Shown here in pieces: positions 1 through 64,000 of a DNA stretch of 64,000 nucleotides. The notes beneath the pieces were generated by a model that saw only the letters and a program-made list of their open reading frames with translations, was not told where the DNA came from and searched no databases. The stretch is from NCBI RefSeq assembly GCF_024223415.1, contig NZ_CP100500.1; one strand, given 5' to 3'. Within the stretch, counting starts at the first letter, position 1. Each line of letters starts with the position of its first letter. A program made the position numbers and the translations under genes. Source of the stretch: Escherichia coli. GTDB lineage: Bacteria > Pseudomonadota > Gammaproteobacteria > Enterobacterales > Enterobacteriaceae.

Positions 1-604
1 TCCGCTGGTCGGTCGTACTGCGCTGTATGCGGAAATCGAACCCACCGACCGCATGAAAAATCTGGTCTCCCGGGGTAAGAAAATTTACTCCAGTATTGAG
101 CTGGCACGAAATTTCACCCCTACGGGCACCCCGTATCTTATTGGCCTTGCCATGACAGACACCCCGGCAAGCATCGGCACGGAGCGTCTTCAGTTCGCCC
201 TGCAGCAGCGCCGTTCGGTCATGACCTTCAATAATCAGCAGACGGAAGCACCGATGTTCTCTGACGCCATTGAGGCTGAAGTGATCGAACTGACGGAGCG
301 CCGCAGCGAGGAAGGTGCGCAGTGGCTTAACCGCGTGATGAACATGATTGGGCGAGGACGCAGGGCTGACGACACCCGGTTCTCCCGCATTCATGACGCC
401 GTTGAGGGGATAGCCTCATCGCATGCCGACCTTCTCGACCGCTTCAGTGCACTGGAATCGCGCCATCAGGCAGACAGACAGAAAATCGCCACCCTGTCCA
501 CTGAGCTGGCAGAGCTGAAAAACAGACTGCGCGGACTGGACGCTGATCAGGAAAGTCGTTTTACGGCAACCGGCGGGCAGTCCAGACAACTGGCTGACTA
601 CTGA
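1..604 (+). CDS. Capsid scaffolding protein (P2 gpO-like), 5' end outside window
   Basis: Frame of ORF 53..604 is open back to base 2; position immediately upstream of major capsid gene; coiled-coil-like C-terminus. Confidence 0.55.
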   Translation, partial: PLVGRTALYAEIEPTDRMKNLVSRGKKIYSSIELARNFTPTGTPYLIGLAMTDTPASIGTERLQFALQQRRSVMTFNNQQTEAPMFSDAIEAEVIELTERRSEEGAQWLNRVMNMIGRGRRADDTRFSRIHDAVEGIASSHADLLDRFSALESRHQADRQKIATLSTELAELKNRLRGLDADQESRFTATGGQSRQLADY

Positions 605-632
605 CAGAAATAACCACAAGAGGTGATAACCG

Positions 633-1772
633 ATGAATCTGATCATGAGCGATGCCGCGCGGGCCGAGCTTTTTGCTTACCAGGCACAACAGGCGGAGAT
701 GAATAACATCACAATATCTGCGCTCTCCTCCCGCTTTTCGGTACAGCCGGCAGTGCAGCAGAGATTTGAAAACGCATCAAAGGAAAGCCATGATTTTCTT
801 CAGAAAGCCAACAGCATTGGTGTGACAGAGCAGAAAGGTGAAAAGGTACTCCTGGACACCACCGGGCCGGTTGCGCGCACGAACAGCAGTTATGACGGTA
901 CAAATCGTCGTAACCCGCTGAATGTGGTGGACATGAAAGCGCGACGCTATGAGTGCGAGCAGGTGAACTACGACACCTTCATCTCCTACCCTCAGCTTGA
1001 CATGTGGGCCGGACACCCTGACTTCCAGCTGCGTGTGAGTCGCCAGATTGCCAGACAGGTGGCACTTGATCGCATCATGACAGGTTTTAACGGTACGCAC
1101 CATGCGGAAGTCTCGGATATAAAAAAACACCCGCGACTTGAGGACGTCAATAAGGGGTGGCTGCAGGATATCAGGGACCAGGCCCCGCAACGCGTCATGA
1201 AAGACGTGATGCTGACTGCGCGCAATATGGACAATTCGGTGGCATACACAGGCAGATACGCCAATCCCGATGCACTGGTCCAGGATGCACGCTCATCCCT
1301 GCTTGACGAATGGCACAAGGACGCAGACGACCTCGTTGTCATCATGGGGCGAAACCTCTTTAACTCCCTGCGCCTGCCGGTCCTGAACAGTATCAGCATG
1401 CAGAATGCGAATGCCGAACTGCTTGCCGGACAGCTCATTGTGTCAACGCGGACCATTGGCGGCCTTGATGTGTACCTTGCGCCATTTTTCCCGGCTCAGT
1501 CAATGCTCATCACCTCATTCAGCAACCTGTCGGTTTACTGGCAGAAGGGGTCCATGCGTCGTCTCATGAAGGATGAGCCCGAATACAACCGTATCGCCAT
1601 CTATCAGTCCGTTAACGACTGCTATGTGGTTGAGGACCATGGTAAGTGCGCACTGATTGAGAATATCAGCTTTGCCACATATGACCATGACGCGCCGGAC
1701 TGGTACCGGGAGGACATAAAAGCACTGTCAGCGCAGGCTGAAGACAAGGATGCAGGGGAAGAGGAGGATTAA
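633..1772 (+). CDS. Major capsid protein (P2 gpN-like)
   Basis: 379-aa ORF in scaffold-capsid-terminase order typical of P2-family late operon; family resemblance from memory. Confidence 0.7.
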   Translation: MNLIMSDAARAELFAYQAQQAEMNNITISALSSRFSVQPAVQQRFENASKESHDFLQKANSIGVTEQKGEKVLLDTTGPVARTNSSYDGTNRRNPLNVVDMKARRYECEQVNYDTFISYPQLDMWAGHPDFQLRVSRQIARQVALDRIMTGFNGTHHAEVSDIKKHPRLEDVNKGWLQDIRDQAPQRVMKDVMLTARNMDNSVAYTGRYANPDALVQDARSSLLDEWHKDADDLVVIMGRNLFNSLRLPVLNSISMQNANAELLAGQLIVSTRTIGGLDVYLAPFFPAQSMLITSFSNLSVYWQKGSMRRLMKDEPEYNRIAIYQSVNDCYVVEDHGKCALIENISFATYDHDAPDWYREDIKALSAQAEDKDAGEEED

Positions 1773-1774
1773 CC

Positions 1775-2551
1775 ATGCTGACACCGGCACAGGCTCATTT
1801 CCAGCACGTGATGGCTTTACGGGCAGGAACGGCAGCAGAAAACGAGGATATCGTGGCCCGCACGGCTCATGAGCAGGTCCTTCACCGTCTGCGCCTGGCA
1901 CAGCAACGCATAAAGGGCGTCCAGGCAAAAGCGGCAAAGGCCGCGCTCAAGCGTGAAATGCTGCCGGGTTTTGCAGGCTGGATAGACGGCACGCTGGAAG
2001 CCGACGGCGGACAGCAGGATGAGGTGATAGCCACACTCATGGTGTGGGCCGTGGACTGTGGCGACCTGGCGCTTGCACTGCGCATCGGGGATTATGTGGT
2101 TCGCCACAACCTCACGATGCCTGACAACTTCGGGCGTACGGCAGCCACGGTACTGACCGAGGAAATCTGCAACCCTGTTCTGACACAGGCCGGAACGGAT
2201 GCACACGCCGATTTGTCCGGCTACATCGAACCGCTGGACACCCTCTGGCAAATTGTCGCGAACCGGGACATGCCCGATGAGGTCCGCGCCAAGCTGTGCA
2301 AGGCATGCGCCTTTGCCCGTCGTGGCCTGACCGATGCCGACAGCATGGCGGTGAGTCTGAAGCTGTTCCGTGAGGCAATGCACCTTAACCCGAATGCGGG
2401 GGTAAAACGTGAGATTGCCACGCTTTCACGGGCCCTGAAAAAGGCCGGACAGGATGAAGCCGCTGCCGCACAGGAGCCTGCGGCACAGAAAGATACAACC
2501 AGAGAACAGACCACGACGCCGAAGGCGAAAGCGAAGGCGAAACGTGGTTAA
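1775..2551 (+). CDS. Terminase small/endonuclease subunit (P2 gpM-like)
   Basis: 258-aa ORF directly after capsid gene; Lys/Ala-rich basic C-terminus. Confidence 0.55.
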   Translation: MLTPAQAHFQHVMALRAGTAAENEDIVARTAHEQVLHRLRLAQQRIKGVQAKAAKAALKREMLPGFAGWIDGTLEADGGQQDEVIATLMVWAVDCGDLALALRIGDYVVRHNLTMPDNFGRTAATVLTEEICNPVLTQAGTDAHADLSGYIEPLDTLWQIVANRDMPDEVRAKLCKACAFARRGLTDADSMAVSLKLFREAMHLNPNAGVKREIATLSRALKKAGQDEAAAAQEPAAQKDTTREQTTTPKAKAKAKRG

Positions 2552-2569
2552 CGGCTGACCCCGTCAGAA

Positions 2570-2639
2570 GGCGGCGTGCCGGGCGTTCCGGTTACGGTTT
2601 TCCGTTCCCCTTACACCCGGCACCCACCGCCTTTTTTTT
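2570..2639 (+). terminator. Candidate hairpin plus T9 tract between gpM-like and gpL-like genes (attenuator or terminator)
   Basis: Imperfect inverted repeat ggcggcgtgccggg / ccggcacccaccgcc followed by ttttttttt at 2632-2639. Confidence 0.25.
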
Positions 2640-2654
2640 CTGAAGGAGCGATTT

Positions 2655-3149
2655 ATGAGCATGGTCGCAAGACCGGAAGCCGCCCCTGCACGGGACGATA
2701 TCCCCGACACCGACGACGGCGACGCCACCATCACCGCCGGGGCATTCTGGCCGGAGATTGTGCTGCGGGAGCTGCGCCTTGCAGTACGCCTGCCGGGCCG
2801 CATCACCTCCACACGTCTGGCGCACGTTGCCACGGGAGCCGTGGCTCACGTCACGCGGGAGCTGGAAGAGTGGCAGAAGACGCAGTCTGCCGCAGGGTTC
2901 AGCATCCTCGCAGAAGTGCCTGCCGCCACCATCAACGGTGAGAGCGTCAACGTATGGCATTACCGCAACGCCGTCTACAGCGCCACCCGCGCCCTGATTC
3001 TGGAACGCTGGCGGGATGTGGACACCACTGATAAAGGGAACCGCCGGGCTGACGCACTGGATGAGCAGATGGAAGACTTATGGCGCGATGTGCGCTGGTC
3101 CGTGGCAGATATTCTGGGTCGCCCCCGTCTTTTTGCGGAGCTGGTGTGA
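2655..3149 (+). CDS. Head completion/stabilisation protein (P2 gpL-like)
   Basis: 164-aa ORF; position after terminase small subunit; stop overlaps next start (TGATG). Confidence 0.55.
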   Translation: MSMVARPEAAPARDDIPDTDDGDATITAGAFWPEIVLRELRLAVRLPGRITSTRLAHVATGAVAHVTRELEEWQKTQSAAGFSILAEVPAATINGESVNVWHYRNAVYSATRALILERWRDVDTTDKGNRRADALDEQMEDLWRDVRWSVADILGRPRLFAELV

Positions 3150-3346
3150 TGAAAGTGAGGGCACTCCAGGGGGATACCGTCGATTTACTCTGTTTCCGGC
3201 ACTACGGCACCACGCAGGGGGTGACCGCACAGGTACTTGATGCCAATCCCGGGCTCTGCCGCCAGGTAATTCTGGAAGCGGGACAGGAGGTGGAGATGCC
3301 GGAGCCGGAAAAGAAACAGCAACGCGAAAAGGTAAAGCTATGGTGA
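3149..3346 (+). CDS. Tail protein X (P2 gpX-like, LysM-like)
   Basis: 65-aa ORF starting MKVRALQGDTVDLLCFRHYG at ATG 3149, overlapping previous stop. Confidence 0.5.
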   Translation: MKVRALQGDTVDLLCFRHYGTTQGVTAQVLDANPGLCRQVILEAGQEVEMPEPEKKQQREKVKLW

Positions 3347-3630
3347 CGGGATTTTTTCAGCGCGTCAGTGACTGGATCACCTTCTGGGCGTCAGTGACGG
3401 CAACAACCATTGGTGTTATGACCATCAGCGAAAAAATTGCGCTGGCCGGGCTGCTTCTGGGGTCACTTTCCGCCATCCATGCCTGGTGCCACCGCAGGCG
3501 TACGGAGCAGGCAATGAAGCGCCGCAATGACCTTATCGCCCGCATCCTGGCACGTTCAGAAAACCGCGAGCTTCACGACGGTGAGAGACGGGCACTGGAC
3601 AGCGTGAGACAGGACGGAGAAGAGCGGTGA
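3340..3630 (+). CDS. Holin, two predicted transmembrane helices
   Basis: 96 aa with two hydrophobic stretches (WITFWASVTATTIGVMTI, IALAGLLLGSLSAIHAW) and charged C-tail; directly upstream of endolysin. Confidence 0.5.
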   Translation: MVTGFFQRVSDWITFWASVTATTIGVMTISEKIALAGLLLGSLSAIHAWCHRRRTEQAMKRRNDLIARILARSENRELHDGERRALDSVRQDGEER

Positions 3631-4172
3631 AACTGCCGGTAAAACGTTATGCGGTGGCGGCCATTGTGGCGCTGGGCGTCTCCATGGCACCCGGTGAACT
3701 GAGAACCTCACGGGAAGCACAGATAAAAATCGCCACCCGGGAAGAGTGCCGGGCGACACCGTACCGTGATATTGCAGGAGTAATGACCGTGGGATGTGGT
3801 TCAACAGGGGGCGTGGAGAACCGGGTTTACGGAGAAAAGGAGGTGGCCCGCCGCTGGGTGAATGACCTGCGGCACGCGGAAAACTGTATCAACCAGAACT
3901 TCAGCGGTGCCGCCATGCCCCAGTCCGCCTTTGAGGCGATGACCGACGCGGCGTTCAACGTCGGCTGTACCGGCCTGATGTGGTACCGGGACAGGAGCGG
4001 CAACCGGCAGCGCACCACCATCTGGAAGCACGCACAGGCGCACCGCTGGGTGGCGATGTGCGGGAGACTGACCGATTTTGTCAACAGTGGCGGACGCCGC
4101 TCACAGGGGCTGGTTAACCGCCGGGAGGAGTTCAGACAGTGGTGTCTTCGCGACACGGGAGGCAGCACATGA
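3627..4172 (+). CDS. SAR-type endolysin (T4/P1 Lyz-like lysozyme with N-terminal signal-anchor)
   Basis: N-terminal weakly hydrophobic Ala/Gly-rich segment MKLPVKRYAVAAIVALGVSMAPG followed by lysozyme-like motifs (EEC..TPYRD...CINQNF...AFNVGC...DFVNSGG); resembles P1 Lyz rather than P2 gpK. Confidence 0.65.
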   Translation: MKLPVKRYAVAAIVALGVSMAPGELRTSREAQIKIATREECRATPYRDIAGVMTVGCGSTGGVENRVYGEKEVARRWVNDLRHAENCINQNFSGAAMPQSAFEAMTDAAFNVGCTGLMWYRDRSGNRQRTTIWKHAQAHRWVAMCGRLTDFVNSGGRRSQGLVNRREEFRQWCLRDTGGST

Positions 4173-4576
4173 GACCGGTTTACGCCGTGATTGTTGCCCT
4201 CATGGTGACCACCCTGACGGCGGCGGCCATGTGGCAGTCATACCGGCTGGGGCGTGCCGGTGAGGCACGTGACGCCGCAGAGCAGCAGCTGGGCGAATAC
4301 AGCCGGGCGCTGCGTGAGTCCTCCGCCGTTATCAGCGATGCCTCCGCCGTACTGCATGAGGTGATGACGCAGCGACAGAAAAGGGCACAGGAAGGAGAAG
4401 TCAGACGTGAACAGCTTCGCGAAATTGCTGCGACGGATGAGTGCGCCGGCACTCTTCCTGACCACCGTTTTACTGACCGGCTGCGCGAACACACGGAACG
4501 CGCCACTGCCCGCGCCCTCCTTCCGGTTCATTCCGGCGGGACTGACGACGGGAACACGGCCCCCGCCCTTCCCTGA
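4169..4576 (+). CDS. i-spanin (Rz/LysB-like)
   Basis: ATG at 4169 with GGGAGG upstream; N-terminal TM helix then charged coiled-coil-like region; contains embedded out-of-frame lipoprotein ORF. Confidence 0.5.
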   Translation: MRPVYAVIVALMVTTLTAAAMWQSYRLGRAGEARDAAEQQLGEYSRALRESSAVISDASAVLHEVMTQRQKRAQEGEVRREQLREIAATDECAGTLPDHRFTDRLREHTERATARALLPVHSGGTDDGNTAPALP

Positions 4577-4721
4577 ACACCCCACCTGGGGAAATATCGG
4601 GATATGGAGCGACAGCCTCCTGGATGCACTGGAAACCTGCAACGCAGACAAACGGGCCATTGAGGCGATGGAGCGCCGGAGACTCAACCGACAGAACGGA
4701 GAGGCGCATGCTGAAAAGTAA
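4407..4721 (+). CDS. o-spanin lipoprotein (Rz1/LysC-like), starts inside i-spanin in another frame
   Basis: GTG 4407 preceded by AGGAG; lipobox LLTGC; Pro-rich mature part; overlaps i-spanin 3' end and tail completion gene start. Confidence 0.5.
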   Translation: MNSFAKLLRRMSAPALFLTTVLLTGCANTRNAPLPAPSFRFIPAGLTTGTRPPPFPEHPTWGNIGIWSDSLLDALETCNADKRAIEAMERRRLNRQNGEAHAEK

Positions 4722-5172
4722 ATCCCTGAGCACACACATGAGTACAGCGTGCCGGTGGTGCAGGGCCAACCCGGAAAAGTTCACCGTGTTCATTGAACGT
4801 GGCGGGATAGAGACCACCGGCGAGACGCCGACGTTCGTGTACAACTACCGGCTGGTGATGTTCGTGATGGACTACACGGGCGATCTGGACAACCTGACGC
4901 TTCCACTGATTGTCTGGCTGGCAGAGAACCAGCCGCAGTTGCTGCTTAATCCTGAGCGCAACAACGATATTCAGTTCACGGCGGCCATTAACGACGACGA
5001 CAGCGCGGACGTGCTGTTTGAGCTGCCGTTACGTGAACGCGTGCGCGTCACCCGCAGGGATGACGGCACCCTCATGACAGAACATCTACCGGAGCCGAAA
5101 TCACGCATCCCGCAGGACGGCGACTGGTCACACATTCTGGAGGATGTGACGTGGAACATTGTCACCGGATAA
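4708..5172 (+). CDS. Tail completion protein (P2 gpR-like)
   Basis: ATG 4708 with GGAGAGG upstream; 154 aa; position before gpS-like gene. Confidence 0.5.
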   Translation: MLKSKSLSTHMSTACRWCRANPEKFTVFIERGGIETTGETPTFVYNYRLVMFVMDYTGDLDNLTLPLIVWLAENQPQLLLNPERNNDIQFTAAINDDDSADVLFELPLRERVRVTRRDDGTLMTEHLPEPKSRIPQDGDWSHILEDVTWNIVTG

Positions 5173-5187
5173 CACGCGGAGAATGTT

Positions 5188-5844
5188 ATGGGGAAACTGA
5201 GATACCGTAACCTCGTTCCCGCTGAAGGAATGAGTAACATGTTTGTCAATATCCGGCTGGCAACCAGCCCGCAGGCAGTGAAGCGCATTGCCGCGCATGT
5301 GGGTAAGGAGCTGCGGCGCGTGAACCAGAGCCGGATGCGCGCCCAGAAAGCGCCGGACGGTTCGGTGTGGACACGCCGTAAACGCCGTATATCACGCCTT
5401 CAGGAGCGCATCAGCTTTATCTGGCAAAACCAGAACCGCACCCTGAAAAACTGGCATCACGGTTCAGGAAAATACGGCCAGACCATCACCGGCTGGGATG
5501 AAGACCGGAGCGGCATACGTACCTTTTACCGGAGTGATATCCTCCGTTTCCTTGAAATCAGGACACGCCGCATCAACCGTGACACCACAAAAACGGTGCC
5601 GATGTTTGCGAAGCTGCGCACGGCCCGTTATCTGAAAGTGAAGGCGGACGCATCAGGTGTGACGGTGGGCTACAGCGGCGTGGCGGCACGCATTGCCCGC
5701 GTTCACCAGTTCGGGGAGCGCGACCGGGTGGCCGCAGGGATGTATACGGATTATCCGGCCCGTGAACTTCTTGGAATAACACCGGCAGATGAACGACTTA
5801 TTCAGCGTATCATTATGGACAATATCGCGAGGGCTGTGGCATGA
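5188..5844 (+). CDS. Tail completion / virion morphogenesis protein (P2 gpS-like)
   Basis: 218-aa ORF with RBS; gene order R-S-V-W. Confidence 0.5.
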   Translation: MGKLRYRNLVPAEGMSNMFVNIRLATSPQAVKRIAAHVGKELRRVNQSRMRAQKAPDGSVWTRRKRRISRLQERISFIWQNQNRTLKNWHHGSGKYGQTITGWDEDRSGIRTFYRSDILRFLEIRTRRINRDTTKTVPMFAKLRTARYLKVKADASGVTVGYSGVAARIARVHQFGERDRVAAGMYTDYPARELLGITPADERLIQRIIMDNIARAVA

Positions 5845-6422
5845 ACGCGGAATTAATGCGCCTTATCAGCAACATCATCAGAACCGGCGTGATTTTCGAC
5901 GTGAACCCGCAGACCTGGGAGGTCCGGGTGCGCAGTGGCGGACTGGAGACAGGCTGGCTTCGCTGGAGCACCGCGCGGGCGGGCGCGTTCAGTGTCTGGG
6001 TGCCGCCAGCCACCGGTGAACAGGTGGCGTTCGTCTGTATCGGTGGTAATCCCGAAACCGCGATAATCATCGGCAGCCTCTGGAGCGATGATATCCCGGC
6101 ACCGGGCAGCACACTGAAGGAAATCATCATGACAGCACCGGACGGTGCGGTATTCCGCTACGATGCAGACGCCGGTGCACTGGAGGTTAAGGGGATTAAA
6201 ACAGCCAGCATTCAGGCCGACACGCGCATCACCCTGGACACGTCGGAGGTGGTGTGTACCCGCAAACTTATCACCGCCACCCTGGAGGTGCAGAACGGCG
6301 GCGAGATGCGCGGCAGCATATCCCACAGCGGCGGCAGCCTGACATCCAACGGTATCACCGTTCATACGCACACCCACGGTGGCGTCAGGACGGGCCCGGG
6401 CACCACGGGAGGCCCGCAATGA
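5841..6422 (+). CDS. Baseplate assembly/spike protein (P2 gpV-like)
   Basis: 193 aa; Gly-rich C-terminus HTHTHGGVRTGPGTTGGPQ; overlaps W start. Confidence 0.65.
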   Translation: MNAELMRLISNIIRTGVIFDVNPQTWEVRVRSGGLETGWLRWSTARAGAFSVWVPPATGEQVAFVCIGGNPETAIIIGSLWSDDIPAPGSTLKEIIMTAPDGAVFRYDADAGALEVKGIKTASIQADTRITLDTSEVVCTRKLITATLEVQNGGEMRGSISHSGGSLTSNGITVHTHTHGGVRTGPGTTGGPQ

Positions 6423-6769
6423 CCGCTGTTTACAGGGGGATGAACCCGCAGGGAACCGGCACGCTGAGCGACAGCGAACACCTGAAAAACAGCGTGCGGG
6501 ATATCCTGACCACACCGCCAGGCAGCCGGGTGATGCGCCGCGAATACGGCAGCCTGTTACCGGACCTCATCGACGAGCCCATGAACGACACCACGCGTTT
6601 ACAGTGCATGAGCGCCACGGTGACTGCGCTGGCGCGCCATGAACCCCGTATAGCACTGCAGAACGTCGATGTGAACTGGCGGGCTGGCGGACGCGCCGTG
6701 GTGACGTTATCCGGCATCATCACCGAAACCATGCAGAACATCACATTCAGTATCACCCTGAGGGAGTAA
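6419..6769 (+). CDS. Baseplate protein (P2 gpW / gp25-like)
   Basis: ATG 6419 overlapping V stop (ATGA); 116 aa. Confidence 0.65.
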   Translation: MTAVYRGMNPQGTGTLSDSEHLKNSVRDILTTPPGSRVMRREYGSLLPDLIDEPMNDTTRLQCMSATVTALARHEPRIALQNVDVNWRAGGRAVVTLSGIITETMQNITFSITLRE

Positions 6770-6772
6770 ATC

Positions 6773-7669
6773 ATGCCTTCCGTTGACCTGTCACAGTTAC
6801 CGGAACCGGCCATCATCGCGCAGCCGGATTTTGAGTCCATCCTGGCAGACATTAAAACCATGATGGTGAGCTCCTTCCCGGAAGAATACCGCGCCGCCGT
6901 CACCCGTGCCCTTACTCTGGAATCCGAGCCATTGAACATCATTTCCCAGGCCATGGCCTTTCGTGAAATGCTGCTTCGCCAGCGCATCAATGAAGCCGCC
7001 CGCGCCTGCATGCTCAGCCACAGCCGGGGCAGTGACCTGGACAATCTGGCCGCCAACAACAACACCCGCCGCCTGGTCATTCATCCGGCCACTGATACCA
7101 CGGAAGCAGTGATGGAAAGCGACACATCGCTGCGTCTGCGTGCCCAGTCAGCCTGGGACGGCCTGAGTGTGGCCGGACCGTCCGGCGCGTATGAGTATTT
7201 TGCCCGGAGCGCAAGCGGTCTTGTCCGTGATGCGCGCGCCATCAGCCCGTCACCGGCCACAGTCACCGTCTCCATCCTGTCAGCAGACGGTGACGGCACC
7301 GCCGGTGAGGCGTTACTGAACACGGTGCGCACCGCCCTGAATGCCGAGAACGTGCGCCCGGTTGCCGACCGCCTGACTGTGCAGAGTGCTACCATCGTGA
7401 ACTGGGTAATGGAAGCGAAGCTGTATTTTTATCCAGGGCCGGAGTCTGAACCCATGCTTGCGGCCGCTGACGCCGCTTTCCGTGCATGGCTGGCAGACCA
7501 GGGCCGTATCGGTCAGGACGTGGCCCTGTCAGCCATCACTGCAGCGCTGCATGTTCACGGTGTCCAGCGCGTTGAGGTCATAAAACCCACGCAGAACATC
7601 ACCATCAGTGACACTCAGGCAGCCAGATGTACCACATTCAGCATCAGCGAAGGAGGACGCAATGAGTGA
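6773..7669 (+). CDS. Baseplate assembly protein J (P2 gpJ-like)
   Basis: 298-aa ORF following W. Confidence 0.7.
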   Translation: MPSVDLSQLPEPAIIAQPDFESILADIKTMMVSSFPEEYRAAVTRALTLESEPLNIISQAMAFREMLLRQRINEAARACMLSHSRGSDLDNLAANNNTRRLVIHPATDTTEAVMESDTSLRLRAQSAWDGLSVAGPSGAYEYFARSASGLVRDARAISPSPATVTVSILSADGDGTAGEALLNTVRTALNAENVRPVADRLTVQSATIVNWVMEAKLYFYPGPESEPMLAAADAAFRAWLADQGRIGQDVALSAITAALHVHGVQRVEVIKPTQNITISDTQAARCTTFSISEGGRNE

Positions 7670-8225
7670 CAGGAAAAAAACAGACAGCGCACAGCACAGT
7701 ACATCACTGCTTCCACCGTCCGCAGGGCCATTCATGCGCGCCACAGAGGCGACAGGAGTACGCATCAGTACCATACCGGTGGACGCCGACACCCTGTGGT
7801 CGCCGGACCGCTGCCCTGCTCACCTCCTGCCCTACCTTGCATGGGCATGTTCCGTTGACAGCTGGGACCGCAACTGGCCGGAAGAGACCAGGCGACAGGT
7901 GATTCGGGACGCATGGATGATACATCGCCACAAAGGGACCATCAGTGCACTCCGCCGCATCGTTGAACCACTGGGCTACCTCATCCGTGTATCAGAATGG
8001 TGGGAGTTTGACGGCTCGCCCGGGACCTTCACCATTGAGATTGGCACACTTGAAACCGGAGTAAGTGAAGAGCTGCATGAAGAAATGGAGCGTCTGATTG
8101 CCGATGCGCGCCCCGTCAGCCGCCACCTCGTGGGGCTTAGTATCATCCAGGAAATACACGGTGCCATTTACGCCGCTGCCGCAGGTTACGACGGCGACAT
8201 CATCACCATTTACCCGGAAGACTGA
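7662..8225 (+). CDS. Baseplate/tail protein I (P2 gpI-like)
   Basis: ATG 7662 with AGGAGGA upstream, overlaps J stop; 187 aa. Confidence 0.65.
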   Translation: MSDRKKTDSAQHSTSLLPPSAGPFMRATEATGVRISTIPVDADTLWSPDRCPAHLLPYLAWACSVDSWDRNWPEETRRQVIRDAWMIHRHKGTISALRRIVEPLGYLIRVSEWWEFDGSPGTFTIEIGTLETGVSEELHEEMERLIADARPVSRHLVGLSIIQEIHGAIYAAAAGYDGDIITIYPED

Positions 8226-8228
8226 ACC

Positions 8229-10463
8229 ATGAGCACGAGAAAATTCAGAACCCTTATCACCGACATCGGGCTGGCAAAGCTGGCCGCAACAACGGCGCCT
8301 GGCGGTAGACCTGTACGCCTTACGCACATGGCTGTAGGGGACGGCAATGGAGAGCTTCGTCAGCCGCAGAAAAACCAGACATCGCTTTACAATGAGGTTT
8401 GGCGCCAGTCTGTCAACCGCGTCTTCACCGACCCGGAGAACCCGAACCGCCTCATCGCCGAACTGGTCATTCCTCCTGAAACCGGCGGATTCTGGGTGCG
8501 TGAAATTGGTGTGTTTGATGATACAGGTACAATGATTGCAGTAGGAAATACCGCTGAAAGTTACAAGCCCACCAGAGAGGAAGGTTCAGGGCGGGCGCAG
8601 ATATTCCGTGCAGTAATCACCGTCACCTCCGACGCCGTGGTGGAACTGGTCATGGACACAACAACAATTCTGCCGACCACGGACTACATTGATGAGAAAA
8701 TAGCGGAACACGCACGTTCCCGTAACCACCCTGACGCGACACTGACAGAAAAAGGATTCACCCAACTGAGCAGCGCCACAAACAGCACCTCTGAAACACT
8801 GGCCGCCACACCGAAGGCCGTCAAGGCTGCATATGACCTTGCAGCCGGTAAAGCACCCGCCAGCCACACCCACCCGTGGAATCAGATAACAGGTGTGCCA
8901 TCAGCCTCGCTGACGGCAAAAGGCACCGTACAGCTGAGCAGTGCCACAAACAGTGAGTCAGAGACTGAGGCCGCCACCCCCAAAGCGGTTAAAGCCTTAC
9001 ACGATATGGTGACGAGCAAGTATACAGGACAGGATGCAACCACCGGACGCAAAGGCATCGTACAGCTGAGCAGCGCCACAAACAGCAATTCCGAAACACT
9101 GGCGGCCACACCGAAGGCAGTAAGTGATGCACTGAGCATGGCGTTCGTGAAGCCAACAACATCCCTGGGGGAAACAGACCTGAACACTCTGGGGAGTAAG
9201 GAAGACGCGGGAGATTATTACCAGCAGAGTGACTCAGGTGCGAGAACAGACAGAAACTATCCTGTAGAGAAGGCAGGAGAGTTACGCATCCGTGTTGGTG
9301 CATGGGGATTCTGCCAGCATGAATACACGAGCTGGGATCCGCCACGAAAATTTATCAGGACAGTTACCGGAAACTTTAACGGTAACGGCCCATGGTCAGA
9401 GTGGGTGGAGGTGACAAACACAGATGCAACAACTGGACGCAAAGGCATCGTACAGCTGAGCAGCGATACAAACAGCAATTCCGAAACGCTGGCGGCCACA
9501 CCAAGAGCCGTCAAGGCTGCATATGACCTTGCAGCCGGTAAAGCACCCGCCAGCCACACCCACCCGTGGAATCAGATAACAGGTGTGCCATCAGCCTCGC
9601 TGACGGCAAAAGGCACCGTACAGCTGAGCAGTGCCACAAACAGTGAGTCAGAGACTGAGGCCGCCACCCCCAAAGCGGTTAAAGCCTTACACGATATGGT
9701 GACGAGCAAGTATACAGGACAGGATGCAACCACCGGACGCAAAGGCATCGTACAGCTAAGCAGCGCCACAAACAGCAATTCCGAAACGCTGGCGGCCACA
9801 CCAAAAGCTGTTAAAGCTGCGTATGACCTTGCCAACAGCAAAGCCTCGGCAGCCCACACTCATCGCTGGGCTCAGATCACAGACGCCCCTGTTTTTTCGT
9901 CTGTTGCCCGCGTCATCATGGGTAAACAAAGCATAAAAGATATTCTTGATTACCTTGGTTTAGGAGAAGGCTCGACGCTGCCAGTTGGCGTACCCGTTCC
10001 GTGGCCTTCGTCAAGACCACCTGAGGGGTGGTTACAGTGCAACGGTGCCGCATTCACGCGTACAAAATACCCAAAACTGGCGGTGGCCTACCCTGACCTC
10101 AGGCTACCAGATTTGCGCGGGGAATTTATTCGTGGATGGGATGACCTGCGAATGATTGACAGGGGACGCTTATTGTTATCCACACAGGAAGCAACATATA
10201 TTTGTACCGCCATACAGGCGTACCACGGCGTAGCGGGAGGTGCAGATATTCAGGCAGGGATTTCATTTGCATCACATGATAACGACATCATAAACATAAC
10301 CCCTGATCAACCCAGAACCGGTAACGGCATCCTGTACGGCACAAAACCAGTTGACAGATGGGCAATAGCCAGAGCCGGTAAGCTGGTGAGTAATGAAAAA
10401 GACAGATGGATAGCGATCAGACCGCGCAATATCGCTTTTAATTATATTGTGAGGGCAGTTTAA
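8229..10463 (+). CDS. Tail fibre protein (P2 gpH-like) with internal repeats
   Basis: 744 aa; three copies of motif TGRKGIVQLSSATNSNSETLAATPKAVK typical of phage tail-fibre repeats; followed by tail fibre assembly gene. Confidence 0.8.
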   Translation: MSTRKFRTLITDIGLAKLAATTAPGGRPVRLTHMAVGDGNGELRQPQKNQTSLYNEVWRQSVNRVFTDPENPNRLIAELVIPPETGGFWVREIGVFDDTGTMIAVGNTAESYKPTREEGSGRAQIFRAVITVTSDAVVELVMDTTTILPTTDYIDEKIAEHARSRNHPDATLTEKGFTQLSSATNSTSETLAATPKAVKAAYDLAAGKAPASHTHPWNQITGVPSASLTAKGTVQLSSATNSESETEAATPKAVKALHDMVTSKYTGQDATTGRKGIVQLSSATNSNSETLAATPKAVSDALSMAFVKPTTSLGETDLNTLGSKEDAGDYYQQSDSGARTDRNYPVEKAGELRIRVGAWGFCQHEYTSWDPPRKFIRTVTGNFNGNGPWSEWVEVTNTDATTGRKGIVQLSSDTNSNSETLAATPRAVKAAYDLAAGKAPASHTHPWNQITGVPSASLTAKGTVQLSSATNSESETEAATPKAVKALHDMVTSKYTGQDATTGRKGIVQLSSATNSNSETLAATPKAVKAAYDLANSKASAAHTHRWAQITDAPVFSSVARVIMGKQSIKDILDYLGLGEGSTLPVGVPVPWPSSRPPEGWLQCNGAAFTRTKYPKLAVAYPDLRLPDLRGEFIRGWDDLRMIDRGRLLLSTQEATYICTAIQAYHGVAGGADIQAGISFASHDNDIINITPDQPRTGNGILYGTKPVDRWAIARAGKLVSNEKDRWIAIRPRNIAFNYIVRAV
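8817..9067 (+). repeat. Direct repeat copy 1 inside tail fibre gene (identical to 9507-9757)
   Basis: Lines 8821-9060 are base-for-base identical to 9511-9750; offset 690 bp, in frame. Confidence 0.9.
9507..9757 (+). repeat. Direct repeat copy 2 inside tail fibre gene
   Basis: Same as above; first mismatch at about 9758. Confidence 0.9.
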
Positions 10464-11074
10464 TGAGTAACACTGCAGTTCTGGATGAAAACGGTATCGC
10501 CACTTTCGCAGGCGATATCACTGTATATCACTATGATGAGGAAACCCGGGAATACACCTCATCCTCTGTGGAGTATCTGGCCCTGGGGGTGGGTACCCCG
10601 GCACATTCATGCGCCGATGCCCCGCCAGAGGCAATGCCGGGTTACGTGATTTGCCGGACGTCCACGCTGGACGGGTGGGAGTATGTCCCCGATCATCGTG
10701 GAGAGACGGTATACAGCACAGAGAACGGTAATCCGGTCCAGATTACCCAACCAGGTGACTACCCGGAAGGGACAACGACAAAACAGCCTGCCACACCATG
10801 GGATACCTGGAACGGTGAGGCGTGGGTAACCGATACAGAACGGCAGCAAGCCGAAGAGCTGGAGGTTGCCAGACAGCAACGCAAGGAACGGGTGGATCAG
10901 GCGATGAAGTCCATCGACCTCATCAACCTTAAGTTGCGGGCAGGTCGCAGTCTGACACCAGAAGAAACGGCAAAACTGAATGCCGTGCTGGATTATATCG
11001 ACGAGCTGAACGCACTGGATATCAGCACGGAGCCTGAAATAAGCTGGCCGGAAACACCACCAGAAATGGAATGA
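10463..11074 (+). CDS. Tail fibre assembly protein (Tfa/gpG-like)
   Basis: 203 aa immediately after tail fibre gene (ATG overlaps stop). Confidence 0.65.
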   Translation: MSNTAVLDENGIATFAGDITVYHYDEETREYTSSSVEYLALGVGTPAHSCADAPPEAMPGYVICRTSTLDGWEYVPDHRGETVYSTENGNPVQITQPGDYPEGTTTKQPATPWDTWNGEAWVTDTERQQAEELEVARQQRKERVDQAMKSIDLINLKLRAGRSLTPEETAKLNAVLDYIDELNALDISTEPEISWPETPPEME

Positions 11075-11117
11075 GCGGGGAAAAGGAACGGGCATTCATA
11101 AATAATTCATCATGCAG

Positions 11118-11137
11118 GTGCCGCAAGAATGCGGCAC
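11118..11137. terminator. Hairpin between convergent G-like and U-like genes
   Basis: Perfect inverted repeat gtgccgca agaa tgcggcac in the 70-bp gap between convergent genes. Confidence 0.3.
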
Positions 11138-11144
11138 ATTACCT

Positions 11145-11633
11145 TCACATCAGATCATTTACGCCGCTTACTGTGGTATTCCAGACCGAACTTAACTTCC
11201 CTTTCATTCCCGAAAGCATATCAGACACCGGTGACGAGGCCATACTCTCCCGCAAATCCTCATCACAGCGTTCCAGACTGACAGTGAACTCAATTTTTTT
11301 GGCCTTACCGTGGCGGTCAAGTTCGCTTCGCGTTGTGCGGACAGCCGTTATCACATACATGCCGTATATCTGCCCCACACCGTCAATCAGCGGCCATGGG
11401 CGACCAGTGTAAGCCTGCGTCGTTAAAAGGCTGAGGGAAACCTCACCGCCGGTAATTTCGGGATAAAGCACACCGGACAACGTGATCTGGTCGTCACCCG
11501 CCCCGATATACTGCCAGCTGGCCGAACGATTGATGCGTTCATTTTTAACGTGGCGCCAGGTTTTATTATGTTGCAGTTGTTGATGAGGCAGCGTACGCAA
11601 CTCAAAAACAAACATGCCGTAAATCATCATCAT
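11145..11633 (-). CDS. Tail protein U (P2 gpU-like)
   Basis: 162 aa; downstream of tape measure gene on minus strand. Confidence 0.6.
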   Translation of the reverse strand: MMMIYGMFVFELRTLPHQQLQHNKTWRHVKNERINRSASWQYIGAGDDQITLSGVLYPEITGGEVSLSLLTTQAYTGRPWPLIDGVGQIYGMYVITAVRTTRSELDRHGKAKKIEFTVSLERCDEDLRESMASSPVSDMLSGMKGKLSSVWNTTVSGVNDLM

Positions 11634-11644
11634 GCGAGGTACTC

Positions 11645-14600
11645 CTAATCTCTGTCACGGAAACTACCGACTGTCTGGCGGATACGGCGTTCCATTTCCG
11701 CACGGACGGCATCACCCACCATTTTTGCCAGTTCGCGCGGGTTTTGCGTGTGAACATCATGCAGGTGAATATGCAGTTCGCCAGTTAATCCCCATGGTGC
11801 CGCCTCACTCTGGCGCGGTCGGGGCGATGCGGGGGATATGGGCTGGCGCACAGCCTCAACCACCGGACGGGATGTTGCCGCCATCACTGGTGTCATTAGC
11901 GGGGAGAACGTCGGCATGACATCGTGAGTCATAACCGGTTTGATCACCGGCGGAACCACTGGCGTAATATTACCGGACAGTACCGGACGGACGACCGGAG
12001 GAATAACCGGCACATTATTCACGGACACCACCGGCTTCACGACCGGCGACACGTTCGCCGTGGTGGATATCAGCGGCGAAACACTGACAGGCGGTGGCGC
12101 TGGCAGCGGTGGCAACGAAGGCACACTGACCGACGGCACCTGCGGCAGTCTGACAGGTGGCTCACTGACACTACCCGGTAACAGGGAAGCTGCGCGGTTA
12201 AAGCGTTCCTCCTTCCACTCACCACGAACGGCCAGCGCTTCCGGCAGGTTTTTAAAGATAATATCGCCGGGACCAGCGCGTTTTTTCGCCTGTTTCGCCT
12301 CATCCAGCAGACCACCGGTGTTATCGACGATTTTGTTCAGGCGGCGCATAGTGCCGGTATTCTCCCCCGTCAGGGGTGGTTGCCCCCCTTTGGGTTTTTC
12401 GCCGTATTTTTTATCCTCGTCCTTTTTCGGCGGATTAATGACGTTAACATCCGCCAGAAGCATGGCAGCTTTCTCGTTCAGCAACTCCTTCTGTTTTAGT
12501 TCTTCCGCTTTTTTCCGGGCGCGCTCAACCGCTGACGGAATCAGCCCGAGTTTTTCCAGCACCCGGGTTAATGAGTCAATCAGCAGCGTAACCGGACCGG
12601 TCACCAGATTGCTGATAAACTCCCCGACCTTCTGCCCGAACGTCCGCCCGGCTTCCGTGCACTTGTCCAGCTCATCCTTTGTTGTGCTTACCGGCGCGAA
12701 CAAATCCACGAACCACTGCCACACACGCCCGATTGTCTGCCCGACATACTCAAACAATGGTCCCAGTGGTGCCACAGCCTCGCGCAGTGGCGTAAGCCCC
12801 TGCCACAGGCCGGACAAGAACCCGCCCACGACAGCCTTCAGCTGGTCCCAGTGCCGCCAGATAAGCACTGCCGCACCGACCAGTGTCGCCACCACAAGGC
12901 CCACCGGACTTAACAGAAAACCCAGCGCCCCGCCAAGTGCGCCCACCGCACCACTCACCATCCCCCACAGTGCGGGCAGACCTGACAGTCTGAGCGCCAG
13001 TATTCCGATACCGCGCCCCAGTGAAATCAGTGCGCCGCCAGGTGAAGTGAACGCAGCCAGCAGACCACCACGCAGCGCGCCAAGTCCCGCCTGCACACCA
13101 CGAAGCCGCCCCGCAACTACGCCCAGCAGTGCAGCAAACCGTCCGGCACCGGAGGTGATACCGACAAACAGCACGCGCCAGCCACCGATACCGCCCAGCG
13201 GACCACCGAGTACGCCGCGCAGCTGCGTCAGTAACGGCAGCGCACGACCGAGGCCGGATGTGCCGGTCAGCAGGGCAAACCCAAGACGCAGTTTTGCCAG
13301 CGGCCCCATCAACACACCAGTGGCAAGTGACAGCGCCCCCATGGCCGCAACCGCAGCCAGCAGTACACCACCGGCAATCAGCAGTTGTTTTGTCAGTTCA
13401 GGGTGCGCCTGAGCCAGCGCGGTGACTTTCGCAATAACCCGGGTGAACGACTGCGTGACAGAACGCAGCGGCCCGTCAACGAGGTCAGCGATACGGATAC
13501 GCAGTCCTTCCCATGCGCTGTTCAGTGATTTCAGGTCACCGTCCAGGTTATCAACCATAACACGGGCAGTCTGATTAAGTTCCCCGGTGGCCAGTTCAAT
13601 CTCCTGCGTAAGACGGGGAAGATTATTTTCCCCCGCCGCAGTGACAAGATTCATCAGGGAAACATAGGACTCCTGCCCGGCAATAGCCCTGAAAAAGGAG
13701 ACCTGCGCGGCATTACCGTATTTTCGGGTGGCCTGGTACAGCTCATTCAGGATATTTTCCATCCGGCGCATGTTCCCGTAAGCATCCTGCGTCTCCACGC
13801 CAAGCTCTTTCAGTGCCATTGCAGCGGCCTTCGGCGGATCAACCAGACGTGACAGACTGGCACGCAGCGCCGTACCTGCATCACTTCCACGGATCCCCAC
13901 ACTGCCAAGGACACCCGTCATGGCTGCCGCCTGTTCAAGGGACAGGCCAAGTGAAGCTGCAACCGGCCCCGTGTACTTCATGGTTTCACCCAGCGAACGG
14001 AGATCCGTATTGGTTCGTGTGAAGGTGGCGGCCAGCGTGTCACCCACGCGATCCATCTGGTCAGCGGACAGACCAAACTGTGTGAGGATATTCGAACTGA
14101 TATCGGCAGTCTGTCCCAGGTCCATCCCTGCAGCCATTGCCAGATCAAGCACGCCGGGTAGCGCCGCCTGTATGGCCTGTGGTGTGAAGCTGGCCATGGC
14201 AAGGAACGCCTGACCGCTGGCAGCATCACCGGCGGTAAACTGCGTTTCAGAGCCCAGCTTAATGGCCTGTTCGCGCAGCGCCTTAAACTGCGGACTGTTT
14301 TTGTCAATACGGGTCAGCGCCTGGACGCGCGACATCTCCTTACCAAAACTGACCGCCGGTTGCAGGAAACGTCCGGCCGCATAGCCGCCTGCCGCCGCCG
14401 TACCAACCGCCGTAAGTCCGACCGTTTTAAGTTTTCCCGCCGTCTCCTGAGCACGGGAATATTGCTGGCGTGCCTGCGTGACACGTGCCAGCGCCTGCCG
14501 TTCGCGTTCCAGCTGGTCGTTGTATTGCTGTGTTCGCCGTATGGCCTGTTGAATGGTGTTGTCACTGCCGGAAAGCGCAATACCGTGGCGCCGCAGCTCA

Positions 14601-14992
14601 CCACCCAGTTCGCGCATTCGCTGAACTTCACGCGCACGGACCTCATTGAGACGCTCAAGTTTGAGGCTCAAATCGTTCATCAGCTTTTTCTGTTTGTCAG
14701 ACAGCACGGTTCCGGCGCGCTGAATTTGCTGAAGTGCGCTTAACTGGCGTTGCGCCCTGACAATGCCGTTTCCGGCCTTGTTTGCAGCCTCGCGGGCGCG
14801 ATCAAATGAACGGGCGTGGCGTTCCAGGTTTTTGATCGCACCCTGCGTTCTCTGTATGGAGTCGCCAAGCTGGCCCATCATGCGACGGGCGTTTTCGGTG
14901 GGACGGGTCAGCCTGTCAACAGCGCTGAAGGCGACCCGTATATCAAGCGTTTTCATGCTCTGCGTTCCCGCTGCGAAGGGCCGCCCGCTCAC
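11645..14992 (-). CDS. Tail tape measure protein (P2 gpT-like), with Pro/Val-rich C-terminal repeats
   Basis: 1115-aa ORF, long helical Ala/Gly-rich regions; alternative ATG start at 14956. Confidence 0.8.
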   Translation of the reverse strand: MSGRPFAAGTQSMKTLDIRVAFSAVDRLTRPTENARRMMGQLGDSIQRTQGAIKNLERHARSFDRAREAANKAGNGIVRAQRQLSALQQIQRAGTVLSDKQKKLMNDLSLKLERLNEVRAREVQRMRELGGELRRHGIALSGSDNTIQQAIRRTQQYNDQLERERQALARVTQARQQYSRAQETAGKLKTVGLTAVGTAAAGGYAAGRFLQPAVSFGKEMSRVQALTRIDKNSPQFKALREQAIKLGSETQFTAGDAASGQAFLAMASFTPQAIQAALPGVLDLAMAAGMDLGQTADISSNILTQFGLSADQMDRVGDTLAATFTRTNTDLRSLGETMKYTGPVAASLGLSLEQAAAMTGVLGSVGIRGSDAGTALRASLSRLVDPPKAAAMALKELGVETQDAYGNMRRMENILNELYQATRKYGNAAQVSFFRAIAGQESYVSLMNLVTAAGENNLPRLTQEIELATGELNQTARVMVDNLDGDLKSLNSAWEGLRIRIADLVDGPLRSVTQSFTRVIAKVTALAQAHPELTKQLLIAGGVLLAAVAAMGALSLATGVLMGPLAKLRLGFALLTGTSGLGRALPLLTQLRGVLGGPLGGIGGWRVLFVGITSGAGRFAALLGVVAGRLRGVQAGLGALRGGLLAAFTSPGGALISLGRGIGILALRLSGLPALWGMVSGAVGALGGALGFLLSPVGLVVATLVGAAVLIWRHWDQLKAVVGGFLSGLWQGLTPLREAVAPLGPLFEYVGQTIGRVWQWFVDLFAPVSTTKDELDKCTEAGRTFGQKVGEFISNLVTGPVTLLIDSLTRVLEKLGLIPSAVERARKKAEELKQKELLNEKAAMLLADVNVINPPKKDEDKKYGEKPKGGQPPLTGENTGTMRRLNKIVDNTGGLLDEAKQAKKRAGPGDIIFKNLPEALAVRGEWKEERFNRAASLLPGSVSEPPVRLPQVPSVSVPSLPPLPAPPPVSVSPLISTTANVSPVVKPVVSVNNVPVIPPVVRPVLSGNITPVVPPVIKPVMTHDVMPTFSPLMTPVMAATSRPVVEAVRQPISPASPRPRQSEAAPWGLTGELHIHLHDVHTQNPRELAKMVGDAVRAEMERRIRQTVGSFRDRD

Positions 14993-15469
14993 GCCAGGCG
15001 ACCACCTCGCCGGGATCCATCAGGAAGATTTCAGCGGGAGACCAGTTGAAAATAACGGCGATATCCGCCACAAAGTCTTCAATGTGCTCAAAGGGCACGA
15101 CGGTTATCAGCCTGCCGTCGCCGCCCCGCTCTTCCCGCCAGAGTCCTGACCGGCCAAAAAATTAACCGCCACCCCGCACAGCTGAATAAAATCAGCGGAC
15201 CCCATGCGCTTAAGCAGAACCTCGTCCAGTCGCGGCGAAGTGACGCGCGGGAGTAACTCAAACATCGCGTCCGTTTTCATGTTCAGCACGTCAAGCAGTG
15301 ACAGCCCGCGCAGTGAACCGGCCTGCTGTACAGCAGGCGTGATTTCCACATACGTGATTTTTTTGTTACCGAGCACAAGGGGCGTTTTCAGCGTCACGCC
15401 GCGCTCACTGGTCACGTCCGCCGCATCAGCACCGTCAGTAACAGGGGCAACAACCGGATTTTCTTTCAT
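14943..15469 (-). CDS. Tail assembly chaperone E+E' (predicted -1 frameshift product)
   Basis: After slip at T TTT TTG the -1 frame stays open for about 65 codons to TGA near 14943, overlapping tape measure start. Confidence 0.4.
15107..15469 (-). CDS. Tail assembly chaperone E (P2 gpE-like)
   Basis: 120-aa ORF between tube and tape measure genes. Confidence 0.6.
   Translation of the reverse strand: MKENPVVAPVTDGADAADVTSERGVTLKTPLVLGNKKITYVEITPAVQQAGSLRGLSLLDVLNMKTDAMFELLPRVTSPRLDEVLLKRMGSADFIQLCGVAVNFLAGQDSGGKSGAATAG
15155..15161 (-). other. Slippery heptamer T TTT TTG (programmed -1 frameshift site)
   Basis: Plus strand caaaaaa = minus ttttttg, in phase X XXY YYZ with codons N-F-L of chaperone E. 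Confidence 0.5.
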
Positions 15470-15519
15470 GCATAAAACCTCAAATCAGGGGGCGACGCCG
15501 CGCGCCGCCGTGGGAAACA

Positions 15520-16038
15520 TTAACCACCAAGACCAATCGCCGAGCGCACGCGGTCCGGGAAGACGTTTTTGCCGTCCTTGCGTTCGATGTGGTTCAGTAA
15601 ATCAATCTCCAGCACCGGACGGTCGTTAATGCTGAGTTTGTAGTAGGTACTCCTGACCGCATAGGTGTGAGACGTGACCTCACCCTGTTTTGCCTCCCCC
15701 GTATCAATTTCCGTCACGCGGCCGCGAAGCTCAATTTCATACAGGTCGCTCTGCTCTTCATCGTTGTAGTACTCACCGACAAAGCGCAGCAGCGTACCGT
15801 CGATCGTGCCGCCGTACTTAAGGAACAGTTCGCGGGTCGGCCCGCCCATGGTGAAACTCGCATCCAGCGCGCCGTCATCCAGACCAAGGTCGATATTCAC
15901 CGCGCCGGCCATACCACCACCGCGATAGGCTTCCGTTTTACGGGTCAGTTTGGGGGGCGTGAAGCCGGTCACCCTGCCAATCTGGTTCACCCCGTCAGTA
16001 AACAGCGTGAACACCCTGAGATTTTTTGGTACGGCCAT
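15520..16038 (-). CDS. Major tail tube protein (P2 gpFII-like)
   Basis: 172 aa, immediately downstream of sheath gene (TAATG overlap). Confidence 0.8.
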   Translation of the reverse strand: MAVPKNLRVFTLFTDGVNQIGRVTGFTPPKLTRKTEAYRGGGMAGAVNIDLGLDDGALDASFTMGGPTRELFLKYGGTIDGTLLRFVGEYYNDEEQSDLYEIELRGRVTEIDTGEAKQGEVTSHTYAVRSTYYKLSINDRPVLEIDLLNHIERKDGKNVFPDRVRSAIGLGG

Positions 16039-17321
16039 TAAGCACCTCCAAGCGTCGCAAATGCAGGACCAAAGAATTCATCAGTAAACGTCTGGTAAAG
16101 TTCCATATCCTCAAGCGGCGGAACGGGCGTGTACTTGTAGCGGATACGCACGCGTCCCTGACGAAGTTCCGTGGTGCTGTTATCCACCACGTCATACCAG
16201 CACTCCGCACCAATGAGACGTCCTGACGTAACCAGCGCATCCAGTTTTGCGCGAATTGCGCTTAACACGTCTTTCACATTAGCAGGGGTCAGCGGGGCAT
16301 CAATCGTTTCAAACTGCGCTTCCGCAATGGAATCAGCCAGCACCTGAGCGGTTCGCGTGTACACCTCAAAGATATACGCCTTCGTTTCCGGCGTACGGTT
16401 GCCCCAGAAGCGGAAACCGTTACGGCAAATGATGGTAGTGATTTCCTTGTTGTTGAGATTGTTGGCATCGCTGTCTTCGGACTGAAGGGACCAGAACACC
16501 GGGCTGGAAATACCCAGCACATTTGTTACCGGCACGTTGGACAGCGATTTATGCCAGCCCTGTTCGTGGTCAATACGTGCACGTAAACCGCAGGCGTACG
16601 CCGCAGCCGGGAAGACCTCATTAGCGCCGGATTTCGGGTTATAGGCGATGAAGTCAGGCCAGAGCAGCATAAGTTCGCGCTCGTTAAATCTGGCGCGGTA
16701 GCTGATTGCATCAGCGGGCTTCTTGCAGTTGTGACAGCCCGCGTAGACAAATGCGCGAAGTTTTTCTGCAATTACACACAGGGATTTTGTGACAGCTTCA
16801 GTATCCAGTCCGGGAGCTGCGATGATGCGCGGACGGTAACCGATGGCATCATCCTGTTCAGCTATCAGAAGTGCATACATACCGGTATAATTACCGTCGC
16901 CATCCGTGCCACCAATGACATACTGGTCCTGCGTTTTGTGTGGGTATACAGGATGTGCATCTTCAGACTCATCAATACCAAAAAATGCCCTGTCTTCAGG
17001 ATCCAGATGACCGAATGATGTAACTCCTGTATCCGGGGCGCCCTGAGAACTGGTATCAGGAACGCGCACCACAATCACCTTCGTGCTCACCTGGTCGGCG
17101 ACAGCCTTAAGCGATTTGTAAAGCGTCCCCTTTGTGCCGGCCTTACCCAGCACATCACTGACGCGGGTCAGCAGTGTGGGTTTGTTCAGCGGGAACAGAG
17201 TTTCATCCGCGTCATCTGCCGTAGCCACAATACCAATAACACTGGAATCCACATCATTAATGGCGGTGGCAAGGCCGGTACTTTCCCTTACGCGCGCACC
17301 ATGAAAGCGTGTTTCACTCAT
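16038..17321 (-). CDS. Tail sheath protein (P2 gpFI-like)
   Basis: 427 aa from ATG at 17321 (MSETRFHGARV...); track ORF extends further upstream without support. Confidence 0.8.
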   Translation of the reverse strand: MSETRFHGARVRESTGLATAINDVDSSVIGIVATADDADETLFPLNKPTLLTRVSDVLGKAGTKGTLYKSLKAVADQVSTKVIVVRVPDTSSQGAPDTGVTSFGHLDPEDRAFFGIDESEDAHPVYPHKTQDQYVIGGTDGDGNYTGMYALLIAEQDDAIGYRPRIIAAPGLDTEAVTKSLCVIAEKLRAFVYAGCHNCKKPADAISYRARFNERELMLLWPDFIAYNPKSGANEVFPAAAYACGLRARIDHEQGWHKSLSNVPVTNVLGISSPVFWSLQSEDSDANNLNNKEITTIICRNGFRFWGNRTPETKAYIFEVYTRTAQVLADSIAEAQFETIDAPLTPANVKDVLSAIRAKLDALVTSGRLIGAECWYDVVDNSTTELRQGRVRIRYKYTPVPPLEDMELYQTFTDEFFGPAFATLGGA

Positions 17322-17433
17322 ATGTTTCACCCTTGTCTGGCTGGTTGATTTTGCGTAATCATTACCCACACACGCGGTAATCTCACCCCTTTGATGTTGT
17401 CTCCTGACAGCGACAACAAAACAGCCATTCAAC

Positions 17434-17451
17434 GCCGCTGCGGTGCATGAA
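17434..17451 (-). promoter_or_regulatory. TGT-N12-ACA dyad, candidate Ogr-dependent late promoter element for the sheath operon
   Basis: tgtCTCCTGACAGCGaca, centre about 55 nt upstream of a transcript start that would give a roughly 65-nt leader to the sheath ATG. Confidence 0.35.
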
Positions 17452-17482
17452 ACCATTACAGAACGCACCAGGAGAGAACACC

Positions 17483-18574
17483 ATGAAAGAGCTGTCAGTT
17501 ACCGTTCCGTCACCGGATATCGACATCACCATCAACAACAACACACTGGCAAACCTCACAGAGCGACTCATGACGCTGACCCTGACGGATAACCGGGCCT
17601 TTGAGGCAGACCGCGTCACCCTCACCCTTGACGATACGGACGGGCAGTTACAGTTGCCACCACGTGGCGCACGCCTGAGAGTGATGATTGGCTGGCGAGG
17701 AGAATCACTGGTTAACAAGGGCACCTACGTCGTTGATGAGGTTGCGTGGGAAGGACCTCCAGATAAACTGATCATCACCGCCAGCAGCGCAGATTTTCGG
17801 GAAGAGTTCAACGTGAGGCGGGAGGTATCCTGGCACGACGTGACCGTAAAACAGGTTGTGTCAGCCATCGCTCACCGCTACGGCCTGAAGACACAGATAA
17901 GCGAAATCCTCATGGATATCGAAATTGACCACGCTGACCAGACCGAAGAGAGCGATATATCCTTCCTGACCCGCATGGCTGAAATGCTGGGTGCGATTGC
18001 CACCGTAAAAAACGGCAGCCTGTTATTCATTCTGCCGGGTGGCGGAACCGGGCCGGACGGAAGAGCCCTGCCTTCGTTCGCCATTACCCGCAGCAGCGGC
18101 GACAGTCACCGCTTTCGCATTGCTGACCGTGATGCGTATACGGGGGTCCGGGCGCACTGGCTCGATCTGAAGTTCGGGCAAAAGAAAAAAGTGAACGTGA
18201 AGCGACGCAGGGAAGCCGGGAAACAGAAACAGGAGAAGAGCAGCAGCCGGGAGGGTGATTACATGGAAGGCGCGGAAGGGAACGTCTACGTTCTGCGCAG
18301 GACTTACCAGAATGAAGAAACCGCACGACGTGCAGCTGCGGCAAAGTGGCAGGAGTTACAGCGGGGAGCAGCGGCATTCTCCATCACTCTGGCACGGGGT
18401 CGTGCCGACCTGTACCCCGAAATGCACGGCAGGGTAACAGGTTTTAAAAGCGAGGTGGACAATCAGGACTGGATTATTGCCAGGGTGGAGCACATCATAG
18501 ATGAAAGCGGCTTCACCACACAACTGGAGCTGGAAGCGAAAATCCCCGAATGGATAGCAGATTCAGGCGGATAA
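17483..18574 (+). CDS. Tail protein D (P2 gpD-like late control protein)
   Basis: ATG 17483 with GGAGAG upstream; 363 aa. Confidence 0.7.
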   Translation: MKELSVTVPSPDIDITINNNTLANLTERLMTLTLTDNRAFEADRVTLTLDDTDGQLQLPPRGARLRVMIGWRGESLVNKGTYVVDEVAWEGPPDKLIITASSADFREEFNVRREVSWHDVTVKQVVSAIAHRYGLKTQISEILMDIEIDHADQTEESDISFLTRMAEMLGAIATVKNGSLLFILPGGGTGPDGRALPSFAITRSSGDSHRFRIADRDAYTGVRAHWLDLKFGQKKKVNVKRRREAGKQKQEKSSSREGDYMEGAEGNVYVLRRTYQNEETARRAAAAKWQELQRGAAAFSITLARGRADLYPEMHGRVTGFKSEVDNQDWIIARVEHIIDESGFTTQLELEAKIPEWIADSGG

Positions 18575-18617
18575 AATTAAAATGAGCCATCTCCACTCAG
18601 CCAGATAAGGAGAAGCC

Positions 18618-18869
18618 ATGTTCCGTTGTCCCCTATGCGGTGCATCCGCACGTATCCGCACCAGTCGCAATGAAAATGATTCAGGCACAGTTCGCCTGAA
18701 GTACTACCAGTGCAATAACCTCGAATGCGGGATCGGCTTTACCACACTGGAGGGTTTTAACAAATTCACATCAAAACGCGCCCCGTCGCCGCAGGGTACA
18801 GAGCGGATACCGTGGGAAGATTTTCCGGGATCTCACAGGGGGAATACTCAGATTAATCTTGATATTTAA
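18618..18869 (+). CDS. ogr: Ogr/Delta-family zinc-finger late-gene activator
   Basis: 83 aa; CPLC...C(x4)C arrangement MFRCPLCGASARIRTSR...YYQCNNLECG; last gene before prophage junction. Confidence 0.75.
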   Translation: MFRCPLCGASARIRTSRNENDSGTVRLKYYQCNNLECGIGFTTLEGFNKFTSKRAPSPQGTERIPWEDFPGSHRGNTQINLDI

Positions 18870-18980
18870 GAACAATAATCAGGTTGAGAGGACATCATAA
18901 GGCAAGTAGATTAACGGCAGATACTTTCCCGCAACCACGGGCAAGTATTTAATTATCCATGATGAAATATGACCTAAATT

Positions 18981-19014
18981 GTTTTTTGCCCGCCGGAAAG
19001 CGGGCATTTTTTTA
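18981..19014 (+). terminator. Intrinsic terminator, candidate prophage attR core
   Basis: gcccgc cggaaa gcgggc hairpin flanked by T runs on both sides; same element recurs 7 more times downstream. Confidence 0.6.
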
Positions 19015-19227
19015 TTCTTTTGTGGTTATGGGGTCATCAGGAACCACGTGCAGATTATATTTTTGTTTTTTTGGCGTTCCTCCGGCAGCAACGAGTTCAT
19101 CAATAAGACACTGACACGCCTGAACATCCCGGGCATGTCTTAGTTTCACCTTTATTGATTTAACCTTATCCTCACCGGAGGAGAAATGCAGTTCAATCTC
19201 AATATCGTTTCTTCGGAACAATCTCAT
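19012..19227 (-). CDS. Hypothetical small protein (71 aa) in module M
   Basis: ATG at 19227 preceded by AGGGGG; intact only in this copy, truncated or degenerate in the other two M copies. Confidence 0.25.
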   Translation of the reverse strand: MRLFRRNDIEIELHFSSGEDKVKSIKVKLRHARDVQACQCLIDELVAAGGTPKKQKYNLHVVPDDPITTKE

Positions 19228-19398
19228 ACGCCCCCTGAATATATCAGAAATACTAGTATCGAAAAATGAGAAAACAGTTAGACAGGAGAAACATATTAAC
19301 ACAAATCATTTATACCTATAGATGAAATTATAATTTCATTCATGAATATGATAGATAACTATATTGTGAACAAAATGAAAAATGGCTAAATTAAAAAT

Positions 19399-19478
19399 GG
19401 GCATGGAGGAATGCCCGGTTATCAATATAATGTGACGTAGATCATTGTTTTGCCCGCCGGAGAGCGGGCATTTTTTTT
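19399..19478 (+). ncRNA. Candidate small RNA S1
   Basis: Promoter-like TTGTGA(19364)-N17-TAAATT(19387), about 80-nt unit with internal hairpin gggcatggaggaatgccc, ends in intrinsic terminator. Confidence 0.35.
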
Positions 19479-19678
19479 GCGCCTGCCATCGAGGCGCCTT
19501 CCCTGGCGCACACAAAGCAGCCCTGATTTTCCATGAAAACTTCAGGGTTGAGCTGCGGGCACAAAGTGAGTAGATTAGCTACGGGTACCTCCCCCTGACA
19601 ACAGGAAGGGTGTCCATTATCCATGATATACAAACGAAAAGTCTTGTTTTTTGCCCGCCGAAGCGCGGGCATTTTTTT
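19479..19678 (+). ncRNA. Candidate structured RNA U1 (about 200 nt)
   Basis: Bounded by two terminators; internal hairpins gcgcct..aggcgc, ccctga..tcaggg, ccttcc..ggaagg; 4 copies in window. Confidence 0.3.
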
Positions 19679-19723
19679 ATGCATCAGACAAGATACAGCC
19701 CACCCCAACTGACACCTGAAATA

Positions 19724-19752
19724 TTGCCGCAACAAAAAGAAACAGTTAAATT
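19724..19752 (+). promoter_or_regulatory. Sigma70-like promoter for hok1 transcript
   Basis: TTGCCG-N17-TAAATT, about 145 nt upstream of hok1 ATG. Confidence 0.4.
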
Positions 19753-19804
19753 ACGCGCGGGTGCCTTTCGGCTGATGGCCGGAGGGAAAACCTGAAGGCC
19801 GGAT

Positions 19805-20038
19805 GTGGAAAGGCCCCGGAAAACATTTCTGTTTAACCGAGGCCCTAACCGCATTACCTTGACAAGTGAAAGGTTAGCGCCTCTCCGGAAAAGGAGCAAG
19901 TGCTATGTCGCAAAAATCGCTTACGGCCATCACGTTCTGCGTGACGGCAATCCTCATCATCTGGATATTGCACGGTTCGCTGTGCGAAATACGGATGAGC
20001 TTCTGGGGAGCGGAGTTTGCGGCGTTCTTACAATGTAA
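19805..20038 (+). CDS. mok-like overlapping reading frame
   Basis: 77-codon frame overlapping hok1 in a different frame, as in hok/mok loci. Confidence 0.3.
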   Translation: MERPRKTFLFNRGPNRITLTSERLAPLRKRSKCYVAKIAYGHHVLRDGNPHHLDIARFAVRNTDELLGSGVCGVLTM

Positions 20039-20045
20039 GAAGTAA
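19905..20045 (+). CDS. Hok/Gef-family type I toxin (46 aa)
   Basis: MSQKSLTAITFCVTAILIIWILHGSLCEIRMSFWGAEFAAFLQCKK: TM helix plus SLCEI..AAFL.CK signature; AAGGAG 8 nt upstream. Confidence 0.6.
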   Translation: MSQKSLTAITFCVTAILIIWILHGSLCEIRMSFWGAEFAAFLQCKK

Positions 20046-20133
20046 GGAAACCGCGACGGGGGAGCAATCCCCCGTCAATCGGTTGCCAGGGTAAGGTCGA
20101 TAAGGCACCCTATCTCACAGACATGAACAAACA

Positions 20134-20167
20134 AACCCGCAGCATAAAAACTGCGGGTTTTCTTTTT
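20134..20167 (+). terminator. Intrinsic terminator after hok1
   Basis: cccgcag cataaaaa ctgcggg followed by ttttcttttt. Confidence 0.5.
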
Positions 20168-20571
20168 GGTGTCCTCACCGACTTGAAACAGTGATCAGAC
20201 TATAAGACAAAGCCCGCAATGTTGCGGGCTTACTCTACCTCTCGAAAATGTGGTCACTGCGTGGACATACGCTGATACAAATCCTTTATATCAATAAATT
20301 AAATCTTTGTTTTTTTCATCAACAATGATTTAACCTTATCCTCACCGGAGGAGAAATGCAGTTCAATCTCAATATCGTTTCTGTGGAACAGCCTCATAAG
20401 ACAACCTCCTGAATTCATCAGAAACACAGTCAACTGAAAACCAGAAAGCAGACAAACAGTGGACACACATTAATACAAATCATTTATACCTATAGATGAA
20501 ATTGCAGTTTCATCTATAACATGACAGGTAACAATATTGTGAAAAAACTCAAAACTCGTTAGATTAAAGAC

Positions 20572-20651
20572 GGACAGAGCAATGCTACTTTATCAATAAC
20601 ATGTAACCTGTACTTCCTTATTTTGCCCGCCGAAGCACGGGCATTTTTTTT
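20572..20651 (+). ncRNA. Candidate small RNA S2
   Basis: TTGTGA(20537)-N17-TAGATT(20560), terminator at 20625-20651; central region differs from S1. Confidence 0.3.
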
Positions 20652-20849
20652 GCGCCTGCCATCGAGGCGCCTTCCCTGGCGCACACAAAGCAGCCCTGAT
20701 TTTCCATGAAAACTTCAGGGTTGAGCCAAAAGCACAAAGACAGTAGATTAACCACGGGTGCCTTCCACCTGACAACAGGAAGGGTGTCCAGTATCAATGA
20801 CAGACAACTCACATTGCTGTTTTGCCCGCCGGAAAGCGGGCATTTTTTT
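20652..20849 (+). ncRNA. Candidate structured RNA U2
   Basis: Copy of U unit ending in terminator 20821-20849. Confidence 0.3.
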
Positions 20850-21219
20850 ATTCTTTTGTGGTTATTGGGTCATCAGGAACAACATGCAGATTATGCTTTG
20901 ATTTTTTTGGTGTTATTACAGCAGCAACGAGTTTATTAATAAGACACTGACATGCCTGAACATCCCTGACATATCATAATATCACTTTATTTTTTTAGCT
21001 TGTCCTTTCTGGAGCAGAAATATCTCAACATCGTTTCTGTGGAACAACCTCATTTGCCCTTGAATGTATCATAAATATCAGCATCGGAAAACCAACAGCA
21101 ATACAGAAGAAACATGTTAATGCAAATCACTTATACCTATAGATGAAATTACAGTTTTGTTCATAAATATGATAAGTAACTATATTGTGAATAAAATGAA
21201 AACTAGCTAAATTAAACGT

Positions 21220-21300
21220 GGGCATGGTGGAATGCCTCGTAATCAATAATACATGATCCGTACTTCCTTGTTTTGCCCGCCGGAAAGCGGGCATTTTTTT
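21220..21300 (+). ncRNA. Candidate small RNA S3
   Basis: TTGTGA(21185)-N17-TAAATT(21208), hairpin gggcatggtggaatgcc, terminator to 21300. Confidence 0.3.
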
Positions 21301-21497
21301 GGCGGTTACCATCGCCTCACCTTCCTGGTTCACATGAAGCAACCCTGATTTTCCATGAAAACTTCAGGGTTGAGACAAAAGCACAAAGACAGTAGATTAA
21401 CCACGGGTACCTTCCACCTGACAACAGGAAGGCTGTCCAGTATCAATGACAGACAACTCACATTGCTGTTTTGCCCGCCGGAAAGCGGGCTTTTTTT
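21301..21497 (+). ncRNA. Candidate structured RNA U3
   Basis: Copy of U unit, terminator 21469-21497. Confidence 0.3.
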
Positions 21498-21698
21498 GGC
21501 AGTTATCATAGCCGCACCTTCCTGGCACATATGAAGCAACCCTGATTTTCCATGAAAACTTCAGGGTTGAGACAAAAGCACAAAAACAGTAGATTAACCA
21601 CGGGTGCCTGCCACCTGACAACAGGAAGGGTGTCCATTATCCATGATATACAAACGAAAAGTCTTGTCTTTTGCCCGCCAAAGCGCGGGCATTTTTTT
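21498..21698 (+). ncRNA. Candidate structured RNA U4 (hok-associated subtype)
   Basis: Copy of U unit with the same 3' end as U1, terminator 21671-21698. Confidence 0.3.
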
Positions 21699-21909
21699 AT
21701 GCATCAGACAAGATACAGCCCACCCCAACTGACACCTGAAATATTGCCGCAACAAAAAGAAACGGGTGCCTTTCGGCTGATGGCCGGAGGGAAAACCTGA
21801 AGGCCGGATGTGGAAAGGCCCCGGAAAACATCTGTGTTTAACCGAGGCCTGACCCTTCCTACCGTGACAAGTGGAAGGTTAGCGCCTCTTTGTAAAAGGA
21901 GCAAGCGCT

Positions 21910-22050
21910 ATACCGCAAAAAACGATTATTGTTGGCATTTTATGCCTGACAATAACCCTGGTCATCTGGATGGTCCACGATTCGTTATGTGAATTCAGCT
22001 TTGATATCTGGGGAGCGCGTTTTGCGGCGTTCTTGCAGTGTAAACCGTAA
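21910..22050 (+). pseudogene. Hok-family toxin remnant: start codon ATA, promoter -10 deleted
   Basis: Frame encodes PQKTIIVGILCLTITLVIWMVHDSLCEFSFDIWGARFAAFLQCKP after AAGGAG, but first codon is ATA and an in-frame TAG lies 10 codons upstream. Confidence 0.55.
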
Positions 22051-22200
22051 GAAACCGCAGCGGGGGAGAAATTCCCCGCTATCCGGTTGTTGGGGTGGGC
22101 CGATATGGCGCCCTTTCCCTGTAGAGACAAAACAAAAAACCAGATTTGCCCGCCATTGAGAGGGCTTTTTTGTCACCCTCACCAGTGAGGGCATCATCAT

Positions 22201-22428
22201 TCAGAGGCGCGTAAGCCACCCGGCGTTAACATCCTGCCTGTCAACCCTGGCCGCAGAGTCTGAACGGCAGGTACCGGAAGGAGTACCAAAAACATCCCTG
22301 ACAAGTTCCGCCACCTTCCCGATATCATCAGGTGTCACATTCCTCACCTCGGCAGTGATCCGTGGCGTACCATCATCGTTAACAAGAGTGGCTTTAAAGC
22401 TGGTGCGAAGGGAAAACAACATCAACAT
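22201..22428 (-). CDS. Hypothetical protein (75 aa)
   Basis: ORF only; no recognisable motif. Confidence 0.2.
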   Translation of the reverse strand: MLMLFSLRTSFKATLVNDDGTPRITAEVRNVTPDDIGKVAELVRDVFGTPSGTCRSDSAARVDRQDVNAGWLTRL

Positions 22429-22626
22429 CCCCTCCCTTTGGTTCGTTGCACTGACGGCACGACACCATCAGGAAAAAGAAAAGCCCACAACGTCAGTATT
22501 GTGGACTTTTTTCTTCAAAGATGGACATTATCTGGACACATGAAAATAAAATCCATTTATTTTCATATAGTTAAGTACCATGCAAAAGCGCCCGCAGGCG
22601 CTTTTTAGATTCAGAAAAATTAGGTA

Positions 22627-23940
<1,314 letters not shown>

Positions 23941-24009
23941 TTAAATGGGAGATGTGGCCACAGCCTGCGACCACAGGGATACAGTAACAACATTACCGCA
24001 ACGATAACA

Positions 24010-25353
24010 TTAACGGTAGCGTTTTATGGGGCTATTTTGATCCTGTTCAGCCAGCCAGGCGAGCTTTTCGCCAATCTTGCCTTCAAGGCCCCTGTTTGTC
24101 GGGAAATAATAGCGTGTTTGTGCTATTTCCGGCGGGAAGTAAACCTCACCGGCAGCATAAGCGTTTGATTCATCATGAGCGTAACGATATTCCTGCCCGT
24201 AGCCCATTTCCTTCATTAATTTCGTCGGCGCATTACGCAAATGAACCGGCACGTCATAATCCGGGCGTTCGCGAGCATCGGCCAGCGCGGCTTTAAACGC
24301 AGTGTAGACAGCGTTGCTTTTTGGCGCGCAGGCCAGGTAAACAATCGCCTGAGCAATGGCGCGTTCACCTTCCGCCGGGCCAACGCGAGTAAAGCAATCC
24401 CAGGCCGCAATTGCCACCTGCATCGCCCGTGGATCGGCATTACCGACGTCTTCAGACGCTATCGCCAAACAGCGACGCGCGACATATAACGGATCGCCAC
24501 CAGCGGTAATAATTCGCGCATACCAGTAGAGCGCCGCATCGGGTGCGCTACCACGTACCGACTTATGCAGTGCGGAAATCAGATCGTAAAAGCGATCGCC
24601 TTTGTTATCAAAGCGGGCGCTACGTTCACCGGCGATTTCGGTCAGTAATTCAGGCTTCAGGACCCGCTTACCGCTATCATCGACTTCGGCCATATCCGCC
24701 ATCATTTCCAGCGTATTTAACGCCCGGCGCGCGTCGCCATTCACCAGTTCTGCAATGGCACGTCGTGTTTCATCTGGCAGAACAATATCCTGACCACCAT
24801 AGCCACGGGTTTTGTCTTCCATCGCCTGAGTTAGTACTTGCTCAATATCCTCTGTACTCAGGGATTTCAACAGATAAACACGGGCACGGGAAAGCAGTGC
24901 CGAATTAAGCTCAAACGACGGGTTTTCAGTGGTTGCGCCAATAAAAGTGATGGTGCCGTCTTCAATATGTGGCAGAAATGCATCCTGCTGGCTTTTGTTG
25001 AAACGGTGAACTTCGTCAACAAAAAGAATAGTGCGGCGACCTGCATTGCGGTTTTGCCGGGCGCGCTCGATCGCCTCGCGAATCTCTTTCACGCCAGAGG
25101 TGACGGCAGAAATACGTTCCACATCAGCGTTCGCATAGCGGGCAATCACTTCAGCGAGGGTTGTTTTGCCGGTACCCGGTGGCCCCCAGAGGATCATAGA
25201 ATGCAAATGCCCGGCTTCGATAGCGCGCGGCAGCGGCTTCCCCGCAGCCAGCAAATGTTGCTGGCCGATATACTGTGCTAAATTTTCTGGCCGCATACGC
25301 GCGGCCAGAGGTTGAAAAGTATTATCCGAAAAATCGAGCGACAGATTGCTCAC
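24010..25353 (-). CDS. rarA: Replication-associated recombination protein A (AAA+ ATPase)
   Basis: 447 aa; Walker [10 protein letters not shown]; conserved serS-rarA-lolA-ftsK synteny. Confidence 0.93.
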
Positions 25354-25363
25354 TCAGGTGCCT

Positions 25364-25975
25364 CTACTTACGTTGATCATCTACCGTGACGCCTTGCGGC
25401 GGGGTGAAGGTAAATTTCGCTGCATCCACAGCCCCATTTTGCTGGGATTTCAGCTGATAACTGCTGCGCTGATCGTCCTGCTCCACCGCGCTAAACTGAT
25501 GGATTGTGCCATCACGTCCCACGTTAATGGTGAACTGCTTCAGATTGCCATTGCTGGCTTTCGGCGTCAGGACAAAGTCATCGCCATTCTGTTTGATATT
25601 GTACTGCTGCCAGTCGCTGGACTGGTTGCGGGCAATCAGCATAAACGGCGTATTACCGGTGGCATCTTTCAGCCAGGTTGCCGTAGCTTGCTCAACGAAC
25701 GGGTTATAGAACCACAGTGTTTTACCGTCAGAAACCAGAATGCTTTCATCAGGTTGTGTCATATGCCAGTTGAATAAGTTTGGACGTTTCACCCACAGAT
25801 CGCCCTGACCTTCCTGCACCGCCGCGCCGCTACCGTCAGTCACTTTTTGTGTGAAGCTGGCGTGGAAGCTGCTGACTTTATCCAGGCGGCTTTTCAGATC
25901 GCTTGCGGCATCAGCCCAAACGCTGCTTGCTACTAAGCTTGAGAGTAATGCACAGGTGATGGCAATTTTTTTCAT
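25364..25975 (-). CDS. lolA: Outer-membrane lipoprotein carrier protein LolA
   Basis: 203 aa from [21 protein letters not shown] signal peptide. Confidence 0.93.
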
Positions 25976-26133
25976 CATTATTCCTCAAATTACGTCACTC
26001 CCGATCGGGAGTTCCCTCTACTCTCTATTCCAGGCTAATAATCAGCTTGAGGAAAGAAGAAAATACTGAATTTTCAGTTGATAGAGTGCCGGATGCGACG
26101 CTACCGCGCCTTATCCGGCATACGATGCATTAA

Positions 26134-29100
26134 TTAGTCAAACGGCGGTGGGGCCAGCACTTCACGATTACCGTTGTGCCCCTGTTCGCTGACAATCCCC
26201 TGCGCTTCCATCTGTTCGATAATACGCGCTGCACGGTTATAACCAATGCGGAACTGACGCTGTACGCCAGAAATTGACGCTTTGCGTTTTTCAGTGACAA
26301 ACTGCACCGCCTGATCGAACAACGGATCCAGTTCTTCAGCGCCATCGAAACCACCCGCACCACCTTCGCTTTCGCTGTCGGAGGTGATGCCATCAACATA
26401 CTGTGGGCGACCACGCGCTTTCCAGTCCTGCACCACGGCATGAACTTCCTGATCGCGAACAAAAGCACCATGGACACGTACCGGCAACGTGGAGTTCGGC
26501 CCAGAGTAGAGCATATCCCCCATACCCAGCAGTGATTCCGCGCCAGCCTGATCAAGAATGGTACGTGAGTCAATCTTACTGGATACGGTAAAGGCGATAC
26601 GGGTCGGAATATTCGCTTTAATCAGACCAGTAATAACATCAACCGATGGACGCTGAGTTGCCAGTACGAGGTGGATACCCGCGGCACGGGCTTTTTGCGC
26701 CAGACGTGCTATCAGCTCTTCCACTTTTTTACCTACCGTCATCATCAGGTCGGCAAATTCATCCACCAGCACCACAATGTATGGCTCTTTTTTCAGCACC
26801 GGATGCTGAGCATCCATACTGTCACCCGGCTTCCAGTACGGGTCTGGAATCGGACGCATCATGCGATCGGCTTCAGCAATTTTTTCGTTATAACCCGCCA
26901 GATTACGCACACCCAGCGCAGACATCAGTTTATACCGACGCTCCATCTCGTTAACACACCAGCGCAGCGCGTTGGCGGCATCTTTCATATCAGTAACGAC
27001 TTCCGTTAACAGATGCGGAATGCCTTCATAAACCGAAAGCTCCAGCATTTTCGGGTCGATCATGATGAAACGCACATCTTCTGGCTGCGCTTTATAAAGC
27101 ATGCTCAGGATCATCGCGTTCACACCGACAGACTTACCGGAACCGGTAGTCCCCGCAACCAACAAGTGCGGCATTTTCGCCAGATCGGCAACCACCGGCT
27201 CACCGGCGATATCTTTACCCAGCACCACGGTTAATGGCGACGGATTATCGCGGAATTTGGCGTTATCCAATACTTCGCGCAGATAAACGGTTTGTCGTTT
27301 TTTATTCGGTAACTCCAGACCTACATAGGGTTTGCCAGGAATAACTTCAACGACACGCACCGCCACCGTCGAAAGTGAACGGGCAAGGTCCCGTGACAAG
27401 TTAGAAATGCGCGCCGCTTTTACGCCCGGTGCCAGGTTAAGTTCAAAGCGAGTGATAACCGGCCCCGGAGAGTAATTGACGACATCGGCTTTAATACGGA
27501 AATCAGCCAGACGTGCTTCCACCAGACGCGCCATTTGTTCAAGCGCAAAGGTATCTACCGGCTCCACTTCGCTCGGCGGCGGTGTCAGCAAATCCAGAGA
27601 AGGCAGCGGCGTCGTCGGTTTATGCAACGGACGGCTGTCGCCATTACGCATCAACAGCGGATGAAGCAGAGTATCCTGCGGCTGTGGCGCAACTGGCTGT
27701 TGCGGCTGCTGATATTGCGGCTGTGGTGCAGCCGATTGTTGTGGCTGCTGATACTGCGGCTGCGGCGCAACTGGCTGTTGCGGCTGCTGATATTGCGGCT
27801 GCGGTGCAACCGGTTGTTGCGGCTGCTGATATTGCTGCTGCGGTGCAACCGGTTGTTGCGGCTGCTGATATTGCTGCTGTGGCGCAACCGGCTGTTGTGG
27901 CTGCTGATACTGCTGCTGCGGTGCAACCGGTTGTTGCGGCTGCTGTACAGGTTCAACAATTGGCGTAAACAACGGTTCGTGTGGACCATCATCCAGCAAC
28001 GCTTTCATTGGCGAAAATTCAAAATCATCCAGCGAGAACGGATTCGCCCCAGCCGGTTGTTCGCCGGAATAACGTTGTTGTTGAGTTTGCGCAAACTGAC
28101 GAGCCAGTTCAGCCTCTGCCGCAGCATCTGCATCTTCTGCGTTTACGGGCACATCATGTTGATACTGTTCGCCATAGCGTTGCTGCTGTGTCTGGGCGAA
28201 CTGACGTGCCAGTTCATCCTGCTGCATCGCATCGATTTCATCATCGTTATACTGATCGCCAGAATCGTACTGATTGCGCTGGGCTTCACGGGCTTTTTCT
28301 TCCGCCGCACGCTGTGAGGGCAGCTTAATACCGTAAGACGCCAATTCACGACGAGTTGGCACGCGGATACGTTTCGGTCGTGGCAACTGCGGGCCAATCC
28401 CCTCTTTGACCTGCGGACGCGGTCCACCGCTATTTGCCAGACTGAAGACTGGCGCGGCAACGGTTGCGGCAGCCCCCGTCGCCAGTGTCGCTTTTTTCAC
28501 GCCAGATGCCAGCGGAGAAACAGCGGCAGCGGCTTCTACTGGAGGTACTGCTGCAACAGAAGGTGCTTTCAGCGAAGATTTGATCGGTTCTGGTTCTTTA
28601 ACCGGTTCTGGAATCGGTTGATACCAGGCCGCAAGTTGTTCACGTTCACGGGCTCGCTTCTCTTCCACTTCTTCAAAGTAGTAAAGCGGCGGACGCGCGG
28701 GTTTTGTCTCTTCTACAACGGGTTCAGGCTCCACAATAGGCTGCTGTTCAACAGGTTGCTGCTGTTGGTACAACGGCTCCTGAGCGGCTGGCTGCTGATA
28801 AGTTTGCTCAGTCTGGTATGTAGACTGTGGAGCAAAAGTGGATTGCTGCTCTTCGGCTTGCCAGGCGTTACCTGCCACCGGTTGTTCTGGCGCAGGGGCA
28901 TAATACGGCTGTTGCGCAGGCTGTTCCGGCGCAGTTGCGTAATACGGTTGCTGAACAGGTTGTTCCGCCGCAGGAGCGTAGTAAGGTTGTTGCGCAGGTT
29001 GTTCAGCTGCAGGTGCATAATACGGCTGCTGCGGCTGTACTGGTTGTTGCAGCGGCTCATTATATTGCACTGCAGGCTGCGCATATTGTGACTGCTGTGG

Positions 29101-30240
29101 GTAACCTTCCGGTGCAGGAGCAATAACCGGCTCTCCCGTTTGTGGACCCGGTACAGGCTGCCAGGCTACTGTAGGTTGCGCAGGTGGAACATCAACAGAG
29201 GCAACAGGTGGCGTCTGAGTCACAGGTTCAACCGGTGCAGCCCAGCTTTGCGTCGCCGTGGTAGCAGCAGCTGCTACAGCGACAGGTTCGGTAATTGGCG
29301 CACCGTTTAATAATGGATCGTATTCGTCATATTCTGGCTGCGTTGCACGATTGCCCGAAAATAGGACGTCGTCCGGGTCGGCAGCCACACCGCGTGCAGT
29401 GTAGGTAATCTCTTCGTCATCATCCATCCGCTTACCGGAGAACAACGCAGCGTCTGTTTGCCGCCCCATCGGATTAATGAATTTTTCCGCCAACCGTTTA
29501 CGACGCGCTAGCGCGCCGCGAAGAATACGGGCACGGCGTGATTCATGCTGTTTGCCGTGATTTTCATCTTCATACTCTTCGTCGTCTTCATACTCATCTT
29601 CATCGACCCAGGTATCATCGCGACGGGTACGATTACTGGCGAAGGTGAGAATGTTTAAAATCCAGCCGCCGAGTTTTTCAGCAATGGTCACCCATGACCA
29701 ACCGGTGAACAACGTCAGGCCCGCTGCCCAAACGCAGAGCAGCGCAATAGTTCCCCCGCTACTGTGTAGCAGTGGTTGTAGCGTAGTGCTTAGTAAGCTG
29801 CCAATGACGCCACCGGAGGCAAAATACCAGATATCGTCAGCGTTGATTGCCGCCAGACCACAGGAGGTAAGGATGAGCGCCAAAACGCCAATGATGCGTA
29901 GCGAAACGGCAAAATAATCAATGTATTCGTCGCTGGACTGATGACGCCAGGCAAACCAACAACCGCCGACAATAATGACGGGAATGGTGTAAGCCATCAC
30001 GCCAAAAATAAAGAACAGCGTATCTGCCAACCACGCACCGGGCATCCCACCTAAATTATGGATAGGTTCATGCCAGGCCGTTTGCGACCAGCTGGGGTCC
30101 GAAGGGTTAAAGCTTAGTAAGGCAGCCATCAACCAGACGGCAAACAGGACAATAAGGATCAGCAACGCCTCCAGAAGGCGGCGGCCGCTACTTAACTTTG
30201 TCAATGTGACTTCTTTGTCTTCAGTGTATTCCTGGCTCAA
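26134..30240 (-). CDS. ftsK: DNA translocase FtsK
   Basis: 1368 aa: N-terminal membrane domain, Pro/Gln-rich linker, C-terminal motor with Walker A GTTGSGKS. Confidence 0.95.
27680..27950 (-). repeat. Tandem 42-bp repeats encoding the PQ-rich FtsK linker
   Basis: About 6 near-identical units ([14 protein letters not shown]) visible as repeated ctgcggctgctgatattgcggctg... Confidence 0.8.
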
Positions 30241-30374
30241 GAAAGGCTCTCCAGGTTACAGGCTTTTCCTGCCCGATGCTAAAACGGACAACAGTACCAG
30301 GTTACCCCAGTACTGTTGCTGTATGGATTAACAGGAGTGTAATCAAAATACGCCGATTTTGCACCTGTTCCGTG

Positions 30375-30869
30375 TTAGCGCGTCTTAATAACCAGACGAT
30401 TACTCTGCTTGACTTCTTCCATAACAACGTATGTCCGTGTGTCATTGACGCCAGGCAGACGCAGCAGGGTTTCCCCCAGCAACTTACGGTAAGCTGACAT
30501 ATCCGGCACGCGTGTTTTCAACAGGTAGTCGAAATCACCGGATACTAAATGACACTCCTGAATTTCTTCAAGTTTTTGTACAGCGGTATTGAATTGTTCA
30601 AACACATCCGGTGCGCCACGATTCAGAGTAATCTCAACGAATACCAGAAGTGATGCATCCAGATAATGGGGGTTCAGCAGCGCCGTATAGCCCTGAATAA
30701 ACCCTTGTCTTTCCAGCCGACGCACACGCTCAAGGCACGGCGTTGGGGAAAGTCCCACACGTTTAGAAAGCTCGACGTTAGAAATACGCCCATCCTTTTG
30801 CAACTCATTAAGAATGTTACGATCGATACGGTCGAGATCTTTGCCAGGGCGCTTCTTGCTATCTACCAT
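30375..30869 (-). CDS. lrp: Leucine-responsive regulatory protein
   Basis: 164 aa from MVDSKKRPGKDLDRIDRNILNELQKDGRIS; AsnC-family HTH. Confidence 0.95.
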   Translation of the reverse strand: MVDSKKRPGKDLDRIDRNILNELQKDGRISNVELSKRVGLSPTPCLERVRRLERQGFIQGYTALLNPHYLDASLLVFVEITLNRGAPDVFEQFNTAVQKLEEIQECHLVSGDFDYLLKTRVPDMSAYRKLLGETLLRLPGVNDTRTYVVMEEVKQSNRLVIKTR

Positions 30870-31296
30870 TATTATTGTCTCTCTGTATTCCTTCCCTACT
30901 CCTGTCTGACCCTGAAACATCACTGTTCAGAGTCGCTACCCGTCACGATAGACCGAAATCATGAAGATTCACGGCGCGCAATGCCTGGGTCTACGGTGAG
31001 AAGACCGTTGCCTTGTGGCAGCTATCGACATCACGAATGGCGTCTGTCCACGCCATACGTAGATTTCACTAGCACGGTAAACATGGTATTTACATGCATG
31101 GTTATGCGCATATAAGAATACTGTTTTTTTTCTTCCTCGAATGTTTTCGCAAAACACCAGGGGATTGTCAAAGCAAAACATCGATTTTTAGTACAACATG
31201 CCAGATATTCATTAACAGGGGCGTTTATTCATCATTTAATCGGCTTATAAAGCGGGAAATTTAAGTAGCAGAGGTGATAATGACGGGAGAATTTGA

Positions 31297-32379
<1,083 letters not shown>

Positions 32380-32501
32380 TTTTACAAATCAGTAACAAAA
32401 GTAAAGAAGGCGACACCATGCGACTATGGGTCGCCTTTATTTTTTCCCCGTTGTAACATTGCTCTGCAAATAATTCTGATAACTCACCTGCTAAGCGTGC
32501 A

Positions 32502-34268
32502 ATGAATAAATCTCGTCAAAAAGAGTTAACCCGCTGGTTAAAACAGCAAAGCGTCATCTCCCAACGTTGGCTGAATATTTCTCGTCTGCTGGGCTTTGTG
32601 AGCGGCATATTGATCATTGCCCAGGCATGGTTCATGGCGCGAATTCTGCAACATATGATTATGGAGAATATTCCCCGTGAAGCCCTGCTGCTTCCCTTTA
32701 CGTTACTGGTTCTGACCTTTGTACTGCGCGCATGGGTGGTCTGGTTACGCGAACGGGTGGGTTATCACGCCGGGCAGCATATCCGCTTTGCCATCCGCCG
32801 TCAGGTTCTCGACCGTCTGCAACAAGCAGGGCCAGCGTGGATTCAGGGTAAACCTGCGGGGAGCTGGGCGACGCTGGTACTCGAGCAAATTGACGATATG
32901 CATGATTACTATGCACGCTATCTGCCGCAAATGGCGCTGGCAGTGTCGGTGCCGTTGCTGATTGTGGTGGCGATCTTCCCCTCTAACTGGGCTGCGGCGC
33001 TCATTCTGCTGGGCACAGCACCGCTAATTCCGTTGTTTATGGCGCTGGTTGGAATGGGGGGTGCCGATGCTAACCGACGTAACTTTCTCGCTCTTGCTCG
33101 CTTAAGTGGGCATTTCCTCGATCGCCTGCGCGGCATGGAAACATTGCGTATTTTTGGTCGTGGTGAAGCTGAAATTGAAAGTATTCGTTCTGCTTCGGAA
33201 GATTTCCGCCAACGGACAATGGAAGTGCTACGGCTGGCGTTTTTATCCTCCGGCATTCTCGAATTTTTTACCTCGCTGTCAATTGCTCTGGTGGCGGTCT
33301 ACTTTGGTTTTTCCTATCTCGGCGAGCTGGATTTTGGTCACTACGATACTGGCGTGACGCTGGCTGCGGGTTTTCTGGCCCTGATCCTTGCGCCAGAGTT
33401 TTTCCAGCCATTACGCGATCTCGGTACGTTTTATCATGCTAAAGCCCAGGCTGTTGGCGCAGCTGACAGTCTGAAAACGTTTATGGAAACCCCGCTCGCC
33501 CATCCGCAGCGCGGTGAGGCGGAATTAGCATCGACCGATCCGGTGACCATTGAGGCCGAGGATCTGTTTATCACGTCGCCGGAAGGTAAAACGCTGGCCG
33601 GACCGCTGAACTTTACTTTGCCAGCAGGCCAACGTGCAGTGTTGGTTGGTCGCAGCGGTTCAGGTAAAAGCTCACTGCTGAACGTGCTTTCTGGTTTTCT
33701 CTCATATCAGGGATCATTACGAATCAACGGGATAGAATTACGTGATTTATCACCAGAATCATGGCGTAAACATCTCTCCTGGGTTGGGCAAAACCCACAA
33801 TTACCGGCAGCAACATTGCGGGATAACGTACTACTGGCGCGACCTGATGCCAGCGAACAAGAATTACAAGCAGCGCTGGATAACGCCTGGGTCAGCGAGT
33901 TTCTACCGCTCCTGCCACAAGGCGTTGATACACCTGTTGGCGACCAGGCTGCCCGCCTTTCCGTGGGGCAGGCGCAGCGCGTGGCGGTGGCCCGTGCGTT
34001 ACTAAATCCCTGTTCGCTATTACTGTTGGATGAACCCGCTGCCAGCCTTGATGCTCACAGTGAACAGCGCGTAATGGAGGCGCTGAATGCCGCCTCTCTG
34101 CGTCAGACAACGTTAATGGTCACCCACCAGTTAGAAGATCTTGCTGACTGGGATGTCATTTGGGTTATGCAGGATGGCCGGATTATTGAGCAAGGACGTT
34201 ACGCGGAATTAAGTGTGGCTGGTGGCCCATTCGCCACATTACTTGCCCATCGTCAGGAGGAGATTTAA
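32502..34268 (+). CDS. cydD: Cysteine/glutathione ABC exporter subunit CydD
   Basis: 588 aa; TMD plus NBD (GRSGSGKSSL). Confidence 0.92.
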   Translation: MNKSRQKELTRWLKQQSVISQRWLNISRLLGFVSGILIIAQAWFMARILQHMIMENIPREALLLPFTLLVLTFVLRAWVVWLRERVGYHAGQHIRFAIRRQVLDRLQQAGPAWIQGKPAGSWATLVLEQIDDMHDYYARYLPQMALAVSVPLLIVVAIFPSNWAAALILLGTAPLIPLFMALVGMGGADANRRNFLALARLSGHFLDRLRGMETLRIFGRGEAEIESIRSASEDFRQRTMEVLRLAFLSSGILEFFTSLSIALVAVYFGFSYLGELDFGHYDTGVTLAAGFLALILAPEFFQPLRDLGTFYHAKAQAVGAADSLKTFMETPLAHPQRGEAELASTDPVTIEAEDLFITSPEGKTLAGPLNFTLPAGQRAVLVGRSGSGKSSLLNVLSGFLSYQGSLRINGIELRDLSPESWRKHLSWVGQNPQLPAATLRDNVLLARPDASEQELQAALDNAWVSEFLPLLPQGVDTPVGDQAARLSVGQAQRVAVARALLNPCSLLLLDEPAASLDAHSEQRVMEALNAASLRQTTLMVTHQLEDLADWDVIWVMQDGRIIEQGRYAELSVAGGPFATLLAHRQEEI

Positions 34269-35990
34269 ATGCGCGCTTTGCTACCCTATCTGGCACTGTA
34301 TAAACGTCATAAATGGATGTTAAGTCTTGGTATTGTGCTGGCAATTGTGACGCTGCTCGCCAGTATCGGTCTGTTGACACTTTCCGGCTGGTTCCTCTCG
34401 GCCTCAGCGGTTGCGGGGGTTGCCGGACTGTACAGCTTCAACTATATGCTACCCGCTGCGGGCGTGCGTGGTGCAGCAATCACCCGTACTGCCGGGCGTT
34501 ATTTTGAACGTCTGGTAAGTCACGACGCGACTTTCCGCGTGTTGCAGCATCTGCGCATTTACACCTTCAGCAAATTGTTGCCCCTCTCCCCTGCCGGACT
34601 GGCGCGCTATCGTCAGGGCGAATTGCTCAACCGCGTGGTGGCGGATGTTGATACGCTCGATCATCTTTACCTGCGCGTTATCTCGCCGCTGGTGGGCGCT
34701 TTTGTGGTGATTATGGTGGTGACAATCGGGTTAAGTTTCCTTGATTTCACCCTCGCCTTTACGCTGGGCGGCATTATGTTACTGACGCTTTTCCTGATGC
34801 CACCGCTGTTTTATCGTGCGGGAAAAAGCACCGGGCAAAATCTGACTCATCTTCGCGGACAGTATCGCCAACAACTGACGGCCTGGCTGCAAGGGCAAGC
34901 TGAGCTGACCATTTTTGGTGCCAGCGATCGTTATCGCACGCAACTAGAGAATACAGAAATTCAATGGCTGGAAGCGCAACGCCGTCAATCTGAACTGACC
35001 GCATTGTCGCAAGCGATAATGCTGCTCATTGGCGCGTTAGCGGTGATCCTGATGCTGTGGATGGCGTCTGGCGGCGTTGGCGGCAATGCTCAACCCGGCG
35101 CGTTAATTGCCCTGTTTGTCTTCTGCGCGTTAGCCGCGTTTGAAGCACTGGCACCAGTAACGGGTGCATTTCAGCATCTGGGGCAAGTCATTGCCTCTGC
35201 CGTTCGGATCACTGATTTAACGGATCAAAAACCGGAGGTCACCTTCCCTGATACCCAAACTCGTGTTGCCGATCGCGTTTCGCTGACGTTACGGGATGTT
35301 CAGTTCACTTATCCGGAGCAATCTCAACAGGCACTTAAAGGGATTTCTCTTCAGGTAAACGCCGGGGAACATATAGCGATTCTCGGGCGAACCGGATGCG
35401 GCAAATCAACACTGTTACAACTGCTGACCCGCGCATGGGACCCGCAACAGGGCGAGATTTTGCTTAACGATAGCCCCATATCCAGCCTGAATGAAGCGGC
35501 TCTACGACAGACCATCAGCGTTGTTCCTCAGCGAGTGCATCTGTTTAGCGCCACGCTGCGTGATAATCTGTTACTCGCCTCGCCTGGCAGTAGTGATGAG
35601 GCTCTGTCGGAGATCTTGCGTCGCGTTGGTCTGGAGAAGCTGCTCGAGGATGCAGGTCTCAACAGTTGGTTAGGTGAAGGCGGACGCCAGCTCTCCGGTG
35701 GTGAACTGCGCCGTCTGGCTATCGCCCGTGCGCTGTTACATGATGCGCCACTGGTGTTGCTGGATGAACCTACCGAAGGCTTAGATGCCACAACCGAAAG
35801 CCAGATCCTTGAATTGCTTGCAGAAATGATGCGTGAGAAAACGGTGTTAATGGTCACCCATCGACTTCGCGGACTCTCTCGTTTCCAACAAATAATAGTG
35901 ATGGACAACGGGCAAATTATTGAGCAAGGTACTCACGCAGAACTGCTTGCCAGACAGGGGCGTTATTACCAGTTCAAGCAGGGTTTGTAA
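34269..35990 (+). CDS. cydC: Cysteine/glutathione ABC exporter subunit CydC
   Basis: 573 aa; TMD plus NBD (GRTGCGKSTL); adjacent to cydD. Confidence 0.92.
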   Translation: MRALLPYLALYKRHKWMLSLGIVLAIVTLLASIGLLTLSGWFLSASAVAGVAGLYSFNYMLPAAGVRGAAITRTAGRYFERLVSHDATFRVLQHLRIYTFSKLLPLSPAGLARYRQGELLNRVVADVDTLDHLYLRVISPLVGAFVVIMVVTIGLSFLDFTLAFTLGGIMLLTLFLMPPLFYRAGKSTGQNLTHLRGQYRQQLTAWLQGQAELTIFGASDRYRTQLENTEIQWLEAQRRQSELTALSQAIMLLIGALAVILMLWMASGGVGGNAQPGALIALFVFCALAAFEALAPVTGAFQHLGQVIASAVRITDLTDQKPEVTFPDTQTRVADRVSLTLRDVQFTYPEQSQQALKGISLQVNAGEHIAILGRTGCGKSTLLQLLTRAWDPQQGEILLNDSPISSLNEAALRQTISVVPQRVHLFSATLRDNLLLASPGSSDEALSEILRRVGLEKLLEDAGLNSWLGEGGRQLSGGELRRLAIARALLHDAPLVLLDEPTEGLDATTESQILELLAEMMREKTVLMVTHRLRGLSRFQQIIVMDNGQIIEQGTHAELLARQGRYYQFKQGL

Positions 35991-36031
35991 GCTATTATTG
36001 AACGATCCGACTTGCGTGGAGTTTTGCGGTC

Positions 36032-36736
36032 ATGCGCCTGGTTCAGCTTTCTCGCCATTCAATAGCCTTCCCTTCCCCGGAAGGCGCATTACGTGAGCCT
36101 AACGGCCTGCTGGCACTTGGGGGCGATCTTAGCCCTGCGCGCCTGTTAATGGCTTACCAGCGTGGTATTTTTCCGTGGTTTTCTCCAGGCGACCCCATCC
36201 TCTGGTGGTCGCCAGATCCCCGCGCGGTGCTATGGCCAGAATCACTGCATATCAGCCGTAGTATGAAGCGATTTCATAAACGCTCGCCCTATCGTGTCAC
36301 GATGAATTACGCTTTTGGTCAGGTCATTGAAGGCTGTGCCAGCGATCGCGAAGAAGGAACCTGGATCACGCGTGGCGTGGTCGAAGCCTACCATCGCCTT
36401 CACGAACTCGGTCATGCCCACTCCATTGAAGTCTGGCGTGAAGATGAGCTTGTCGGCGGTATGTACGGCGTGGCCCAGGGAACGCTATTTTGTGGCGAGT
36501 CCATGTTCAGCCGGATGGAAAATGCGTCTAAAACGGCGCTTCTGGTATTCTGTGAGGAATTTATCGGTCATGGCGGTAAGCTTATCGACTGCCAGGTCCT
36601 TAACGATCACACAGCATCGCTTGGTGCCTGCGAAATTCCCCGCCGGGATTACCTTAATTATCTCAATCAAATGCGCCTCGGACGATTGCCGAATAATTTC
36701 TGGGTACCACGATGCTTGTTTTCACCACAAGAATGA
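36032..36736 (+). CDS. aat: Leucyl/phenylalanyl-tRNA-protein transferase
   Basis: 234 aa, matches E. coli Aat N-terminus [20 protein letters not shown]. Confidence 0.93.
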
Positions 36737-37017
36737 ATGTTTTCGGCACATTTCTCCCCAGAGTGTTATAATTGCGGTCGCAGAGTTGGTTACGCTCATT
36801 ACCCCGCTGCCGATAAGGAATTTTTCGCGTCAGGTAACGCCCATCGTTTATCTCACCGCTCCCTTATACGTTGCGCTTTTGGTGCGGCTTAGCCGTGTGT
36901 TTTCGGAGTAATGTGCCGAACCTGTTTGTTGCGATTTAGCGCGCAAATCTTTACTTATTTACAGAACTTCGGCATTATCTTGCCGGTTCAAATTACGGTA
37001 GTGATACCCCAGAGGAT

Positions 37018-37239
<222 letters not shown>

Positions 37240-37492
37240 TTGTTTTACCGCCTGATGGGCGAAGAGAAAGAACGAGTAAAAGGTCGGTTTAACCGGCCTT
37301 TTTATTTTGTGATATGTAGGAAGTACTTTGGAAGTATAAGTCCATAACTTGTCTCGATGTAGATATACTGCACAACTTGTTTACAGTATGAGCAAACAAT
37401 AATTATCATTAAAATTCTTCTTGACCGTTTTACTCCAACTCCCTATAGTAGCGCCCCGTTGCCCCCCATGAGGTCAGGCAACAAAACAATTT

Positions 37493-37580
37493 GGTGAGGT
37501 GTCCGAGTGGCTGAAGGAGCACGCCTGGAAAGTGTGTATACGGCAACGTATCGGGGGTTCGAATCCCCCCCTCACCGCCA
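37493..37580 (+). tRNA. serW: tRNA-Ser (anticodon GGA)
   Basis: 88-nt GGTGAGGTGTCCGAGTGGCTGAAGGAGCACGCCTGGAAAGTGTG...GGTTCGAATCCCCCCCTCACCGCCA with long variable arm; downstream of infA as for serW. Confidence 0.93.
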
Positions 37581-37587
37581 GATATTG

Positions 37588-37622
37588 AGCGCATGTTATT
37601 GTTTAACATGCGCTTTTTTTAT
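37588..37622 (+). terminator. Intrinsic terminator after tRNA-Ser
   Basis: gagcgcatgtta ttg tttaacatgcgc followed by ttttttt. Confidence 0.6.
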
Positions 37623-37731
37623 TTTTCCTTCCAGGCAGTATGCCACAGGGTATGCCATCTGAAACCGGTTTGTATGAGCCTCGATCACATCTTATCAGAC
37701 AATTTCCGATCTTTGAGCATACAGGGCAAAG

Positions 37732-38574
37732 CTATACTGCCAGCATGTCAGGATAGTGTCTGACGATAATATCATTCAGTCTGTCAACCAGTTCCGGTTT
37801 CCTGAACGTGATATGCGCGGAGCCTTTCCTGAAGTATCTGATGCTGAACATCTCATCCTCATAGCATGCTTCACCCTGAACGGACCGGATGTGCTCATCC
37901 AGACGAATGAGGATATTGTCCCGGTCAGTGGGTATGGGTTTACCGCTGAACAGATACAGTATCCTTTCCAGGTCGGCAAGCCGCCCGGCCTGCGGACCAT
38001 GGTTCAGACCAAATACCCACCAGTCCCATTTCACCAGGTTGTTGAGGATAATCTTACTGCCGAATTTACAGGGTGACCCGCTGTTGTGCGTCCGGCTCAG
38101 TCCTCTGAAGAGGTTGATGACGCCCCGTTCAGCCATTTCATCCCTGTTACGGTGCAGTTGTTCAGACGTACTCAGGATATTCGCTTCGCTGATTTCCGGA
38201 AAATTATCCTCCTCCAGTGAACGGTACCATTCATCACGCGCCTGTGCATCCATCAGACTCAGCATCCCGGAGCGTTGCATCAGGTCACGCCAGATTTCAC
38301 GGTCAAGGTTCCGGGTGATGGCTTTCATTGCGGTTTCCGGTTTTTCCATCAGCCAGCAGCCACAGCGAAAATCCTGTTTCACGGCCCAGTCCCGGGCCGT
38401 TTTACCTCCGATGCTTTCTGTCATTACTGAGATTTCTGCCAGTTGCCGGATAAGCCTTTCGGTTTGTTGCAGTGCTTCATTCCGTACCGTCACAACGTGC
38501 CGGATACTGGTTGAGCAGATAACGTCCGTATGTCCGTTAAGCGTTTCCGGACGGGAGACTGTGATATCAGACAT
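37732..38574 (-). CDS. Hypothetical island protein (280 aa), possibly DUF4942-type
   Basis: Long ORF at the tRNA-proximal end of the island; family assignment from memory only. Confidence 0.4.
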   Translation of the reverse strand: MSDITVSRPETLNGHTDVICSTSIRHVVTVRNEALQQTERLIRQLAEISVMTESIGGKTARDWAVKQDFRCGCWLMEKPETAMKAITRNLDREIWRDLMQRSGMLSLMDAQARDEWYRSLEEDNFPEISEANILSTSEQLHRNRDEMAERGVINLFRGLSRTHNSGSPCKFGSKIILNNLVKWDWWVFGLNHGPQAGRLADLERILYLFSGKPIPTDRDNILIRLDEHIRSVQGEACYEDEMFSIRYFRKGSAHITFRKPELVDRLNDIIVRHYPDMLAV

Positions 38575-38670
38575 AACCGATATTCCTTTTTGCAGATAAA
38601 TGAAAACGCCAGCCGTATTCGGACTGGCGTCAGTGGAATGAATCGTGGTGAGTGAGATGATGAGTGAGAC

Positions 38671-38868
38671 TCACAGGTTCTGGTGCTGAAGCTGCAGCTG
38701 GCGCAGGGTGCGGATATCCTCCCTGGCCTGTTCGATACAGGGCAACAGTGCTGCCGAATCCGTTTTATCCTCATCGTTGTCGAAGATAATGCAGGAGCCG
38801 CAGTCGATATTGTCCTGCAGCCACGCAATCAGAATATCCGGTGCTGTTTCTGTGGTTAATGATTTCAT
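38671..38868 (-). CDS. Hypothetical small protein (65 aa)
   Basis: ATG at 38868; Cys-containing acidic protein MKSLTTETAPDILIAWLQDNIDCGSCIIFDNDEDK. Confidence 0.3.
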   Translation of the reverse strand: MKSLTTETAPDILIAWLQDNIDCGSCIIFDNDEDKTDSAALLPCIEQAREDIRTLRQLQLQHQNL

Positions 38869-38887
38869 ACGGTGTCTTTTGTCCCGG

Positions 38888-39376
38888 TTACCAGTCGAAA
38901 GTGGGAAAACCCGGCAGACATTCAGCGCCGGCATCCAGATGAATGAGACTGACGCCATAACGCCGGATGAGAGTGACAACCAGACGACGAAACGTTTTTG
39001 ACAGACCCAGGCGTTTAAGCCGCAGAGCCGGGTACGACCACGCATCAGTACGTAACAGATATCCGCTGCCTGTAAAATGAATCCATTCTGATTCGCCGTT
39101 GTCATTCGTCTGATGCGACAGCGAGTACAGCCAGGCATTGTCCTGCTCCGTGATATGTGCGGTACTGCAGCGTATGCCGGTAAGGGCCGCAAATGGTGGC
39201 ATGCAGTCTGCTGAGGTCCGGTCAGATTCATCAGCAACACGAAGGGAACAGCCATTATCGCAGACCACGTTAATCAGTTCAGCGAGATTAACACCATCGA
39301 CGTCAGCGACAATGCGCCCCATGTTCAGTGCCTGTACGTTAACGCTGTCGGCTTCCAGTGTCAGGGACAGTTTCAT
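38888..39376 (-). CDS. Hypothetical protein (162 aa) translationally coupled to cbtA (YeeW-position)
   Basis: Start overlaps cbtA stop (ATGA). Confidence 0.35.
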
Positions 39377-39750
39377 GGTTTCACCTCACAGTGTTTACCC
39401 AGGGTGATGTTGTTCACCATTCTGTAGTGGCTGCGGGTCATCAGGCCGGTCGCCCGGCGGGCCCGGAGAATATCAATGCTGCTGATTAACTGCGATGAAG
39501 CTCCTGCGCTGAATCCCGGCTGGTCGGTACGCACCAGCGCGTATTTTTCCACAAGAAAGTTCACCGCATCACACAGTGAAATACCCGCCTCAATATGCTG
39601 CTCAATCACACGTTCATCGGCGAACGGTGTGTCATTCAGCGTGAGGCCGTAGTGCTGGTCCAGCAGCCGGGTGAGCAGTGTCTGCCAGATTTCAACCGGA
39701 GACGGGCAGCGCGATGTTGCCCGTACGTGTGTGTCGGGGAATGTTTTCAT
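39373..39750 (-). CDS. cbtA: CbtA/YeeV-family cytoskeleton-binding toxin
   Basis: 125 aa from ATG 39750; [66 protein letters not shown] matches YeeV/CbtA family. Confidence 0.75.
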
Positions 39751-39808
39751 CTTAAGTACTCTGTAACAGGTGATGATAAAGAAGTGCTGTCCGGGGTTAT
39801 GCGGTGGT

Positions 39809-40174
39809 TCAGGGTGTTGCCGGTGTCGGATAAATGGCGATATACACGTAACCACAACTGCCGAGGGTGTCGGCATCGCAGGTCAGCCCTTTCGCATACA
39901 GTGTCACGGTATGCTGATGGCGGGGACTGAGTTCACCGCTGGTGAGCATGAGTTCCAGCTGTTTCATCAGCAGCGGAAAGGCCTGGTCCAGGTGGTACGC
40001 ATCTGCGTCGCTGAACCGGCCTCTGATACCGGCGCGGTCTGCAAGGTAATGCAGGCGGTTACCCTCCTGCACCAGACGGGCACCAAAACAGGGTGTCACG
40101 GTGCAGGGCAGTCCCCACTAGGGGCGGTCGCTGTTGTCGTCAGGATGCGTTGTCCCGGTGAGTGTGTCTGACAT
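39809..40174 (-). pseudogene. cbeA: CbeA/YeeU-family antitoxin interrupted by in-frame amber codon
   Basis: ATG 40174 (GAGGA upstream) reads MSDTLTGTTHPDDNSDRP then TAG (plus 40118-40120) where family has W; remainder GLPCTVTPCFGARLVQEGNRLHYLADRAG... is intact. Confidence 0.55.
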
Positions 40175-40224
40175 GATAAAGTCCTCACTGATAATCGGTT
40201 AAGAATGGTTTTAACAATGACGGG

Positions 40225-40881
40225 TCAGCCGGTGCGCAGACCGGCTTCGGTGAAGGTGTATCCGTTGATGAGAAGGGCCTCATCCACGGCGTCGTCTGAG
40301 GTCAGCCAGTCGTACTCGTTTTCCAGTTGACTGTATAACCAGAAGGCAAGGTCCCGCAGGGCGTCACAGACAACGGTTTCCGCGCTGGCTGTCATTGCCT
40401 GTCCGGTCGGACTGTCCCGGGTGACGGTGATATCCATGCTGTACGGATGGCAGTAGTGTCCCCGGTGGCGGATTTCAGCCTGAAGCTGCCGGAAGTTACG
40501 CTTCTGCACCGCCTGCAGGGCATCCGCGATACGATGAAGCTCACGGTCCTGCGGGGCATATTCCCTGATTTTCCGGGGTGCCGCTGGCTGCCAGCGCCAG
40601 CGTCCTTCAAAACAGGCTCCGTCCCCCTGGCTGCAGAATCCGCTGAACCAGATGCACGGCTCTTCCATAAACCTGCCGTTGCTGAGCCGGATAACACGCT
40701 GGCGGAGGGCAATCCCGACAATCTCACAGACCGTCCTGAAGTCCTCATACACGTTTTCATACCAGTTGCTGTCAGCATGATGCTGACGGTACCATTCACG
40801 GGCCTTCTCCCGTGCTGTGGCGGAAAGTTCATCCGGCGTATACACGGTGGTGATGATAATTCTGCTCATCCGCATCTCCAC
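40225..40881 (-). CDS. Hypothetical Cys/His-rich protein (218 aa) between yeeT-like and cbeA-like genes
   Basis: Intact ORF, ATG 5 bp after yeeT-like stop; motifs CIWFSGFCSQGDGACFEG and HRGHYCHPYSM. Confidence 0.45.
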   Translation of the reverse strand: MEMRMSRIIITTVYTPDELSATAREKAREWYRQHHADSNWYENVYEDFRTVCEIVGIALRQRVIRLSNGRFMEEPCIWFSGFCSQGDGACFEGRWRWQPAAPRKIREYAPQDRELHRIADALQAVQKRNFRQLQAEIRHRGHYCHPYSMDITVTRDSPTGQAMTASAETVVCDALRDLAFWLYSQLENEYDWLTSDDAVDEALLINGYTFTEAGLRTG

Positions 40882-40885
40882 TGAC

Positions 40886-41107
40886 TCAGTTCAGGGTGAC
40901 GCTCATCAGCCGGACATACGGGCCAAAACTGTCCTTCCGGCGTTCGGCAAACACGGCAAGCACACCGGGGATATCCTGCACTTCACGACCGGTATACGCT
41001 TCAGCACTGCCGTGCCAGCGGTATTTACCGGTACAGAACGGAAAAAGACGGGATGACGGATACTGACGGTGAACGCGCATGGCTTCACCACGGGTGATGA
41101 TTTTCAT
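40886..41107 (-). CDS. yeeT: YeeT/YpjJ-family protein (DUF987)
   Basis: 73 aa MKIITRGEAMRVHRQYPSSRLFPFCTGKYRWHGSAEAYTGREVQDIPGVLAVFAERRKDSFGPYVRLMSVTLN. Confidence 0.75.
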   Translation of the reverse strand: MKIITRGEAMRVHRQYPSSRLFPFCTGKYRWHGSAEAYTGREVQDIPGVLAVFAERRKDSFGPYVRLMSVTLN

Positions 41108-41196
41108 GAGAACAGTCCTCCTGAATGTGAAAGTGAGAAACAGCTGAGAAAGAGAAACTGAAGTGACAATATGAAGGTGGCTGTGACGGTGACGGA

Positions 41197-41673
41197 TTAA
41201 AGCAGACCGTGTTCCGCAAAGGAGAACACCCGGCTGCCACCGACTATCAGATGGTCCGGTACCCGGATATCCACCAGGGCCAGTGCCTGTACCAGACGTT
41301 CAGTGATAAGGCGGTCTGCCTTACCGGGTGTGACCTCACCGGACGGATGATTGTGCGCCAGCACCACGGCAGCGGCATTGTGGTACAGGGCGCGTTTAAC
41401 CACCTCCCGGGGATGCACTTCCGTGCGGTTGATGGTACCGGTGAAGAGGGTTTCACCGGCAATCAGCTGATTCTGGTTGTTCAGGTACAGCACCCGGAAC
41501 TCTTCCCGCTCCAGTCCCGCCATGTGCAGAATCAGCCATTCCCGTGCCGCATGCGTGGAGGTGAAGGCCACGCCGGGTTCATGAAGATGGCGGTCCAGGG
41601 TTTTCAGGGCCCGCTGAATGAGGCTGCGCTCGCCGGGCGTCATCGCGCCGGGCAGAAAGGAAATCTGTTGCAT
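41197..41673 (-). CDS. yeeS: RadC-like JAB/MPN domain protein (YeeS/YfjY family)
   Basis: JAMM motif HNHPSGEVTPGKADR; start ATG 41673 (MQQISF) with GAGG upstream. Confidence 0.7.
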   Translation of the reverse strand: MQQISFLPGAMTPGERSLIQRALKTLDRHLHEPGVAFTSTHAAREWLILHMAGLEREEFRVLYLNNQNQLIAGETLFTGTINRTEVHPREVVKRALYHNAAAVVLAHNHPSGEVTPGKADRLITERLVQALALVDIRVPDHLIVGGSRVFSFAEHGLL

Positions 41674-41684
41674 AACCTCACCCC

Positions 41685-42158
41685 TCAGTCGATGATGCGC
41701 ATAATGGCGCTGCATTCCGGATGCTGCAGGGCGTAATCCCGCAGCCGGTAATAATGGACCGTCATGGCATAATGCTCCGTACGGCAGGCGTGATGACTGT
41801 AGGCCATCAGGCAGGCGGCAATGCCGGCGGCTTCAGGGCTCATTTCCGCGCGGTTGCCGTTCATGGTGTTAAACAGTGCCCATGTTTCGTCATCATCGTC
41901 ACCCGGTTCGGGAGCCATAAATGCGCCGCCGTTGTTCAGGGTGTACATATTCCAGATACCCCCACTGTAGTCTTCACACAGACGGTCCATCCAGCCGAAG
42001 ATTCGGGGCTCAAGGGTCACCCACTGCGGAATGAGGCCAAAGTGCTGCGGCCAGAAGCTGATGCGCTGTTCGTCAGGCACTGGGCTGGCAACCAGCTGAG
42101 GTGGATTATTCCCGGATGCAGTGGTTGCGGAAACAGAGTCATGCGAAACCGTTTTCAT
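41685..42158 (-). CDS. Antirestriction-like protein (YfjX/YafX/KlcA family)
   Basis: 157 aa acidic protein in the conserved CP4-island position upstream of radC-like gene. Confidence 0.5.
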   Translation of the reverse strand: MKTVSHDSVSATTASGNNPPQLVASPVPDEQRISFWPQHFGLIPQWVTLEPRIFGWMDRLCEDYSGGIWNMYTLNNGGAFMAPEPGDDDDETWALFNTMNGNRAEMSPEAAGIAACLMAYSHHACRTEHYAMTVHYYRLRDYALQHPECSAIMRIID

Positions 42159-42262
42159 AAGTGAAATCCTTAAGTGAATAAGTGAACAAGTGAATTAAGG
42201 AAATAAGTGAATGAATAAGTGAATAAGAGAGAAAAGACAGGGCACTGACAGCGTCGCGTTAA

Positions 42263-43081
42263 TCAGCGCATGCTCTCCAGCAGCGTTTCTGCCATCACCC
42301 ACAATGCGCGGTTGAGTTTTATATCGGTATCAATGCTGTGAATGGCCCGGGTATGGATACGTTTTCCTTTTGCACTGCGACCGGAAATCCCGCCTTTCAG
42401 CATATTCTCCTGGATGGTCTGATAAGCACTCCACAGGTCCTTACCGTAATCCTCCCGGCGTCGTGGTGTCAGAATGTCGGCGGTGGTGACGGGCTGATGT
42501 TCGTCACCATAACGGTAAGTCAGTGCCGCCTGTGCCAGCGCCTGGCGTGCCGGTGGCGGCAGGACCAGCGACTGCATGGCATCACGCTTCTCCTCTATCC
42601 GGTCAAACACGCCCACCACCTCGTAAGCCCCTTCAATGACTCTGTCCACCACATTTCCCCGGTGCGGAACACGCACTTCCCCCAGAGACTGACCGCAGAC
42701 GCATCCGTTCTGGCAGACGAACCTGAAGTAACCCGGCAGCATCTGGTAGCTGGAGGTACCGTCATGAGAGTTGAGCAGAATAATTTCAGGGACATGTTGT
42801 CCGTTTATCTCCCCGTCACGGCGCAGACGCAGCATGTGTTTGGTATACCCCCGGCGGCCCGGGTCCCGCACGCGGGTCTGGCAGGCAAAGAAGGGCTGAA
42901 AGCCTTCCCGCTGCAGGCTTTCCAGCACGGTAATGGTGGGGATGTATGTATAGTTCCGGCTCCGGGAGGTGTGCTTATCTTCCCCGAAAATCCCGGGCAC
43001 ATGGTGCATCAGTTCTTCATGTGTCAGCGGACGGTCACGGCGTATCTGGTTCGCATAACCAAAACGACTGGCTAATCGCAT
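42263..43081 (-). CDS. DUF932-family protein (YfjQ-like)
   Basis: 272 aa; N-terminus MRLASRFG...PLTHEELMHHVP and overall pattern recalled for YfjQ family. Confidence 0.5.
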   Translation of the reverse strand: MRLASRFGYANQIRRDRPLTHEELMHHVPGIFGEDKHTSRSRNYTYIPTITVLESLQREGFQPFFACQTRVRDPGRRGYTKHMLRLRRDGEINGQHVPEIILLNSHDGTSSYQMLPGYFRFVCQNGCVCGQSLGEVRVPHRGNVVDRVIEGAYEVVGVFDRIEEKRDAMQSLVLPPPARQALAQAALTYRYGDEHQPVTTADILTPRRREDYGKDLWSAYQTIQENMLKGGISGRSAKGKRIHTRAIHSIDTDIKLNRALWVMAETLLESMR

Positions 43082-43124
43082 ACTTTGCTCCTTATCAGTG
43101 GTTAAGACTGACTGACGTAATCAA

Positions 43125-43157
43125 TGAAAAAGCCGCGTCTCCCGGAGAAGACGCGGC
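43125..43157 (-). terminator. Intrinsic terminator upstream of DUF932 gene
   Basis: Minus strand gccgcgtct tctccggg agacgcggc followed by ttttt. Confidence 0.4.
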
Positions 43158-43605
43158 CTGATGGATGAAATGAATGAGGGTTTACCGAAGTCCTTCAGCA
43201 TTGAGGTGAAGCCGCCGGAAATGTGTTCCCGGGTCATCTTCGATAAATACATTGCGGTAAGCTGTTATGGCAGAAACCGCCTGCACGTGTGAGAAAGGTC
43301 TTCGCTTAAGACGTACTCTGTGTGATCCGGTATTTCTGGTTTCTCCTGATTAATAGCCTCTGCCACAAAGTGTGGAAGAGGCTGAATCATGGTATTTACT
43401 TCTTTCATCATGGTGGTATTCCGGTGTATTAACCGGGATCTGATTCCGGAAAATAAGGAATAAACGTAAAGGAGCAGAATGCTCGTTATGCCAGACACGC
43501 AGGGGGTAATGCCTCTTCCGGGTGGTTAACCATATTGCCGGGATGTGATGCTTCATATTCCATAACAGAGCGTTGCCTGATGATACTGACTACCAGTGGT
43601 TTGAT

Positions 43606-44060
43606 TCACATATTGGTCGCTGCCCGTTGCTGTACGCCGGCGGCGAAAATGATCTCCAGAGCATTCTGATCGATAACACGGGCCAGATTCGCGTTCAGAT
43701 TTTCAGTTTCATTTTCGGTCAGCAGGAAACTGACGGCAAGCCACGTCACCTGCTCCTGAATCATGGCAGGAATTTTGATGCGCTCCTCTTCAGCCAGAGT
43801 ACCGGCAATTTTTCCTGATACCACTGCAATCATTCCTCCCGGAACGCCGCCCGCCAGCGAATATGAAATAACCGGGGTATGCGTTCAGTGATACAGCCAG
43901 CCAGTAAAGCCGGACCGGACAGACACAGCAATATGAGTCCTGCCAGCACAGACGCTGTGCTGGTTAATGCTCTGAACAAAAAGCGAAGAATGGCAAATCC
44001 TGCGATAAGCAGGATCAGCACGCCGACTATCTGTAACATAGTCCCCCTGATAAATATCAT
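43606..44060 (-). pseudogene. YeeR-like membrane protein remnant split into two overlapping ORFs
   Basis: Two 75-aa ORFs in different frames overlapping by 4 nt downstream of antigen 43. Confidence 0.3.
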
Positions 44061-44159
44061 GTTATTGTTAATGCCAGCGAATGTGGCGTTGAATATCCGT
44101 TGCGCCGGTCCGGGTCCCGATCATGATGACCGGGACCACAAAGAGGCAATGCAGAATTG

Positions 44160-47100
44160 TCAGAAAGTCACATTCAGCGTGGCCTGACCGTTATAACCTT
44201 CAGCGCTGCTGCCGCTGACGCTGCGGGCATAACCGGCCTGAACACCCAGGGTGATATTTTCCCGGACACGGGCTTCCAGTCCGGCCTGCAGGTCCAGTGA
44301 TGTGCCATTCTGTGACGGTGAGAACATCATGTTACTGCCGGCTGCGGCTGTACCCATGCTCATGTCTCCCCGGGAGCTGAAGGTGCGGATAACAGAAGGC
44401 TGTACCCACCCGTTCACCGGCAGTTCACTCACACTGTGTCTGGCACTGCCGCGCAGGGTGTCACGGGATGAGCTGCCTTCACCAAAGCTCATATCGTTGT
44501 GGCTGCCCAGACGGAAACCGGCACGCACATGTTGTGCACTGCCATGCCCGAACTTCACATAACCGGCGTTATCCTGGCCGTCATCCAGGGAGAGTCCCTG
44601 CCAGGTGTACTGCAGTTGTGGCTCCAGCATCAGATGGTCAGTGATACTGAAGGGCAGACCGGTTTCCAGTGAGCCCAGCCAGCCCCGGCCCCGGGCGCGG
44701 AAGTCGTTACTGTCCGATGACGCTTTCATGCTGTGGCGGGTTTCCTGTGCCACAAGGTCAGCCCACAGGCCGGAGGACGTGTGTACCAGATTCAGGTATC
44801 CGCCCAGGCTGCCGGCATCATCCCGGACCGTGCCGGCGCGGGAGCCGTTATCATCCCTGACATCAACGGCAGAATGACCCGCAGCACCATATACCCCTGC
44901 GGTCACAGACATACCGGCAACCTCTGTTCTCAGCAGGTCCCCCTCCAGACGGACGAAGCCATAGCTGCCGCTGCTTTCCGGCGTGGCCCCACGGACAATA
45001 CCGCCGTTGTTACCGTGACCGAGATGACCGCCCTGAATGCTGAGGCGGACGCTGTTATTTTCACCGTTCACATCGCTCTGATGGCTGCGGGAGCCTGCCA
45101 GAATCCGGTCGTAGTCCATCCCCTGCGTCAGCATGGAGGCGTACAGGGGGACTTCCGCGCGATAACGCGTTTCACTGCGCAGATACCAGCTCTGGTCACC
45201 GTCACGGGTCAGGGTGTAGTCATACACCCCGGCCTGCAGCGGGTTGCCCTGAACAAAAGCGCCTTCCTCCGTGGTGGCACCATTAATGGCCTCCACCACC
45301 TGAATGCCCTTACCGGTGGTCGCCAGCCCCGACGCACTGTTGCCGGCGTTCACCAGGTTCAGGGTGGTTTTCCCGGTGGCACTGCCACCGTCAATCACCA
45401 GCCTGTCGGCATTGTGCTGTGCCAGGTCAGGGCGGACACGCAGGGTGATGCTGCCGTTCTGTCCCCGGAGATTTTTCACCGTCAGGGTGGCCGGCGTGAA
45501 GGCTCCGCTGCGGGTGCTGACGAAGTTAATCTTCCCGGCATGACGGAGTTCATCCACCACCGATTTCACCGTGGCGTTGTCCGGAATGTTCCAGGTGGCA
45601 CCGGAGGTGAGGGTGACATCCGTGGGGTCAATGGCACCGGTCAGCACGGTGCTGCCGGTCAGGCTCAGGGTGGTACCGCGCCGGGCAATGATATCCGTGG
45701 TGACGGTACTGTCGGCCAGCGTCAGTGCGCCTTCGTTAAGGCTGACGGCGTTCCGGGTGAGAGTGGTGTTGCTGACAGTGAGTGTGCCGCTTCCTGATTT
45801 TTCCACCCTGCCGTTACCGGTGAGTACGCCCCCCTGCAGAAGCGCATCGCCTTCACGGGTGACCAGGGTGCCGTCATTCACCGTCTTCCCGGAGAGGGTC
45901 AGCGTGGCACCGTTATTCAGCGTGGTGGTGCCGGTCAGGGTTCCGCCCTGCGCGGTGAGCTGCCCGCCGTTCACGGTGGTGTCACGGGCGCTGTCGCCGG
46001 CCTTCAGGGTAAAGGCGCTTCCCTTGCCCAGCGCGAGTCCTGAGGCGTGTCCGCTGCCGATACTGAAGGCACCGCCACCGTCATACTGACCGCTGACAGT
46101 GGCACCGGAATCGGCCAGCAGCATACCGCCTCTGCCCATGGATACCGTGGTGGCTGTACCACCGGTCAGGACTGCCAGCGTGCCCCCGTCATCCACCCGG
46201 GTGTCAGTGGCCGTGTGACCGTTCAGTACATCAAGACGACCGCCTGACTCCAGCAGCACGCCGTCAGCCTTTCCGTCTGCCACGGAAAAGTGGCCCGCAC
46301 GGTTTGTGCCGGAGACGGTGGCTGCCGTACCGGTAACCAGCGCACCGCCCGTATTCTGGGTGACGGCGGTGGCCTTACCACCGGCATTCACCTGCAGCTT
46401 TCCTTTCTGATTGATGGTGGTATTCTCAGCCACCGCTCCCGTCTTCACCACCTGCCAGCCACCGTCGTTAATCACCGTGTTCTGTGCCACACCGCCCTGA
46501 TGAACATACTGGTTGCCGCCGTTAAGGGTGGTGGACAGAGCGTGACCATGTACCGACTGGTCGCCACCGGCCTGTATGGTGGTTTCTCCTGCCATACCTT
46601 CGCCCGCAATGACCTGCCGCCCGTTTCTGTTCACGGTGGTGGAGAGTGCCATCCCTGCCACGAGCTGACCGGTGGCATCGTTATCAGAGTCCGGCCCGCC
46701 TTCAGCGCCGGTATTCACAACGGTGTCGGTTGCCACTGCGCCGGGTTTAACGGTCTGATAACCGTCGCGGTTAATGACAGTACCGACAGCCCTGCCTCCC
46801 TGATGTACCCACTGCTCACCACCGTTCAGGGTGGTGTTCACCGACTGCCCCCGGAGGCTCTGCCCCCCGCCGGCATGGATAACGGTGTCAGTGGCTGTAC
46901 CGCCCGTCATCACAACCTGACGACCATTTGCGGTGACCGTGGTGTTGCTGGCTGTCCCGCCATTATCTATCCACTGCCCACCGTTGTTTTCCTCACTGTC
47001 CGGCCCCAGCTCCAGCCCGGTACTAATGGTCATGCCACTGGCCGTACCGAAGACAATCTGGTTGTCGTGATTTGTCAGCGTACCGCCATTCACTGTATCT

Positions 47101-47279
47101 CCTGCCTGTACAGCGCTGTCAGCAGCCGGCGCGGGCGCTGACATGACTGCAGCAAGGGACAGTGCGGCAGCCACGCCCGCACGCTTCCCCCGCGTGCGGG
47201 CCAGTTCAGAGGCCACCGCGAAGGTGCCCGTGACGTGATTCCATACCAGCCGGTAACTGGTGTTCAGATGTCGCTTCAT
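44160..47279 (-). CDS. flu: Antigen 43 (Flu/Cah) self-associating autotransporter
   Basis: 1039 aa; signal peptide, Thr/Gly-rich beta-helix repeats, C-terminal beta-barrel ending QATLNVTF. Confidence 0.9.
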   Translation of the reverse strand: MKRHLNTSYRLVWNHVTGTFAVASELARTRGKRAGVAAALSLAAVMSAPAPAADSAVQAGDTVNGGTLTNHDNQIVFGTASGMTISTGLELGPDSEENNGGQWIDNGGTASNTTVTANGRQVVMTGGTATDTVIHAGGGQSLRGQSVNTTLNGGEQWVHQGGRAVGTVINRDGYQTVKPGAVATDTVVNTGAEGGPDSDNDATGQLVAGMALSTTVNRNGRQVIAGEGMAGETTIQAGGDQSVHGHALSTTLNGGNQYVHQGGVAQNTVINDGGWQVVKTGAVAENTTINQKGKLQVNAGGKATAVTQNTGGALVTGTAATVSGTNRAGHFSVADGKADGVLLESGGRLDVLNGHTATDTRVDDGGTLAVLTGGTATTVSMGRGGMLLADSGATVSGQYDGGGAFSIGSGHASGLALGKGSAFTLKAGDSARDTTVNGGQLTAQGGTLTGTTTLNNGATLTLSGKTVNDGTLVTREGDALLQGGVLTGNGRVEKSGSGTLTVSNTTLTRNAVSLNEGALTLADSTVTTDIIARRGTTLSLTGSTVLTGAIDPTDVTLTSGATWNIPDNATVKSVVDELRHAGKINFVSTRSGAFTPATLTVKNLRGQNGSITLRVRPDLAQHNADRLVIDGGSATGKTTLNLVNAGNSASGLATTGKGIQVVEAINGATTEEGAFVQGNPLQAGVYDYTLTRDGDQSWYLRSETRYRAEVPLYASMLTQGMDYDRILAGSRSHQSDVNGENNSVRLSIQGGHLGHGNNGGIVRGATPESSGSYGFVRLEGDLLRTEVAGMSVTAGVYGAAGHSAVDVRDDNGSRAGTVRDDAGSLGGYLNLVHTSSGLWADLVAQETRHSMKASSDSNDFRARGRGWLGSLETGLPFSITDHLMLEPQLQYTWQGLSLDDGQDNAGYVKFGHGSAQHVRAGFRLGSHNDMSFGEGSSSRDTLRGSARHSVSELPVNGWVQPSVIRTFSSRGDMSMGTAAAGSNMMFSPSQNGTSLDLQAGLEARVRENITLGVQAGYARSVSGSSAEGYNGQATLNVTF

Positions 47280-47281
47280 TA
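47274..47281. repeat. Target-site duplication CTTCATTA (copy at antigen 43 start codon)
   Basis: Identical 8 bp flank both IS ends (also 49724-49731). Confidence 0.8.
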
Positions 47282-47318
47282 GTAAGCGTACAGCGAGAGC
47301 CGTATTGACGGGGATGTG

Positions 47319-48857
47319 TTATTCAGCTGGCAGTGCTATGCGCCACGGAAGCAGTTCGCTGACCCGGTTGACCGGCCAGTCTGCTATGACGCCAAGCACA
47401 TGGCGAAGGTAGCTTTCTGGATCCACGTCATTCAGTTTGCACGTCCCTATCAGGCTGTACAGTAGCGCTCCCCGCTCACCACCATGGCCAGAGCCGAAGA
47501 ACAGGAAGTTTTTACGACCCAGACTTACCGCCCGCAGGGCATTTTCAGCGATGTTGTTGTCGATTTCCACCCAGCCATCGTTCGCATAGTACGTCAGTGC
47601 CGGCCACTGGTTAAGTGCGTACGCGAACGCCTTCGCCAACTCTGAGTGTCGCGACAGGGTCTTCATCTTTTCACGCAACCAGCTTTCCAGGGATTTCAAC
47701 AGCGGTTTCGTTTTTCGCTGACGTTCAGCAAGCCGCTGCTCTGCCGGCATTCCCCTTATATCCGCCTCTATGGCGTACAACTGACCGATCTGCTCCAGGG
47801 CTTCTTCCGTCAGTGCTGACGGGATGCGGACGTGCACATCGTGGATCTTTCGGCGGGCATGAGCCCAGCAGGCAGCTTCCGTTATCCCACCATTGCGATA
47901 CAGCTCGTTGAACCCGGCGTACGCATCCGCTTGCAGCACACCGCTGAAGCAAGCAAGATGAGTCTGCGGATGGATGCCTTTTCTGTCCGGGCTGTAAGCG
48001 AACCACACTGCAGGTGCCAACGCTGACCCGGCATTGCGGTCATCACGAACATACGCCCACAACCGCCCGGTCTTCGTCTTCTTATTACCCGGCATCAGTA
48101 CCTGGACCGGGGTATCATCGGCATGGAGTTTGCCGTCAGTCATGACATAGCCATGAAGCGCCTCTTCCAGCGGAGACAGCAGCCGGCAGCATGCATCCAC
48201 CCAGCCCGACAGCAGTGAACGGCTCAGCTCCACACCTTGCCGGCCGTATATTTCTGACTGGCGATACAGCGGGGTGTGCTCTGCATACTTCGAGGTCAGC
48301 ACGCGGGCCAGCAGCCCCGGTCCGGCGATACCCCGCTCGATGGGCCGCGAAGGTGCAGGTGCCTGCACGATGGCATCGCACTGAGTACAGGCATGTTTTT
48401 CCCGTACCGTCCGGATAACCCGGAAGGCGCTACGCATCAACTCCAGCTGTTCGGCGGTATCCTCGCCCAGATAGCTCAGTGAACCGCCGCAGTTCGGGCA
48501 GCACGGCGCCGCAGGCAACAGTCGCTTTTCGTCACGGGGTAGTGATTCAGGGAACGGCTTACGGATGCGGGTCTGACGCAACGGACGCTGTACTGCCGGG
48601 TCATACACCCTACCAGTCAGCGTATCGCTCTCTTTCTGAAGCTGGTTCAGATCGGCTTCCATTTGTGCGATACGGCGGGAGACTTTTTCGGAACGACTGC
48701 CGAAGTTCATCCGGCGGAGTTTATCCAGCTGCGCCTGCAGATGGTCTATTTCGCGCTCCCGGTTGCTCAGCTTTTCCTGCAGGGCGTGGATCAGCGCTTC
48801 CTGTTCGGCCAGGCGCTGTTTCAGCAGGAAGATGTCGTCAGAAGAGATGTCGTTCAT
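47319..48857 (-). CDS. IS66-family transposase (TnpC/orfC)
   Basis: 512 aa with leucine zipper N-terminus, CxxC zinc motif and conserved DDE-like core. Confidence 0.9.
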
Positions 48858-48906
48858 AAGCCCGTATTTTACCGGGCTTATTCTGTGACAACCAGGATAA
48901 AGAGAT

Positions 48907-49254
48907 TTACAGCATGGTCAGGGAGGTCAGCAGCCGCTTAGGCTGTCGCCAGTCGATACCTTCCAGCAGCATCGCCAGCTGCGCCTGTGTAAGGAACACT
49001 TTGCCATCACGGGCTGACGGCCAGGCGAAGCGCCCACGCTCCAGCCGTTTGGTCAGGAGGCACAGTCCGTCACCGGTGGACCACAGCAGTTTAACCTGAC
49101 TGCCGCTGCGGCCCCGGAAAATGAAAACATGGCCGGACATGGGATCGTCTTTCAGCGCCGTCTGTACTTTCGCAGCCAGGCCGTTGAAGCCATTTCTCAT
49201 ATCGGTGATACCGGCAACCAGCCAAATTTTGGTCCCGGAAGGTAAAGGGATCAT
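48907..49254 (-). CDS. IS66 Orf2 (TnpB) accessory protein
   Basis: 115 aa [31 protein letters not shown]... Confidence 0.85.
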
Positions 49255-49652
49255 CGCTTCAGTTCCTGTATCAGCAGAGTCAGGAGCTTTTCGCTGACAT
49301 TGCCATTGAAGCGGAGCGTCCCGTGCCGGAACGTTACCTCACAGCTGATACTGAGGGTTTCCGGGTCCTCTGCGAGCGATTCTGGCTGTTCGGCAGCTGC
49401 ATCGAGAGTCACAGGAAGTAGCTGGGGGCTCTCTGAAGAAGGTAATAGCAGCTTTCCCTCGCGCCATTGTTGTCGCCATTTGAACAACAGATTGGCGTTA
49501 ATGCCATTTTCAAGAGCAAGTTTTGAGATGGATATCCCGGGTTCACAGGAGGCAGCAACGAGCTGCTGTTTAAATTCGGGAGGATAATTAGGGCAGCCTT
49601 TTCGCCTGCCGGGAGTCACATTTTTCTGCATATCTGACACTTTGGTTCCCAC
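49251..49652 (-). CDS. IS66 Orf1 (TnpA) HTH accessory protein
   Basis: 133 aa; overlaps orf2 start (ATGA). Confidence 0.8.
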   Translation of the reverse strand: MGTKVSDMQKNVTPGRRKGCPNYPPEFKQQLVAASCEPGISISKLALENGINANLLFKWRQQWREGKLLLPSSESPQLLPVTLDAAAEQPESLAEDPETLSISCEVTFRHGTLRFNGNVSEKLLTLLIQELKR

Positions 49653-49723
49653 TACTTATTTGGTGGACACCACTTTGTCTAATTCGTCAGATTCTGACCA
49701 GACGGTTCAGGCTGTACGCTTAC

Positions 49724-64000: not shown

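Follow-up and report, generated by a model that had tools for sequence, protein, structure and literature searches.

Two short ORFs between flu and the DUF932 gene

The window, by which we mean the whole 64,000-nucleotide stretch of Escherichia coli DNA analyzed here (contig NZ_CP100500.1), carries on its minus strand an Ag43 autotransporter gene, flu (agn43), the ORF of which ends 100 bp upstream of the first of two short ORFs. In the mechanical ORF list, these measure 76 aa (ORF1, 43830..44060) and 75 aa (ORF2, 43606..43833); they lie in different frames and have positions 43830 to 43833 in common, where the minus-strand sequence is ATGA (plus strand, TCAT). The initial annotation had described two 75-aa ORFs in different frames with an ATGA overlap, which is accurate except for the length of the first. 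Downstream of ORF2, only short ORFs are found, up to a minus-strand gene (42263..43081) assigned to DUF932 (Pfam E value, 6e-52). The sizes of ORF1 and ORF2 are not significant by themselves, with 144 ORFs of at least 30 aa present in 12 kb; rather, the two are meaningful because they are homologous to yeeR (blastn E values, 1e-138 and 6e-140). The upstream part of the locus is composed as follows, in the direction of transcription.

47283..49723, minus strand: ISEc8 (IS66 family), 2,441 bp, with inverted repeats GTAAGCGTACAG...CTGTACGCTTAC; identified by annotation and homology
44160..47279, minus strand: flu/agn43 (Ag43 autotransporter), intact 1039-aa ORF, first gene of the former agn43-yeeR-irmA operon
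43830..44060, minus strand: ORF1, 5' remnant of yeeR, consisting of codons 1 to 62 (MLQIVG...HIRW), seven out-of-frame codons (RAAFREE), and TGA
43606..43833, minus strand: ORF2, its ATG corresponding to the codon for Met-723, internal to the ancestral protein (GGMIASAVSGK), and its stop a TTA>TGA nonsense mutation at 43608-43606

The start of ORF1 that is homologous to yeeR is the ATG at 44039 (MLQIVG..., the same start as in K-12 and as called by PGAP), from which the product would count 69 aa. Relative to K-12, a 2-nt deletion within 44040-44060 removes the stop codon of a tiny upstream ORF and thereby fuses the ATG of that ORF (44060) in frame with yeeR, which is why the mechanical ORF is 76 rather than 69 aa long. 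An SD-like sequence, GGGGG, is located 5 to 6 nt upstream of the ATG at 44039. ORF1 is identical to K-12 YeeR at 55 of 62 residues and contains two hydrophobic 19-mers (KD of >2), in residues 1 to 25 and 28 to 50. As for ORF2, its stop site reads ATGTGAATC in the window versus ATGTTAATC in intact alleles, and the translation beyond the stop is still homologous to the family (IKPLVVSIIRQR...) as far as the ancestral stop codon at 43486; at its other end, a G>A change created the sequence GGAGG just before the ATG. Scans of both ORFs with Pfam, NCBIfam, and PADLOC matched no family, and a search of the minus strand from 43000 to 44300 revealed no sigma-70-like promoter. The flu-yeeR intergenic region contains a 25-nt near-perfect palindrome (GGTCCCGGTCATCATGATCGGGACC, 44113-44137) that is conserved in K-12 and O104:H4 and that, being devoid of a T-run, does not represent a classical terminator.

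The assignment of the flu ORF to Ag43 follows the annotation of homologous loci. ISEc8 sits exactly at the flu start codon, with an 8-bp target duplication (TAATGAAG, including the ATG) at 49724-49731 and 47275-47282; in line with such an insertion, homology to the region upstream of flu in the O104:H4 locus (L004) stops at its position 1265 and resumes at 1258. While flu keeps its start codon, it loses its SD sequence (GGGAG, approximately 49737-49741) and an upstream region with three GATC sites (49914, 49927, and 49945), which, by analogy, would correspond to the OxyR/Dam phase-variation switch. Since ISEc8 separates flu from both, the yeeR remnant, too, is cut off from the native promoter region and SD. 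Judging from this arrangement, Ag43 is probably silent or dependent on read-through from the IS. Four islands from complete genomes (L001, L010, L011, and L012), otherwise 98 to 99.5% identical to the window, contain a C>T nonsense mutation in flu codon 291 (nt 871) and one other substitution; the nonsense mutation is absent from the window. Because flu is intact here and broken in these four relatives, we consider the decay of the island to be less advanced in the window than in them.

The stretch of approximately 500 bp of small ORFs downstream of ORF2, which the initial annotation had also pointed out, is indeed present but does not consist of yeeR debris only. It is made up of a 120-nt yeeR tail past the nonsense codon, the scar of an irmA deletion, a decayed DUF905 gene, and a hairpin, so that remnants of the yeeR tail, irmA, and the DUF905 gene are all represented.

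43375..43412, minus strand: irmA deletion scar, CCATGATTCA joined to GCCTCT; the left part corresponds to L004 position 7086 onward (irmA start, 7093) and the right part to L004 position ~7565
43182..43402, minus strand: decayed DUF905 (aec70-like) gene, with its start changed from ATG to ATA, the frame shifted by 1 nt, and about 80 nt missing at the 3' end
43130..43159, minus strand: terminator-like hairpin (13 pairs and a T-run) that separates the DUF905 remnant from the DUF932 gene

The gene irmA, the interleukin-receptor-mimic gene of uropathogenic E. coli (UPEC), was removed by a net 473-bp deletion; all that is left of it, the first 8 nt and the ribosome-binding region, now adjoins sequence from upstream of the DUF905 gene. 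The junction lies in a short repeat, CATG(A/C)TTCA, that occurs at the translation starts of both genes. The DUF905 remnant is 79% identical to positions 7554-7769 of the O104:H4 locus (27 of 37 residues identical by tblastn), and PGAP calls only a 34-aa fragment in it (43182-43286). The sequence of the hairpin is conserved in the O104:H4 and ST131 loci, and the hairpin is likely the end of the former operon.

Intact yeeR and the extent of the deletion

Intact yeeR genes of 2,517 nt (838 aa) were identified in O104:H4 (L004:4501-7017, annotated as "membrane protein") and in isolate AF20 ("YeeR family protein") by a DNA search with K-12 yeeR combined with an exhaustive search of representatives. 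These coding sequences overturned the notion that no intact full-length gene exists, which stemmed from a search with the 123-aa C-terminal remnant that returned only E. coli-type fragments of up to 204 aa. K-12 yeeR itself turned out to be inadequate as a reference; it matches only the 5' piece (first ~197 nt, 90%), K-12 homology in the window being confined to this piece, the intergenic region, and the 3' end of flu, and is itself truncated at its 3' end. The match for ORF2 lies instead at the 3' end of a longer pseudogene, resembling yeeR, from an ST131 genome.

A HMMER search with the reconstructed 838-aa protein yielded 1,187 representatives of clusters at 50% identity (E of ≤1e-3), many of them 820 to 850 aa long and aligned end to end. 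Because intact long genes exist and many family members align end to end, the ancestral state is one long gene. The family alignment displays four invariant cysteines and a GGQGHGFAAE...NGADR motif, and the core (residues ~400 to 815) was also found in architectures of 500 to 1200 aa. When the 838-aa protein was compared with Pfam, nothing scored above threshold (one weak C19orf12 match, E of 0.005); searches of NCBIfam and, by sequence, of the PDB gave no match, and a PDC-M09B match in PADLOC (E of 1.6e-5) was too weak to build on. The AF2 model (mean pLDDT, 79) contains N- and C-terminal helical regions, and a Foldseek search of the PDB with this model returned nothing at an E value of ≤0.001, with weak, local, winged-helix-like matches below that level. 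YeeR has been described as uncharacterized (PMC4807369). As a widespread family (>1,000 clusters) for which Pfam and NCBIfam hold no model, it merits separate study.

Aligning the window to the full-length gene, as the initial annotation had proposed, located the missing part. Window positions 44200-43844 align to nt -160 to 197 of the O104:H4 gene (90.3% identity over 360 nt, intergenic region included; E of 1e-138), the flu-yeeR region of K-12 aligning likewise, and positions 43851-43462 align to nt 2149 to 2542 (87.6%; E of 6e-140). The window retains nt 1 to ~190 and ~2149 to 2517 of the 2,517-nt gene (575 nt) and lacks a net 1,960 bp, i.e., 653 codons plus 1 nt (codons ~63 to 716), or 78% of the coding sequence. 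The size of the deletion was derived from two exact anchors, CATATTCGCTGG and GGAATGATTGC, which are separated by 1,989 nt in the O104:H4 gene and by 29 nt in the window; with a reference that is 10 to 13% divergent, the breakpoints are defined to within about ±8 nt. No intact yeeR allele >90% identical to the remnants was found in the complete-genome set, where nine genomes matched at ≥99%, two at 90 to 95% (both left out of inspection), and others at 80 to 90%.

43844..43853, minus strand: deletion junction; gene nt about 190 to 2148 are missing, and the flanking parts are joined out of frame
43486..43857, minus strand: yeeR 3' remnant in the ancestral frame, about codons 716 to 838, lacking 3 bp (in frame) and interrupted by a TGA

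The flanks of the junction have an imperfect repeat in common (GCTGGCTGGCAGGCGT versus TGTGGTTGGCGGTGTT), which suggests a microhomology-mediated deletion. Since the length of the deletion is not a multiple of 3, the frame changes between ORF1 and ORF2. Of the 36 residues that are invariant among 38 aligned family members, 34 fall in the deleted part (positions 333 to 713); correspondingly, the conserved core (residues ~330 to 715, with the four cysteines, GHGFAAE, and NGADR) is absent from the window, and no single continuous ORF of ~820 to 850 aa is present there. The dN/dS ratio, calculated from small counts, is 0.26 to 0.64 for the remnants, compared with 0.10 to 0.18 for intact yeeR pairs and 0.08 for the neighboring DUF932 gene; this suggests a relaxed constraint on the remnants, with substitutions too few for the ratio to be decisive.

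Distribution of the junction and location of the island

A 121-nt probe spanning the junction was found in 9 of 5,426 complete E. coli genomes, in every case at 100% identity. In the same set, ~2,180 genomes contain the K-12-type 5' 1.5 kb and ~2,180 contain the 3' segment; in the loci whose annotation was inspected, the two segments lie ~2 kb apart within one ORF. The two-ORF arrangement, the conservation of which the initial annotation had named as grounds for refuting decay, is thus confined to these nine genomes of the complete set. An identical junction is also present in three draft genomes (L007 to L009; GCA_012006245, GCA_012293625, and GCA_014942765), which have no nonsense codon (leaving a 123-aa ORF, P0001), keep a frameshifted irmA, and have an intact DUF905 gene. 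Because these genomes share the junction without the nonsense mutation and with irmA and the DUF905 gene, the deletion in yeeR would have preceded the other lesions. In the same three loci (positions 2657-4400), the sequence changes from window-like to O104:H4-like about 55 codons past the junction, a mosaic indicating that recombination between island variants may have taken place.

The island in the window is located at tRNA-Ser serW, on the infA-aat-cydCD side (window positions 36032-37580 comprise aat through the GGA tRNA-Ser), and not at the CP4-44 site. Strain 673 (L011) shares this serW/infA-aat location, and the same island variant (99.5% identical) is found beside serX/ghrA in strains 135, MS 119-7, and TUM1886 (L001, L010, and L012). 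This distribution implies that the island may have moved or recombined between two identical tRNA-Ser(GGA) genes, serW and serX.

A pseudogene in a decaying operon

We are highly confident that ORF1 and ORF2 derive from the two ends of a single yeeR gene, encoding 838 residues, that was reduced to a nonfunctional remnant by the 1,960-bp deletion. Ancestrally, yeeR would have been the second gene of an agn43(flu)-yeeR-irmA operon on a CP4-44-like island at tRNA-Ser serW. A single deletion between two short imperfect repeats inside the gene would then have taken out codons ~63 to 716 of 838, with the ends joined out of frame. Translation from 44039 would now run through 62 authentic codons, encoding two predicted transmembrane helices, and seven nonsense codons before reaching a TGA, which results from reading the ancestral ATG-ATT (Met723-Ile724) out of frame; the same ATG is the mechanical start of ORF2. 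Since the junction shifts the frame across the ancestral ATG-ATT, the ATGA overlap is best regarded as an accident and not as a signal of translational coupling. ORF2, in turn, is the old C-terminal frame read from an internal methionine and shortened by the later TTA>TGA mutation, and the loss of irmA, the breakage of the DUF905 gene, and the insertion of ISEc8, cutting the operon off from its promoter, would be subsequent steps of decay. Each of the five annotated copies that were inspected has the two pieces flagged as pseudogenes by PGAP ("missing C-terminus" and "internal stop; missing N-terminus"). Homology to an intact gene elsewhere is combined here with disabling lesions, and the arrangement is not conserved as separate genes; we infer that no functional product is made.

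A different course of decay had been put forward in the initial annotation, namely, that a full-size yeeR was broken into short ORFs by frameshifts, i.e., by small indels and scattered deletions. The gene is certainly a pseudogene with its ORFs in different frames, and small lesions do exist (the 3-bp deletion, the 2-nt upstream deletion, and one nonsense mutation). However, the alignment refutes this explanation, which we regard as very unlikely to hold in any form: just 575 of 2,517 nt are present, the 1,960 bp are missing as one block between two well-aligned flanks, and it is the deletion junction, rather than a small indel, that changes the frame. The main lesion, then, is a single internal deletion, of which the frame change is a by-product due to its length, and the nonsense mutation is a separate event. 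Confusion by the assembler is a negligible concern; although E. coli genomes carry several paralogous copies of the island (median of 2 places, up to 13), from which a mis-assembly could arise, the same junction was recovered in nine complete genomes that had been produced independently, as well as in three draft assemblies.

One might also imagine that the yeeR fragments gave rise to something new, a translationally coupled module of a two-helix membrane peptide (ORF1) and a 75-aa soluble partner (ORF2). The ATGA overlap at 43830-43833, the SD-like GGAGG directly before the ORF2 ATG, the retained SD of ORF1, and the occurrence of the same sequence in nine genomes of differing source, at two different tRNA-Ser sites, could all be read that way. 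Yet the ancestral ATGATT codons already contained both the ATG and the TGA, the distance of 1 nt between GGAGG and the ATG is too short for normal initiation, and the end of ORF2 is a fresh nonsense mutation that is missing in the three draft genomes with the same junction. With a prevalence of 0.17%, with the operon promoter and SD displaced by ISEc8, and with neither ORF matching a family while both map within one protein, such a module strikes us as extremely improbable. A more modest variant holds that the 69-residue, two-helix peptide may still be translated, perhaps with reinitiation of ORF2 at the ATGA, and may have acquired a role as a small membrane protein. The retention of the SD-like sequence and start codon of ORF1 would permit synthesis of this peptide if the region were transcribed, and such a role would account for the sequence identity of the remnant between islands at the serW and serX sites. 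The 100% identity of the remnant across eight genomes and a dN/dS ratio that is not ~1 would likewise be compatible with residual constraint, but recent common ancestry accounts equally well for both. Altogether, we see only a very slight chance that the peptide has such a role.

The yeeR remnant is therefore an ordinary pseudogene, representing a type of variation that is already known, and the decay extends to the entire operon around it. In terms of annotation logic, the correction is that the locus holds one gene remnant, neither two genes nor a simple frameshift. Neither YeeR nor IrmA can be produced from this copy of the island, in which the Ag43 gene has been separated from what is taken to be its phase-variable promoter; the relevance of these observations is limited to the typing of Ag43/IrmA expression or of vaccine-antigen presence in this lineage.

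Compared with full-length YeeR (838 aa; WP_001387066 from O104:H4 and WP_001545737), which is encoded in the same place directly downstream of agn43, the window has homologous sequence for the first 62 and last ~122 codons, at about 90% and 88% nucleotide identity, respectively. Codons ~63 to 716, present in the full-length gene and lacking in the window, specify most of the N-terminal membrane region past the first two helices, predicted winged-helix-like repeats, the four-cysteine motif, and the GHGFAAE...NGADR core; moreover, the parts retained in the window are out of frame with each other, and the 3' part contains a nonsense codon. The initial annotation had taken CP4-44 of K-12 as its point of comparison, where a large gene does follow flu (yeeR, b2001; 510 aa). 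Its recognition of a degraded yeeR-like membrane gene after flu is borne out by homology, but the reference was imperfect, since K-12 YeeR is itself truncated and the island of the window is at serW. As in the window, the K-12 copy after flu is damaged and irmA is lost. In K-12, however, a 3' deletion takes the last ~330 codons together with irmA, the DUF905, DUF932, and antirestriction genes, and the start of yeeS, leaving a 510-aa ORF, whereas the deletion in the window is internal, leaves 62 plus ~122 codons, and is followed downstream by intact DUF932, antirestriction, and radC genes. The yeeR pseudogene of the ST131/EC958 type (SCU-112 locus, HHJ29_RS04090) is another independently degraded copy downstream of agn43; unlike the window, it lacks the 5' ~1.4 kb, contains an internal stop, and keeps irmA and an intact DUF905 gene.

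Published work has described the flu-yeeR region as a site of frequent insertions and deletions and K-12 yeeR as truncated (PMC4807369, PMC9431211, and PMC6480617); for agn43-yeeR-irmA, it was likewise noted that elements are often gained and lost, with disruption of its components (PMC4807369). With the agn43-yeeR-irmA operon (Moriel et al. 2016, PMC4807369), the window shares the gene order and the island module. In contrast to the intact operon, agn43 is the only one of the three genes that is intact here, split off by ISEc8 from its SD and from the putative OxyR/Dam promoter; yeeR is a remnant, and irmA is gone.
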